A stretch of 64,000 nt of DNA, from NCBI GenBank assembly GCA_963820525.1, contig CAWGAA010000001.1:1440001-1504000 (forward strand), given 5' to 3'. Every line of letters begins with the position of its first letter. The first letter of the stretch is position 1. The translations under genes and the position numbers were made by a program. This DNA is from an uncultured Spirochaetota bacterium (GTDB lineage Bacteria; Spirochaetota; Spirochaetia; SZUA-6; Fen-1364). The notes beneath the pieces were generated by a model. The model saw only the letters and a list, made by a program, of their open reading frames with translations. It ran no database searches and had not been told where the DNA came from. This document shows positions 1 through 64,000 of the stretch, in pieces.

Positions 1-431
1 TCACGAACACCCGCGTCGGGATCATCCTCATGTATATCGCCACGGGAATCTCCTTCGGGATATTCCTCATGACGAGCTTCATGTCCACTGTCCCGCTGGA
101 ATTGGAGGAAGCCTCGCGGATAGACGGCTGCTCGATATACAGGACGTATTTTTCGATTGTCATGCCGCTCCTCAGACCCGCCATTGCCACCCTTACGATA
201 ATGACCTCCTTCCTGACGTGGAACGACTATCTCATGGCCAACCTCTTTCTGAGCAACAAGAGCCTCAAGACCTTGACCGTAGCCATGCAGGCCCTGTTTT
301 CACAACGCACCACGGATTACACCACCGCCATGGCCGCCGTAATCCTTTCAGCCTTGCCCGTGATGATCCTGTTCATTGCGATGCAGAGATACTTCATCAA
401 GGGAATGACGGTGGGCGCGCTCAAGGGGTAG
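1..431 (+). CDS. Carbohydrate ABC transporter permease (MalG-like), 5'-truncated by the window edge
   Basis: EAA loop (ELEEASRIDGCS), WNDY motif, C-terminal QRYFIKGMTVGALKG; the frame stays open to the window start. Confidence 0.9.
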   Translation, partial: TNTRVGIILMYIATGISFGIFLMTSFMSTVPLELEEASRIDGCSIYRTYFSIVMPLLRPAIATLTIMTSFLTWNDYLMANLFLSNKSLKTLTVAMQALFSQRTTDYTTAMAAVILSALPVMILFIAMQRYFIKGMTVGALKG

Positions 432-532
432 CTGTCACGCTTGAATGCGACGCCCATACCGGAGTAGATTCCGATCTTAAGCCTTCCGCGCCGTCAAACG
501 GCAAAACAGGACGCCGGCAAGAGGAGATCGGA

Positions 533-2641
533 ATGGAAAACCTTGGACCCGCAAGCGCGAAGCTTCCCCGGATGTGGCACGGCGGGGACTATAATCCCGA
601 CCAGTGGCTTCACGACCCCGGGGTGATTTCCGAAGACATCCGCATGATGAAGCTTTGCGGATGCAATGTCATGAGCGTCGGCATCTTCGCCTGGGCCGCC
701 CTGGAGCCCGAGGAGGGGCGGTACAGCTTCGATTGGCTGGACAGCGTCATAGGCAGGCTCCACGAGAACGGGATCTTCATAATCCTGGCCACCCCCTCCG
801 GAGCGCGGCCGGCATGGCTGACTGAGAAATACCCGGAGGTGCTGCGCGTCGAGCCCGATATGAAGCGGAGAATGTTCGGCGGGAGACACAATCATTGCTT
901 CACCTCGCCCGTATACCGCGAGAAAGTGGCAGCAATCAATGAGAGGCTTTCCGAGCGCTATGCCCGGCACCCGGGAGTGCTTCTGTGGCACCTGTCCAAC
1001 GAATACGGCGGGGAATGTCACTGCGATCTCTGCCAGGAAGCCTTTCGGGAGTGGCTGAAAAAAAAATACAAAAATGATCTGGCCGCTCTGAACCATGCGT
1101 GGTGGACGGCGTTCTGGAGCCATACCTTCTCGGACTGGCGGCAGATCCACTCCCCATCGCCAATCGGTGAAAGGGGGATCCACGGGCTCAACCTGGACTG
1201 GAAGCGCTTTGTCACGCACCAGACAACGGATTTCATTAAGGCCGAGATCGCGGCGCTCAGGCGCTCCGCGCCGGAGCTCCCGGTGACGACAAACCTCATG
1301 GGCACCTACGAAGGCCTTGATTACTGGAAGCTCGTACCGCACCTGGACGTGGTGTCCTGGGACAACTACCCGCAGTGGCACGGCACGGGCCCCGTGAACC
1401 ACCCCTGGGGCAGGTGGGACGTCGAGGGAAGGGACTGGAGGCTCGCTTCGGATGCGGGGTTCGTGCACGATCTCAACCGAAGCTTCAAGGCCGGAAAGCC
1501 TTTTCTGCTCATGGAAAGCTCTCCCAGCGTGATGAGCTGGACTCCCGTTTTGAAGCTCAAGCGGCCCGGAATGCACCTGGCAAGCTCGCTTCAGGCGGTG
1601 GCGCACGGTTCCGACTCCGTGCTCTATTTCCAATGGAGGAAGGGACGCGGCGGCCTGGAGAAGTTCCATGGCGCGGTTGTAGACCACGTCGCGCACGAGC
1701 ACACCAGGGTCTTTTCAGATGTGGCGGAAGCCGGGAAGGTCCTCTCCAGGCTGGATGACGTGCTCGGGACGCGGGTCCCCGTCGAGGTTGCCATCATCTT
1801 CGACTGGGAGAACCGGTGGGCAATCGACGACGCCAAGGGGCCGCTCAACGACGGGCGCAAGCTCTACGAGCGAACATGCAAGGACCATTACTACCCCTTC
1901 TGGTCCATGGGGATCGCGGCTGACGTGATCGACGAAGATCACGATTTCTCCCCCTACAGGCTGATCGTCGCGCCGATGCTCTACCTCCTGAAGGAGGGGG
2001 TGGCCGAGCGCCTCGAAGGTTTTGTCCAGGGAGGCGGCACCCTCGTTACGACATACTTGAGCGGGATCGTGGACTCGAACGACCTCTGCTTCATGGGCGG
2101 GTTTCCCGGTCCGCTTCGAAAGATTCTCGGCATCTGGTCAGAAGAGATCGATGCCCTGTACTCGGTGGAGAGGCGTTCAATCGCCATGAGTGCGGGCAAC
2201 TCACTCGGCATGAAAGGGAGCTACGAGGCGCGCGACCTCTGCGACATCGTGCACCTGGAGGGCGCCGAGGCGCTCGCCTGCTACCAGGAAGACTTCTATA
2301 AAGAATTGCCTGCCCTCACCGTGAACAGCTTCGGCGGCGGCCAGGCATACTATATGGCTTCGCGAAACGACGATAAGTTCCTGGCTGATTTCTATGCAAG
2401 CCTTTCGAAGAAGCTGGGGCTCTCGACAGCCCTCCCCCTGCCCCTGCCCGAGGGAGTGTCGGCACGGCTGCGCCGTGACGACAGAAACGAGTTTCTCTTC
2501 CTGATCAACTTCAAGCCCGAAGCACTGCGCGTGCGGCTGGGACGGGAAGAATGGGTTGACGCAGTGAGCGGTGAACGGGCTTCGCGGGCCATTGAGCTTG
2601 GCGTGTATGGGAGCCGGATACTGAGACGGCGCGTGCAGTAG
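533..2641 (+). CDS. Beta-galactosidase, GH42
   Basis: GGDYNPDQW, WHLSNEY, ECHCDLC, FLLMES and EKFHGAV motifs; ATG at 533 preceded by GAGGAG (521-526). Confidence 0.93.
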   Translation: MENLGPASAKLPRMWHGGDYNPDQWLHDPGVISEDIRMMKLCGCNVMSVGIFAWAALEPEEGRYSFDWLDSVIGRLHENGIFIILATPSGARPAWLTEKYPEVLRVEPDMKRRMFGGRHNHCFTSPVYREKVAAINERLSERYARHPGVLLWHLSNEYGGECHCDLCQEAFREWLKKKYKNDLAALNHAWWTAFWSHTFSDWRQIHSPSPIGERGIHGLNLDWKRFVTHQTTDFIKAEIAALRRSAPELPVTTNLMGTYEGLDYWKLVPHLDVVSWDNYPQWHGTGPVNHPWGRWDVEGRDWRLASDAGFVHDLNRSFKAGKPFLLMESSPSVMSWTPVLKLKRPGMHLASSLQAVAHGSDSVLYFQWRKGRGGLEKFHGAVVDHVAHEHTRVFSDVAEAGKVLSRLDDVLGTRVPVEVAIIFDWENRWAIDDAKGPLNDGRKLYERTCKDHYYPFWSMGIAADVIDEDHDFSPYRLIVAPMLYLLKEGVAERLEGFVQGGGTLVTTYLSGIVDSNDLCFMGGFPGPLRKILGIWSEEIDALYSVERRSIAMSAGNSLGMKGSYEARDLCDIVHLEGAEALACYQEDFYKELPALTVNSFGGGQAYYMASRNDDKFLADFYASLSKKLGLSTALPLPLPEGVSARLRRDDRNEFLFLINFKPEALRVRLGREEWVDAVSGERASRAIELGVYGSRILRRRVQ

Positions 2642-2693
2642 GCCGCCGCGGCGGCTTGGTGAGCCGCTGACCGGGTGCTCCGGCGGGCATCCC

Positions 2694-4073
2694 TCACATT
2701 GCAGCGTTCGAGTCCGAAAGCGGGAACCCGTTCTCCCTGGCCACCCGGGAATACCATCGGCCGGAATCCTTCACGATCCGTTTCTGGGTGGGGTAATCCA
2801 CGTAGGTGATTCCGAAGCGCTTGGTAAACCCGAAGCCCCATTCGAAGTTGTCCATGAAGGACCAGAGGAAGTAGCCTCTCACGTCGGCGCCGTCCGCAAT
2901 AGCCTGCCGGACCGCGGCCGCATGACGGGCAACATAGCGCTGACGGACAGGATCTCTCACAACACCGCCCTTGTCCGGCTTGTCGGGAAAAGCTGTGCCG
3001 TTTTCTGTGACGTACATGAAAGCGGGCCGGTACTCCCGGCTCACGCGCAATAGGATTCGGTAGAGGCTTTCGGGAGCTATCTCCCAGTTCTCGAAGTCGG
3101 CCCTGGGAACAAAGGGCCAGTTCACCTGCTTCGCCCCAAGGAATCCGTGGCCGGGGGCGGAATCGTGGGCGATGACGCGCCGGGTGTAGTAGTTCACACC
3201 CAGGAAGTCGATGGGCACGGCCATCGTTTTCAAGTCTCCGGCCTCGATGCGCGGCGCATTTGCCCCGTACCACTCAAGCATGTCCTCGGGGTAGCGGCCG
3301 GCGAAAACGGGATCGAGGAACCAGCGGTTGAAAGCGCCGTCGTGGCGTTTGGCGGCCGCGATGTCTTTCGCTTCAGCGCTTGCGGGCTCCACCCACTCCA
3401 GGTTGTGAACGATCCCCACGGAGGCTCCGGGGCAGTTGGCACGGATCACGGGCACAGCCTTGCCATGGGAAAGGAGAATTCCGTGCGCGGCGGCCAGCGC
3501 GGTCTTCAGGTCCTTGAGGCCGGGGGCATGGGCTCCCCAGAGATGACCGACAAACGCGACAACCCAGGGCTCGTTGTGCGTCATCCAGTCCTTCACCCGG
3601 TCTGCCAGGCGCCTGGTGACTATGTCGCTGTAGCGCACGAATGCGTCGATGGTTTTCCTGTTCGTCCAGCCGCCGATGTCCTGGAGGGTTTGGGGCAGGT
3701 CCCAATGGAAGAGGGTGGCAAACGGCCTGATTCCCCGCTCGAGCATGGCATCGATGAGCCTGTCGTAGAAATCCAGGCCGCGCTCGTTCTCCGCACCCGT
3801 TCCGTCGGGAACCACGCGCGGCCAGGAGATGGAGAAGCGATAGCTTGAAAGGCCCATCTCCCGCATGAGATCGAAGTCGGACTGGAAAAGATGGTAGTGG
3901 TCGCAGGCCACCTTCCCGTTCTCGCCGTCCGCCGTTTTTCCGGGAGTGGAGGCGAAGCGGTCCCAGACGGACTCGCCCTTGCCGTCCTCGTCCCAGGCGC
4001 CCTCGATCTGGTAGGCGCTGGTCGCGGTGCCCCAGATGAATCCCTTCGGAAAGCTCACGAATTCCTGGCCCAT
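2694..4073 (-). CDS. Beta-glucosidase, GH1
   Basis: FIWGTATSAYQIEG, THNEP (acid/base), YVTENG (nucleophile), DNFEW; GGAG upstream of the ATG at 4073. Confidence 0.95.
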   Translation of the reverse strand: MGQEFVSFPKGFIWGTATSAYQIEGAWDEDGKGESVWDRFASTPGKTADGENGKVACDHYHLFQSDFDLMREMGLSSYRFSISWPRVVPDGTGAENERGLDFYDRLIDAMLERGIRPFATLFHWDLPQTLQDIGGWTNRKTIDAFVRYSDIVTRRLADRVKDWMTHNEPWVVAFVGHLWGAHAPGLKDLKTALAAAHGILLSHGKAVPVIRANCPGASVGIVHNLEWVEPASAEAKDIAAAKRHDGAFNRWFLDPVFAGRYPEDMLEWYGANAPRIEAGDLKTMAVPIDFLGVNYYTRRVIAHDSAPGHGFLGAKQVNWPFVPRADFENWEIAPESLYRILLRVSREYRPAFMYVTENGTAFPDKPDKGGVVRDPVRQRYVARHAAAVRQAIADGADVRGYFLWSFMDNFEWGFGFTKRFGITYVDYPTQKRIVKDSGRWYSRVARENGFPLSDSNAAM

Positions 4074-4203
4074 TGAAAACCTCCGATGTTGCGGCGCCAG
4101 GGGGCGGCCCATCAGGCGGCCGCTTTTATGGGTCGTCGGGCGGCCTCATGGGACGCACGCCCGGGCAGTCCCGGCCCCGCCGAGCCGGCCCGTCCGGCAG
4201 CCC

Positions 4204-5049
4204 TCAGCCTTTCAACGCCCCCGCCGTCACGCCGGCCATTATCCTCTTGGAGAAAAAGAAGTACAGCACCAGGGGGACGACGGCCACCAGCGTCATGCAG
4301 GCGAACTGGATTGCGTAGTCCGAGCGGTAGAGGCCCTGGAACTTGATGATGGAAAAGGGAAGGGTGCGAAGATCGTCCGTGGCAAGATAGGTGTAGGCCA
4401 TGATGAACTCGTTCCAGTTTCCCAGGAAGGTCATCACGAAGACGGTGACCGTCGCCGGAGCCGCCATGGGGGCAACAACGCTCCACAGGATCCGGGGCCA
4501 GGAGGCCCCGTCCATGAAGGCGGACTCCTCCATGGATCGGGGGAGCGTTCGAAGCTGGCCGATGTAGACCAGGGCATTGAAGCTCAAGGTGAACGCGATG
4601 TACGGGATGATGAGCCCGAGGTGCGTGTCGATCAGCTTGAAGTAGTTGAACCAGATGAAGTTGGGAAGGAGCGTCGTGTGGATGGGCACCACCATCCCCA
4701 TCGTGATGGCCGCGAGCGCGAGGGGCCGCAGCTTGAATCTCATCCTTGTGACGGCGTAGGCGAGGCAGAAGGAGAGGAATGTGGAGACGAGGACCGAGCA
4801 CGAAACGACGATGGCGCTGTTGGCGAAGTACCGCGGGATCCTCCCGTCCACCCATGCCCGGACATAGTTGTTCCACTGCGGATTGGTGGGGATCTTGATC
4901 AGCTCCGGGCCGAAAAGGTCGCCCGACTTGAGGATGGAGTAGTCGAACACCCACAAAAGGGGAAAGATCTGCAGAAAGGCGAGCACGGCGAGAAAGATGA
5001 AGAGGATCGTTTTGCCTGCGAGCCTGATATCCGGCCTCCTATTGAACAT
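4204..5049 (-). CDS. Carbohydrate ABC transporter permease (MalG-like)
   Basis: MEESAFMDGAS EAA loop, WNEF, six hydrophobic segments. Confidence 0.92.
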   Translation of the reverse strand: MFNRRPDIRLAGKTILFIFLAVLAFLQIFPLLWVFDYSILKSGDLFGPELIKIPTNPQWNNYVRAWVDGRIPRYFANSAIVVSCSVLVSTFLSFCLAYAVTRMRFKLRPLALAAITMGMVVPIHTTLLPNFIWFNYFKLIDTHLGLIIPYIAFTLSFNALVYIGQLRTLPRSMEESAFMDGASWPRILWSVVAPMAAPATVTVFVMTFLGNWNEFIMAYTYLATDDLRTLPFSIIKFQGLYRSDYAIQFACMTLVAVVPLVLYFFFSKRIMAGVTAGALKG

Positions 5050-5941
5050 CGTCGTTTCCCGCGAGCAGGCGCTGCACCAGCAGGGTGAGCCCGACGGCCA
5101 CGACGACAAAGAGGACGGACAGCGCATTGCCGTACCCGTACTCGCTGGCTATGAACGCCTTCTGGTAGAGGTAGACGGAGACGAACTGGGTAATCTGCCC
5201 CGGCCCCCCCGCCGTCGAGAGGAAGATCATCTCCATCTGCCTCATTGAGGAGATGACGTCGATCACGAGGACGGCCGAGATCACGGGAAGCATGTAGGGG
5301 ATGATGATTCGCGTATATGCGGCAAACCACCCCGCCCCATCCACGCGGGCCGCCTCCTCGATCTCCTTGGGCACGGTCATGAGGCCGGTGTAGTAGAACA
5401 GGAGCGCCCAGCCGAAGCCCTGCCAGATGATGATCCAGATCACGGCTCCAAGGGCCGTGCGGGGATTCGACAGCCACGAAACGGCGATGCCCTTCAGGCC
5501 CACCGCGCCCAGCAGCTTGTTGAGGATCCCGTAGGTGGGATTGAAGATGTTGACCCAGAGACTCGTGATGACGACCAGAGAGAGGACGGCGGGAACAAAG
5601 TAGATCGTGCGGAAGATCCGGGAGAAGCGCTCGGAGATGTGGGCCAGGATGGCGGCCAGGCCGAATGCCGCGGGGTTCTGGATGAAGATCGTGACCACCA
5701 TGAGGATGAGCGCGTTCAACAGGGAGCGCCAGAACACAGCGTCCCCGGTTATGATGTCGACGTAGTTCTGCAGGCCGACGATATTGAAAGCTCCGAACCC
5801 CGCCCAGTCGGTGAGGCTGAAGTACACGGAGAAGCCGATGGGCACGACCAGAGAGAAGACCATGACCGCGAGGGCCGGCGCCACCAGAGCCGCGACGACC
5901 TTTCTGTTTCCGAACAACGCCCTCACCTCACGGACCTCCAT
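5039..5941 (-). CDS. Carbohydrate ABC transporter permease (MalF-like)
   Basis: VGLQNY, IEEAARVDGA, GGPG and YGYGNA motifs; exact start uncertain (a GTG a few codons downstream is possible). Confidence 0.92.
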   Translation of the reverse strand: MEVREVRALFGNRKVVAALVAPALAVMVFSLVVPIGFSVYFSLTDWAGFGAFNIVGLQNYVDIITGDAVFWRSLLNALILMVVTIFIQNPAAFGLAAILAHISERFSRIFRTIYFVPAVLSLVVITSLWVNIFNPTYGILNKLLGAVGLKGIAVSWLSNPRTALGAVIWIIIWQGFGWALLFYYTGLMTVPKEIEEAARVDGAGWFAAYTRIIIPYMLPVISAVLVIDVISSMRQMEMIFLSTAGGPGQITQFVSVYLYQKAFIASEYGYGNALSVLFVVVAVGLTLLVQRLLAGNDDVQ

Positions 5942-5949
5942 ATTCCAGC

Positions 5950-5978
5950 AAAAGGGGGCGCCGCCAGGGACGCCCCCT
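5950..5978 (-). terminator. Stem-loop after the binding-protein gene (partial terminator or mRNA stabiliser)
   Basis: 8-bp stem AGGGGGCG/CGCCCCCT with a 10-nt loop, followed by a short T run on the minus strand. Confidence 0.55.
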
Positions 5979-5999
5979 CGAGAAAGGGAATCCTGTCCC

Positions 6000-7268
6000 C
6001 TACTTCTTCAACGCCGCCTTTGCGGCGGAAGCGTCGAGCTTCTTGCAGAACTCTTCCGGCGTGATGAGCACCGAGCAGAGCTCGCGGATGAAGTTCTGGT
6101 GGTCTTCCTTGAACTGCGGGGTGGACAGATCGAGCCCCGCGGTGCCGCTGGTCCGCTTGGCATCAGCGGCGATCGAGAGAAGGGTCTTGGCCACGGGCGT
6201 GTCGGATGCACGCGGCTCCACCTTCTGCGCGGGGAAAGCGGCTTGCTTCTCCCAGGCCAGCGCGGGGAAGCGCTGGGCATAGAAGCTCAAGTACTTCAGG
6301 CCGATAGCCTTGTTCTTGGAGGCGGCGCTCACCACGTAGTTGCCGCCGAACCATGCCACCAGGTCGTCGATCTTCCCCTTGCCGTTCTTCAGCACGGGAA
6401 GCTTGAAGGCGTCGACATTGTTCTTGAAGTCGTCGGAGAAACTGGCGTCCGTGGCGAGACCCACTTCCCACGAGCCCATAAGGTACATGGCGGCCCTGCC
6501 CTGGCCGAAGAGGTTTCGGGAAGCGCCGTAGTCGGAGACCATCAGGTCTTCCTGGAACAGGCCGGACTGCACGAACTTCTGAAGCTGCCGCGCCCCCTCG
6601 ACGAAGTCGGGATCCGTGAATTTGGCTTTCCTGTCCAGCGCTTTCTGGACGCGGGAGAAGTCACCGCTCACCCTCTCGGCGAACGCGTCGAAGGTGATGG
6701 AAAGCGGCCAGGCATCCTTACCGTCGGTGACCATGGGGATGATCCCCTGGGCCTTGAACTTGGGCGCCAGGGCCTCCAGATCCTCGATGGTGGTGGGGAC
6801 CGAGGTCACTCCGGCGTCCGCGAACAGCTTCTTGTTGTAGTAGATGACCCAGAGGTCTCCTGAAACGGGGATGCCGTAGAGCTTGCCGTTGTACATGTTG
6901 CTCTCGAGGGCTCCCGCCATATAGCCGTACTTGTCGAACTCCGCCTTGGAGAGCGGCTGAACGAACCCCCCGTCCACGAGGGGCTTCAGCAGCGTGGTGA
7001 AGCTCCAGTACTTGAATACGTCGGGAAGCTGCTTTGCCGTGGCGTAGATCTTGATCTTCTGCTGGTAGGGCTGGTCGGGGTAGCTTTCCGTGACGATCTC
7101 CACACCGGGGTTTGCGGCCTTGAACTCCGCGTTGATCTGCTCGACCACAGCCCCCCAGGTGGTTGTCCGGTCCGCAAGGTTGTCTCCCATTTTCAGGGTG
7201 ACCTTTCCTTGAGCCCACAGGCCCGCCGCGAGGCAGAGGGCGAGCAGGACGATGGCGACTCTCTTCAT
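6000..7268 (-). CDS. Sugar ABC transporter substrate-binding protein (family 1)
   Basis: Signal peptide MKRVAIVLLALCLAAGLWA, YNGKLYGIP, YYNKKLF, GRAAMYLMGSW; strong SD AAGGAGG. Confidence 0.92.
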   Translation of the reverse strand: MKRVAIVLLALCLAAGLWAQGKVTLKMGDNLADRTTTWGAVVEQINAEFKAANPGVEIVTESYPDQPYQQKIKIYATAKQLPDVFKYWSFTTLLKPLVDGGFVQPLSKAEFDKYGYMAGALESNMYNGKLYGIPVSGDLWVIYYNKKLFADAGVTSVPTTIEDLEALAPKFKAQGIIPMVTDGKDAWPLSITFDAFAERVSGDFSRVQKALDRKAKFTDPDFVEGARQLQKFVQSGLFQEDLMVSDYGASRNLFGQGRAAMYLMGSWEVGLATDASFSDDFKNNVDAFKLPVLKNGKGKIDDLVAWFGGNYVVSAASKNKAIGLKYLSFYAQRFPALAWEKQAAFPAQKVEPRASDTPVAKTLLSIAADAKRTSGTAGLDLSTPQFKEDHQNFIRELCSVLITPEEFCKKLDASAAKAALKK

Positions 7269-7394
7269 GGTTTCCTCCTTCTTTGAGTGAATATCAATCG
7301 CCTTCGAGTATCCCACGGCTTCCCCCTGCCGTGAATGATCGAGATTCCGATAGTTTGACGAATTTACCGAAAAACGCCGTTTCGACCGTCCCGC

Positions 7395-8623
7395 TTACGT
7401 CGCGCCCTCGACTCCGGGCCGGCAGGAGGCATCGGCCTCCGCGGTCCATACGCTGGGGCTCGTGCCGGTGAGCTTCTTGAACACGCGGCTGAAGTGCTCC
7501 ACGTTGGGGTATCCCACCCGCTCCCCGATCTCGTAAACCTTCAGGCCGGTCTGCCGGAGCAGGCGCTTGGCCTCCTCCACGCGCACAAAGGCGACGTACC
7601 CCGTCAGCGTCTCCCCCGTCTCCCGGGCGAACTCCCAGCTTAAGTGATTCTTCGAGACTCCCGCCCTTTCGGCCACCTCGGCCAGGGACAGCTCGGGGTC
7701 CGCGAACCGCTCGCGGATGAACCGCTTTGCCGCCACGATTATCCTCGACTCGACGCCGCGGGAAGCGACGGCGCTCTTGTAAGCGCCGGGCACACCCTCA
7801 AGGCCACCGCGGGCGTCGCCGATGGAGCAGGAGGCCCGTACGGAGAGGTAGCGCTCGATTCCGTCCTTCGCGTCCGCGCAGAAGAGGCGGGCCTGCTCTT
7901 CCCCCCCGAGAAGAGGACCGCGACGTGGCCCGGCCGGACGGGGACGACCTCGCCGGAGCCCCGTTTGGCGAGGATCTGCGCGAGGGACCTCTCCACCATG
8001 GAATCGAAGCGGGAAAGCTCCTCCTCTTCATAGCGCCGCGCCACGTCCTCGAAGTCCCTGATCCAGAATGCGCAGACGAACACGGGGGGCGCGAGGGAGA
8101 TTCCGAGGCCGGCGATCGCATCCCATGATTCCGGCCCGATCGGCTGGACCAGGAGGTCCCGCAGGACCTGGCGGCGGAGAACCTCCACCTGCTTCCGCTC
8201 CACGATTGCCGAGCTTCGCTCCCTCGATTCCTCGATGCCCAGGGCGGTCTTTCTGAGCAGCGCCAGAAGGGATTCCCCGTCCATCTCGGTTTTCAGCACG
8301 TAGTCGGCCGCCCCCAGGGTGAACGCGGTCCGCACGAGGTGGAACTCGTCATAGGCGGAGAGGATCAGCACGGCCGGGGCTTCGCCGGGGTGGACGCCCT
8401 CCCCCGCAGCCATCCGGCGCAGGAACTCGATGCCGTCCATCACGGGCATGGAGATGTCCAGAAGAACGATGTCGATCTCCGGATGCGCATCCAGCGCCTC
8501 CAAGGCCTCGCGGCCGTTTCCCGCCTCGAAGCGGAAGCTGAAGCCTTCCCTTTCCCAGTCCCGCAGGCTGGCGATGGAGAGGCGCACGAACGGCTCGTCG
8601 TCCACGACCAGGACGCTATGCAC
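7395..8623 (-). CDS. YesN-type response regulator (REC + AraC HTH), frameshifted at the G7 run 7901-7907
   Basis: REC motifs VVDDE, LLDISMP and DYVLK in ORF 7739-8623; AraC HTH (LSLAEVAE...EIGERVGY..HFSRVFKK) in ORF 7395-7793; one extra G in the run joins the two frames. Confidence 0.85.
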
Positions 8624-10466
8624 CCCCGTTCCCTTCCCTCCTCACCACCGGAAGGAGGAACCGAACGAGGGTGTAGCGGCCCCGCTCGCTTTCCACCTCC
8701 AGGCCGAATGACTCCCCGAAGTTCAGCCGGATCCGCCTCCTCACATTGGCAAGGCCTATGTGATGGAGTCGGCTCCCTTTCTCCGAATTCTCCGAGGGCT
8801 CCTCCAGGGCGGACAGGACCTTCTCGGCTTCTATGCCCACCCCATCGTCCTTCACCTCCAGCACGAGCCGCCGATCCTTCGCGGCCACCAGCCCGGGCTC
8901 GGGGAGCGCCAGGGGCGCAGCCCCCGGAGCCTCCTCCAGGCGTGCGGAGATGCGGATCGTCCCTCGGCGCCCGGCGGCCGAGATTCCGTGGAGGATGGCG
9001 TTCTCCACGATGGGCTGGAGGATCATGCGCAGGACCAGGAGGCCGCGGGTGCGCTCCTCGACGTCGTACTCCACGTCGAAGTGCTCTCCGAAGCGGACCT
9101 TCATGATGCCGACGTAGCTTTCCACGTTGGAGAGCTCGGCGGCCAGCTCCGCCATGGGGCCGGCGCTCGCGTAGCTGTCCGCGAGCACGCGCATCAGGGC
9201 ATGGGTCATGTCCCCGATGGCGTGCGCCTTGGCCGCCCGCGCCATGAGGCGGATGGAGTTCAGCGTGTTGGAGACGAAGTGCGGGTTGATCTGGAAGCGC
9301 AGCGCCTCAAGCTCGGATTTCATCCTTTCGCGGTCCCGCCGCTCGCGCTCCAGGGTCAGGGTGCGGATTTCTTCCACCATGCGGTTGAAGCTCTCCGTGA
9401 GGACGGCCAGCTCCTCGATCCCGGCCGCCGACGGCACCCGAACGCCGTAGTTTCCTCCGCCCACCAGATGCATGCTGCGGGTCACCTCCCGGATGGGATT
9501 CGCGATTCGCGAGAGGAATATCCCGGCATACACGATGAAGAGCACGGTGAGGAGCGCCAGGGCGGGATAGATGTACCACCTGTAGGAGGTGATGCTGCCC
9601 ATGATCGCCGCGCGGTCCGCCAGAAGCGCGATGGTCCAACCCGTGGACTCCATGAGGAGGGAGCTTGCCATCCATGACCGCCCGCCTGCGCGAATCTGCC
9701 GGAACGCCGCGCTCCCCTCCTCCTTTCCCCCAGCCGCCAGAAGCGATGCCAGGGCGGAGAGGCTTTCGCCGTCCGATGCGGGGATGCTGGAGAGCAGGGG
9801 GTGGCCGTCCCTTCCGAAAATCACCACGTCTCCGCCGCTTTCGGAGACGGGGCGGGACACGAGTCGATCGAAGTAGGGCACGCGGAACATCACCAGCACC
9901 GCGTCGAGCTCCGTGTCGTAGTCCTGCGGGGACGTGCAGACCGCGACGGAGAGCATGAACTTCTCTCCGACGTTTCCCGCCACTCCCGTGAGGCTGTCGA
10001 CGAGCAGGACCTTTCCGGGATTCTTCTTCGCCTCAGAGTACACGGATCGGTCGATGGCTCTCACGAACCTGATGTTGGGGTAGTTGCGGTAGTAGTACGC
10101 CCCGCCGTTTCGCATGTAGAGGATCACGGCCCCGATCCGGTTGGAGTAGGTGAAGAAGCTCACCAGCTTGTCGTCGAGGCCATTGGCGGCGAGGAGGCGG
10201 TCCCCGGGGCTGCGGGCTCGAGAATAGGCGTCGGCAAGGGAGCGAAGCTGCAGGTCGTGGAAGAGCGCCGAGGCGAGGATGGAAACCTCGTCCGTCTCGC
10301 CCCTGATGTTCTGTGCCACCTGGTCGACCACGGCCTCGGTCTGGCGGGAGACGGTGGAAACGAGCGCGGAAAGGTACATACGGGAGAGCACTACCAGGAC
10401 CACCAGGCCGGGAAGGAATACCAGGAGGAGGAACGCAATGTTGAACCTTCTGCGGATGGAGACCAC
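8616..10466 (-). CDS. YesM-type sensor histidine kinase (HAMP + His_kinase + HATPase)
   Basis: Two TM segments, HAMP, FQINPHFVSNTL, LQPIVENAILHG, DDGVG, HIGLANV. Confidence 0.92.
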   Translation of the reverse strand: MVSIRRRFNIAFLLLVFLPGLVVLVVLSRMYLSALVSTVSRQTEAVVDQVAQNIRGETDEVSILASALFHDLQLRSLADAYSRARSPGDRLLAANGLDDKLVSFFTYSNRIGAVILYMRNGGAYYYRNYPNIRFVRAIDRSVYSEAKKNPGKVLLVDSLTGVAGNVGEKFMLSVAVCTSPQDYDTELDAVLVMFRVPYFDRLVSRPVSESGGDVVIFGRDGHPLLSSIPASDGESLSALASLLAAGGKEEGSAAFRQIRAGGRSWMASSLLMESTGWTIALLADRAAIMGSITSYRWYIYPALALLTVLFIVYAGIFLSRIANPIREVTRSMHLVGGGNYGVRVPSAAGIEELAVLTESFNRMVEEIRTLTLERERRDRERMKSELEALRFQINPHFVSNTLNSIRLMARAAKAHAIGDMTHALMRVLADSYASAGPMAELAAELSNVESYVGIMKVRFGEHFDVEYDVEERTRGLLVLRMILQPIVENAILHGISAAGRRGTIRISARLEEAPGAAPLALPEPGLVAAKDRRLVLEVKDDGVGIEAEKVLSALEEPSENSEKGSRLHHIGLANVRRRIRLNFGESFGLEVESERGRYTLVRFLLPVVRREGNGGA

Positions 10467-10473
10467 GAGCGGC

Positions 10474-10482
10474 AGTATATCA
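10474..10482 (-). promoter_or_regulatory. Extended -10 element TG-A-TATACT, 7 nt before the GTG of the sensor kinase
   Basis: Motif read directly; no SD sequence between it and the start codon. Confidence 0.55.
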
Positions 10483-10493
10483 TGGGTTGACCG

Positions 10494-11654
10494 TCAACGG
10501 CCTATGGCTTTCCTCTTCTTCTCCAGATACGCGAGGTAGTCGGAATAGGAGATATTGGGCGGCGCCAGGTGGTCGAGATGGGGGACGTATCCCCCCGCGT
10601 CCATGAGGGGCTTGATCCGCTCCAGCTCACGGTCGATCGAGGATCCCCCGGCGGCAATGGCTTCCTTGTTGATCCCGCCCCTGAGGAGGAGCTCTTTTCC
10701 GAACTTCCTCCTCCACCCGAGGTGATCGGCCCCCGCGTTCACCTCCAGGGGGAACATGATGTTCACCCCCGCCTCCAGCCACAGGGGGATGAGCGCTTCC
10801 GGGTTTCCATCGCAGTCCACTATGGACAGGGCGCAGCCCCGCTTCCTTGCTTCGTCCATGACCTTCATGTAGGCGGGGAGGAAGAAGCGCCGGAAAAGCT
10901 CGGGACCGACGAAAGGGCCGTTCTTGGATGCCATGTCCTCCCACCAGCTCACGTAATCCAGGGGGATGTCCGCGGGGAGCCGGGAGATCTGGCCCGCGCA
11001 CAGCTCGGCCCAGAAATCAGTCATTTCCTCAACAAGGGCCGGATCGTCGTAGAAACAGAGCGAGAGATTCTCGAACCCCATCCAGTTGCGAAGCTGGCCG
11101 TAGAACCCGGACATGCCCGCCGTGATCATCCGCCCTTCCCCGGCCGCGCGGCGGATGCGCTCCAGCTCCGTGTCTGAAAAGAAGCGCGTCGGGTCTTCGC
11201 GCCGGTAGCGGGCGGCGAGCTTCCGCCAGTCTTCGCGGCTTTCAACGGGGAACCTGATGAAGCGGGGGATGGAGCTTTCATCCACGTCGCTCAAGTACCG
11301 CTCGGACACGATGCCCCCCTGGTCCCTCATCACGGTGCGATCCCCCTCCTTCGAGATGACCTCCTCGGGAAAGCCGGGATTGATCTGCAGGCGCAGCTGG
11401 AGCTCTTCGCCCGAGGAATCGAATCCGAAGAACTCCTCCAGCTTCTTGTTGAACATATCCAGGGCGTCCTTCTCCCCGAAATGCTCGTGATCCTGATACC
11501 ACCAGTCGGTGAGGCTCCGAGGCAGGCCCTCCTTCAGCCACCGCCTGATCGTCTGTGGCCAGAAGCCGAACTCCAGGTCGGGGACGCGGTCAACGCGCTC
11601 GCCCCGAAAGAACAGGTAATACCTTTCCGTAACGACGTGGTTCGCGCTCCTCAT
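10494..11654 (-). CDS. Uroporphyrinogen decarboxylase / MtaA-CmuA methyltransferase family protein
   Basis: LRNWMGFENL, WEDMA, DCDGN, GGINK and GGYVPHLDH motifs typical of URO-D-like TIM barrels. Confidence 0.8.
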   Translation of the reverse strand: MRSANHVVTERYYLFFRGERVDRVPDLEFGFWPQTIRRWLKEGLPRSLTDWWYQDHEHFGEKDALDMFNKKLEEFFGFDSSGEELQLRLQINPGFPEEVISKEGDRTVMRDQGGIVSERYLSDVDESSIPRFIRFPVESREDWRKLAARYRREDPTRFFSDTELERIRRAAGEGRMITAGMSGFYGQLRNWMGFENLSLCFYDDPALVEEMTDFWAELCAGQISRLPADIPLDYVSWWEDMASKNGPFVGPELFRRFFLPAYMKVMDEARKRGCALSIVDCDGNPEALIPLWLEAGVNIMFPLEVNAGADHLGWRRKFGKELLLRGGINKEAIAAGGSSIDRELERIKPLMDAGGYVPHLDHLAPPNISYSDYLAYLEKKRKAIGR

Positions 11655-11740
11655 GGCCCCATGTTCGCACGAACTCTCCCCTCGCGCCAAGGCGAAAGCC
11701 GCGGGGGGTCGCCCGGCCGCGGCCGCCCGGGCAGCTTCGA

Positions 11741-11769
11741 TTGACAGGGCCCCGGAGCGGCACTACTCT
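11741..11769 (+). promoter_or_regulatory. Sigma70-type promoter TTGACA-N17-TACTCT for the aldolase-kinase pair
   Basis: Consensus -35, 17-nt spacer, -10 ending 9 nt before the ATG at 11779. Confidence 0.7.
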
Positions 11770-11778
11770 CTTGGGGCC

Positions 11779-12705
11779 ATGAATGCCGTACGCTCAGACA
11801 TGATCGTCCGCGCGGCCCGAGAGGCCGCGATAGTCGTTCCCTCGTTCAACGTCCCCCATCTTCCGATGGTGGAGCCGATCGTCAAAGCCGTCAGCGACGA
11901 GGAGTCCTTCGCTTTCATCGCGGTGGCCCGCATCGAATGGATGAAGCTGCAGAGCAAGAGCCTCGAAGCCGTGGCCGAGGAGTATGCGAGGCACAGGGAT
12001 GCCGGCCACGTTCGCCTTCACCTTGACCACGTCCCGGTCATCGACGAGGACAACCAGACCGTCGACTATCGCCGGATCATAGAGCGGGCGCTGGGGGCGG
12101 GCTACGATTCCGTCATGGTGGACGGCTCGCGCCTGAGCTTTGCCCAAAACGTCGCGGCCACCCGCTCCATCGTCGAGCTCTGCCACCGGACCAGGATCCC
12201 TGTGGAGGCGGAGCTCGGGTCGGTATTCGGCCATGAGGCCGGCCCTCAGCTTCCCTACGACGAGATCTTCCGCCTGAAGAAGGGGTTTACGGACGTGGAG
12301 GAGACGCGGGCTTTCGTGCGCGAGTCCGGCTGCGATTGGCTTTCCGTTGCGTTCGGCAGCATCCACGGGGCCGTATCCGAGGCGCTGCGAAACCAGCCGA
12401 AGGTGCCCGCGCGGCTTGACCTCGACCACCTGCGCCTGCTCGCCGAGGCGGCACGGATCCCGCTGGTCCTGCACGGCGGCTCCGCAATCCCCAAGGAATA
12501 TATCCGGGGCGCCATTGGCCTGGGGGTGGCGAAGGTCAACGTCGGCGCGGAGATCCGCCAGGCATACGAGAGCGCCCTCAAGCAGAGCGGATCCGTGCCG
12601 CCGGCCCAGGACAGGGTCTACGACGCGGTGAGGCGGATCATCAGGGACGTATTCGAGGTGAGCGGCAGCGCCAAGAAGCTGACGGGGCGCCCTCCCTCCC
12701 CATGA
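11779..12705 (+). CDS. Class II fructose/tagatose-bisphosphate aldolase family protein
   Basis: LHLDH, SVMVDGS, VEAELG, GSIHG, LVLHGGS, KVNVG. Confidence 0.9.
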   Translation: MNAVRSDMIVRAAREAAIVVPSFNVPHLPMVEPIVKAVSDEESFAFIAVARIEWMKLQSKSLEAVAEEYARHRDAGHVRLHLDHVPVIDEDNQTVDYRRIIERALGAGYDSVMVDGSRLSFAQNVAATRSIVELCHRTRIPVEAELGSVFGHEAGPQLPYDEIFRLKKGFTDVEETRAFVRESGCDWLSVAFGSIHGAVSEALRNQPKVPARLDLDHLRLLAEAARIPLVLHGGSAIPKEYIRGAIGLGVAKVNVGAEIRQAYESALKQSGSVPPAQDRVYDAVRRIIRDVFEVSGSAKKLTGRPPSP

Positions 12706-14252
12706 GCCTTCTGGGGATCGACATCGGGACCACCGGATGCAAGGCCGTGGTCTTCTCCCCTGACGGAAGGCGGCTTTCCTCATCGTACTCGGAATACCAC
12801 ATCGCTCACCCCGGAAGCGGCTGCGCAGAGCTCGACAGCGCATCGGTCTGGAGCAATGTCTGCCGAACAATCCGGGAGGCTGCTTCCCAGTGCCCCCGGG
12901 GGGATCCCATCACCGCACTTTCGATCGCGTCCATGGGAGAAGCCGTGGTGCCCGTAAGCGTTGACCGCCGCATCCTCGGCCCCTCCCTCCTGAACATCGA
13001 CGCGCGCGGAAACTCATATCTCCCACAGCTTCGAGAACGGATTTCGGACCTGGAGCTGTACCGGATCAACGGAAACTCGTGGGGCGCCCAGTACAGCGTC
13101 ACCAAGCTCATGTGGATGAAGAAGCACGACACCGCGCTGTATGCATCAACAGCGAAATTTCTCCACTGGGCGGGCTTCGCGGCCTTCATGATGGGATGCG
13201 AGCCTTTCGTCGACTATTCGCTTGCAAACAGAAGCCTGCTCTTCGACATCAACAGGCTGGATTGGTCCGATGAGCTTCTGGCGGTCAGCGGGATAGATCG
13301 CGAGAAGCTCCCCCCCTGCGTTGCCCCCGGAACCGAGGTGGGCACGGTCGGGCGCGGTATTGCAGGCGAGCTCGGCCTGCCCGAGGGAGCGAGGATCGTG
13401 AGCGGAGCTCATGACCAATGCGCCAACTCCCTGGGCTGCGGTGCGATCTCGGAGGGCACGGGGATGTTCGGCATGGGCACGTTCTCCACCATCGCCCCGA
13501 CATACACGGAGAGGAAGGACGCGAGAGCCATGGTGCGCTTCGGGTTGAACACGGAGCACCATGCCATTCCCGGCCATTTCATCACCTTCATCTTCCACAT
13601 GGGAGGCGCCGCCGTGAAGTGGTACCGGGACACCCTCGCTTCGGCGGAGGCGGCCGCCGCCCGAGCCGGCGGGCTGGACGCCTACCCGCCCCTGTTCGCG
13701 GAGCTTCCGGCGGGTCCCGCTTCGGTATTCGTTCTGCCGCATTTCGCCCCTATGGGCCCCTCCGACTTCAGAGACGATTCCAGCGGCGTCATCCTCGGGC
13801 TGGGACTGAAGACGAGCCGCGCCGACATCCTCAAAGGCGTGCTCGAGGCCAACCTCTTCGCGTTGAAGGAAAGCGTCGAGGTTCTTCCCTTCCTGGGCAT
13901 CCCCCTTCGCACTCTCCGCGCCGTCGGGGGAGGCTCGCGCTCCGACGCGGCGGTGCAGCTCTCCGCCGACATCCTGGGCATCCCGCATGAAAGACCCGAC
14001 GTCACCGAGGCCGGGGCGCTTGGCGCCGCGCTGCTCGCCGGAAAGGCGGAGGGGGTGTACTCCTCGTATGCGGAAGCGGCTGAGACAGCCGTGCGGCTGA
14101 CGGGAAGGTTCGAGCCGGACCAGGACGCGGCCGCGGCGTACCGCGAGCGCTACGCGAGATATAAAGACTACAAGGAGAAGCTCCTGGCGCTGACGAGAGA
14201 CTGGGAGTCGTACAAGGCTGGAACACGGGGTGATGCGGGGCCCGAGGGCTAG
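12702..14252 (+). CDS. FGGY-family carbohydrate kinase (xylulokinase-like)
   Basis: LGIDIGTTGCK, GAHDQ, GGGSRS, EAGALGAA; ATGA overlap with the aldolase gene. Confidence 0.9.
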   Translation: MSLLGIDIGTTGCKAVVFSPDGRRLSSSYSEYHIAHPGSGCAELDSASVWSNVCRTIREAASQCPRGDPITALSIASMGEAVVPVSVDRRILGPSLLNIDARGNSYLPQLRERISDLELYRINGNSWGAQYSVTKLMWMKKHDTALYASTAKFLHWAGFAAFMMGCEPFVDYSLANRSLLFDINRLDWSDELLAVSGIDREKLPPCVAPGTEVGTVGRGIAGELGLPEGARIVSGAHDQCANSLGCGAISEGTGMFGMGTFSTIAPTYTERKDARAMVRFGLNTEHHAIPGHFITFIFHMGGAAVKWYRDTLASAEAAAARAGGLDAYPPLFAELPAGPASVFVLPHFAPMGPSDFRDDSSGVILGLGLKTSRADILKGVLEANLFALKESVEVLPFLGIPLRTLRAVGGGSRSDAAVQLSADILGIPHERPDVTEAGALGAALLAGKAEGVYSSYAEAAETAVRLTGRFEPDQDAAAAYRERYARYKDYKEKLLALTRDWESYKAGTRGDAGPEG

Positions 14253-16722
14253 AGCCTGCCTCGAAGCAGGCCGAGCAGGTCCGCCTCGTTGAATGGCTTG
14301 GAGAGAAAGGAATCCATTCCCACTTCGAGGCAGCGGCCCCTGTCTCCGCCCATCGCGTAGCCGGTCAATGCGATGATGGGAAGACAGCGCACCCGAGGGT
14401 CGGGGTGCGACCTGATTGCCCGCGCGCACTCGATCCCGTCCATGCCCGGCATCTGGACGTCCATGAGGATCATGGCGGGAAGCTCCCCGCGCAGGAGCTC
14501 AAGCACTTCATGGCCATTGAAGGCGGGAAGAACCCGGAATCCTTCTTTCTCCAGAACGCTCTGGATGAAAAGGAGGTTGATCGCATTGTCCTCGGCGACG
14601 ATGAGCGTCCCTCCCCCCGGCATTCCGTCGGAGGCCGCTGTGCTCAGGGCGGGCGCTTCCCTCGCTTCGGGCGCCGCGCGCGCGATCCGGGCGGGGATCC
14701 GCACGGTGAACACGGACCCCGAGCCCACCTCGCTGTGCACGCTCACGGTTCCGCGCAACACGTCGATGAGGCGTTTGACGATGCTCAGGCCCAGCCCCGC
14801 TCCCTCGTGGCGCTTCGAGTAGGAGCTGTCGAGCCGGCGGAAGCGCTCGAAAATGAGGTCACAAGCGTCCCGCGGTATCCCGATCCCCGTATCGCGCACC
14901 TCGAAGACCAGGAGGACCCGGCTCTCGTCCACAAAAAGCGTGCCCGCCGTGAGCTTGACGCTCCCGCGTTCCGTGAACTTCACGGCATTGCCGATCAGGT
15001 TGACGAGGATCTGGCTCACCATCTGCGGGTCGGTCTCCACGCAGTCGGGAAGCTCGTCGAGGAAGGAAGTGAGGGCGATCGACTTCTCGGCGGCCGCAAC
15101 CTCGAGGGCGTCGAGAATGCCGGCGCACAGCCTCTTCACGTCCACAACCTCGAAGCGCGGCTTTCTCACCCCGGACTCAAGCATCTCCAGGTCGAGGATA
15201 TCGTTCACGATTCCCAGGAGGAGCGTTCCTGATTCATTCAGGTGCTGGACGTACACGCGCTGGATGTTGCTCAAGTGAGTCTGCGAGAGCAGCGAAGCCA
15301 TCCCGAGAATCCCCGTGAGAGGGTCCTGATCTCATGGCTCATATTCGAGAGAAAGGCGCTCTTGATCTCGAGGGCTTTTTCGGCGGCCTCCTTCGCCTTC
15401 TCCGAGGCGGCCCGGGCGGCTCGCGTTTCCTCCTCGGCCCGTATCGCTTTCGAGACGTCGCGCGCGTTGGCCAGGATCCCGCCGATCTCGGGGTCGGCGA
15501 GGAGGTTGACGCAGCCGGCCTCGATGTCCACCCATCCCCCCTTCTTCACCCTCTGGCGGAAGCGCAGGGTGATGGAAGAGCCCGGCCTTTTTATGATCGA
15601 CGCGATCGCCTCGCTCACGCGGCGGCGGTCGTCGGGATGGATGAGAGCCAAAGCGGACATCGAGGCGATCTCGACGGGCCGGAAACCGGTGAGACGCTCC
15701 GCCGCGGGGCTGACGAATTGCGGCTTGCCGTCAGGCCCCAGGATGAGCAGAGGATCGATCATCGAATCGATGATGAGCTTCAACCGCCGCTCGCTCGCCT
15801 TGAGGGATGTCTCCGCCCGAGCGCGCCTGGCATAGGCTGAGGAGAGGATGAGCGAAACGGAGGCGAGGAAGGTCGCGAAGAGCTGGAAGATGAGGACCCG
15901 CTCCTCGACTGATGGGGAGAGGGGAACGAGGCCTCCGCTTCCCCGCACCATGCCGATGACTCCTATGAAGCTCATCAGCAGGGAGACGACGGCGGAGAAG
16001 AAGGGTCCCGACCGCATTCCCGCCCAGAGGAATACGGGGTAGGAGACGAACAGCAGCACGATCGCCGGGAAGATCTCACGAGGCCGGGAGAAAAATGAAA
16101 GGCTCGCGGTGGCCGCGGAAACCGCTATCATGATGAGGATCTCGGCCCGACGGGATGCGGGAAGCCTTGCCCATTCAGCCTTCCCTGCCGAGAGTGAAAA
16201 GAAAAAGGGCAGGATCAGGATGGAAGAGACCGAGCCGGGGCTCGCCAGGGCGATCCAGCGGCGCAGGAACGACGCGAGGCCGCCGGCGCCGGCCGCGGCC
16301 TGGGGGAGAGCGCAGAGGGGATACACGATCAGAGCGGGAAGCAGGAGCACGACCAGCACGTGTTCGACGCGCTCCATGTCGACCTTCCCGCAGACGCGCC
16401 GAAGGAGCAGCGCCCCTCCCGCGCCTTCGACCACGGCGCGCGCCGCCCAGAGCGCGCTCGCGGAAAGGGCGGATCCTTCCAGGCCCGCCGCGCTCGCGAG
16501 CTGGGCCGCGAAAGCCGCGGGGATCAGGATGAGCCATTCCCGCATCGGGCGCAAGCACAGCGCGGCGAGCAGGAGAGCAGCCTGGGGCCAGAAAATGAAA
16601 AGCGAGTCGGAGGAGACTTCGAAGAGCAAGCCGATGCGGGCGGCGGCGTAATAGGCGCCCGCGAAGGCAAAAAGCTCGCCGAGGAGACGGAGGAATGGCC
16701 GGCCGCTGGGAGGAATCTTCAT
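14249..16722 (-). CDS. Hybrid histidine kinase (MASE1 - PAS - HisKA - HATPase - REC), frameshifted at 15321-15323
   Basis: N-terminal ORF ends NMSHEIRT; adding one C restores SHEIRTPLTGILGM and joins ORF 14249-15301 (NLIGNAVKFT, DTGIG, GAGLGL, MDVQMP). Confidence 0.87.
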
Positions 16723-16794
16723 GTCGAACTTGCTCGCTCACTTGAAGATAGCACGCAAAAGCGCGCTTTCCAGCGGTCCGGCCGGACGCCCCGC

Positions 16795-18456
16795 CTACTG
16801 GCCCTGGTCGCCCTCCTCCCCCTGATCTCCCTCTTCGAGCTTCTTTTTCTTCTTCGGTACGTTCGGCGCGGGGGAGCCTCCGGGCTGGCCCTGCCTGTCC
16901 TGGTTGAAGCTGCGCGCGTCACCAGCGGGCGTCCTGTTGGGGCGGGCCTGGTCTTGAGAGGCCGCGGGGGCCGCCTCGCCGTTCTGGTTCTGGATGCGCT
17001 TGGGAGCCTGTGCCGGCGCCGTGGGCTTTGCAGCTTCTCCCGCATCACGCGCCGCGGGGCCGACGAACGGGGTGCCGCGCGGAGTTGCGGATTGGGGCGC
17101 CACCCGGGCCCCCGGCTGCCGCGTAACGACTGTTCGCCCGCCCTCCTGGACCGGAGGCTGGGAAACGCGCACGCGGGCGGCGTCGGGGCGCGCCAGAACG
17201 CTTTCCCTTTGGGGAGCGACGGACGCCGTCATGCCGCCTATGGGGACGTTGGCTATCCGCTCCCTTGGGACTTGGACCGCCGCACGGTCCACTGGCTGGG
17301 AGCTCGCGAATGCGCCCTGAGGCACAGCCGTCACGGCCCCGGAGACGCCGCGGTTGACGTAGGCGACGCGGCCCACGTTGACGCTCCCGACGTTGACGTT
17401 GCGCACATGCCCGACGTTGATGTTGCGCACGTAGGATGAGCTTGCGTGGTACCCCGGAACGTACACTTCACGCGGCCCCAGGGGGAACCAGCCGATTCCG
17501 AAAGAGTCGCCGGAGAAGAACACGACGAGCGCGGGCGCGTAGACGGGGTGGAGGACGATCGAGCCCGGCACCCACACCCATATTCCCGTCACGTAGGCCC
17601 AGCGGCCGTAATGAAATGGCGCGAATCCCCACGGCTCGTCCGCGATCCAGGTCCATCCCCAGGGATCCTGCCAGGCCCAATGCCCGTAGTGATACGGGGC
17701 CCATCCCGCGCGGACTCCCGACGGGACCCAGACCGTTCCATAGCGGGGCACCACGCGCCATGTTCCGTACCAATCGAGGTCCTCGCAGCCGACCAGCTCG
17801 CGCGACACGTAGCGAACCGAGACGATGCTGTCCTCCTTGCGATCCCGCGCCAGGGCCCAGGCGTCCCAGTCGTCCCGGCCGGGAGCGGACTGGATTTCGT
17901 AGGTGGGAGAGCCGGCGCCTGTCACGACGACGGCCTGGTTTCGGTTCACCGCCACGAGGTCGGAGTCCACGGCCACTTCCAGCCTGCCGCTGCGGGCAAT
18001 GGCGGTCGTGTCTCCGCTGTCGCCGACGTCGATTCGATAGGAGCCAGGGACGACGAGCGTGACGCTCGCGTTGGGAGTGTCCACCTCGAAGACCTGGCCC
18101 GCGTCCAGGCGGCGCAACCGGATGTTGAGGGACCCCTGGGTGAGGCTGATCTGGGCGGTCTGGTCGTCCAGGGTCGCAAAGGAGAACTCGGTCATCGACG
18201 CCAGGCGAACGGCCGTCGAGCCGATGTGGACCTCGGCCATGGAATCCTGATCGGTCCACAGGTAGTCTCCCGTCGACAAGGGATAGTTCAGCGTGGCGGG
18301 AGCCCACTCATCGAGTGAGCCGGGTCGGAACGAGACCGTCCCGCTGATGAAGTTCAATCTCCCCACGCGCGCCGGCGGATCAGCCCAGATGCTTGACCCG
18401 CAGAGGAGAAAACCAGCAAGAAGAATTGCCAGGAGGTAAATCCTTTTCATGTTCAT
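16795..18456 (-). CDS. Secreted DUF6600 / FecR-like protein with Trp/Pro/Gly-rich repeats
   Basis: Signal peptide then DPPARVGRL, FecR-like beta region, WAPYHYGHW / WGFAPFHYGRW repeats, low-complexity tail; SD GGAGG at 18461-18465. Confidence 0.8.
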   Translation of the reverse strand: MNMKRIYLLAILLAGFLLCGSSIWADPPARVGRLNFISGTVSFRPGSLDEWAPATLNYPLSTGDYLWTDQDSMAEVHIGSTAVRLASMTEFSFATLDDQTAQISLTQGSLNIRLRRLDAGQVFEVDTPNASVTLVVPGSYRIDVGDSGDTTAIARSGRLEVAVDSDLVAVNRNQAVVVTGAGSPTYEIQSAPGRDDWDAWALARDRKEDSIVSVRYVSRELVGCEDLDWYGTWRVVPRYGTVWVPSGVRAGWAPYHYGHWAWQDPWGWTWIADEPWGFAPFHYGRWAYVTGIWVWVPGSIVLHPVYAPALVVFFSGDSFGIGWFPLGPREVYVPGYHASSSYVRNINVGHVRNVNVGSVNVGRVAYVNRGVSGAVTAVPQGAFASSQPVDRAAVQVPRERIANVPIGGMTASVAPQRESVLARPDAARVRVSQPPVQEGGRTVVTRQPGARVAPQSATPRGTPFVGPAARDAGEAAKPTAPAQAPKRIQNQNGEAAPAASQDQARPNRTPAGDARSFNQDRQGQPGGSPAPNVPKKKKKLEEGDQGEEGDQGQ

Positions 18457-18729
18457 ATGCCCTCCATGAAATATAAAACAATCTAACAGAAAAATTGACA
18501 CCAAAACAGTGGGGATTTCAGGATTAATAAGGAAGAAAAGGAATAATCTTTTGTTATGAGGTCCAGAAACAGCGCCCCGAGGCGGATCGTACCGGAGGGC
18601 ATTCCCTGGGTTGATTTTTTGTCCGCTCCATTGCACAAATAGCCGAGCAGAAGGAGAACGTATGAATAGCCTCAGTGTCGCGCATCGCGCTGCGGGTCTC
18701 AGCGGCCGAGCTCTCCGGCGGGAGGGACC

Positions 18730-20598
18730 ATGAGAATAAGATCCAAGCTGTTTCTCGTGATCTTCATCATGATCGCCGCATTCGTGGGCTCGATCGCGCT
18801 CTACTTCATCGTGCTCTCGCCCATCTCCCGGATGCAAGCCGAGCAGCAGATCCTCACAGACGTTCGAACCGCTTTTCTGGAGGAGGAGATCGCCGTCAAC
18901 GGGCTTTCCACCTCTCCGTTTCTGGCCCAGATGGAGGCGGTCAAGGCTGCCCTGAAAAAGACCTCGGAGGTGCTCCAACGGCTGGACTCCCTCACCGTGC
19001 TTCCCGGGGTCAATCAGTCCATCCGCGACGCGCTGGACACGATCCAGAGGCTTCGAGCCCTCCACGAGGAGAACCTCGCCGTCTCCTTCACGATAACGGC
19101 GCAGCGCGTCGAGCAGGACGCGCGGCAGATGTACGGCGCCGCCGGCGCCGGGGAGCTGGAAGGGGCCAACCTCTTCGACATCTCCTTCACGGCCAACGAG
19201 AAGAGGGCGCGGAAGGACACCACCGCCATCCTCGCCTTCGCTCATATATCGCTTCTCATCGGAAACCTCGGCACCCTCTCCTCGGGCCTCGACAGCGCCG
19301 TCCATGTCATCGAGGACCAGTACGCCGTGATCGCCAAGGAAGTCGGCGCGGTCCAGGCGCGCAGCACGATCATATCCGTGGCCAGCATCGCGCTGCTCGT
19401 GGCGGCGACGCTCCTCTTCGCTTTCCTGCTCACCAACGGCATCGCGCGCTCCATCGCCGCCATCGAGGGGAACATCGCCGCGATGATGAGAGGCGATCTC
19501 ACGCGCATGTTCGAAGTAAAGAGCCGCGACGAGGTGGGAACGCTCTCCGGCAACTTGAACCGCTTCATCTCCTCCCTGAAGGAATCGATGACCAGCGTGC
19601 AGGCGGTCTCATCCGAGAATGCCCGCATGAAGGACAGCCTGATGGTGACGACCGAGCAGACCTCCGCCTCGGCAACCGAAATGAGCGCCAACGCCGCATC
19701 CATCGACAGGCAGATTTCCACCCTGGACGAGAACCTCGCCTCCACGGGAGCGGCCGTCTCCAACATCGCGGACGGAATCGAGACCTTGAACCGGCAGATC
19801 GTGGAGCAGATGGCGATGGTGGAGGAGTCCACGGCCTCCGTGACGGAGATGATCGCCTCCATCGACAATATCGCGCGGATCGCCGACGCCCGGCGCGGCG
19901 CGACGGAAAAGCTGGTGAGCACCGTGACGGCCGGCGGCAAGAAGATGGGCACGACGATAGACGTGGTGAATCAGATCAACTCCAGCGTGGGAAGCATCCG
20001 CAACATCACCGGGATCATCCACGGCATCTCCGCCCAGACGAACCTCCTGGCCATGAACGCGGCCATCGAAGCGGCGCACGCGGGGGATGCGGGGCGGGGT
20101 TTTTCCGTGGTTGCCGACGAGATCAGAAAGCTCGCCGAGGCGTCGTCGTCCAACTCGAAGGAGATCGGAAAGATCCTCAAGGTGATCGTGGGCAGGATCC
20201 AGGACGCGATGTCCTCCGGCGAGGCGATGAACCTCGCCTTCGAGGAGATCGACCACGAGGTGCACAGCCTTTCCTCGTCGCTCGCCGAGATCTTCTCCAG
20301 CATGGGAGAGCTTCGAACGGGCGGAGACCAGATCCTCAAGGCGATGACGGTGCTGCAGGAGGTGTCCGCCAACGTGAAGGGAGGAGCGAACACGATCACG
20401 GACAACTCCGCCAGGATCCGCGGCTCGATGGAGTCGGTGCAGAGGATCTCCTCCGAGGTCCGCGGCGGGATCACTGAAATCTCGGTCGGGATCAGGGAGA
20501 TTTCGACGGCTGTGCAGAACGTGCTGGGCATCGTGGAACGCCTTGCGAGCCTTACCGACACCCTCAACGGCGAGCTTTCCAAGTTCCGCACGCAGTAG
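18730..20598 (+). CDS. Methyl-accepting chemotaxis protein
   Basis: Two TM segments, [39 protein letters not shown]. Confidence 0.95.
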
Positions 20599-20607
20599 AG
20601 GGAGAGA

Positions 20608-22044
20608 ATGGCTGAAAGCCGACCCCCGGCCCCGTCGGATCGACCGAGCAAGTGGGCTGTCTTCGCCATCGTGGCGATCGGGGTTTTCATGGGCACCCTC
20701 GACGCCTCCATCGTCAACATCAGCCTGCCCTCAATCGCCCGCGACTTTCACGTTCCGCTGAACGGCGCCATCGAATGGGTGGTGATCGCCTACCTCGTCT
20801 CCACGGCGGCATTCCTCCTCAGCTCCGGCCGGCTCGCCGACATGGTGGGTCGAAAGCCGATATGGATGGCGGGCCTAGTGATCTTCACGGCAAGCTCGGC
20901 GCTGTGCGGGGCCGCCTCCTCGCTGGCAATGCTCAACGCGGCACGCGCCCTGCAGGGCGTTGGAGGGGCGCTCCTGTTCTCCACGAGCCCCGCTCTGCTC
21001 ACGGCGGCCTTTCCGCCGGCCGAGCGCGGCCGGGCTCTCGGGCTGAACGCGGTGGTCGTGGCCCTGGGCACGAGCATCGGCCCCACCGTGGGGGGGATCA
21101 TCACGGCATCCCTCTCATGGCGCTGGATATTTACCATCAACGTGCCGATCGGAGCTCTCGGAATCATCCTCACCACCCACATTCTGCGGGAGAGGCCTGA
21201 AACGCGCCCGGCCCGCTTCGACCCCCTGGGCGCCGTCCTCCTGGCTGTCGGCCTGGCCTTCGTCATCGCCGCGCTTTCCTTCGGCACCGAGCTGGGTTTC
21301 CTCTCTCCCTTCATCCTGAGCGCCGGCGCCGTCGGGCTCGCCGCCCTGGCCGTCCTTCCGCTTGTCGAGAAGCGCGTTGCCCATCCTATAATCGATCTGT
21401 CCCTGCTTTCGGACCGCGTATTCCTTTCCGCCAATCTCAGCCTGGTGTTGAGCTTCCTCTCGCTGTTCGCCGTGAGCTTCATCATGCCCTTCTACCTGGA
21501 GCAGCTTCGAGGGTTCCCCACACAGACGGCGGGGCTCCTCCTCACGCCCCTGCCCCTCACCATCGCCCTTTTCGCTCCGATAAGCGGCTGGATCGCGGAC
21601 CGGACGGGAAACACGCGATGGCTTGCTTCCTCGCGATTGCTCGTGGCGTGCATCGGGCTCGTGCTGGTGGGGATGCTGAAGGCCGACAGCACTCCGGCGG
21701 ATATCGTCCTGCGCCTGTTCGTCGTCGGGCTCGGCCAGGCCCTTTTTCAATCGCCGAACAACAGCGCGCTTCTCGGCTCGGCGCCGCCTCATGCGCGCGG
21801 AGTCGCCTCGGGTTTCCTTGCGACGGGACGGGTGATCGGGCAGAGCCTCAGCGTTGCGATCGCGGGAGCGGTGTTCACGACAATGGGGGGAGCTGTGGCC
21901 GGCCTAGCCCTTCAATCCGACGCAGGCGACACCGCGGCGCTCCAGGGAGTGTTTCTTTCCGGCTTTCGATCCGCCCTATTTCTGTGCGCGGGAATCGCCG
22001 TGATCGGGGCGTTCGCTTCGCTCATCCGAGGGAAAGAGGCATAG
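20608..22044 (+). CDS. MFS efflux transporter, DHA2 (EmrB/QacA-like)
   Basis: LDASIVNISLP, GRLADMVGRK motif A, WRWIFTINVPIG, about 14 TM segments. Confidence 0.92.
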   Translation: MAESRPPAPSDRPSKWAVFAIVAIGVFMGTLDASIVNISLPSIARDFHVPLNGAIEWVVIAYLVSTAAFLLSSGRLADMVGRKPIWMAGLVIFTASSALCGAASSLAMLNAARALQGVGGALLFSTSPALLTAAFPPAERGRALGLNAVVVALGTSIGPTVGGIITASLSWRWIFTINVPIGALGIILTTHILRERPETRPARFDPLGAVLLAVGLAFVIAALSFGTELGFLSPFILSAGAVGLAALAVLPLVEKRVAHPIIDLSLLSDRVFLSANLSLVLSFLSLFAVSFIMPFYLEQLRGFPTQTAGLLLTPLPLTIALFAPISGWIADRTGNTRWLASSRLLVACIGLVLVGMLKADSTPADIVLRLFVVGLGQALFQSPNNSALLGSAPPHARGVASGFLATGRVIGQSLSVAIAGAVFTTMGGAVAGLALQSDAGDTAALQGVFLSGFRSALFLCAGIAVIGAFASLIRGKEA

Positions 22045-22110
22045 GGCGGCCCCATCAGGCCGTGCTCAAGCCCGCCGCCAAGCGCCCGACGCCGGGCGTC
22101 GAGGCCGCGC

Positions 22111-22620
22111 TCAGCTTATCCTGTAGAGGTAGACGTCCCCCCGCATCCTTTCGGCGCGTATCGAGGGGAAACGCCAGTGATGGGAAACAACCCGGGCTCC
22201 GGGGGCGAGCTCCCTCTTCAGCTTGGCCTCCAGCCGCCCCATGACGAATCCGACCTGGAACGTGGTGACGAGGTGGTAGGGCGAGAGGTCGGCGCGCCAG
22301 AAGCTTCCCCAGTGGATGAACGCCTTTCCCCAGAGGCCGGCCTGGCGGATGTTCTTTCGGGAGATGAAGACCAGGATGGGATTGATCTCGTAGCCATGCG
22401 CCTCGGCTCCCTTCTGGGCAAGCGCGATCACCACCCTGCCGTCTCCCGAGCCGAGGTCCGCCGCCTTTTCCCCGGGGGACACTCCGGCGAGCTCCGCCAT
22501 GACGAGCGTCGTGTCGGGGGTGCTCGGGTCGTAGATGGCTCCGCGCCCGAGGGGAAAAAAGACGAAGAAGACGAGATAGATGACCACAATGACAAAAGCG
22601 AGCCAGATTATCGTTGCCAT
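22111..22620 (-). CDS. Membrane-anchored class I SAM methyltransferase (FAM173/aKMT-like)
   Basis: N-terminal TM helix, [10 protein letters not shown] motif [22 protein letters not shown]. Confidence 0.8.
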
Positions 22621-22655
22621 CGAACACCCATCTTACCAGGATTTGGAGGTGAACG

Positions 22656-23615
22656 CTACCGAGGGATTTTTATCCGCCCGTTCTCGATGAGCCATTGGAG
22701 GGATTCCCCCACTGCTTCCAGCGAGCCGTAGCGGGGCTGGTAATCGAGAGCCCGCCGCGCCTTCTCAATGCTGCAGCAGGGGCTGTGGGCGATGTGATCC
22801 CACGTTGCGGCCGCGTCCTCAGGCGATACGCCCGAACGCCATGAGTCCCACGGCAGATACGACAATTCCGCCTCCCGGCCGAACCAGCGCGCCACGCTTT
22901 CGGCGTAGCCGCGCAGCGTAACGGCTGCGGCGGAGGTGACGTGGAAGCTTTCGCCGATCGCTTGCGCCCTGTTTTCCATGGCGCGGCAGAAGGCCTGGGC
23001 CACGTCGTCGGCGTGCACGTGATGGACGGTCTCCAGCCCCAGGTTGGGGAGGGCGAGCTTTCTCCCGCCGGCAAGAGCCTCGAACACGGCCGGATTGAAA
23101 TTGCCCGCGGGGTTCAGGGGAACCCAGCCGCGGCCCACAATGTGGCCGGGATGAAGGATGGTGGCGGGAAACCCCGTGGCCCTGGCCGTGGCGAGCAGCC
23201 ACGCCTCGATGGCCGCCTTCTGGATTCCATACTCGCCGAAGGGCCTTCTCGGAGCAGCCTCCGTGGTGGGGACAACGGTGCCGGGTCCGTGGACCCAGAT
23301 CGTTCCGCAGAAAAGGTACTGGCCGACTTTTCCCGACAGCGCCTCCACGATCTGCCGTACGCTCGCCACGGTGAAGCACACCAGATCGATCACCGCATCA
23401 CCGCCAAGCGACACAATCCTCCCGCCGAACGTCCCCGCGGCCTCCTCGGGCAGCCGGTCGGATTTCAGGCGCTTCACGTATCTCCAGATTCCCGTGTCGA
23501 AATAGGGCTCCCGTTCGCCCCTGCTGAGGCAGACGACTTCATGGCCCGCCTCCACAAGACGCGGGACCAGATACGTCCCGATGTGCCCCGTAGCCCCAAT
23601 AACGATGATCTTCAT
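22656..23615 (-). CDS. NAD-dependent epimerase/dehydratase family protein
   Basis: IGATGHIG Rossmann motif, YGIQK (YxxxK), HVHADDVA; alternative GTG start at 23621. Confidence 0.88.
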   Translation of the reverse strand: MKIIVIGATGHIGTYLVPRLVEAGHEVVCLSRGEREPYFDTGIWRYVKRLKSDRLPEEAAGTFGGRIVSLGGDAVIDLVCFTVASVRQIVEALSGKVGQYLFCGTIWVHGPGTVVPTTEAAPRRPFGEYGIQKAAIEAWLLATARATGFPATILHPGHIVGRGWVPLNPAGNFNPAVFEALAGGRKLALPNLGLETVHHVHADDVAQAFCRAMENRAQAIGESFHVTSAAAVTLRGYAESVARWFGREAELSYLPWDSWRSGVSPEDAAATWDHIAHSPCCSIEKARRALDYQPRYGSLEAVGESLQWLIENGRIKIPR

Positions 23616-23674
23616 TTTCACGAGCCCATGGATCGGTCCGCCGGGGGATTGCGGCGCGACCGTCCGATGTTCGA

Positions 23675-23899
23675 TTACCTTTTTGCCTTGCGCGCGGGGG
23701 TCTTCTTCGCGGTCTTCACCTTCTTGACTTTCCCCGCGCTCTTGGGAAGGTTCCCCGACCCTATCCTTTTCGCCTCGTCGCGGGTGAAGAACTTGCGGGT
23801 TCCTTGCTTGGTGCCCACCTTCATCCGCCAGGAATACTGCCGAACCGTCGAAATGGAAAGCCCCGTCATTCTTGCAACATCGTTTACAGAAAGCTTCAT
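23675..23899 (-). CDS. Small MerR/Xis-like HTH protein with a Lys/Ala-rich tail
   Basis: LSVNDVARMTGLSISTVRQY HTH, RKFF wing, tail GKVKKVKTAKKTPARKAKR; SD GAGGAGG. Confidence 0.72.
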   Translation of the reverse strand: MKLSVNDVARMTGLSISTVRQYSWRMKVGTKQGTRKFFTRDEAKRIGSGNLPKSAGKVKKVKTAKKTPARKAKR

Positions 23900-23923
23900 C
23901 GAGCCCTCCTCATCTATAGAGAG

Positions 23924-23952
23924 AGAATATATGAATTATTGAATTGATACAA
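23924..23952 (-). promoter_or_regulatory. Promoter TTGTAT-N17-TATTCT for the small HTH gene
   Basis: Motif in an AT-rich patch; the spacer carries a TGAATT direct repeat (23932-23937, 23940-23945). Confidence 0.5.
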
Positions 23953-23982
23953 GGAATCAAGCTACGGGCGGACGACGAGGAA

Positions 23983-25185
23983 TCAGATGGGCACGTTTGT
24001 CGGCAGGAGAATCTCGTCCGAGATGAGCGGGATCCCCCCCTCGCCCTTCCGCGCTTCCATGGGGGCGTAGGTCCGCGGCTCCGGGCCGCGGTACAGGCTC
24101 TCCGGCCTGTAGATGCGGTTTCCGTGCTCCCTCTGCTCCAGGATATGAGCAAGCCACCCCGCCGTCCGGGCCATGGTGAACACGGGGGTGAAGAGGATCT
24201 TCGGTATCCCCAGAAGCGAATAGACGGCGCCGGAGAAGAAGTCAACGTTCGGGTAGACCGGCTTGTCGCCCATCTTCGCGCGGAACTGCTTCTCGATCTC
24301 CTTAAGGATTTCGTAGTAGCGCCCGTCTCCCTTCTTCTCCGAAAGCTCCCGCAGGAACTCCTCCATAATATAGGAGCGCGGATCCTTGACCTTGTATTCG
24401 CGGTGGCCCATGCCCATAATCTTCTTTTTCTCCGCAATCGCCTTGTCCAGCCACGCGCCCACGCGGTCCTTGCTGCCGATCTCCTCCACCATCTCCATCA
24501 CCTTCTCGTTTGCCCCTCCGTGGAGGAAGCCGAACAGGGCGCCGATGGCCGCCGAGATGCTGCAGTAGCAGGTTGACAGAGTGGAGGCCACGACGCGGGC
24601 CGTGAACGTCGAGGCGTTGAACTCGTGTTCGGCGTGGAGAACGAGGCACGTGTCCATGATGCGGCCCTCATACTCCTCGGGCTCCGTGCCGCGCATCATG
24701 GTGAGGAAGTTCGCCCCGTGGGACAGGTCCATGCGGGGGGGCACGTACTCCCTGCCTTCGCGGAACCTCTGGTAAGTTGCAACGACGCTCGCCGTCTGCA
24801 CAACCTGGTGGAGGGTCTGGCGGCAGTTGCAGGTGGCCGAGTGCCAGATCCTGTGCTCGACGTAGCTTGAAAGGTACGCGATGACGGACTGGAGCAGCTG
24901 CATCGGATGGGCGTTCGGCGGAAAGCCCCTGACGATCTCCCGGATGGCCGGTGCAATGTCCCTGCTGGCCCGCATGCGCGCCCGCCATTCGGCGAGCTGC
25001 CGCGCGGTGGGAAGCTCCTCGTAAAGGAGGAGGTACGTCACCTCTTCGTAGTCCGACTTGCGCGCAAGCTCCTCGATCGAGTAGCCCCGGTAGTACAGCT
25101 TTCCCTTCTGGCCGTCTATTCGGCAGATCGTCGTCTCGTCCGCGATGACCCCTTCAAGGCCTTTCGAGTAGGTTCCCTCCATCAT
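23983..25185 (-). CDS. gltA: Citrate synthase
   Basis: KGLEGV, LYYRGY, HAEHEFNASTF, LHGGAN, MGMGHR, YPNVDF. Confidence 0.9.
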   Translation of the reverse strand: MMEGTYSKGLEGVIADETTICRIDGQKGKLYYRGYSIEELARKSDYEEVTYLLLYEELPTARQLAEWRARMRASRDIAPAIREIVRGFPPNAHPMQLLQSVIAYLSSYVEHRIWHSATCNCRQTLHQVVQTASVVATYQRFREGREYVPPRMDLSHGANFLTMMRGTEPEEYEGRIMDTCLVLHAEHEFNASTFTARVVASTLSTCYCSISAAIGALFGFLHGGANEKVMEMVEEIGSKDRVGAWLDKAIAEKKKIMGMGHREYKVKDPRSYIMEEFLRELSEKKGDGRYYEILKEIEKQFRAKMGDKPVYPNVDFFSGAVYSLLGIPKILFTPVFTMARTAGWLAHILEQREHGNRIYRPESLYRGPEPRTYAPMEARKGEGGIPLISDEILLPTNVPI

Positions 25186-25345
25186 ACGGTGCCTCCATTG
25201 TTCCGTCGCTGTCTCAAATGTACATATAACCGTGAAGCTGCGGCCCGAATGCGACGGCAGCGAGGAAACGCCGCGGGCTCACACGCTAGCGTTCTCCCTC
25301 CAGCAAGCGCGGCGGGCTTGCGCTCGGGACGGCAGGCGTTTGAAC

Positions 25346-26818
25346 CTACAGGGAGCGCCGCGGGCTCACGGCGGCCCGCTCAGCGCCCGCGGTGTTCTTG
25401 CGCTGGGGAGGCGCGTTTATCGGTCTTCCCCCCGCGGCGAGAGCCGCCTCCCGGACAACTTCGGGAAGGGAGGGATGGGCATGGACGATGCGCGCGATGT
25501 CCTCGCTCGCGCCGCCGAACGCCATGACGGCGACCGCCTCCGCTATCAGGTCCGAAGCAAAGGGCCCCACGATATGGACTCCCAGGAGCCTGTCCGTTTC
25601 GGCGTCCGCAAGCACCTTCACGAAGCCTTCCGGCTTGTCGAGAGCCAGGGCCCTCGCGTTGGCCCGAAAGACGAACGATCCGGAGACGAAGGGACGTCCC
25701 CCCTTCCGAAGCTCGTCCTCGGTCCGCCCCACGAACGCGGCCTCGGGCGAGGTGTACACCACCGATGGGATGGTGGCGTAATCCACCTGGCCCGCGAGAC
25801 CGGCGATGATTTCAGCCGCCGCGATCCCCTCGTCTTCCGCCTTGTGGGCGAGCATGGGGCCGTGAACGAGGTCCCCGATCGCGTAGATCCCCGCCACGCT
25901 GGTCTGGAGACGCTCATCCACCACGACGCGCCCGGCGGCGTCCCGCTGCACGCCGATCTGCTCCAGCCCGAGCCCCTCGGCGTACGGCTTCCTGCCCACG
26001 GCGACCAGCACTACGTCTCCCTCGAAGCTCATCTCTCCCCCCCGGGGATCACGCGCCATGAGGGTTACTCCGCTCTTGGCGGACCGGGCGCCGGAAACCG
26101 AGGTTGAGGTATGGATGACGAGCCCCTGGCGAACAAGAAGCCTCTGCAGGGTCTGCGAGACCTGGGAGTCCCAGCCAGGAAGAATCTGGGACATGAGCTC
26201 GATCACCGTCACCGCCGAGCCGAGCCTCCTCCAGACGCTTCCCATCTCAAGCCCGATGGCGCCGGCTCCGATTACCAGGAGCCTCTTGGGCACCGTCGGG
26301 AACGACAGCGCTTCGGTGGAGCTGACGATGCGCTTTCCGTCGAAGGGCAGGAAGGGAAGCTCCGTCGGAACGCTCCCCGTGGCGAGGATGAACGATGCCG
26401 CATCGAGTGTGGCGCCGGCTCCCTCTTCCACGGAGATCTCCACGCGCGTGGAGGAAAGGAGGCGGGCCGTCCCGTGAAACACCGCGATCCCGTTTTCCCG
26501 CATCAACAGGCTCACCCCATTGGTGAAGGTGCCGACGATCCCCTGCTTTCGTGTCATCATCGCGCCGAGGTCCAGGCCCACCGATCCGGCGCGGATGCCG
26601 TGGGGGGCAAGCCCTTCCCGCGCCGTGACGTACAGCTCGCTCGAGTCGAGGAGCGCCTTGGAGGGAATGCAGCCGATGTTGAGGCACGTGCCGCCGAGCG
26701 CGGCCTCCTTCTCCACGATGGCGGTCGACAGGCCGAGCTGCGCCGCGCGGATGGCCGCCACGTAGCCCCCGGGGCCGCTTCCGATGACAACCACGTCGAA
26801 CCGGTCGCTCTTCGGCAT
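25346..26818 (-). CDS. lpdA: Dihydrolipoyl dehydrogenase (E3)
   Basis: GSGPGG, GGTCLNIGCIPSK, GAGAIG, HAHP. Confidence 0.95.
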   Translation of the reverse strand: MPKSDRFDVVVIGSGPGGYVAAIRAAQLGLSTAIVEKEAALGGTCLNIGCIPSKALLDSSELYVTAREGLAPHGIRAGSVGLDLGAMMTRKQGIVGTFTNGVSLLMRENGIAVFHGTARLLSSTRVEISVEEGAGATLDAASFILATGSVPTELPFLPFDGKRIVSSTEALSFPTVPKRLLVIGAGAIGLEMGSVWRRLGSAVTVIELMSQILPGWDSQVSQTLQRLLVRQGLVIHTSTSVSGARSAKSGVTLMARDPRGGEMSFEGDVVLVAVGRKPYAEGLGLEQIGVQRDAAGRVVVDERLQTSVAGIYAIGDLVHGPMLAHKAEDEGIAAAEIIAGLAGQVDYATIPSVVYTSPEAAFVGRTEDELRKGGRPFVSGSFVFRANARALALDKPEGFVKVLADAETDRLLGVHIVGPFASDLIAEAVAVMAFGGASEDIARIVHAHPSLPEVVREAALAAGGRPINAPPQRKNTAGAERAAVSPRRSL

Positions 26819-26821
26819 CGG

Positions 26822-28369
26822 CTACACCTCCAGGAGGAGACGGTCGGGATCTTCCACAAGCTCCTTCACGCGGCGAAGGAATGTCACCGCGTCCCGTCCG
26901 TCTATGAGCCTGTGGTCGTAGGTGAGCGCCACGTACATCATTGGCTTGATGACGATTCGCTCGTCACCCTTCGCCCTGTCTCCGGCCGCCATGGGCCGGC
27001 GCTGGATCGCGTGCATTCCCAGGATGGCCGTCTGCGGGTAGTTGGGAAGGGGCGTGGAAAGCAGTGAGCCGAACACCCCGCCGTTGGTGATCGTGAAGGT
27101 GCCCCCCGAAAGCTCATCGGGGAGGATCTTCCTTTCCCGCGCCCGCACCGCGATATCGGCCGTGATGGTTTCGAGCTCCGCGAGGCTCTTGTCGTCCGCG
27201 TCGCGGATGACGGGCACCAGGAGGCCGCGCTCGGTGGAGACGGCCACGCCGATATGGCAGGAATCGTTGTAGACCACCTCGTCTCCCTCGATCATCGCGT
27301 TGACCTCGGGAAGCTCCCTCAGCGCCAGGCAGCATGCCTTGACGAAGAACGACATGAAGCCGAGCTTCACCCCATGATCGCGCTCGAACTCATCGCGGTA
27401 GCGGCTTCGAAGGTCCATCACCTTCTCCATGTCGACCTCGTTGAAAGTGGTGAGGTAGGCCGTGTTCCGCTGGGCCTCCACAAGGCGCTCCGCGATGCGC
27501 TTCCTGATGGTAGAGAGGGGCACGCGCCTGCGGCCGGCTGCGCCCGGGGCCGCCTGCCTGCCCGCGGAGGGCGCTCTGGGCGCTGCCTGCCCGCCCGGAG
27601 CCTGCCGGCCCGTGGAAGGCGCGCCGGAAGCTTGGGACGCGGCGGATGGACCCGGGGCTTGGGGGCCGGCGGGCATTCCTGGGGCCGCTTGCGCGCCGGG
27701 GGCTTGGGGGCCGGCAGCTCTGTCTGCAGCTTCCCAGCCCAGCTCCTTGCTCCGGGGCGCCTGCCCGCCGGATACCCTGCCGCCGTTTCCGCCGGTGGCG
27801 CCGCGCCGCTTTCGGGCCGCGGCATTCACGGCGTCCTCCTTGGTGATGCGGCCGCCGCGGCCGGTGCCGGAGATCTCCTCGGCTGAGAGGCCGGCCTCTT
27901 CGGCGACGCGGCGGGCGGCAGGAGAGAGTGCGGGCTGCGCTTGCCCGAGGTCGGGCTCGGGCGCGGCGGGAGCGCGGCCTCCAGGGGGCTTTTGTTGCGG
28001 CGCGCGCTCTTGACGTGAGGGAACTTCGGGTACGCGCGCTTGAGGCGGCGGCACTTCAGGTGCGGGCTCCGGCGCGACGGCCGGAGCATCGGGGCGCGCT
28101 GGAGACGGCGGAGGGACGGAGACTCCCGCGCGGACATCCGTATCGATGAAACCGACCGACGCGCCGATCGCTATCTCGGTCCCTGCCGCCACATCGATGG
28201 AAAGGGCCCCCGAGGCGGGAGAGGGCACCGTCACGGTTGCCTTGTCGGTCTCGAGCTCGAAGAGGTCGCTGCCCTCCTCCACGTAGTCTCCCTGCGCCGA
28301 AAGCCAGGCGCTGAGGATACCCCGCGTCACCGACTCTCCGACTGATGGGACTTTAATCTCCTGCTTCAC
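26822..28369 (-). CDS. sucB: 2-oxoglutarate dehydrogenase E2 (dihydrolipoyl succinyltransferase)
   Basis: Lipoyl motif ETDKA, E3-binding [33 protein letters not shown]. Confidence 0.93.
27530..27720 (-). repeat. Degenerate tandem repeat encoding a Pro/Ala/Gly/Gln linker in E2
   Basis: GGGGCTTGGGGGCCGGC occurs twice; peptide units GPQAPG / GRQAPG. Confidence 0.6.
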
Positions 28370-28380
28370 TTTCTCTCCCC

Positions 28381-31245
28381 TCAGGCGACGCTGTGCCTTC
28401 GGCGCCCCCTCGCGGCCGGCTCTTCCACGGCCGTCTCCTTCGCCGGACGCGCCTCCGGCAGCGCCGACGCCAGTATCTCGGCCTGCTCCCTCTGGTGCCG
28501 TGAATGGGACCCGGTGGCGGGGCTTGCGCTTTCCTCACGGCCGGTGTACTGGAGCTGGATGCCCTCGAAGAAGCGCTGGAAACGGTCCTTGACGAATACC
28601 CACGCCCCGCGGTTTCTCGGCTCCTCCTGAACCCATGCGACGCTTTCCACCCCGCGGCAGGAGTCGAGGATGCGGGCCAGGTCGTCCCGCGGGAACGGAT
28701 ACAGCTGCTCAAGCCGCACGATGGCGGTCTCGCCGCCCTTGATCTCATCCCGGCGGGCGGCGAGGTCGTAGTAGATCTTTCCGCTGCAGAAAAGCAGCCG
28801 ACGGGGATTCTCCGGCCGGCGCGGGTCGTCGAGCACCTCGCTGAACGACCCCTCGGAAAGCTCCTTCAGCGTCGAGACCGCCATGGGGTGGCGCAGCAGG
28901 CTCTTGGGCGTCATGACGATCAAGGGCTTCCTGAAGCTGCGCTTCACCTGCCGGCGCAGGAGGTGGAAGTATTGGGCGGGCGTGGAGCAGTTGACAACCT
29001 GCATGTTGTCGTCCGCGCACTGCATAAGGTAGCGCTCGAGATGGGCGCTGGAGTGCTCGGGCCCCTGGCCCTCGTAGCCGTGGGGCAGGAGCAGCACCAC
29101 CCCGCTCACCGTCCCCCACTTCGCCTCTCCGGCGGCCACGTAGTTGTCGATGATCACCTGCGCCCCGTTGGCGAAGTCCCCGAACTGCGCCTCCCACATC
29201 GCCAGGGCGTCCGGCATGCCCAGCGAGTAGCCGTACTCGAAGCCGAGGATGGAGTACTCGGTGAGAGGGCTGTCGTAGACGAGGAACTGGGACTGGCCGG
29301 GAGCCAGGTTGGCAAGCGGCGTATACGCCGAAGGGAGCGAGGTCTCCGTGTCCCACCAGATCAGATGCCTCTGGGAGAAGGTTCCCCGCGCGCTGTCCTG
29401 GCCGCTCAAGCGCACCGGTATTCCTTCCAGGGCAAGGGAGCCGAAGGCGAGCGCCTCGGCGAAGGCCCAATCCAGCGTTCCGTCCCTGGCCAGGCGCGCC
29501 GTCTTCTCGTCGAGGATCCGTTTCAGCTTGGCGTGGATGTGAAATCCCGGCGGCGGAGAAGTGATCTTTTCCGCGATCGTGCCGAGGGTCTCCTCGGAAG
29601 GCCCCGGGATCTTTTCTTCCCAGCGGTAGGTATTGGAGCTTTCCGGCCGGCTCCCGTTGCTTGCGCCGGCCGCCTGCGCCGCCCCTCCTGCCGAGGCAGG
29701 CGCTTGAACCGCCCGCGAGGCCTCGAGGGCGGAACGGAGGGAAGAGCGCCACTCGCGCCGCAGCTTTTCCGCGTCTTCCTTGCTCGCGATGCCCGCCTCC
29801 CGGCAGCGCTCCGCGTACAGCATGGCCTGGCTCTTCTTCTTCTCGATGATCTTGTACATGAGGGGGTGGGTGAAGGAGGGGTCGTCACCCTCGTTATGGC
29901 CGTACTTGCGGTAGCAGAAGATGTCGACCACCACGTCGCGCCCGAATGTCTGGCGGTAGCGAAGGGCGAGGTCCATCGTGTAGACCACGGCCTCCGGATC
30001 GTCGCCGTTCACGTGCAGGATGGGCACGGGAAGCATCTTTGCCACGTCGGTGGGGAAGAAGGTGGAGCGCGCGTCGCGCATGGATGTGGTGAACCCGATC
30101 TGGTTGTTGATGATGACGTGGATGGTGCCGCCGGTCTTGTACCCGCTCAGGGTGGAGAGGTTGAAGGTCTCCGCCACGACACCCTGGCCCGAGAAGGCCG
30201 CATCGCCGTGGAGGAGAATGGGCACGATGCGCTTCCTCTCCGTGTCCCCCTTCACCTTCTGGAGGGCGCGCGCCATCCCTTCCACGATGGGGTCCACGGA
30301 TTCGAGGTGGCTGGGATTGGCCACCAGGTTCACCCGCACCCGGCTGCCGTCGGGGCGGACATGATCCGTGATGTAGCCGAGGTGGTACTTCACGTCACCG
30401 CTTCCACCGTAGTCTCCCGGGGTCTCGTGGCCTTCGAACTCATTGAAAAGCTCGGCCAGGGGCTTGTTGAGGATCCGGTTGAGCACCGTGAGGCGGCCCC
30501 GATGGCTCATGCCCATGACGATCTGGCGGATGCCCAGCTCATGGGCGCTCTCCACGACGTGGTGCAGGGCGGGAATCACCACCTCGGCCCCTTCCAGCGA
30601 GAACCGCTTCTGCCCGATGAACGCCGTATGCATGAAATGCTCGAACTCTTCGGCGCGGATGAGATCTTCCAGGATCCCCTTCTTCTTCTGCGCATCGAAG
30701 GAGGGCTGGTTTCTGACCGCCTCCATACGCTGGATGAGCCACCGGCGGATCGGCTTGTTCTGGATATGGAGAAACTCCACCCCCACGGTGGAGCAGTAGG
30801 TCTCGCGCAGGGCCTTGACGATCTCGGAGAGCTTCATCCGGGACGGCTGCAGGGCGCGGCCGGCGGAGAACTCGGTCTCCAGGTCGGACTCGGACAGCCC
30901 GTACTCCTCCAGGGTGAGCTGCTCGTAGGTATGGGCGGGCTGGGCATAGTAGTTTCGCTGCTCCCCTTCGGCCGGAGAGAGCGGGTTCAGCCGCGCGTAC
31001 AGGTAGCCCACGTCGCGGTAGCCCCACACGAGGCTGTCCACCCGGCTCTGCTTGTACACGAGGTCCGAGGAGACAAGCCCGTCGCCGCCCGCCGTGGAAA
31101 CGCTCTCGACGAGGCGCCGCGCGCTTTCCTGGTCGCGGAAGAGCTCGGCCCACGAGGCATCCACGGAGTCCTTGTCGGTTTTCCAGGTCTCGTACAGCTC
31201 CTCGATGTACTGGAGATTCGCGGCCGAAAGCAAAGATCCATCCAT
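28381..31245 (-). CDS. sucA: 2-oxoglutarate dehydrogenase E1
   Basis: [54 protein letters not shown]. Confidence 0.96.
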
Positions 31246-31249
31246 AATA

Positions 31250-32140
31250 TTATGCTGCCCCTCCCGAGCGCCTCTTCAAAGCCTCCGCCATCATGCCGGG
31301 AAGCTGGTCCGGCCTGTCTGCAACCGGGACGCCGGCCTGGCGAAGGGCGTTCACCTTCTCCTCGGCGCCCCCGCGGCCGCCGGAGATGATGGCCCCCGCA
31401 TGGCCCATCCTCTTTTCCGGCGGGGCCGTGCGGCCCGAGATGAACGCCACAACCGGCTTCTTCATCGATTCCGAAATGAACCGCGCCGCCCTCTCCTCGT
31501 CGTCCCCGCCGATCTCTCCGATCAGGACCACCCCCTCGGTTCCCGCGTCCTTCTCGAAAAGGGAAAGAAGCTCGACGAAGCCCGTTCCAATGACGGGGTC
31601 TCCCCCCACTCCGATGCACGTGGACTGGCCCATGCCCGCCCGTGTGAGGGCCCATACGACCTCGTAGGTAAGGGTGCCGCTTCGCGAGATGACCCCGATC
31701 CCTCCAGGCTTGTGGATGCGTCCCGGCATGATGCCCACCTTGCATTCTCCCGGCGTTATCAGCCCGGGGCAGTTGGATCCGATCAATCTGCATCCCCTCT
31801 GGGAAAGATACTCAACGGCGCCGATCATCTCCAACACGGGGATTCCCTCCGTGATGCAGATGATAAGCGGAATGCGCGCGTCCGCGGCCTCGCGCAGCGC
31901 CGCCGGCGCGAAACGGGCGGGAACGAAGACCACGGCGCAGTCGGCGCCGGTCTTTTCCCTGGCCGCGGCCACCGTATCGAACACGGGGAGCCCCTCGAGG
32001 CTCTGGCCGCCCTTTCCCGGCGTTACGCCTCCCACAACCCTTGTTCCATACTCCCGCATCGAGAGGGCATGGAAAGAGCCGTCCCGGCCCGTGATCCCCT
32101 GAACGATCACTCGCGTCGATTCTCCTATGAGGATGCTCAT
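31250..32140 (-). CDS. sucD: Succinyl-CoA synthetase alpha subunit
   Basis: [27 protein letters not shown] phospho-His motif. Confidence 0.96.
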
Positions 32141-33261
32141 TTCGCCTCCGCCGCCTCCGCCCGGGCCACGACACCCTTCACCGCCTCCGTGAGATCGTCA
32201 TAGGCGTCTATCCCCGCCTCGGAGAGAAGCGCTCTTCCCTCCTTTTCATTGGTGCCGATCAGGCGGATGACCAGGGGAACCGGGATGGAAAGCTGATTGC
32301 GCGCCATGAGGATCCCGCGGGCGATGTCGTCGCAGCGGGTGATCCCCCCGAAGATGTTGATGAGGATGGCTTTCAGGCGGGGATTCCTGAGGATTATCCT
32401 CAGGGCGTTCAACACTTTCTCCGGGCTCGAGCTTCCCCCCACGTCGAGGAAGTTTGCAGGGGATGCGCCGAAGTACTTGATGAGGTCCATCGTCGCCATG
32501 GAAAGGCCCGCGCCATTGACGATGCAGCCGATGGTGCCGTCCAGGCCCACGAAGGAGAGGCCCTTCTCTTTGGCCTCCAGCTCGTCGGCGCCGTACTCCT
32601 CGGGGCTTCGCATCGCCTCCAGCTCCGGGTGCCTGAACAGAGCGTTGTCGTCGAAGATGATCTTGGCGTCCGCGGCCACGAGACGGCCGTCCGGCGTCAA
32701 GGCGCAGGGGTTGATTTCAACCAGCGAGCAGTCCTTTTCCCTGAAGAGCCGGTTCATCCGCGCCGCGAAATCGCGGGCCTGCTCCGCCGGCGCAGGGGGA
32801 GCGAAGGCGCGCCGCAGCTCTGAAAAATCATCATCACGCACGGGGAAGCGGACGATGCGGCCCGGGTCATGGGCGGCAACTTCCTCGATCTCCATCCCCC
32901 CGGAGGCGCTGGCGATGCACTGCACGCACTTTCCGGCGCGGTCCACGGCGAGGCCGAGGTAGTACTCGGCGGAAATCTCCACGGCCTCGGCTACGAGCAC
33001 CTGTCTGACCGTTATGCCCTTGATGGTCATGCCGAGGATCTCCGCCGCGCGCCTTTCGGCTTCCTCGGGGTTCGCCGCCCGCTTCACTCCCCCCGCCTTT
33101 CCGCGGCCGCCCACCAGCACCTGGGCTTTCACCATCACGGGCCGGCCGATCCCGGAGGCGATAGAGCGCGCCTCTTCGGGCGTAGAGGCGACGGCGCCGC
33201 GCGGCACGGGGATTCCGTGCTGCTTCAGCAGCTCCTTGGCCTGGTATTCGTAGATCTTCAT
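32137..33261 (-). CDS. sucC: Succinyl-CoA synthetase beta subunit
   Basis: [41 protein letters not shown]. Confidence 0.95.
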
Positions 33262-34181
33262 AGGCACTCCAGCTCCCGGATCCCCTTTCGAACCGCCTCC
33301 GCCGAGACGGCGAGTGCCCTCTTTTCCATTTCCGTGAGCGAAAGCTCCACGATCCTCTCCACGCCGTTTTTTCCTAATATCACCGGCACCCCGAGGAAGA
33401 TGTCCTTGAAACCATATTCGCCGCGCAGGTATGTGGAGGCGGGGAGGAGGCGCTTTTCGTCCTTGATGACCGCCTCCACCATTTTGGCCACAGAGGCCCC
33501 GGGAGCGTAGAACGCGCTTCCCGTCTTCAAAAGGCTCACGATCTCGGCGCCGCCGGAGCGCGTCCGGGAAACGAGGCTCTCGATGTCGGGCTTTCCGAGG
33601 AGCTGGTCGATGGGGATCCCGCCCACCGTGGTGTAGCTGGGAAGAGGCACCATCTCGTCCCCGTGGCCGCCCAGCACCATTGCCTGTACGTCCCCGGGCC
33701 ACACGCCCAGCCGCTCGGCGATGAAGGAGCGGAAACGCGTGGAGTCGAGCACCCCCGCCATTCCCACGACCTTCTTCAAGGCGAATCCGGTCTCGCGAAG
33801 GGCCGCCATGGCAATGATGTCCAGGGGGTTGGTCACGACGATGACCACGGCGTTGGGAGCATGCAGGGCAATGGCGCGCGCAGCATCCCGGGCGATGCCG
33901 ACGTTGATCTTGAGCAGATCCATGCGGTCCATTCCGGGCTTCCGGGCCACCCCGGCCGTGATCACGACCACGTCGCTTCCCTCGATCTGGGCGAAATCCG
34001 TCGTTCCCCGGATGCGCACCTCGTAGCCGCGCAGCGGCGCCGCATGGAGGAAGTCGAGCGCCTTACTTTGGGCGAGCCCCTCCACCACGTCCACCATGAC
34101 GATGTCGGCGATGTTCTTCTCCGCGATATAGTAGACCGCCTTGGCCCCGACGTTTCCGGCGCCGATCACGGACACTTTCAT
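33258..34181 (-). CDS. mdh: Malate dehydrogenase (LDH-like type)
   Basis: GAGNVG, RKPGMDRMDL, VTNPLD, LDSTRF, GGHGD, GSAFYAP. Confidence 0.92.
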   Translation of the reverse strand: MKVSVIGAGNVGAKAVYYIAEKNIADIVMVDVVEGLAQSKALDFLHAAPLRGYEVRIRGTTDFAQIEGSDVVVITAGVARKPGMDRMDLLKINVGIARDAARAIALHAPNAVVIVVTNPLDIIAMAALRETGFALKKVVGMAGVLDSTRFRSFIAERLGVWPGDVQAMVLGGHGDEMVPLPSYTTVGGIPIDQLLGKPDIESLVSRTRSGGAEIVSLLKTGSAFYAPGASVAKMVEAVIKDEKRLLPASTYLRGEYGFKDIFLGVPVILGKNGVERIVELSLTEMEKRALAVSAEAVRKGIRELECL

Positions 34182-35101
34182 GCGGCGCCTCCCCCCACCA
34201 TCGACGCCACTTTTCGCGCGGACTCATGGAATGCCGCGGTCTCTTCCGCCGTGAGCTCGGGTTTGAGCACGCGCGTCACCCCCTTCTCCCCGATCACCAC
34301 GGGAAGGCTCAAGGCGGCGCCGCTTTCCCCATACTCGCCGTCAAGAAGGATGGACAGGGGAAAGATCCGGTTGAGGTTCATGTGGATCGAGTCGGCAAGC
34401 TCCGCGATGGCGGCCGAGGGGGCATAGTAGGCGCTCGCCCTCTTGGCAAGCTCCACCACGAGGTCACCGGCGCTTTTCGTCTCCGCCACCAGCGCCGCGA
34501 TCCGCTCCGCCGGCAGGAGGAAGGGAAGCGGCACCCCCGATACGCTTGAGTAGCAGGGCAGGCAGATCATGTCGTCCGAGTGCCTGCCGATCACCATGGC
34601 GGAGACGATCTCCATGGAAAGGCCGAGCTCCCGGGAAATCAGAGCGCGAAAGCGCGTAGAGTCGAGGATTCCTCCCAGGCCCAGGACCCGCGTACGGGGC
34701 ATGCCCGATTCCGCCAAAAAAAGGGTCGTCAGCGGGTCCACAGGCTCCGTGGCGATGATGACGACCGATTCTGGGGCGAGCCTCGCGACCTTCGGGGCGA
34801 GCTCGCGAACCAACGGCGCATTGGCGCCGAAGAGATCCTCGCGTCGCATGCCGGGTTTCCTGATGGCCCCGGCCGCCAGGACAACCATCTGGGAGCCGCG
34901 GATGTCTTCGATGGAGTCGCTTCCCGAAAGCGAGTTCCTGTACCTGCGGATGGGAGCCGCCTCCGCGATATCCAGCGCCTTGCCCCTGGACAGACCGGGC
35001 TGAACGTCGCAGAGAAGCACGTCGGTGACTCCCTTCTCCGCGATGAAGAAGGCTGTGTTTGCCCCGACGTTCCCGCTTCCGATGATGCTCACCTTGGACA
35101 T
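34178..35101 (-). CDS. Divergent second malate dehydrogenase-like protein
   Basis: GSGNVG, RKPGMRREDL and LDSTRF conserved, but ATEPVD replaces TNPLD and GRHSD replaces GGHGD. Confidence 0.85.
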   Translation of the reverse strand: MSKVSIIGSGNVGANTAFFIAEKGVTDVLLCDVQPGLSRGKALDIAEAAPIRRYRNSLSGSDSIEDIRGSQMVVLAAGAIRKPGMRREDLFGANAPLVRELAPKVARLAPESVVIIATEPVDPLTTLFLAESGMPRTRVLGLGGILDSTRFRALISRELGLSMEIVSAMVIGRHSDDMICLPCYSSVSGVPLPFLLPAERIAALVAETKSAGDLVVELAKRASAYYAPSAAIAELADSIHMNLNRIFPLSILLDGEYGESGAALSLPVVIGEKGVTRVLKPELTAEETAAFHESARKVASMVGGGAA

Positions 35102-35216
35102 GTCATCCTCCCATCGCGGCGCTTCGGCGCGGCGTCTGCCTCACTTCGTTCGGCAAGCCGCACTGCGGCGGCTCCCAAGCGCGACAGCGCTCCTGAACGC
35201 CGCACCGCTGCCCTCG

Positions 35217-35292
35217 GCCGGCCTCAGCCATCCGTGGCCAGGGCCGGCTTCCGGCATCCCTGCCTCCGCCGGCTTTAGCCATCCATGGCTAG
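35217..35292. repeat. Three tandem 25-26 bp units, each GCCGGC plus a small hairpin with a TCCN loop
   Basis: gcca-TCCG-tggc, ggca-TCCC-tgcc, tagcca-TCCA-tggcta; the third unit overlaps the aconitase 3' end. Confidence 0.7.
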
Positions 35293-37194
35293 ATTGAGCA
35301 GGCCGCCGGCGAGGACGATCCGCCGGTGCCTGTCCGAAACCTCGAGCACCGTCTTCATCTCCGCGCCGTTCACGAAAACCGGGATCTCGCTGGCCCCTCC
35401 CTCGATCAGCTTCCTGATCCCGGGGATGGAAATCCTGTCGCCCTGGCGGATGCGCTCGTAATCCGCCGGGTCGGCGAAGACGAGCGGCACGATTCCGAAG
35501 TTGATGAGGTTGGACTTGTGGATCCGGGCGAAGCCCTTCACGATCTTCGCCCTCACCCCCAGGTAGCGCGGGGCGAGCGCAGCGTGCTCCCGCGAAGAGC
35601 CCTGGCCGTAGTTTTCTCCGCCCACCACAATCCCCCCGCCCTTCTCCCGCGCCCTCTTGGCGAATCCCTCGTCCGCGATGTCGAAGACGAAATCGGAGAT
35701 GGCGGGGATGTTGCTCCTGAAGGGGAGCACGCGGTTTCCCGCCGGCATGATGATGTCGGTTGAGATATCGTCGCCCACCTTGATGAGCACCTCGCCCTCG
35801 ATGTCATTTTCCAGCGCCGGGAAGCGGGGAAACGGCTGGATGTTGGGGCCGCGCACGATCTGGACCTTTTCGGGCTCCTTGGAAGGCATGATGAGCCAAT
35901 TGGGGTTGAAGGCGTAGCGCGCCGGGTACGGGATGGAAGGGTATGCCCCCAGGGTGCGGGGGTCAGTGATCCTTCCCGTCAGGGCCGAAGCCGCCGCAGT
36001 TTCCGGCGAGCAGAGGTACACGGCGTCGTCCTTGGTGCCGCTTCTTCCTTTATAGTTGCGCGGAAAGGTGCGAAGGGAGTTGGTCCCGCTGGCGGGGGCC
36101 TGCCCCATGCCGATGCAGCCGAGGCAGCCCGCCTCGGAGATCCTGGCCCCGGCATCCAGCAGGGCCTTGAGCCCTCCCATGGCCATCACGTTCTCGAGGG
36201 TCTGGCGGCTTCCCGGGTTGATGCTGAAGTCCACCGATGGGTTGCGCATCTTTCCCTCCACCGCCTTGGCCGCGATCATGAAGTCGCGGTAGCTTCCGTT
36301 GGTGGAGGAGCCGATGATGACCTGCTGGATCTCGACTCCCGAGAGCTCCGCCGCGCTCTTCACGTTGTCCGGGTTGGAGGGGCAGGCCACGAGCGGCTCC
36401 ACCGCTCCAAGGTCGATCTCGGTCACCTCGTCGAAACGGGGATAGGGCCCCTGGGAAAGCTCGACAAAGTCCTTTTCCCTGCCGTTCATGGCCAGGTACT
36501 TTCGCGTCACATCGTCGGAGGGAAAGACGCACGCCGTAAAGCCCATGTCCACGGCCATATTGGCCACGGTCCCGCGGGCGGCCATATCCATGGAGGCCAC
36601 CGCCGGGCCGAAGAACTCCAGGATCTTTCCCGTGCCCGCCTTCGCCGTGAAGCGCCTCAAGAGCTCCAGGATGAGGTCCTTGCCGGAGACCCAGGGCTGA
36701 AACTCCCCTTTTACCCGCACGCCCCAGATCGTGGGAGTCATGAGGTAGAAGGGCTTTCCCGCCATGGCCATGGCCACTTCGTTGCCCCCCGCGCCGATGG
36801 CGAGCATGCCCAGGCAGCCGCCCGTCGTCGTATGGCTGTCGGAACCGAGGAGGGTCTTTCCGGGAATGCCGAAGCGCTGGCGGTGAACATGGTGCGACAC
36901 GCCGTTTCCCGCCGGAGAGAGGATGACGCCGTAGCGGGAGGCCGCGGAGAAGAGGAAGCGGTGGTCGTCCGCATTCTTGAAATCGGTCTGGATGAGGTTG
37001 TGGTCGATGTAGCTCACGGCGAGCTCCGCCTTCACCCGGTCGATCCCGAGGGACTCGAACTCGAGGTAAGCCATGGTTCCCGTGGCGTCCTGGGTGAGAG
37101 TCTGGTCTATGCGCAGGCCGATCTCCCGTCCGGCGCGCGCTTCTCCCTCCACAAGGTGATCCCCGATTATCCTTCCCGCGACGGTGTCTTTCAT
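35275..37194 (-). CDS. Aconitate hydratase (short, about 640 aa type)
   Basis: QDATGTMA, DHN, GSDSHT, CLGCIGMG, RTFPRN, NYGQGSSREHA swivel domain. Note GSSTN stands where GSCTN (first cluster Cys) is usual. Confidence 0.9.
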   Translation of the reverse strand: MKDTVAGRIIGDHLVEGEARAGREIGLRIDQTLTQDATGTMAYLEFESLGIDRVKAELAVSYIDHNLIQTDFKNADDHRFLFSAASRYGVILSPAGNGVSHHVHRQRFGIPGKTLLGSDSHTTTGGCLGMLAIGAGGNEVAMAMAGKPFYLMTPTIWGVRVKGEFQPWVSGKDLILELLRRFTAKAGTGKILEFFGPAVASMDMAARGTVANMAVDMGFTACVFPSDDVTRKYLAMNGREKDFVELSQGPYPRFDEVTEIDLGAVEPLVACPSNPDNVKSAAELSGVEIQQVIIGSSTNGSYRDFMIAAKAVEGKMRNPSVDFSINPGSRQTLENVMAMGGLKALLDAGARISEAGCLGCIGMGQAPASGTNSLRTFPRNYKGRSGTKDDAVYLCSPETAAASALTGRITDPRTLGAYPSIPYPARYAFNPNWLIMPSKEPEKVQIVRGPNIQPFPRFPALENDIEGEVLIKVGDDISTDIIMPAGNRVLPFRSNIPAISDFVFDIADEGFAKRAREKGGGIVVGGENYGQGSSREHAALAPRYLGVRAKIVKGFARIHKSNLINFGIVPLVFADPADYERIRQGDRISIPGIRKLIEGGASEIPVFVNGAEMKTVLEVSDRHRRIVLAGGLLNLAMDG

Positions 37195-37316
37195 GCGTGT
37201 CCCCACTTTCTCCTGGCGCGGCGCCATGCGCCGCGCCAAAGGGGCCCCAGGGCGGCAGGCGTCGCAGCTACGCGAGACGCCGAGAGCCCTGGGGAACCAT
37301 TTCGGTATCTGACTTA

Positions 37317-37325
37317 AGTATAACA
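37317..37325 (-). promoter_or_regulatory. Extended -10 TG-T-TATACT for the TCA operon
   Basis: Motif about 120 nt upstream of the aconitase start, in the divergent intergenic region. Confidence 0.55.
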
Positions 37326-37377
37326 ACGGACCCCCCCCGGCGCGAAATCGTTTCAATACGCTTCGCCGTGCGCGTGT

Positions 37378-37407
37378 TTGACTCCGCGCAATGGGCGGGA
37401 GTATTTT
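37378..37407 (+). promoter_or_regulatory. Promoter TTGACT-N18-TATTTT for the atp operon
   Basis: The -10 ends 9 nt before the atpB ATG at 37417; no SD present. Confidence 0.5.
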
Positions 37408-37416
37408 CTGATTGCG

Positions 37417-38148
37417 ATGCAGTCCCTCGGCCCCGAGACGATATTTCAATTTCTCGGATATCGAGTGACAAACACGCTCCTCGCCACGCTCCTTGTCGAT
37501 TGCATCCTGTTGACCATCGTCTTTCTCGTCCGCCGGAGGCTCTCCGCGGTCCCGGGGCCTCTCCAGGGCGTCGTCGAGGGATTCGTGGACTATATCGGTA
37601 CCACCACGGAACAGGTTGCCGGAGAGCGGGCCCCGATGATCTTCCCCTGGGTGGCCGTGTTCTTCATTTACATCCTCTTCTCGAATCTCCTGGGGCTCCT
37701 GCCGGGATTCGGCACGATCGGGTTCTTCCGCGCCGGGCGGCTGGTGCCCCTCCTGCACGCGAGCACCTCGGACCTGAACACGACACTCGCCCTGGCCGTG
37801 GTCTCGGTGATAGCGACGCACGTGCTGGCCATCCGCTCCACCGGGATCGCGGCGTACCTGAAACGCTTCTTCACGCTCAATCCCCTGCTCCTGTTCGTGG
37901 GGCTGCTGGAGATCGTATCCGAGCTGACCAAGTTTCTCTCATTCTCGTTCCGCCTCTTCGGCAACATCTCGGCGGGCGAGAGGGTGCTGGGGACCATCTC
38001 CTCTCTGGCCGCTTTCATCGTTCCAATCCCGTTTCTCGCGCTGGAAATCCTCGTGGGCGTCATCCAGGCAATGATATTCGCTCTGCTCACGATGGCCTTT
38101 ATGGCCATCCTGACGGAGCCGCATAAGAAGGAGGGCTCGAAAACATGA
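37417..38148 (+). CDS. atpB: F0F1 ATP synthase subunit a
   Basis: SDLNTTLALA, SFSFRLFGNI with the essential Arg, LEILVGVIQA. Confidence 0.95.
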   Translation: MQSLGPETIFQFLGYRVTNTLLATLLVDCILLTIVFLVRRRLSAVPGPLQGVVEGFVDYIGTTTEQVAGERAPMIFPWVAVFFIYILFSNLLGLLPGFGTIGFFRAGRLVPLLHASTSDLNTTLALAVVSVIATHVLAIRSTGIAAYLKRFFTLNPLLLFVGLLEIVSELTKFLSFSFRLFGNISAGERVLGTISSLAAFIVPIPFLALEILVGVIQAMIFALLTMAFMAILTEPHKKEGSKT

Positions 38149-38357
38149 ACTTCAATTTGATCGCCCACGGCGGGATCATCGTCGCCATTGGAGGCATGCT
38201 GCCCGCTGTGGCCATCGGCCTTATCGGAATGAGGGCGATGGAGGCCCTCGGCCGGAACCCAGAGGCGTCCGGCCGAATCATCCCCGCGATGGTGCTGGCG
38301 ATGGCCTTTGCAGAGGCCATTGCAATCTACTCCCTCATCTTCGCTTTCGTGGGCTGA
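38145..38357 (+). CDS. atpE: F0F1 ATP synthase subunit c
   Basis: GRNPE loop, FAEAIAIY carboxylate; lacks the ES/T motif of Na+-binding c rings. Confidence 0.95.
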   Translation: MNFNLIAHGGIIVAIGGMLPAVAIGLIGMRAMEALGRNPEASGRIIPAMVLAMAFAEAIAIYSLIFAFVG

Positions 38358-38376
38358 AGGTCGGGCGCCGAAACAC

Positions 38377-38892
38377 ATGGAAACTCTCGGACGTTTCGGA
38401 CTGGATCCGGTCCTCTTCGCGGCCCAGCTCGTCAACTTCATCGTCATTGGGTACGTGTTGTGGCGCTTCCTCTTGAAGCCGCTCCTGGCAACGATGAAGA
38501 AGCGAAGCGACGCGATCTCCAAGGGCCTCGCCGATGCCGAGCAGGCTAAGCGGGACCTGGCGGATGCCGCGAAGGAGAGGGACAAGATCGTGGGAGAGGC
38601 GTACACGCGGGCCGCGGTCATTCTCGACAAGGCGCGGGCCGAGGCGGTACTGGCGCGCGCGGCAGTCGAGGATAGAGCGCGGCGGGACGCCGAGCGGATC
38701 CTGGTCGAGTCCCGCTCGCGCTTAGAGCTGGAGCGCCGCGAGGCGGAGCGGGCTGTGCAGGCCCTCGCCCTTGAGCTTTCCGGCCGCATCCTGGAGCAGG
38801 TCGTGTCCTCTCTTTTCTCCGGCGAAGAAAAGACACGGATCGTGGAGCGCGGGTTCGAGCGGATCAGGACCCTCGAACCGACAAGGCGATGA
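38377..38892 (+). CDS. atpF: F0F1 ATP synthase subunit b
   Basis: AQLVNF TM helix, KPL..MKKR, long charged helix. Confidence 0.92.
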   Translation: METLGRFGLDPVLFAAQLVNFIVIGYVLWRFLLKPLLATMKKRSDAISKGLADAEQAKRDLADAAKERDKIVGEAYTRAAVILDKARAEAVLARAAVEDRARRDAERILVESRSRLELERREAERAVQALALELSGRILEQVVSSLFSGEEKTRIVERGFERIRTLEPTRR

Positions 38893-39236
38893 AAAAGGTG
38901 AAAAGGCTCGCGCGTCTGACGCTCGCGGCCGGCGGGGAGGTGGACGAGCAGCTCGCCTCATTCATCCTGGGGCGGCTCACGAGAACCGAGCTCAAGGAGT
39001 ACCTCTTCGAGCTGCGGCGGGCGCTTGGCCGCCGGCGCGTGCTGGTGGCCGTCTCTGGCGAGACGGCACCTGCGCTCCTTGAGGAGCTGGAGCGTGAGTT
39101 CTCCGGCAGGCAGACCGTTGTGTCCAGGGACGAGAGCCTGGGCGGCGGGGTGCGCCTGAGAGCGGGAGACGACGTTATCGACGCGAGCGTGAAGGGCCTG
39201 TTCTCGGAGACTATGGACAGATTGAGGAAGGGATGA
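38889..39236 (+). CDS. atpH: F0F1 ATP synthase subunit delta (short form)
   Basis: C-terminal DESLGGGVRLRAGDDVIDASV; position between b and alpha; only 115 aa. Confidence 0.85.
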   Translation: MKKVKRLARLTLAAGGEVDEQLASFILGRLTRTELKEYLFELRRALGRRRVLVAVSGETAPALLEELEREFSGRQTVVSRDESLGGGVRLRAGDDVIDASVKGLFSETMDRLRKG

Positions 39237-40750
39237 AGGCTGAAGAGCTGATTCGACAGATCGAGGAGAGGCTGGCACTCGTCGAGGTCCGTCCCGAAGT
39301 GGCCAATGTCGGGAAGGTCATCACCCTGGGCGACGGCATCGTGAAGGCGGACGGGCTTTCCCGCGCCGGCTACGGCGAGATCGTCGAATTCGAAGACGGC
39401 TCACGAGGCCTTGTGATGAACCTCGACCAGGATTTCGTCTCGATCCTGACGCTGGCTGAAGACCCCACCGTGAGGGAAAGCATGGAAGTGCGCACGACCG
39501 GCGAAATCCTCTCCATAGCCGTTTCAGAAAGCCTCATCGGCCGCGTCATAGACCCCTTCGGAAATCCCCTCGATGGAAAGCCCCTGACCCTTTCCGGCGG
39601 CGAGCCCTACCCCCTGGAACGGATCGCGCCGGGAGTGACGGAACGCCAGCCCGTGTCGGTGCCGCTGAAAACAGGCATCAAGGCGGTGGATACGCTTACG
39701 CCCATCGGCAGGGGCCAACGGGAGCTCATCATCGGAGACAGGAACACGGGAAAGACCGCGCTCGCCATCGACGCCATCATCAATCAACGCACCAAGGATC
39801 TGGGGCTTCCACAGGTGATCTGCGTCTACTGCGCCATGGGCCAGAAGCGGGGGAACATCGCGCGCACCGTGGCCAGGCTCCAGGAGGAAGGGGCCATGGC
39901 GTACACGATCGTGGTCGCCGCCAGCGCCTCGAACCCGGCCTCACGGCAGTACCTGGCCCCATTCGCCGCATGCGCCATCGCGGAGTACTTCATGCACCGG
40001 GGCGGCGACACGCTTGTCGTGTACGACGACCTTTCCAAGCACGCCTGGGCATACCGCCAGCTCTCCCTCCTGTTGCGCCGGCCGGCCGGCCGGGAGGCTT
40101 ACCCCGGAGACATCTTCTACCTCCACTCGCGGCTTCTGGAACGCGCGGCGCGCCTTTCCCCGGCCAAGGGCGGGGGATCGCTCACCGCGCTTCCCATCAT
40201 CGAGACCCAGGCGGGAGACGTATCGGCCTACATCCCGACCAACGTCATCTCCATCACGGACGGCCAGATCTACCTGGAGACCGACCTCTTCAATGCGGGA
40301 ATAAGGCCTGCCATCAACGCGGGCCTCTCCGTTTCGCGCGTGGGCGGCCAGGCCCAGACCCGGGCGTTCCGCCAGGTGGCCGGCCCCCTGCGTCTCGACC
40401 TCGCCCAGTACAGGTCGCTGGCCGCATTCTCCCAGTTCGGAAGCGACCTGGACGACGCCACCACGAAGCGCATCGCGCGGGGAAAGCGCCTCGTGGAGAG
40501 CCTCAAGCAGCCCCAGTTCAAGCCGCTGGACGAGGTATCCGAGATCATCGCCATCCACGCGGCCAGCTCCGGGCTCCTGGACGACCTGCCCTTGGAGAGA
40601 ATCGCGGCATTCGAAGGTCAGCTCATAGACTCGGTGCGCGCAGGCCACAAGCCCCTCGTGGAGAAGCTCGCCACGGGGGCCAAGGCGGAGGCGGAAACCC
40701 TTGACGAGCTCAACCGCGCCATAATTGAGCTGAAGACGGCGTTCCGATGA
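39233..40750 (+). CDS. atpA: F0F1 ATP synthase subunit alpha
   Basis: GRGQRELIIGDRNTGKT, GREAYPGDIFYLHSRLLER, PTNVISITDGQ. Confidence 0.97.
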   Translation: MKAEELIRQIEERLALVEVRPEVANVGKVITLGDGIVKADGLSRAGYGEIVEFEDGSRGLVMNLDQDFVSILTLAEDPTVRESMEVRTTGEILSIAVSESLIGRVIDPFGNPLDGKPLTLSGGEPYPLERIAPGVTERQPVSVPLKTGIKAVDTLTPIGRGQRELIIGDRNTGKTALAIDAIINQRTKDLGLPQVICVYCAMGQKRGNIARTVARLQEEGAMAYTIVVAASASNPASRQYLAPFAACAIAEYFMHRGGDTLVVYDDLSKHAWAYRQLSLLLRRPAGREAYPGDIFYLHSRLLERAARLSPAKGGGSLTALPIIETQAGDVSAYIPTNVISITDGQIYLETDLFNAGIRPAINAGLSVSRVGGQAQTRAFRQVAGPLRLDLAQYRSLAAFSQFGSDLDDATTKRIARGKRLVESLKQPQFKPLDEVSEIIAIHAASSGLLDDLPLERIAAFEGQLIDSVRAGHKPLVEKLATGAKAEAETLDELNRAIIELKTAFR

Positions 40751-40772
40751 GACGTGAAAGCGGAGGGGATTG

Positions 40773-43454
<2,682 letters not shown>

Positions 43455-43456
43455 CG

Positions 43457-43485
43457 GGCGGGGGGCCGCGGGGCGGCCCCCCGCC
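43457..43485 (+). terminator. Perfect 13-bp GC hairpin after atpC
   Basis: GGCGGGGGGCCGC-GGG-GCGGCCCCCCGCC; no immediate U-tract. Confidence 0.6.
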
Positions 43486-43567
43486 GCCACGCTGGTACTA
43501 CTTGTGTTTGACCTACCGACGGCCCACTAGGATATTCTTCCTAGGTGAAAAAGAAGGGAGGCGGGCA

Positions 43568-44272
43568 ATGAAAGAAAAAAGCGGCTCGCAGAGTATTCTC
43601 GATACTTCACTGCCTGAAACAACGGAAGCGATGCAGCATTACCTCCTGGGTGAATGGGAGGAGGCGAGCGAGGGGTTCAAAAAGCTCATCCAGCGGGATC
43701 CCTCCAATTACTTCTATTATTTTATCCTTGGAGAGATCCTCTACGCCATGGGAGGCCTGGAAGAGGCCGTCCGAAACTACCTCCAGGCTCTGGAGAGAAA
43801 GCCCGATTTCGGCGTGGCCTACTACAAGATGGGGGTCTGCTACTACCGCATGGGCCAGCTGGAGAAGAGCCTGGAAAGCTTTTCCGCCATCCTTTCCATG
43901 AAAGACCAGAGCCATGCCATGGCGAGCTACTTCTTCGGAATCATCAACCTCTTCCTCGGAAACGACGAAGCGGCCGAGAAGGGGTTCAAGATGCTGCGGG
44001 GAGAATCCCGGGAGTCCCTGATCTCCAACTTCTACCTGGCGCTGTTGAAAATGAAGCAGATGCTCTTCGGCGAGGCAGTGGCGCTCCTCGACGAGCTGTT
44101 GAAGGCCACGCCCAACCTCGCCGAGGTCCACTTCATGAAGGGAACCGCCTACATGGCCATGCACAAGAACCTGGAGGCCATTGCCAGCTTCAGGAAGACC
44201 CTCGAGCTCAATCCCAATGACAAGCGGGCCAAGGCGAACATGGAGCTGCTGACTGAAGTGCCGCCGCCGTAA
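43568..44272 (+). CDS. Tetratricopeptide repeat protein
   Basis: About five TPR units (e.g. AYYKMGVCYYRMGQLEKSLESF, FRKTLELNPND); SD GGGAGG. Confidence 0.88.
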   Translation: MKEKSGSQSILDTSLPETTEAMQHYLLGEWEEASEGFKKLIQRDPSNYFYYFILGEILYAMGGLEEAVRNYLQALERKPDFGVAYYKMGVCYYRMGQLEKSLESFSAILSMKDQSHAMASYFFGIINLFLGNDEAAEKGFKMLRGESRESLISNFYLALLKMKQMLFGEAVALLDELLKATPNLAEVHFMKGTAYMAMHKNLEAIASFRKTLELNPNDKRAKANMELLTEVPPP

Positions 44273-44289
44273 TCCGCCGAGACGCCTCT

Positions 44290-44500
44290 TTGGCCGCCTC
44301 AGCGGGTGGAACCGCGCGGTGAGAAACTCGACCGGCAGAATGATGGTCTCCCCGCTCTGGTCTCCCTTGATCATGCGGAAAACGCTCTCCACCGCGGTTT
44401 TTCCCATCCGCTCTATGTCCTGACGAATCGTGGAGAGCGGGGGCATCAGGAGCTCGCCGGGGCGGATGCAACATCCTTGACCCCGATGAGGTCGTGATCG
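44290..44500 (-). pseudogene. Remnant C-terminus of a LacI-family regulator
   Basis: LMPPLSTIRQDIERMGKTAVESVFRMIKG...IILPVEF, with an out-of-frame DLIGVKDV just upstream; no HTH and no start codon. Confidence 0.65.
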
Positions 44501-44608
44501 GCGGCGCGCGGCTCGCCATGGACAGGCTCCCGCTCGGGATGAAGAATCGGGGAGACGCGCAGTGAGGCAGCCGTCGAAAAGGGAGGCATTTCCGTACGGG
44601 AGGAGTCT

Positions 44609-45064
44609 ATGAGCGTGATCGCGCTTGGAAGCGACCATGTCGGGCTCGATTTGAAACGGCTGATCGTCGAATACCTTGTAAGCCGGAAGCTCGAGATACG
44701 GGCCCTGGGATGCACCACCAGCGAGAGGACGGACTACCCGAAATACGCCCTTGATGTCGCACGCGCCGTTGCCGGCGGGGAATGCGAGAAAGGCATCCTG
44801 TTCTGCGGAAGCGGCGTGGGCATGTGCATTGCCGCGAACAAGGTGAGGGGAATCAGGGCGGTCGTATGCAGCGAACCGTACTCCGCGAAGCTCTCAAGGG
44901 CGCACAACAACACCAATATCCTGTGTCTGGGATCGAGGGTTGTCGGATTGGATCTGGCCAAGATGATTGTCGACGAATGGCTCGCCGCCCCCTTCGAGGG
45001 CGGGCGGCACGCCGCCAGGGTGAGGATGATAGACGAGATCGACCCGGATGGCTCGGGAGAATGA
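44609..45064 (+). CDS. rpiB: Ribose-5-phosphate isomerase B
   Basis: GSDHVG, DYP, CGSGVGM, ANKVRGIRA, HNNTN, FEGGRH. Confidence 0.94.
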   Translation: MSVIALGSDHVGLDLKRLIVEYLVSRKLEIRALGCTTSERTDYPKYALDVARAVAGGECEKGILFCGSGVGMCIAANKVRGIRAVVCSEPYSAKLSRAHNNTNILCLGSRVVGLDLAKMIVDEWLAAPFEGGRHAARVRMIDEIDPDGSGE

Positions 45065-45099
45065 GGCTGCTCGAAGACCGCGCAGCCCTATTTTTTTTC

Positions 45100-45128
45100 T
45101 TGACAGCAATGGGAATGTGAGGTATAGT
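45100..45128 (+). promoter_or_regulatory. Promoter TTGACA-N17-TATAGT for the tetR-family gene
   Basis: Near-consensus hexamers with a 17-nt spacer and an upstream T-tract. Confidence 0.8.
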
Positions 45129-45135
45129 CTTTAAC

Positions 45136-45153
45136 ATACCGATCGTTCAGTAT
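45136..45153. promoter_or_regulatory. Putative TetR operator 1 (ATACCGATCGTTCAGTAT)
   Basis: 14/18 identity to the perfect palindrome at 45803-45820; overlaps the expected transcription start. Confidence 0.7.
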
Positions 45154-45165
45154 CCAAGAAAGGGT

Positions 45166-45782
45166 ATGAAATAAAAAAGACAAGCCGAGCGATCCAGAGC
45201 GAACAGACCCGCGAGCGCATCATGGAAGCCGCGACGCGCCTCTTCGCCAGAAAGGGCTACTATGCCACCTCGATTGCGGACCTCTCGGCCTCGGTGGAGG
45301 TTACCAAGGGCGCCCTCTACCACCATTTCGAAAACAAGGAGGCGATATTCTTCGCGGTCATAGAAAAGATACGCACGACGTGGACGAAAATCGTGGCACG
45401 CGACGTTTTGAAGTCACGCGATGCCCTGGAGAGGTTGTCTCGGCTGGTGGACAATCATGCACGCCTCATCGTGGAAAACGAGTCGTTCTGTCTCGTCGTC
45501 AATGCCCTCATGATGGAGATGGATGGTGTAAACCCCGCTTTCCTGTCGGCCCTGTATCAGATCTATATCGAGCTGGCCGGCTTCATCGAACAGATAATCC
45601 GAAAAGGCCAGGATTCCCATCAGATCAGGTCCGACATAGATCCGCGGCTGATGGCCCTTACCACCGTGGGGATGTTGCGGGGCATAGGCTGCTCCAGGCC
45701 CATCTTCCAGCGGATGGACGTCGATTTCCAGGCACTGATGGAAACCTTGAAGAAGGTGCTTATCGCGAGCCTGAAGCCCTGA
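45166..45782 (+). CDS. TetR/AcrR-family regulator (probable 1-bp deletion at 45169-45171; called ORF starts at 45222)
   Basis: LFARKGY..TSIADL...VTKGALYHHFENKEAI; the frame continues upstream as IKKTSRAIQSEQTRERI and one extra A links it to the ATG at 45166. Confidence 0.88.
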
Positions 45783-45802
45783 TTCTTTTCGTCGTTTCTC
45801 AC

Positions 45803-45820
45803 ATACCGGACGTCCGGTAT
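45803..45820. promoter_or_regulatory. Putative TetR operator 2, perfect palindrome ATACCGGACGTCCGGTAT
   Basis: 18-bp perfect inverted repeat between the regulator and the thioesterase gene. Confidence 0.75.
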
Positions 45821-45854
45821 TCTAATTAGCGACATATGCCAGGAGGAAAAAGAA

Positions 45855-46340
45855 ATGGACCTTGAGAACATCGCCTATCTGCCCAGCTATGACGAATGCT
45901 ACGTCTGCGGACAAAACCATCCCCGAGGATTGCGCATCCGCTTCTTCGCGGGCACGGACAATCGGGTGCACGCCCGGTTCCACCCCGACGACACCCAGAC
46001 GGGATACGATGACGTAGTTCATGGCGGCGTCGTGAGCGCTCTTCTGGACGAGCTCATTGGCTGGTCCGTCTCGCTGAAACACCAGCGCATGGCATTTACC
46101 GCCGAGCTGACCGTCCGTTTCATTAAGCCTCTGAGGACCGGCAGGAGCTATCTGGCAACATCCCATATTTCCGGGGGGAAGGGCCGTCTCTGGGAGGCCG
46201 AGGGAAGCGTTGCCGACGAAAACGGAGAGCTCTTCGCGAAGGGACACGGCAAGTACTTCCTTCTTTCAGAGGAGCAGACCTCCGCGGTTTCCCGAAAGAT
46301 GACATACCAAGCCGGCGATATGCCGGTTTTCCACCGCTGA
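45855..46340 (+). CDS. PaaI-family (hot-dog fold) thioesterase
   Basis: CYVCGQNHPRGL, VVHGGVVSALLDE, TAELTVRFIKP; SD AGGAGG. Confidence 0.88.
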   Translation: MDLENIAYLPSYDECYVCGQNHPRGLRIRFFAGTDNRVHARFHPDDTQTGYDDVVHGGVVSALLDELIGWSVSLKHQRMAFTAELTVRFIKPLRTGRSYLATSHISGGKGRLWEAEGSVADENGELFAKGHGKYFLLSEEQTSAVSRKMTYQAGDMPVFHR

Positions 46341-46352
46341 CAAGGAGTCAAA

Positions 46353-48353
46353 ATGGAAGGAACGACGACCGGCACATCCGAAAGCCCTGAGGCCTTCTCC
46401 GAGTTGGAGCGCGCCGTGCGTTCGGCGCTCGAGACCTACAGCAACGTTCACCGCGGCAGCGGCCACAACTCCATGATAACCACCGCCCTGTACGAAGGCG
46501 CTCGGGATGTCGTGATGGATTACCTGGGCTTGAATCACGGCCGGCACACGGTCATCTTCGGCACCCTCAGAAGCGCATCGCGCCTGCGGGCTCGGCTGGA
46601 TCCCGCCGGTTATCGCGTATTGTCCAGCCGGGAGCTCGGCCTGCCGCTCGGGGTTCGGGCAATCACCGTTGAACGCAAAGCCCTGCCGAAAGGGGCGCCG
46701 GATCAGAGCGGCGGCGGCACAGTGAAGATCGTCTCGCCGGGCTCGGCCATCTGGGCCGACGCCCCCGATAGGTTCGAGGCGGGGACTCCCGGCATAGTCA
46801 ATGTCATCGCTTTCGCGAAAGCGCTCCAGCTCACCCGCATCTTCGGCCCTGACGCATTCCAGGCCCGCGGAGAGCGCGACGGAACAGCAGACCGGATCCT
46901 GCATGACGATGAGCAGACTCACCGCTCAGGCCTGGAGCTCCTAGGCGAGCTGCGGGCCGCCGTGATAGGGCGCGATATCCTCGTCCCGACGGCGAATGGC
47001 ATGCGCCGATATGTCAATCTGGACAATGCGGCCAGCACTCCAGCCTTCCTCCCGGTCTGGGACGCGGCACGCCGGACATTGCGCCTGCCCGCTTCGGCGC
47101 GTGGCCCCATGATTGAAAAGGCGCGGGAAATCTGCGCCGACTTCCTGGGCGCTCCGCTCAAGCAGTTCACCATCGTCTTTACCGGGAATGCGACGGAAGC
47201 CATCAACCTCGTAGCGCAAGGCTTTTGCGGCCGGGAGAGCGTGGTGGTGCTCAACACCCTGGCGGAGCACAACTCAAACGAGCTTCCCTGGCGCTTTATC
47301 CCCGGTATCAGCCTGCTGCGGCTGCCGGTTGACAATGACGGGTTCGCGGAGCTGGGCCTCCTGGAGGGATTGCTGGAAGAGCACAATGGAAAACGCGCCC
47401 GCGGGCGCACAAGGATCAGCCTGGTGTCCGTGAGCGGCGCTTCCAACGTGCTGGGGGCCTGCAATGACATCCCGGCCCTGAGCCGGCTGGCGCACCGGTT
47501 TGGAGCGCGCATCCTGGTGGATGCCGCGCAGCTGGTGGCGCACCGCCGCATTTCAATGGAAGAGCTCGGGATCGATTTCCTGGCGTTTTCGGCGCACAAG
47601 ATGTACGCGCCATTCGGAAGCGGGGTGCTCGCGGCAAGGAAGGGCCTTCTTCATTTCGACGCCCGTGAATCCGCCCTGATCGAGGCCTCCGGCGAGGAGA
47701 ACGCCGCGGGCATTGCCGCGCTGGGAAAAGCAATGATTCTGCTACGTCGCGTGGGCATGGACGTCATCGAAGCCGAGGAGCGGAAGCTGACGGCGCTGGC
47801 TCTCGAGGGGCTCGCGCGGATTCGGGGCCTGAAAGTCCATGGCGTGGAAGGCCCTGCATCCTCCGGATTTCGGAGCAAGGCCGGCATCATCGCCTTCGGC
47901 TTCGACAGGGTCCCGCACAATCTTGCGGCCAAGGAGCTTGCCGAGCGCGGGGGAATCGGGGTGCGAACCGGCTGCTTCTGCGCCCATCTCCTTGTCAAGC
48001 GCCTGCTCAAGATACATCCGCTGCGGGCCAAGGCCGCGGACATCGGCATGACTCTTTTTCCCCGGCTCTCAAGCTCACTGCTCCCCGGGTTCGTCCGCGT
48101 GAGCTTCGGCATCGAAAACGACGAAACCGACGTGGACCATTGCATCGGGACCTTGAGCGAAATAGCCCTTGCCCCAAGGATGGCGGCGGACAGGCTGCTC
48201 GCCCGGATGCACAGCGGGACTCCGCGTCTGCCCCGAACCGCGCCTCAGGCAAGCATGGAGATGCTCGCGCAAGGCGCGCTTGGGAGGATCTATTCACCGA
48301 CGGCTCGAACAAGGCGGCAGCGCCAGAGGAGGAAATTCAGATGTTGCGCATGA
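46353..48353 (+). CDS. Class V PLP enzyme (SufS/cysteine desulfurase-like) with a duplicated partial N-terminal module
   Basis: LDNAAST, EHNSN, DAAQ, SAHKMYAPFG and RTGCFCAH in the C-module; YSNVHRG and RFEAGTP only in the N-module. Confidence 0.85.
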   Translation: MEGTTTGTSESPEAFSELERAVRSALETYSNVHRGSGHNSMITTALYEGARDVVMDYLGLNHGRHTVIFGTLRSASRLRARLDPAGYRVLSSRELGLPLGVRAITVERKALPKGAPDQSGGGTVKIVSPGSAIWADAPDRFEAGTPGIVNVIAFAKALQLTRIFGPDAFQARGERDGTADRILHDDEQTHRSGLELLGELRAAVIGRDILVPTANGMRRYVNLDNAASTPAFLPVWDAARRTLRLPASARGPMIEKAREICADFLGAPLKQFTIVFTGNATEAINLVAQGFCGRESVVVLNTLAEHNSNELPWRFIPGISLLRLPVDNDGFAELGLLEGLLEEHNGKRARGRTRISLVSVSGASNVLGACNDIPALSRLAHRFGARILVDAAQLVAHRRISMEELGIDFLAFSAHKMYAPFGSGVLAARKGLLHFDARESALIEASGEENAAGIAALGKAMILLRRVGMDVIEAEERKLTALALEGLARIRGLKVHGVEGPASSGFRSKAGIIAFGFDRVPHNLAAKELAERGGIGVRTGCFCAHLLVKRLLKIHPLRAKAADIGMTLFPRLSSSLLPGFVRVSFGIENDETDVDHCIGTLSEIALAPRMAADRLLARMHSGTPRLPRTAPQASMEMLAQGALGRIYSPTARTRRQRQRRKFRCCA

Positions 48354-48541
48354 AGAGGAATGTCGGCGGGATCGACCGCGGCCTGCGTATTGCAGTGGGC
48401 CTGGCGATCGGCGCCGCGGGTGTCTGGTTCAAGGATTGGGTCGGCCTCATGGGGATCTGGCCCATCCTTACAGCGGTGTTCGGTTTCTGCCCGATGTACG
48501 TGCCCTTCGGGCTCTCGTCGTGCAGGCGCGGGAAAGCGTGA
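48341..48541 (+). CDS. DUF2892 (YgaP-like) small membrane protein
   Basis: KRNVGGIDRGLRI, two TM segments, GFCPMYVPFGLSSC; SD GAGGAGG; alternative ATG at 48350. Confidence 0.85.
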   Translation: MLRMKRNVGGIDRGLRIAVGLAIGAAGVWFKDWVGLMGIWPILTAVFGFCPMYVPFGLSSCRRGKA

Positions 48542-48587
48542 GGGGCTGGCAGCCTTCGCGCCCTCAGGGGCCGTGCGCGAGAGGCTC

Positions 48588-50834
48588 CTACTCTTCGCTC
48601 ACGAATGGAACCGCGTCAGACTGCTCCGCCGCGCGCGCGCCGCTTGCCCCTTCCGCTCCCGTTTGGGCCAGGTACCCCAAATCGCGCGCCCGCTCCGGAT
48701 CTATGCCTTGCGCCTTTGCCAACGCGTTTTGCGCCCCGGCGGGGTCATGCAGCGCATTGTAGGTCCGGGAAATATCGAGCAGGGCGATCAAGGCCATCTG
48801 GGTTTGCGTCTTGCCCTGCGAAGCGAGCGCCGCGAGCGCGGCCTGATAGGAGGAAAGCGCCTTGCGGTAGTCTTTCTGGATGTATAGGACGTTTCCCTGG
48901 TTCACTCGCGCGCTCACGAAAGACGGATCTATGGCAAGGGCCCGCGCAAAAGCCGCTTCCGCCTCGCTGTTGCGGCCGAAGCGCGCCATGGCGATCCCGA
49001 GGTAGTTGTAGTCTTTCTTGTCGCCGCTCGCCTTTGCCGCATTCGCGAGGTCTCCTGTGACGGATTCTCCAAGGCTTGAAAGCTCCTGACGGAAGGGGGC
49101 GACAAGCGCATCGCCCCTGCCGTACTGGAGCCCCAGGTCCAATTCCCGCAGCCCGACAGCGCGGAAGGTTTTCTGCGCAACGCCGGTGAGCGTGAAGCGC
49201 CGCTTGGCCGCCTCTCCATCATACTGCTTCCACAGCTCCGCCCCGCGATGCCAGGCATCCAGGAAACCCTGCTTTCCGATCATGGTGATCTCCACGGGGA
49301 TCCAAAGCTCGCCGTCCAGCGCGATGCTGAGATTCCTGTCCGGCGAGATGTCCCTGAAGTCCCTGGATGACACCTTGGTATTGAAGGCCGCGTAGATGTG
49401 TCCGGGAACAGTGATGAATCCCGTTTCGATACCGGTGGTCTCGAGGAGGCTCGTGAATAGGACGGTGAGGTCGTCGCAATCCCCCGTGCCACGCTTGAGG
49501 GTGTCCCGCGCCAGGTTCACCGAATCGACCATGAGGGCATTGCCCTGGACCTGCGTGAAAGGCGATGTCGGGTCGGACTGGTAGATGATGCCCAGCCGGG
49601 ACAGGGCGACATAGACTTCCGCCGCCGTCTGCAGGGCCCCGTTGAGCGAGGGCAGCATCTGCTGCTTGAGGCTCTGGCGGATGAAGCTCACGTAGTTTCG
49701 AAGAGCCGAATCCGACGGCGTGATGAAGGCTCCCACCTTGCGGTCGTCGTCCCACACGATCGCCGTCTTGTCGTACAGGTCGTAGGAGAGGGAGTGCCGT
49801 TGCTCGACCGGCTTGCCCCTGGAGCGATACTTCACGATGAGCTCGCCCGCAAGGGGAGTCGTGCCCTCGGTGCGAAAGACCTCCTGGTTGAAGGCCGCCA
49901 GCACCCCGATCTCGGTCTCCTGACCCGGGGCAAGGGACGGGATCGTGGTCACGGGGGTGGGCGAATCCATGTAGCCGGGCTGGAAGAAGGAAACCTCGAG
50001 GTCCGTTATGGGGAAGCCCTCCGAGTTTGTCATTTTCACCGTGCCGATCGGGTTCTGCGCATAGTAGCTCTGCATCGCGGCAAAGGCGGGAGGCAGCTTC
50101 TCCGACCCGAAACGCAGGCTCCTGATCGAAGAGGCGGGCGCGTCGGGGTCTTCTCCGAAACGGTAGCCCACGCGGAACCCCAGCCCGAACGAGAACCCGT
50201 CGAACTCGGTCAGGGGGCCAAGGGTGGCAAGATAGCGCACGGATGGACGGATGTCGACGCCGAAGTTGAAGGAGGGCACGAGGCTGATGACGGCCCCGAG
50301 GGAACCCAGGAGATCCAGCGAGCCGACGGCGCCCCCCGATACGAGATTCGGATAGCTGGATTGGGCGAGGCCGCCATAGGCATCCAGCCCGATCTCGAAG
50401 TTCCTGGCAAAACGCCGGGTGTAGGAAAGACCGATCGCGCCGTAGTAGTCCGCGTGGTCCCACTTTCCCGCCCCCGAGGAGCCGGTCTCCGTGAAGGAGA
50501 TGACGCCGCCGCGGACGAAGGGCTGCAGGACGGGCGCGCCGGGAATGGGCACGCGAAGCTCCGCCGCAATGTCCCGTATTCCAAAGCCGGAGGCGAATGA
50601 TGAGAACGCCGTCAAACCCTCGTACTCCGCCCCGATGGAAATGGGAAAGCTGTAGTATTCGTCCAGGTTGATGACTGCTTCTCGTGAGCCCGCGGCGGGG
50701 CCGGCCGCGACGGCGGCCGCGTCAGATTCCGCCCTGGTCTGCGCAGGGGCCGGCGCGCCGCAAAGGATAATAACGATTCCCGCGATTGCGAGGCCCGAAG
50801 CCCCGCCGCAATGGAAATGAACGGTCATGGTCAT
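48588..50834 (-). CDS. Secreted multidomain protein: beta-barrel-like N-terminus, Ig-like region, transglutaminase-like domain, TPR
   Basis: Signal-like N-terminus, amphipathic strands ending GFRVGYRF, GDCDDL...GHIY...VEIT, C-terminal TPRs. Confidence 0.7.
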   Translation of the reverse strand: MTMTVHFHCGGASGLAIAGIVIILCGAPAPAQTRAESDAAAVAAGPAAGSREAVINLDEYYSFPISIGAEYEGLTAFSSFASGFGIRDIAAELRVPIPGAPVLQPFVRGGVISFTETGSSGAGKWDHADYYGAIGLSYTRRFARNFEIGLDAYGGLAQSSYPNLVSGGAVGSLDLLGSLGAVISLVPSFNFGVDIRPSVRYLATLGPLTEFDGFSFGLGFRVGYRFGEDPDAPASSIRSLRFGSEKLPPAFAAMQSYYAQNPIGTVKMTNSEGFPITDLEVSFFQPGYMDSPTPVTTIPSLAPGQETEIGVLAAFNQEVFRTEGTTPLAGELIVKYRSRGKPVEQRHSLSYDLYDKTAIVWDDDRKVGAFITPSDSALRNYVSFIRQSLKQQMLPSLNGALQTAAEVYVALSRLGIIYQSDPTSPFTQVQGNALMVDSVNLARDTLKRGTGDCDDLTVLFTSLLETTGIETGFITVPGHIYAAFNTKVSSRDFRDISPDRNLSIALDGELWIPVEITMIGKQGFLDAWHRGAELWKQYDGEAAKRRFTLTGVAQKTFRAVGLRELDLGLQYGRGDALVAPFRQELSSLGESVTGDLANAAKASGDKKDYNYLGIAMARFGRNSEAEAAFARALAIDPSFVSARVNQGNVLYIQKDYRKALSSYQAALAALASQGKTQTQMALIALLDISRTYNALHDPAGAQNALAKAQGIDPERARDLGYLAQTGAEGASGARAAEQSDAVPFVSEE

Positions 50835-50843
50835 CCTCCTCGA

Positions 50844-53672
50844 TCAGGGCATGAGGTCGATAACGTAGAGCTTGGAGGCTCCGTCGATCGCGTAGAGCCA
50901 GCTCTTGTAGGCAACGAGCCGAACGGGGCTGAATCCGGCCTGGGAGAGAACCCCGGCGGAAACGGGGCTTCGCGGATTGCTCACGTCCCAGATCTGGATT
51001 CCCGCCGCCCCTTTTGCCACGTAGGCGAAGTTACCCCGCACAACGACGTCCAGGGCGCCCCCTCCGCTTGGGACGGCCGGCCAAACCGGCGCCTGCCCGG
51101 CGGCGCTCCAGCTCCTCGCGTTGGAGGCGTCAAAGACAAGAAGGCCGTTTGTCGAGTCCGCCACCAGGACGCAGTCCCCGGCGGCGGCAACGGCGGCCGC
51201 TGAACCCGATGCCGGCAGCGCGCCGTATCCGCTTAAGACCTGGGGCCACTGGGGATTGGAGATGTCGACCACCCTGAGCCCGGCCTGCTCATTGGCCACG
51301 AAGGCCAGGTCTCCCATGAGGGCGGCGCCCGCGGCTTCATGATTGGAGTCGACGGTGGGCTGCGTTTGGACGCTCCCGGCCAGGATCAGGTTCCCATCCC
51401 AGGAGAGATCCACAGCATCAAGATAGGAGCCGCTCGTGGTCACAAATGCATAATTGCCCGACAGCGCGATAGACCACGCATAGCCGCCGGGAAGATTGAC
51501 ATACCAGGGATAACCGCCATGAGGCGAGGAGGGATCCGTCGCATCCCAGATCATGATTCCGCTTCGCTCCGCAGCAACCAGGGCATGATTGCCGGCGAAC
51601 GCGAATGCGTAGGGAGTGTATTCGCCGTTCCCGCTTGTCCATGCGGTCTTCACTGTCGCAGAAGGAACTGAAATGTCGTATGTCGAGGCCTTCCAGTCCC
51701 CGCTTCCATTCTCGGACACGAAAATCCTGTCGCGATAAGCTGCAAGCCGTGCCCCCGTATTGACGTTTGTAAGGGTCAGGGCAAGGCTCATGGTGGAGGC
51801 GTTTCCTACGCCGTAGATGACCACCCCATAGCCCGAGCCCGCGGAGATGTAGGCCAGACCGCCGCTTGCGTCGATGCCATGAGGGTGCCCGGGTATGGTG
51901 TAGGTCTGAAGGAGCGACATGGAAGCTGGATTTGATATGTCTATAATCGAGAACCCGTAATCACGAAGGCTTACGTAAGCCCTGTTTCCATCCAGGGCGA
52001 TATTCTCGGCGGCCGCTGTGCCGACGGCGGGCGCAATGCCGGCGCCCAGCTGGCTGGGAGCGGTGAGAGTGGACGTGTCATACGCGTACAGTGACCAGCC
52101 GCCGCCCGCGCCGGCGACGTACAGCGTGGTGCCGGAGAACCGGCCCGTATAGCCCCCGCTCACTGTGGAAGACTGCAGGTTGAGGGTGGGACTGGAGTCC
52201 GTTCCCGTGACCGTGTAGATGGCCGTTTTGGAAAGGCCGGTAACGGCAAGGACCTTCGTGCCCGCGCGATCCTGAGCATCGACCGAAAGATTCTGTCCGA
52301 TCCCATCTGCTACTCCCTGGTTGGAGAGTCGCACGACGGGGTTCGCCTTGTCGGTGGCGTCGATGACCGCGAAGCCGTCATTGAAGCCGGCGACAAACAC
52401 GAGGTTGCCGAGAACGACGACGCCTTCGGCCTGAAGTCCGCCGTTGTCTGGAATGGCCACGCTCCCCGTGAGAACGGGAGAGGTCGGGTTGGAGATATCG
52501 ATGATGCAAAGCGATTTATTCGTGGTGAGGTACGCGTAGCTTCCCGAAATGGCGATGTCGTTTGCATTCTGCGCGGAAAGCCCGCCGGCCGGAAGCGGCA
52601 GCGACGGTTGATGGACGTCCGCCACGCGAAGCCCGTAGTAATAGTCAGTAATGAAAAGGTAGCCGTTTTCATAGACCAAAGACTGCGGATAGTCCGCCCC
52701 GTTGAAAGTGCTTATATTCGCGTCCATCCGCGAGGGCATGGGATCCGAGGCCACCTCCGCGTACTCGCTCATCACGGAGCTGTACTGCGCGGGACGAACG
52801 GCATAGTAGTAGGTCGAGCCCTGGACAATGCTCGTGTCGTGGAAGGGCGGCGCCGCCACGGGGCCGGATATGCTCAGGAAAGGTCCGCTGGGAGAGGGTG
52901 AGCGAAGCACCTCGTATTGGGGAATGCCGGGGAAAACGTGCCAGGTGACATCAACATAGTTGAAGTGCGGGATTATCGTGGGCAACAGGTTGAAGGTGGA
53001 AAGCGGAACGGCCCGGACAACGGGTGAAAATTTCTTTTTCCCGTCCGACGTGTCGCCTTCAAGCAGGAAGCTGTACACGGACCCGTTCTTGAGCTGCTTC
53101 ATCACGTAGGGCGAGGTCACGCCGGCTATTTTGGCGGACTTCAGGGGATCAGGAGCCTGAGCTGAAGGTTCGACGTAGAGGGTATAGCCGGTCACGCCCG
53201 GAACGGGACTCCAGGCGAGGGTGGTTTGCCTGTTGCCTTCAGATGAAGAGAAAGATGGGATTTCGTTTCCCACCCACGTCAGGGGCAATGTGGCGGTGGA
53301 AGTGTTGCCGTCCCAATCCACGGCCGTGAACTGGAAGGTGATGTTCTCCGTGAGGTCCGTGGACTCGACGATGTGGAAATGGCCCGAGGAATCCAGGGAA
53401 GCCGTTTTCAAGGCGGTCCTGGCCAGGATGAGGTACTGGAGGGATTTCACCTGCCCAGGGGTGCCGGCGCTGTTTGCCAGGTCGGAAACCACGCCATCAA
53501 TGACAATGTTCCGGGAGTAGCTTGAGTATTCCGCGGGGCTTGTGATGGTAATGACAGGCGGCACAATGTCCCGCGCATTATCCGCAACCGATCCCGTTAT
53601 GGGAGCAGGGCATCCCAGGATGACAACCAAGCAGATTGCCGCGCATATGGGGAGAAATAGCCTTCGATACAT
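50844..53672 (-). CDS. Lipoprotein with Ig/FN3 domains and LVIVD-repeat beta-propellers
   Basis: Lipobox VILGC, FN3-like YTLY / YYYAV strands, many 'xxxAYV...GLxIIDISNPxxP' repeats. Confidence 0.82.
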   Translation of the reverse strand: MYRRLFLPICAAICLVVILGCPAPITGSVADNARDIVPPVITITSPAEYSSYSRNIVIDGVVSDLANSAGTPGQVKSLQYLILARTALKTASLDSSGHFHIVESTDLTENITFQFTAVDWDGNTSTATLPLTWVGNEIPSFSSSEGNRQTTLAWSPVPGVTGYTLYVEPSAQAPDPLKSAKIAGVTSPYVMKQLKNGSVYSFLLEGDTSDGKKKFSPVVRAVPLSTFNLLPTIIPHFNYVDVTWHVFPGIPQYEVLRSPSPSGPFLSISGPVAAPPFHDTSIVQGSTYYYAVRPAQYSSVMSEYAEVASDPMPSRMDANISTFNGADYPQSLVYENGYLFITDYYYGLRVADVHQPSLPLPAGGLSAQNANDIAISGSYAYLTTNKSLCIIDISNPTSPVLTGSVAIPDNGGLQAEGVVVLGNLVFVAGFNDGFAVIDATDKANPVVRLSNQGVADGIGQNLSVDAQDRAGTKVLAVTGLSKTAIYTVTGTDSSPTLNLQSSTVSGGYTGRFSGTTLYVAGAGGGWSLYAYDTSTLTAPSQLGAGIAPAVGTAAAENIALDGNRAYVSLRDYGFSIIDISNPASMSLLQTYTIPGHPHGIDASGGLAYISAGSGYGVVIYGVGNASTMSLALTLTNVNTGARLAAYRDRIFVSENGSGDWKASTYDISVPSATVKTAWTSGNGEYTPYAFAFAGNHALVAAERSGIMIWDATDPSSPHGGYPWYVNLPGGYAWSIALSGNYAFVTTSGSYLDAVDLSWDGNLILAGSVQTQPTVDSNHEAAGAALMGDLAFVANEQAGLRVVDISNPQWPQVLSGYGALPASGSAAAVAAAGDCVLVADSTNGLLVFDASNARSWSAAGQAPVWPAVPSGGGALDVVVRGNFAYVAKGAAGIQIWDVSNPRSPVSAGVLSQAGFSPVRLVAYKSWLYAIDGASKLYVIDLMP

Positions 53673-53708
53673 TCTAGCCCCCTAATGATGACTAAATCAG
53701 TAAGGATT

Positions 53709-53737
53709 AATGTAGCACACGAGGATCCATTTTTCAA
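53709..53737 (-). promoter_or_regulatory. Promoter TTGAAA-N17-TACATT (with extended TG) for the LVIVD lipoprotein operon
   Basis: Motif read directly, 36 nt upstream of the ATG. Confidence 0.65.
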
Positions 53738-53959
53738 TGCAGACCGTGCGCCATTTTCCTTTTCCAGCGGAGCGTAGCGCCCGATTCCAGCGGCGCGAGC
53801 CTCTGGAGCCTCGTTCGAACGTTCTTCCCTGGCGATGACCAGCCACTGCACGCGTTCGGGATCCACGTCGCCATGGATGGATCCCGCATAGTGGCGTTCG
53901 AGCAGAACACGCCGGTTATATCCCAAGAACGCGATCGCCCTTCCGGGTCCCGTGGAGAG

Positions 53960-54955
53960 CTACCATGCATACGCTTTGGGCGCCTCGCCTCCGGGGCCGG
54001 GGAAGATCGCATCCAGCTTCTCGAGCACCGCCGGTTCCAGCGCGGTCTCGGTGGCGCGCACGGTCTCGTTCAGTTGCTCCACGGTGCGGGGCCCGATGAT
54101 GGGCGCGGTGACCGCGGGATTGTGCAGCAGCCAGGCGAGGGCCACAATGGCGGGCTTCTCGCCTATCTCGCGGCACAGCTTCTCGTACGCCTCGATCTTC
54201 GGCCTGGACTTTTCCAGATTCTTTTTGAACTCCTCGCTCGTTCGACGTCCGGCTGCCGCCTTCTCAAGCGCGCCGCCCAGGAGGCCTCCCCCCAGGGGAC
54301 TCCAGGGCAGGAGGCCCATGCCGTAGTGCCGGCAGGCGGGGATGACTTCCAGCTCCACCATGCGATTGTCCAGGTGGTAGATGCTCTGCTCGCTCGCGAG
54401 GCCCATCCTGCCCCGGCGGGAGGCTTCCTGGCAGGCGGTGGCTATGTCCCAACCCGCGAAGTTGCTCGACCCGACGTAGTTCACCTTGCCCTGGTCCACC
54501 AGGGACCCCATGGCCTGCCAGATCTCGTCCCAGGGGCACTCCCTGTCCACGTGGTGCATCTGGTACAGGTCAATCGTCTCTGTGCGCAGCCGCCGGAGGC
54601 TCCCCTCGCAGTGCCTCTGGATCTTTATCGCCGAAAGGTTCCGGCCGCCGTGATTCGGTTCGGGCTTCTCCCCCTCGCGGTCGGCGGGGTTGTAGACCTT
54701 GGTAGCCAGGACGACGGCATCCCTGCGGCCGCCCCCCTGTGCGAACCACCGTCCCAGGATCTCCTCGGTAAGTCCCCGCGGCGTCCAGCCGTACACGTCC
54801 GCCGTGTCGAAGAAGTTGATGCCGAGCTCCAGCGCGCGATCCATGATCGCGAAACTCTCCTTCTCCGCGGTCTGGTTGCCGAAATTCATTGTGCCCAAGC
54901 ACAGATTGCTCACAAGAACTCCGTGCCGTCCGAGCCTCTTGTAGACGATCGCCAT
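53960..54955 (-). CDS. Aldo/keto reductase
   Basis: LCLGTMNFG, FFDTADVY, LATKV, IDLYQMH, WSPLGGG, PIIGPR; SD AGGAGG. Confidence 0.93.
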   Translation of the reverse strand: MAIVYKRLGRHGVLVSNLCLGTMNFGNQTAEKESFAIMDRALELGINFFDTADVYGWTPRGLTEEILGRWFAQGGGRRDAVVLATKVYNPADREGEKPEPNHGGRNLSAIKIQRHCEGSLRRLRTETIDLYQMHHVDRECPWDEIWQAMGSLVDQGKVNYVGSSNFAGWDIATACQEASRRGRMGLASEQSIYHLDNRMVELEVIPACRHYGMGLLPWSPLGGGLLGGALEKAAAGRRTSEEFKKNLEKSRPKIEAYEKLCREIGEKPAIVALAWLLHNPAVTAPIIGPRTVEQLNETVRATETALEPAVLEKLDAIFPGPGGEAPKAYAW

Positions 54956-55124
54956 AGTGCCTCCTTGTCCTTTTTGAATGTACTGAAATCCTGGCTCCGC
55001 AGCCTCCTTCAGGGCTTTCCAATTCACTGCGCCTGCGGTGTTCGGCGCCCCCCGGCCAATCAGTAAGAACGCTGCCGAGGATTTAATCCTTCCTTTTCAT
55101 TTCACGGATGACTATCTTCTGCCA

Positions 55125-55616
55125 ATGAAGAACATTTACGCTCTCGCGGTGAGGAATATCAATGGAACCGAGATATCGCTGTCGGAGTTCGCAGGAGACG
55201 TCCTCCTGATCGTGAACGTCGCAAGCAAATGCGGTTTCACACCCCAATACAAGGGGCTGCAAGCCCTTTATACACGCTATCACGATCGCGGCTTCGAGAT
55301 TCTCGGGTTCCCGGCGAACGACTTCGGCCGTCAGGAGCCGGGTACAGATGCGGAGATCCAGAAATTCTGCAGCCTTACCTATGGGGTCACGTTCCCGATG
55401 TTCTCCAAGATCTCCGTGAAGGGAAAAAAGATGCACCCGCTCTACGCATTCCTCACCGAGAAGGAGACAAATCCCCGCTTCGCGGGCAGGATTACATGGA
55501 ACTTCAACAAGTTCCTCCTCGACCGCAAAGGAAACATCTTGGACCGCTTCGACTCGAGGGACGATCCGATGGGTGACAAGATCCCCCGCGCGGTCGAGGG
55601 CGCACTCGATCTCTAA
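55125..55616 (+). CDS. Glutathione peroxidase family protein (Cys type)
   Basis: VNVASKCGFT, GRQEPG, ITWNFNKFL. Confidence 0.93.
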   Translation: MKNIYALAVRNINGTEISLSEFAGDVLLIVNVASKCGFTPQYKGLQALYTRYHDRGFEILGFPANDFGRQEPGTDAEIQKFCSLTYGVTFPMFSKISVKGKKMHPLYAFLTEKETNPRFAGRITWNFNKFLLDRKGNILDRFDSRDDPMGDKIPRAVEGALDL

Positions 55617-55768
55617 GAATCTTTCGGACCGGCGAACGCGAATCCTATCGTTTGTCTTGTAACAAGCCCCCGTATTGGTCGCTATCCAGCCGGCGGACAT
55701 GTTCAGTCCTCCTCTGCCGAGCCGATCGCCATTGATTCCTGAGACCTGACTCCCGTACACTTCGTGCC

Positions 55769-56794
55769 ATGACGCCGAAGACCGTGCTCCTTGTGAGCGG
55801 TCTCCCTTTAGCCGCAGCAACCTCATTCAGCCGACAGCTTGAGCTGTTGGGACGTGAGCTGCAACGGTTGGGATGGCGTGTGGAGATATGCGACGCAATC
55901 GGCGCGGAAGGAAGGCTGCATCCAGGCTCCCACTGCAAGGCCATACTCCTGGGCTACCCGGAGCAGTTCCCCTTCCTGTCAAAGCAGCCCGGCGGGGCAA
56001 AGAAACGGCTTTTCCTCTGGTGCCAGCTCTCACGCCCGGCGCACCGTGCGGACTTTGATGTGGTTGTTCCCGTGCCACTGACTGAAATGACCAGGCTATT
56101 CCTTCCCTCCGGGGTGAAAGCCGGACCCACGATACCTCACGGAGTGGACACTTCCTTGTTCGCGCCCCAGCCCGCAGCGGACGTTCTCTCCCTCCGCCGT
56201 GAGCTTCACGCCGAGGGCGCTTTCGTCGTGGGCACGGTAGGCGCCAATAGCCCGCGAAAGCGTTTCGATCGGATCATCGAATCTTTCGCCCTCTTTTCCG
56301 AGATTGCCCCTGAGGCCGCTCTGCTGATCAAGACGGATCGCAGGGTTTCCCCGGAGGGTTTCGATCTGTCGCGGCGGGCTTCAGCCGCAGGGGTCGAGCC
56401 GCGTATACGAGTCCTCGCGGAAGATCTCCCACCGCGGGATATGGCGCGTTTGTACGGGATCATGGACGTGTACCTGAATCTCTCCGAATGGGAGGGGTTC
56501 TGTATTCCCGTAGTGGAAGCCATGGCGTGCCAGGTGCCGGTCGTGACTCACCGGATCCAGGGCCCCGGTGAGATCCTGCCGTATGGGGAGCTTCGAGTGC
56601 CCGACAGCCAGGAGGCGTGGGAAGGCGGCGCGCGGCTGAGATTTGCCGATCCCGCACTGGCGGCATCGGTACTTGGTTCAGCGTATCGGGACAGGGGACT
56701 TCTGGTCAGACTGGGCGCCTTGGGAAGGAAAGAGGCGCTGGAGCGCTTCGACATCCGCCGGGTTGCCCGACAGTGGGATGAGTTTCTGTCATGA
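55769..56794 (+). CDS. Glycosyltransferase family 4
   Basis: IPHGVD, RK, WEGFCIPVVEAMAC. Confidence 0.85.
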   Translation: MTPKTVLLVSGLPLAAATSFSRQLELLGRELQRLGWRVEICDAIGAEGRLHPGSHCKAILLGYPEQFPFLSKQPGGAKKRLFLWCQLSRPAHRADFDVVVPVPLTEMTRLFLPSGVKAGPTIPHGVDTSLFAPQPAADVLSLRRELHAEGAFVVGTVGANSPRKRFDRIIESFALFSEIAPEAALLIKTDRRVSPEGFDLSRRASAAGVEPRIRVLAEDLPPRDMARLYGIMDVYLNLSEWEGFCIPVVEAMACQVPVVTHRIQGPGEILPYGELRVPDSQEAWEGGARLRFADPALAASVLGSAYRDRGLLVRLGALGRKEALERFDIRRVARQWDEFLS

Positions 56795-56825
56795 GCCCTT
56801 CGTGCACGATGCGACATGCGTTCTC

Positions 56826-56854
56826 TTGCGCGTTGGCGGCGAATCTCCTATGAT
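56826..56854 (+). promoter_or_regulatory. Promoter TTGCGC-N17-TATGAT
   Basis: Motif upstream of the DISM-EAL gene. Confidence 0.55.
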
Positions 56855-56886
56855 ATGAGAGGTATTTCGCGGAGTCAGAATAGCGG

Positions 56887-59316
56887 ATGAATAAAAAGGT
56901 CGCTTTCGGCTGTTGGGCGATGCTTGCCCTCCTGCGCGTTTCCGGTCTGAGCGCGGATCCTCTCGTGGTGGGGGACGCGCCTCGGTACCGGCTCGGCGGA
57001 CACCTTGAAATCATGCAGGACAAGACGCAGGCGATGTCGATCTCCCAGATCATTGCGGACAGGGAGGATTGGCAGGCCACGCAGGCCGATGAGCCGAATC
57101 CCGGATTCTCCGGGGCAGTCCGCTGGGTCCGTTTCCAGGTGGAGTCACGAACGGATCATCCCATCCTCTTGGTGTATCGGTACACGAACGTCAATTTTGT
57201 CGATCTGTACGTCGTCCACCAGGACGGACATCTGGAACATTTTGCCTCCGGGAATTTCATACCGTTCGACGAGCGGTCCGTCCCTCACCGCTTTCCCGTC
57301 TTCCCTCTCAATCTATCCCGCGGAGAAACGGTCTGGTGCTACGTGAAGGTGCGAAACGAGGTGGGAGTCGGGATACCGCTCGCGATATGGAGCGAGCTCT
57401 CTTTCCGCGAAGCCGATCGCCAGGAGTGGATCATCATCGGCATGCTCATCGGTCTTTTCCTCATTGTCATTCTCTTCAACGCGCTGTTCTACTTCGCCAC
57501 CGGCGACAGGGCGTATCTCTCCTACGTTCTCTTCGTGCTGTTCTACCTGTTCTTCGAGCTGGCGTACCGCGGCATCGGCGGCGAATACCTGTGGCCGCGT
57601 CACACATGGATCGACAACTCCATTCTGGTCGTTTCTGCATCGCTTGCCATCACAATGGGGCTCGTTTTCACGCGCAGCTTCCTTCAGACCAGGACCTGGG
57701 CCCCGGTGATGCACCGCCTCCTCGGCGGGCTCCTCTGGGCGTCGATCGCGAATATCCTGGCCTCCGTCATTCTCCCCTTCGGGATCATGTCGCAGATCAC
57801 CAATGCGCTCCTCCTCGTCGTCGCCGTTGTTTTCGTCCCGAATGCCATCATCGTGTTCCGACGCGGTTTTCAGGCCGCCCGCTTCTACCTCGCGGCGTGG
57901 GTGCTCCTTCTGGCCGGCGGCATCATCTTCGCGATGCTGAACCTTGGACTGGCTCCCAGCAACGTTTTCACGGCGAACGCGATGACCTTCGGCGCCTCCA
58001 TTCAGATGATTCTCATCTCGTTCGCCGTCGTCGACAGAATACTCACCTTGCGGCGCGACCGCGAGAAAATGCAGCAGGAGCGTTTGGAGGCGGTCGAAAA
58101 GCGTCTCTACTCCGACGCGCTGACGGAGCTCCCCAACAGGAACCGGCTCATCGCTGATCTCCAGCCCGGGAGTCCCGTCACGGTCGTCCTTGTCAACATC
58201 GATCACTTCAAGGAGATCAACGACTATTTCGGGCAGAAGGCGGGCGATTATGTGATCATCGAGCTGGGGAAGCGGATACGCGGCGTGGCGGCTGATCGCG
58301 GAGGAACGGTATATCGGCTTCACGCGGACGAGTTTGCCGCCGTGATCGACGGCTCCTGCGACGAAGAAGCGCTCAATCGGCTGGGGCATGCCCTCGTTGC
58401 ACATTGCCAGGACAAGCCGTATTTCTTTCAGGATGAGACGCTCCGCCTCGACGTCAGCATCGGCATCGCGGCGAGCGACTCGCGTCACATGGAGAAGGCC
58501 GACATGGCGCTCGACGTCTCGCGGTCCAGCAAATCGTACGTCATCTATCGGCCCGAGCTCGAGGTGATCAAGCGGTACGCGGACAACCTGCACTGGCTGC
58601 ACGTCATTCGCGAATCGATCGAGCAGGACCGCATCGTCCCCTTCTTTCAGCCCATCCTGAACAATCAGAGCGGCATTGTCGACAAGTTCGAATCCCTCAT
58701 GCGGATCCGAGCGGCAAACGGCGTGATCATTCCGCCCGGGGCGTTCCTCATGATCGCGAAGAAGAGCAAGATCTATCCCGAGCTTTCGCGCGTCATTGTC
58801 GGAAAGACGGCGGACCTGATGCGCGGCGCGGACGCCGAGGTGTCCATCAACATATCGGTGGAAGACATCGTGCATCCCGATGTGCTCGCGGAGATCGACC
58901 GTGTCGTCTCCGAGAAGAACATCGGACCCCGCATCGTCTTCGAGCTTCTGGAATCGGAAGGCATCGAGAACTACGAGGAGGTCTCCCGCTTCATCGACCG
59001 GATGAAGTCTCGGGGATGCAAGATCGCGATAGACGATTTCGGGACCGGGTATTCAAATTTCGCCCACATTCTTCGCCTCCACGTGGACTACCTCAAGCTG
59101 GACGCGTCTCTCATCAAGCCGATCGCGGAAGACGGCAACGCGCGCTGCATCGTGGAAACCATCGTCTCCTTCGCCCGGAAGCTGGGGATCCGGACGATCG
59201 CCGAGTTCGTCCACTCCGAGTCGGTCCAGAAGATCGTGCGGGAAATCGGGGTGGACTTTTCGCAGGGCTACTTCATCGGCGAGCCGCGCGCGGACATGCG
59301 CTTCGAGAATATCTGA
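56887..59316 (+). CDS. 7TM-DISM receptor with degenerate GGDEF and EAL domains (probable c-di-GMP phosphodiesterase)
   Basis: DISMED2-like ectodomain, 7 TM segments, DALTELPNR, RLHADEF, ESLMR, DDFGTGYS, QGYF. Confidence 0.88.
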   Translation: MNKKVAFGCWAMLALLRVSGLSADPLVVGDAPRYRLGGHLEIMQDKTQAMSISQIIADREDWQATQADEPNPGFSGAVRWVRFQVESRTDHPILLVYRYTNVNFVDLYVVHQDGHLEHFASGNFIPFDERSVPHRFPVFPLNLSRGETVWCYVKVRNEVGVGIPLAIWSELSFREADRQEWIIIGMLIGLFLIVILFNALFYFATGDRAYLSYVLFVLFYLFFELAYRGIGGEYLWPRHTWIDNSILVVSASLAITMGLVFTRSFLQTRTWAPVMHRLLGGLLWASIANILASVILPFGIMSQITNALLLVVAVVFVPNAIIVFRRGFQAARFYLAAWVLLLAGGIIFAMLNLGLAPSNVFTANAMTFGASIQMILISFAVVDRILTLRRDREKMQQERLEAVEKRLYSDALTELPNRNRLIADLQPGSPVTVVLVNIDHFKEINDYFGQKAGDYVIIELGKRIRGVAADRGGTVYRLHADEFAAVIDGSCDEEALNRLGHALVAHCQDKPYFFQDETLRLDVSIGIAASDSRHMEKADMALDVSRSSKSYVIYRPELEVIKRYADNLHWLHVIRESIEQDRIVPFFQPILNNQSGIVDKFESLMRIRAANGVIIPPGAFLMIAKKSKIYPELSRVIVGKTADLMRGADAEVSINISVEDIVHPDVLAEIDRVVSEKNIGPRIVFELLESEGIENYEEVSRFIDRMKSRGCKIAIDDFGTGYSNFAHILRLHVDYLKLDASLIKPIAEDGNARCIVETIVSFARKLGIRTIAEFVHSESVQKIVREIGVDFSQGYFIGEPRADMRFENI

Positions 59317-62300
59317 TCGGCGTCCGCCCACGCGCGCGGCCTGTCGTAGCCTTTCCGCCTCGCATACTCCTCCGCCTGATAGGCGAAAGCCTGGAGGCGG
59401 GTCTCCACGCTCGAGTCCTCCTGGCCGTCGAAGGCGATATTCAGCCACGGAATTCCGTCGTGCTCTTCGCTGAACCGCGGAGATACCGCGGCAACAAGGG
59501 CTCCGGGAAGACAGGTGAACGGCAGGATGTTGACCACTCCCGAGATCCCCGTCTCGCACTGCCCGGCGACGCTTCCCAGCGAGATCGGCGGCTCACCGTC
59601 GTAATCCCGGTGGAGGTACGGCATGCAGAGGTCCAGCATCTTCTCTACGGGCAGATCGCGGTGCATCTCCACGCCCCCTTCCTCGGCCGCGCGGACCAGC
59701 CTCTCCTCCACCGCCTGCTGCAGGAATGCCTGTAGGCGGGATCGGGCGTATTCCAACGGTTTCCCTTTTCGCCTGCTGTCCCGAGTGAACCGGTAGGTGG
59801 AATAGCTGATCCAATCGCGCACGGGTCCCATGAGCGTCTCCATCCCCAGCTCCTCGAGCTTGCGGACCACGAAACCGTTGCAGAATGGGTTGTCCCGCAT
59901 GAAGATCTCGCCGATCACCGAGATGACCGGTTTCCGCCGCCCGCGGACGATCTCGATGCGCGCAAAGTCGGCCATGGCGTTTTTCAGCACGAGCGCAATT
60001 CCCCGGCCGCCATCCTCGATGCAGGAGACGGCATGCTCAAGATGCCGCAAGTACAGGGCCGCCGTCTCGCCCCGGTTGGCTTCATACGGGCCGCGCTCTT
60101 GTCGAAGCTTGCGCAGGATATCGACGGCGACAACCCCCCGCCACGCGGCGAGCCGGAACCGGATGCCGCCTCCGGCCGCGATGTCGGCGTACGAGTTGTC
60201 GTTTCGGGGATGCACGATCTCCGCCTCGGAGAAGCCGAGCCGGTCCAGAATGATCCTTTGAAGGCTGTTGTACTGCCCGAACCTGCAGGGGCCATTGTGG
60301 TCCGGCATGAAGAAGCTCACGGCTGAGGGGTCCACCCCCGGCTCCTCGAGCTTGCGGAGAAAGCTCCCCGTGGTGCAGATCATGGGGAAGCATTCGCGCG
60401 AAGAGGTATGCATCCTCCCCAGCTCTATGTCCCGCTGGTCCTGAGGCGGCAGGACGTCCGCCTTCATGCCGCAGGCCCGACATGCGGCGGCGAGGGCGAA
60501 CGCGCCGTCGGCCATATACGGGAAGTAGAGGGTCCGGGACCGCGTCGAGCTGCGGGTTTTGAGAGCCCCCCGCTCCGCTCCAGAACGCCGGACGGCCATC
60601 GCGGAAGGCCTCGCGAGGCGAGAGTTGGCTGCCGAGGAGCGTCGTCTCCCCTTCAGGCTGTCGAGGAAAGCCTCCAGCCGGGTTACCAGCCCCGCGTCTG
60701 CGCTATGCTCGTCCATTTCCACCTGGAGGTACGGCTTGCCTTTCAGCTCCTCGCGCAGATAGTGAGAGAGAAATGAGTCCGGGCCGCAGCGGAAGTTCCC
60801 GACGAAGATCGCCTTCAGCCGTTCGTCTCCAGCCACGATGCGCGCGGCCTGCAGGATCCTGCTGCCGTTCGGCCAGTACATCGACGGGTACTCGCCGAAG
60901 ATGTCCTCCTGCTCCAGCGGAAGGAAGTCCATGGGGATGGCGAGGACATCGAGGCTCCTGAGCTTTTCAACGAGATACAGATTCAGGGCAGGGTCTCCCG
61001 TGTTGTACGGCCGGCCGAGGATGACCGCCACGGTCTTCGACCCGGGCAGCGACGCGAGAACCTCCCGTCCTCGGGCCTTGATGCGCATCTGGTACTCTTT
61101 CTGGGCCTCCGCTGCCTCGCGGATGGCCCGCACCGTGTCCCGCGCCGATACGCCCAGCCTCTCCCCCATGAACCGCGATAGCTCATGATCCAGGAGTCCG
61201 CGCGAATAGCGGAAGTGAAGGGTGGGAACGAGGAGTTTCGAGATGTCCTTCCCGTCCTTCAGGGCTCCCCTCACCATGAAGGGGTAGCTCTGGATCCAGG
61301 GGCAGTTGCAGTTGTTGGTCGGATTTATGGGATCTGCCTCCTCGTTCACGACGAAGGGGAGAAAGACGCCGTCCACGCCTTTTTCCAATAGGTCGAAGAG
61401 GTGGCCGTGGATCACTTCCACGGGGAAACAGGTCTCCGCGGTGAGCGTCTCCAGGGAGCGCGCGATGAGCGCCTGATCCGTCGGACGCGAGAGGACCACC
61501 CGCATTCCGAGCCGGCCGAAGAACGTCCGCCAGAAGGGAAAATACTGGTAGAACGCGGACAGGGCCCGGGGCAATCCGATGGCGGTTCCCGCAGCGGCGC
61601 TCCCGCCTTCATCGTGCCCGCCCAGCAAGAGCCTCGTCCGCTCATCGAAGAGATCGGCGATGTCCCTCCCTCTGTTCTTCCTCTGCGGAACCTCGTAGCG
61701 CTCGCACCTCCCGCCGTAGAAAAGGGGCTTCGCTTCGCCCTCGATGCCCACTTTGCGGATCTCGCAGCGGTTGGGGCATGCCGTGCACGTGAAGCGGTCG
61801 AGAGACCAGGGCCGCTCGGCGATCGCGAATCCCTTGAAACGGGTCCGGCGGCTCCCCGTTGAATCTCGGGCGATCATCGCTGCTCCGATGGCCCCCGTCA
61901 CATCGAAATGGGGCGGGACGATGATCGGCCGGCCGACGACCTTTTGGAACGCCGAAACCACGGCCTGATTGTACGCCACGCCGCCCTGGAAGAAGATCCT
62001 CCTCCCGATCGGCTTGTCGCCCACCACCTTCTGGAGGTAGTTCTTAACGATCGAATAGGCCAGCCCGGCAATGAGGTTCTCGCGCGCTCCGCCTTTCTGC
62101 TGGCGGGAGTTCAGATCCGACTCCATGAATACCGTGCAGCGGTCCCCGAGCTGCGCGGGTTTCTCGGAGGAGAACGCGATCGAGGCGAACTCGCCGGCAA
62201 TGTTCACTCCGAGCTTCTCCGACTGCTCCTCGAGGAACGATCCCGTGCCCGCCGCGCAGACCTTGTTCATCTCGAAGTCGACCACCACGCCGTTCTCCAC

Positions 62301-63572
62301 GGAGATGAACTTCGAGTCCTGCCCTCCGATCTCGAAAATGGTGTCCACCGCGGGGTCCAGGGCGATCGCCGCGGTGGCCTGGGCCGTGATCTCGTTGACG
62401 ATGCGGTCCGCGCCGACAAAATCGCCCGTGAGATACCGGCCCGAGCCCGTCGTTCCCACGGCTTTCACCTCCACCCTGACCCCCACCTCGTCGCCGATTT
62501 CCTTCACGCCCTTCTGGATGGCCTCGAGGGGCCTGCCCGCAGTGGGAAGGTATCGCCGGGCGATCACCCTGTTCTCCCCGTCGATCAACACCACGTTGGT
62601 GCTGAGAGAGCCGACATCGACGCCCAGGAATACGGCAAGCCGTGAAGCTCCCGCCGCCATGGGGACGATCTCCAGGGAAGAGAGAGCGCGCGGGGCTTCA
62701 AGCGGTTCGAGATGGTCCCCATCCGGACCGCTTTCGGCGCGGTATCGGTCGAGGCCGCCGAGCCCATGTAAGGGTTCCGACGCCGGCTGCGGGCGGCTCC
62801 AGATGTGGAAAACGGCGCCAATGGCGCCCATGGACGCGTGGTGGGGCGGGATGATGAGCTCCCCGTCTGCGAGGCCGAAAATCTCACGGAAGGCTCTCAC
62901 CATCCCCGCGTTCGCCGCGACGCCGCCCTGGAACACCACCGGCTTTCCCAGGCTCTTCCCCCGGGCGAGCGTGCTCTTCACGTTGCGCGCGACGGCGAAA
63001 CACAAGCCGGCGATGATATCGTGGACGGGCGTGGCGATCTGCTGGTGGTGGATCATGTCGCTCTTTGCGAACACGCTGCACCGTCCCGCGATTCGCGGCG
63101 GGTCGACGGACCGCAGGGCGAGCCGGCCGAACTCTTCAACAATGGATACGTTGATTCGCCGCGCCTGTTGATCGAGAAACGAGCCGGTGCCCGCCGCGCA
63201 GATGCTGTTCATGACGACGTCGGAGAACGCCGCGTTCTTGAGGAAGATGAGCTTCGTGTCCTCGCCGCCCATCTCGATGATCGTCTGCGCCCGCGGGTAC
63301 AGGCGGCACACGGAGGCGGACTGGGCGACGATCTCGTTCACGAAAGTGCCGCCGACGAGCCGGGCGGCGAGCATCCCCCCCGTGCCCGTGACGGCGACCC
63401 TCCCGATCCGCTCCATCCCCCATCGTTCGATGATGTCGGCGAGCCGCTCTCTCACGACGTCAAACGGCTTTCCCCGGCAGAAGTCGTAGTGGTCTTCGAG
63501 GATCTCCCCACCGTCTTGCAGGAGCACGCTGTTGACGGAGATCGATCCGATGTCGATGCCCAGATCAGGCAT
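59268..63572 (-). CDS. Acyl-CoA dehydratase activase-like protein (two ASKHA ATPase domains plus DUF2229-type domains)
   Basis: Two copies of GID.GS, GG.D.K and CAAGTGSFL; C..C...C segment; CFP motifs; FRCGPDS, PFTCLP. Confidence 0.88.
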   Translation of the reverse strand: MPDLGIDIGSISVNSVLLQDGGEILEDHYDFCRGKPFDVVRERLADIIERWGMERIGRVAVTGTGGMLAARLVGGTFVNEIVAQSASVCRLYPRAQTIIEMGGEDTKLIFLKNAAFSDVVMNSICAAGTGSFLDQQARRINVSIVEEFGRLALRSVDPPRIAGRCSVFAKSDMIHHQQIATPVHDIIAGLCFAVARNVKSTLARGKSLGKPVVFQGGVAANAGMVRAFREIFGLADGELIIPPHHASMGAIGAVFHIWSRPQPASEPLHGLGGLDRYRAESGPDGDHLEPLEAPRALSSLEIVPMAAGASRLAVFLGVDVGSLSTNVVLIDGENRVIARRYLPTAGRPLEAIQKGVKEIGDEVGVRVEVKAVGTTGSGRYLTGDFVGADRIVNEITAQATAAIALDPAVDTIFEIGGQDSKFISVENGVVVDFEMNKVCAAGTGSFLEEQSEKLGVNIAGEFASIAFSSEKPAQLGDRCTVFMESDLNSRQQKGGARENLIAGLAYSIVKNYLQKVVGDKPIGRRIFFQGGVAYNQAVVSAFQKVVGRPIIVPPHFDVTGAIGAAMIARDSTGSRRTRFKGFAIAERPWSLDRFTCTACPNRCEIRKVGIEGEAKPLFYGGRCERYEVPQRKNRGRDIADLFDERTRLLLGGHDEGGSAAAGTAIGLPRALSAFYQYFPFWRTFFGRLGMRVVLSRPTDQALIARSLETLTAETCFPVEVIHGHLFDLLEKGVDGVFLPFVVNEEADPINPTNNCNCPWIQSYPFMVRGALKDGKDISKLLVPTLHFRYSRGLLDHELSRFMGERLGVSARDTVRAIREAAEAQKEYQMRIKARGREVLASLPGSKTVAVILGRPYNTGDPALNLYLVEKLRSLDVLAIPMDFLPLEQEDIFGEYPSMYWPNGSRILQAARIVAGDERLKAIFVGNFRCGPDSFLSHYLREELKGKPYLQVEMDEHSADAGLVTRLEAFLDSLKGRRRSSAANSRLARPSAMAVRRSGAERGALKTRSSTRSRTLYFPYMADGAFALAAACRACGMKADVLPPQDQRDIELGRMHTSSRECFPMICTTGSFLRKLEEPGVDPSAVSFFMPDHNGPCRFGQYNSLQRIILDRLGFSEAEIVHPRNDNSYADIAAGGGIRFRLAAWRGVVAVDILRKLRQERGPYEANRGETAALYLRHLEHAVSCIEDGGRGIALVLKNAMADFARIEIVRGRRKPVISVIGEIFMRDNPFCNGFVVRKLEELGMETLMGPVRDWISYSTYRFTRDSRRKGKPLEYARSRLQAFLQQAVEERLVRAAEEGGVEMHRDLPVEKMLDLCMPYLHRDYDGEPPISLGSVAGQCETGISGVVNILPFTCLPGALVAAVSPRFSEEHDGIPWLNIAFDGQEDSSVETRLQAFAYQAEEYARRKGYDRPRAWADADQIFSKRMSARGSPMK

Positions 63573-64000
63573 ACCGCCCCGGTGTCGAGGAAGTCATGGC
63601 GCATGTGCCGCTTTTATCCCAATGCTGCAGGCGATGGGCTTCGTGATCGCCCATCAGATCATCCACCTTTTTATCGTCATCCCCAGAAGAGAGTGACGGA
63701 ACCCGTGCGCTTTCAGTGTAGCCCCCGGGGGGCATTTGTCAAGAAGAGTCGGATGATCGGGGTATCGGCTCGCGGACATTCGCTTCGCGAATATCTGATC
63801 ATGAGGCGGGCCGGATCGACGTCGCTATCTCACATGCTCCATCCAGGACGGTCTTGGGGCGTTCTGAAGCCTGCCCGCCCACTGTGCACGGCCGGATTTC
63901 TCGCGGCATCGTGACGCTCCTCGCGCTCTGCCACGGCTCCATTCTAGCAGAAACCCTCCAAATGGAAAGTGCGCATATCCATCGTGCATTACCGCTTGAA

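Follow-up and report, generated by a model that had tools for sequence, protein, structure and literature searches.

The window analysed here, a stretch of 64,000 nucleotides of DNA from an uncultured Spirochaetota bacterium, carries on its plus strand a gene for a SufS-like protein of 666 residues, which likely forms one operon with genes for a TetR-family regulator, a hotdog-fold thioesterase and a small YgaP-like membrane protein. What we take to be an F-type ATP synthase operon (a, c, b, delta, alpha, gamma, beta, epsilon) lies at 37378-43454, and genes for an LVIVD-repeat protein (942 aa) and a TPR-bearing protein of 748 aa converge from the minus strand (48588-53672) on the operon of the SufS-like gene. 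The features of the locus are listed below, with SufS residues numbered as in the E. coli sequence and counts referring to full-length relatives unless stated otherwise.

45100..45128, plus strand: sigma-70-like promoter match (11/12) upstream of the TetR gene, a consensus match alone
45222..45782, plus strand: regulator of the TetR family, whose gene opens the likely operon and is not conserved as a neighbour among relatives
45855..46340, plus strand: thioesterase with a hotdog fold (4HBT), its gene stopping 12 bases short of the ORF, in 0/53 relative loci
46353..48353, plus strand: whole ORF, 666 aa, SufS-like, PF00266 (class V PLP fold)
46386..46598, plus strand: N-module part 1, aa 12-82, corresponding to SufS 34-105 (helix, alpha3-alpha4 loop, alpha4, strand, alpha6 remnant)
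46437..46457, plus strand: YSNVHRG, with H33/R34 as SufS H55/R56 (H in 184/185, R in 185/185, G in 185/185)
46599..46844, plus strand: N-module part 2, aa 83-164, corresponding to SufS about 215-300 (the lysine loop, now dead, then Gly loop, hairpin, Pro, EAGTP and the first part of the long helix)
46632..46634, plus strand: E94, standing where the PLP lysine K226 would fall (Asp/Glu in 171/185, Lys in 1/185)
46710..46790, plus strand: GGG (SufS 252-254), beta-hairpin (aa 124-134) and EAGTP, with T145 as SufS T278 (184/185)
46710-46718, plus strand: GGG of the N-module
46776-46790, plus strand: EAGTP of the N-module
46845..46928, plus strand: linker, aa 165-192, without any column conserved at 90%, largely ordered in the model
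46929..48179, plus strand: C-module, aa 193-609, aligning to SufS 2-406
47079..47108, plus strand: C-module deletion site 1, HRG loop (SufS 51-61) absent
47598-47600, plus strand: PLP lysine K416 in SAHK of the C-module
47652..47702, plus strand: C-module deletion site 2, lacking SufS about 248-267 with the Gly loop and hairpin
47964..47981, plus strand: RTGCFC, with the equivalents of R359 and catalytic C364 (185/185)
47979-47981, plus strand: catalytic Cys C543, equivalent to C364
47994..48083, plus strand: helical insert following the catalytic Cys, of hydrophobic and cationic character in the fusions
48183..48350, plus strand: C-terminal helical extension, poorly conserved, last 20 residues of low confidence
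48341..48541, plus strand: YgaP-like transmembrane protein of 66 aa (PF11127), whose gene shares 13 bases with the end of the ORF

The ORF at 46353-48353 has zero internal stops, and Pfam matches PF00266 to it in two stretches. All 20 of its NCBIfam matches fall under their cut-offs, including the top-scoring SufS model TIGR01979 (226 versus 475 bits), the CsdA model TIGR03392 (148.5 bits, cut-off 493.6) and the SclA model NF040779 (92 bits, cut-off 525). Comparison with solved structures pairs residues 107-159 with residues 246-298 of S. aureus SufS and residues 254-433 and 456-552 with its residues 76-250 and 292-381, so that a piece of SufS stands out of order and is absent from its usual place. 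The cluster of the protein at 90% identity has three members of 666 residues each from separate sources, and hence the ORF is not an assembly slip.

When a profile of N-modules (n = 85 non-redundant sequences) was compared with that of a parent subfamily of ordinary single-unit proteins (n = 55), it aligned to SufS 34-105 and 217-300 with an hhalign probability of 99.9 (E 2.8e-35). A sequence-only reading of this DNA had held that the N-terminal part keeps only the YSNVHRG and GGG to EAGTP motifs and lacks the PLP lysine; the motifs are there and the lysine register is occupied by E94, but what is kept is two continuous stretches rather than the motifs only. Absent from the N-module are SufS 1-33, 106-216 (with H123 and the residues N175, D200 and Q203, which have roles at the PLP site of SufS) and 301-406 (the small domain), and its alpha6 remnant has lost T94/T95, E96 and N99. 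The C-module matches SufS 2-406 at 367 of its 405 residues in a structural alignment (Z 31, rmsd 1.9 A), with values of Z 31-33 and rmsd 1.8-1.9 A against type II SufS chains, and carries D224, T281, H306, N365, D390, Q393, K416, R538, C543 and R582. LDNAAST, EHNSN, DAAQ, SAHK and RTGCFCAH are all located in it, as had been claimed. It had also been read as having lost the two N-terminal motifs, with SGEEN in place of AGTP, and this is correct as far as it goes (SGEEN is aa 446-450, and ASGEE in a short helix stands where EAGTP was), but more than motifs is gone: there are two clean deletions, of about 10-11 residues at the HRG loop (50 versus 60 residues in the parents) and of about 19-20 residues at the Gly loop and hairpin (34 versus 53).

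A direct BLAST of the N-module against the C-module reaches only the edge of significance (E 0.004), which is what complementary halves should show, and no DNA repeat was found between the two copies. The AlphaFold model of the single chain, built from a 46-sequence alignment and read as scores and secondary structure, has a pLDDT of 93.7 and a pTM of 0.93 with five models agreeing; the N-module folded alone without an alignment gives a pLDDT of 42.6. A fold search ranks SufS first (Z 32.0 versus 25.5 for C-DES and 24.5 for human SCL), and in a wide fold search 17 of the 50 matches listed have ranges that, by their end points, start inside the N-module and run through the C-module, which is a weak hint as to how the N-module packs. 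Many of these 17 are presumably enzymes with an N-terminal arm at the dimer interface. The linker is 28 residues long in 137/185 relatives and 24-34 residues in 179/185. The insertion after the catalytic cysteine is hydrophobic and positively charged in the 85 fusions (GRAVY +0.32, charge +2.8) versus polar in the 55 parents (GRAVY -0.75, charge +0.3), and from its composition it may either bind membranes as a helix or form a new surface for internal packing.

The split between the modules is conserved throughout the family. The 351 proteins gathered comprise 186 full-length fusions (185 unique), 78 parents and 87 that were dropped, mostly fragments. Fusions were classed by BLAST coverage with no motif used, and 120 candidates were found via the N region; the parent class required an HRG-like motif, so the HRG count among parents is by construction. 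Among the 185 fusions the N-module retains H33 in 184, R34 and G35 in all, G120-122 in 183, 185 and 180, E142 and G144 in all and T145 in 184, with a lysine at position 94 in one, while in the C-module H306, N365, D390, Q393, R538, C543 and R582 are each present in all 185 and K416 in 184. Conversely, the motifs HRG, GG[GS] and E[AP]G[TS]P each occur in 0/185 C-modules, the T278 position is Thr in 3/185, and the beta-hairpin and Gly loop, gone from every one of the 185 catalytic modules, stand on the N-module alone. The reciprocal loss of motifs that the sequence-only reading had proposed to look for across homologues is thus found in all 185 full-length relatives, and each chain has one PLP lysine and one catalytic cysteine. 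Mean pairwise identity among the 85 non-redundant sequences is 44% in both modules, and relatives reach down to about 37% identity with the same breakpoints. Of 166 loci, some of them from a metagenome scan that used C-module patterns alone, 56 were C-type: the N-module shares the ORF in 47, a contig end truncates 9, and none has the C-module alone; one locus scored as parent-type while holding a full N-module.

The N region matches 1529 clusters (90%) at E<=1e-20. Named carriers include members of Chloroflexia, Thermoflexales, Actinomycetes, WOR-3, Bacteroidales, Ignavibacteriales, Dehalococcoidia, Acidobacteriota and Omnitrophota, and all of one set of 20 fused loci come from metagenome bins. 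Around the present genome the distribution is patchy, with the fusion, by a single-protein query and counting this genome itself, in 2/61 near relatives, 0/24 of the same family and 3/301 in the phylum. Three weak, ordinary-type matches were found on viral contigs and none in a plasmid search. The family is annotated generically: the ESM Atlas gives its matches automatic class V names alone, and JGI calls many members 'selenocysteine lyase/cysteine desulfurase'. Several unusual forms were encountered. Giant proteins of 1476-6923 aa with signal-peptide-like starts (P0007, P0021, P0033, P0059, P0061, P0071, P0098, P0105), two of them named Omnitrophota, embed the whole N+C unit beside unrelated HD, HATPase, PMI, GNAT and NUDIX domains. 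P0041 (657 aa, from one JGI contig of 3854 bases) is circularly permuted, with the order small domain, N-module, PLP domain and its break at the site where the C-module lost the hairpin, and could be an assembly artefact. In a search for split genes, the 120 examined of 238 short matches have scattered ends and many tails like frameshifts or contig ends, and P0359, P0074, P0084 and P0151 have internal deletions (in P0359 the N-module is joined to the small domain at the homologous helix) that are due to either recombination or misassembly.

In PLP enzymes of fold type I both subunits contribute to every active site, which is why two are needed, and in SufS T278 binds the PLP phosphate of the neighbour. 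According to passages of PMC11408855, the R56 loop belongs to the adjacent monomer, as does alpha4; passages of PMC10011822 place the Gly loop, S254 and the hairpin at the adjacent monomer's site, and the same hairpin placement is given in passages of PMC4934914 and PMC13066941. Passages of PMC11507941 give catalytic roles to R56, R359, H123, K226 and C364 and have R56 touching G277/T278. The N/C split follows the segments that these accounts assign to the adjacent subunit (PMC11408855, PMC10011822, PMC4934914, PMC13066941), and the claim that the HRG-side and EAGT-side segments serve the partner's site agrees with what they say of the R56 loop, alpha4, the Gly loop and the hairpin, and, for the EAGT segment, with the background on T278. 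One residue, N99, does not simply fit the rule, as it is kept in the C-module (Asn in 177/185) and lost in the N-module (an Asn nearby in 3/85). In E. coli SufS it ties alpha6 to the Gly loop (N99-G251), and variants that have lost this latch anchor expose the persulfide and free turnover from SufE, according to parts of PMC10011822. If the bond crosses subunits, N99 is one more match to the split, or else the N-module has a latch without its anchor; if the bond lies within one subunit, the N99 pattern is the opposite of the simple rule.

We propose that the protein is, with good probability, a type II cysteine desulfurase in which a single chain forms a pseudo-dimer with one active site. By sequence, the C-module holds the whole PLP site and the catalytic cysteine, without the segments that SufS subunits lend each other, and the N-module holds those lent segments without a PLP site. 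The N-module would fold back over the 28-residue linker into the position of the partner subunit, where H33/R34, the Gly loop and hairpin, and T145 would complete the site around the PLP on K416. By homology with SufS, L-cysteine would be converted to L-alanine and a persulfide on C543, while the second site of the ancestral dimer would be gone on both sides, and we infer that the protein is a monomer. With less confidence, the sulfur may go to a partner other than SufE/SufU or leave via the second cysteine of RTGCFC, C541, which is present in 183/185 relatives. The earlier proposal of a pseudo-dimer with complementary halves gains support from the reciprocity in 185 proteins, the one-chain model, the lack of stand-alone C-modules among the loci scanned, and relatives in which the dead N-copy is still whole (see below). 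A cysteine desulfurase is the best guess as to activity because all the desulfurase residues are present and SufS chains are at the top of both fold searches.

The same parts could be arranged otherwise. It is quite unlikely, in our estimate, that the N-module instead completes the C-module of another chain, so that an oligomer is formed whose sites may communicate. The linker is long and unconserved (24-34 residues in 179/185), a one-chain prediction cannot separate swapped from unswapped forms, and the hydrophobic helical insertion could provide an oligomer surface; however, the linker is ordered in the model, the closed monomer has a pTM of 0.93, the linker lengths cluster at 28 (137/185), and for an N+C unit inside giant multi-domain proteins a self-contained site is simpler. 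That the C-module dimerises with itself via a remodelled interface, leaving the N-module as a regulatory or partner-binding domain, we consider very improbable: while the C-module does keep the alpha6 residues T95, E96 and N99 and type I desulfurases work without the hairpin (as stated in part of PMC8918507), the H, R, G, GGG, E, G, T and P conserved in the N-module all face the neighbour's site in SufS and would not be needed by a free regulatory domain, the T278 position is lost in the C-module (Thr in 3/185), and a stand-alone C-module was found in 0/56 loci.

A pseudo-dimer of this architecture might also carry out other chemistry, as a selenocysteine lyase or a C-S lyase acting on cystine or S-substituted cysteine and perhaps releasing H2S, and this we regard as possible if unlikely. 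Pointing in this direction are the JGI names, although they are generic, selD matches in 13/21 carriers, the CxC made by C541, which is absent from E. coli SufS, the scarcity of the SufU-binding His (only 42/185 proteins) and of SufE (1/53 loci), and cysteine-synthase-like PALP genes directly upstream in two loci. Against it, the SufS desulfurase residues (the equivalents of R359, C364, H123 and R56) are invariant or nearly so, SufS chains come first in both fold searches, 8/21 carriers (incomplete genomes) have no selD match, and several other carriers hold an in-frame desulfurase-selD pair elsewhere. An assembly artefact or decaying duplication has a negligible chance of accounting for the gene: members come almost wholly from metagenome assemblies and databases hold many short or internally deleted forms, but it is refuted by family-wide conservation, with the same breakpoints in 185 distinct full-length proteins whose identity falls as low as about 37%, the 1529 clusters matching the N region, and the lack of a DNA repeat between the copies.

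The proposed pseudo-dimer has relatives of ordinary build. The uncharacterised parent subfamily (RxGCFCA, 430-500 aa; L021-L080, from Zixibacteria, Ignavibacteria, Clostridium and others) is 35-40% identical and shares the N-terminal segment, the CFC motif and the post-Cys insertion, but each member is a single ordinary subunit in which every motif keeps its normal place and the insertion is polar. The C-modules of the fusions form one clade nested among these parents. In two fused proteins, P0077 (1247 aa) and P0069 (2672 aa), the N-copy is a whole large domain that is catalytically dead, with HRG, GGG and E-V-G-[TS]-P kept and K226, H225, H123, Q203 and T95 lost, and their C-modules already show both deletions; the lysine loop of P0077 is Asp-x-Gly, the same state as in the short N-modules. 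An IQ-TREE quick search on 39 chosen sequences with the trait columns taken out supports the fused clade with an SH-aLRT of 100 and has P0077 and then P0069 branching first (SH-aLRT 66.8 and 87.3), and FastTree on all sequences gives the same order (supports 0.52, 0.84 and 0.90). Support for this branching order is moderate, and since the trees are rooted on nothing but E. coli SufS and the two proteins are single long-branch sequences, it is likely rather than proven. P0077 and P0069 are likely evolutionary intermediates, and their whole dead N-copies point to a route in which a gene of the RxGCFCA parent subfamily would have been duplicated in tandem and fused, followed by reciprocal loss and then deletion of the core of the dead copy. 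A search of 685-2183 aa proteins at E<=1e-25 for further relatives with a whole dead copy of the P0077 type found P0077 itself alone.

Like E. coli and B. subtilis SufS and CsdA, the fused enzyme has the C-module fold and the equivalents of K226, H123, R359, C364, R379 and R56, as well as the Gly loop, the hairpin and the short Cys loop of SufS/CsdA. It differs in that SufS is a two-site homodimer, whereas here the catalytic module has lost the lent parts, which a separate 155-aa module in the chain carries instead, in having RxGCFC rather than RxGHHC together with an insertion after the Cys, and in that it is not encoded in a suf operon and scores below the TIGR01979 cut-off. No term for the CxC residues was found in the ABA3 paper. 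With two homologous copies and a PLP lysine in only one, the fused family resembles SPT1/SPT2, the viral single-chain SPT and GcvP. The last is a fold type I pseudo-dimer that arose by duplication, with the lysine in the C-terminal half alone and with alpha/beta split or fused forms, but its halves are near full subunit size, and it is a decarboxylase that dimerises further; what is presumably a GcvP match, 1wyt_B, appears in the fold search with Z 20.4. As described in sections of PMC6148460, SPT1/SPT2 and the single-chain SPT of Coccolithovirus have one copy with the lysine and one without, and the viral enzyme is likewise one polypeptide with, presumably, one site. SPT belongs to the AOS family rather than class V, has the catalytic half first and has two halves that are both subunit analogues, and those sections of PMC6148460 report neither interface-only trimming nor reciprocal deletions in the catalytic half. 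Hence one-site PLP pseudo-dimers are already known; what is new is a dead copy trimmed to an interface module, with matching deletions in the live copy and with intermediates. Cysteine desulfurases are described as homodimers in passages of PMC8918507, and a literature search thin on subscription papers found no report of a one-site pseudo-dimeric cysteine desulfurase.

The natural deletions appear to mark which residues serve a subunit's own site and which serve that of its neighbour, and the N-module appears to show how little of a partner suffices, some 155 residues out of 400. With 1529 clusters by N region, the family is large, and it spans many phyla. Half-sites regulation in SufS is reportedly the subject of a 2024 study by Gogar and Frantom, to judge from its title. 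Such regulation via the hairpin is proposed in passages of PMC10216065. With a relative that has one site, it could be asked if a second site is required for turnover and for protecting the persulfide, and such a relative would offer a blueprint for a one-site E. coli SufS. As to the suggestion that this gene is a natural test of half-sites regulation, the family shows that a one-site design can persist, but with only about 30% identity to E. coli SufS, the loss of R92 in both modules and the loss of N99 in the N-module it cannot serve as a matched control for that enzyme.

The genome also holds sufCBDS and a SufU-like gene on contig C2, apart from the 666-aa ORF, and in 17 of 21 carriers there is likewise a second PF00266 match, scoring at least 463 bits, the level of this genome's SufS. 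The fused enzyme is therefore probably accessory and not the housekeeping desulfurase for Fe-S clusters. Where the SufU-binding motif is His-Pro-His-Asp (passages of PMC9730764 describe the binding His), the present protein has V-P-H-N, and the binding His is found in 42/185 relatives. Matches to selD in carriers (13/21, with none in the other 8, whose genomes are incomplete) are counted without a baseline. Neighbours at 53 relative loci include an XRE regulator in 8, DUF4386 in 4, PALP cysteine-synthase-like genes in 2, DUF4395 in 2, DsrE in 1 and SufE in 1, with weak matches to the YgaP-like protein in 2; SufB and SufD had no match in these 53 loci, and no conserved neighbour or operon naming a pathway emerged from them, with Pfam run on the 60 of 148 neighbour ORFs that are co-directional. 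The neighbours thus listed tilt slightly, in a count without a control, toward sulfur and membrane genes. A fuller picture, in which a monomeric one-site desulfurase with a 155-residue partner clamp works without SufE/SufU, resolves its persulfide through its own CxC and uses a cationic amphipathic helix on membranes to feed membrane sulfur carriers, with the whole-dead-copy intermediates and the permuted form recording its route, is speculative and, taken as a whole, rather unlikely.

DUF4395, a possible membrane sulfur partner, is fused to the ordinary-type relative P0118 (632 aa) and adjoins two fused members (L011:7929-8573 and L105:4243-4902). An XRE-type HTH gene, mostly together with a gene for a 148-aa membrane protein, lies upstream of the fused gene at L005, L013-L015, L018, L090, L107 and L110. 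Class V and selD matches share one frame of 734-791 aa in seven genomes (G066, G068, G072, G073, G074, G076, G079), which suggests desulfurase-SelD fusions, and a Dak2 domain is fused to the ordinary-type relative P0147 (673 aa). Two further unusual class V proteins are encoded in the present genome, one of 569 aa with RAGCSC (C3:84824-86533) and one of 457 aa that, by pattern match, is without the usual lysine motif (C1:1793511-1794884).
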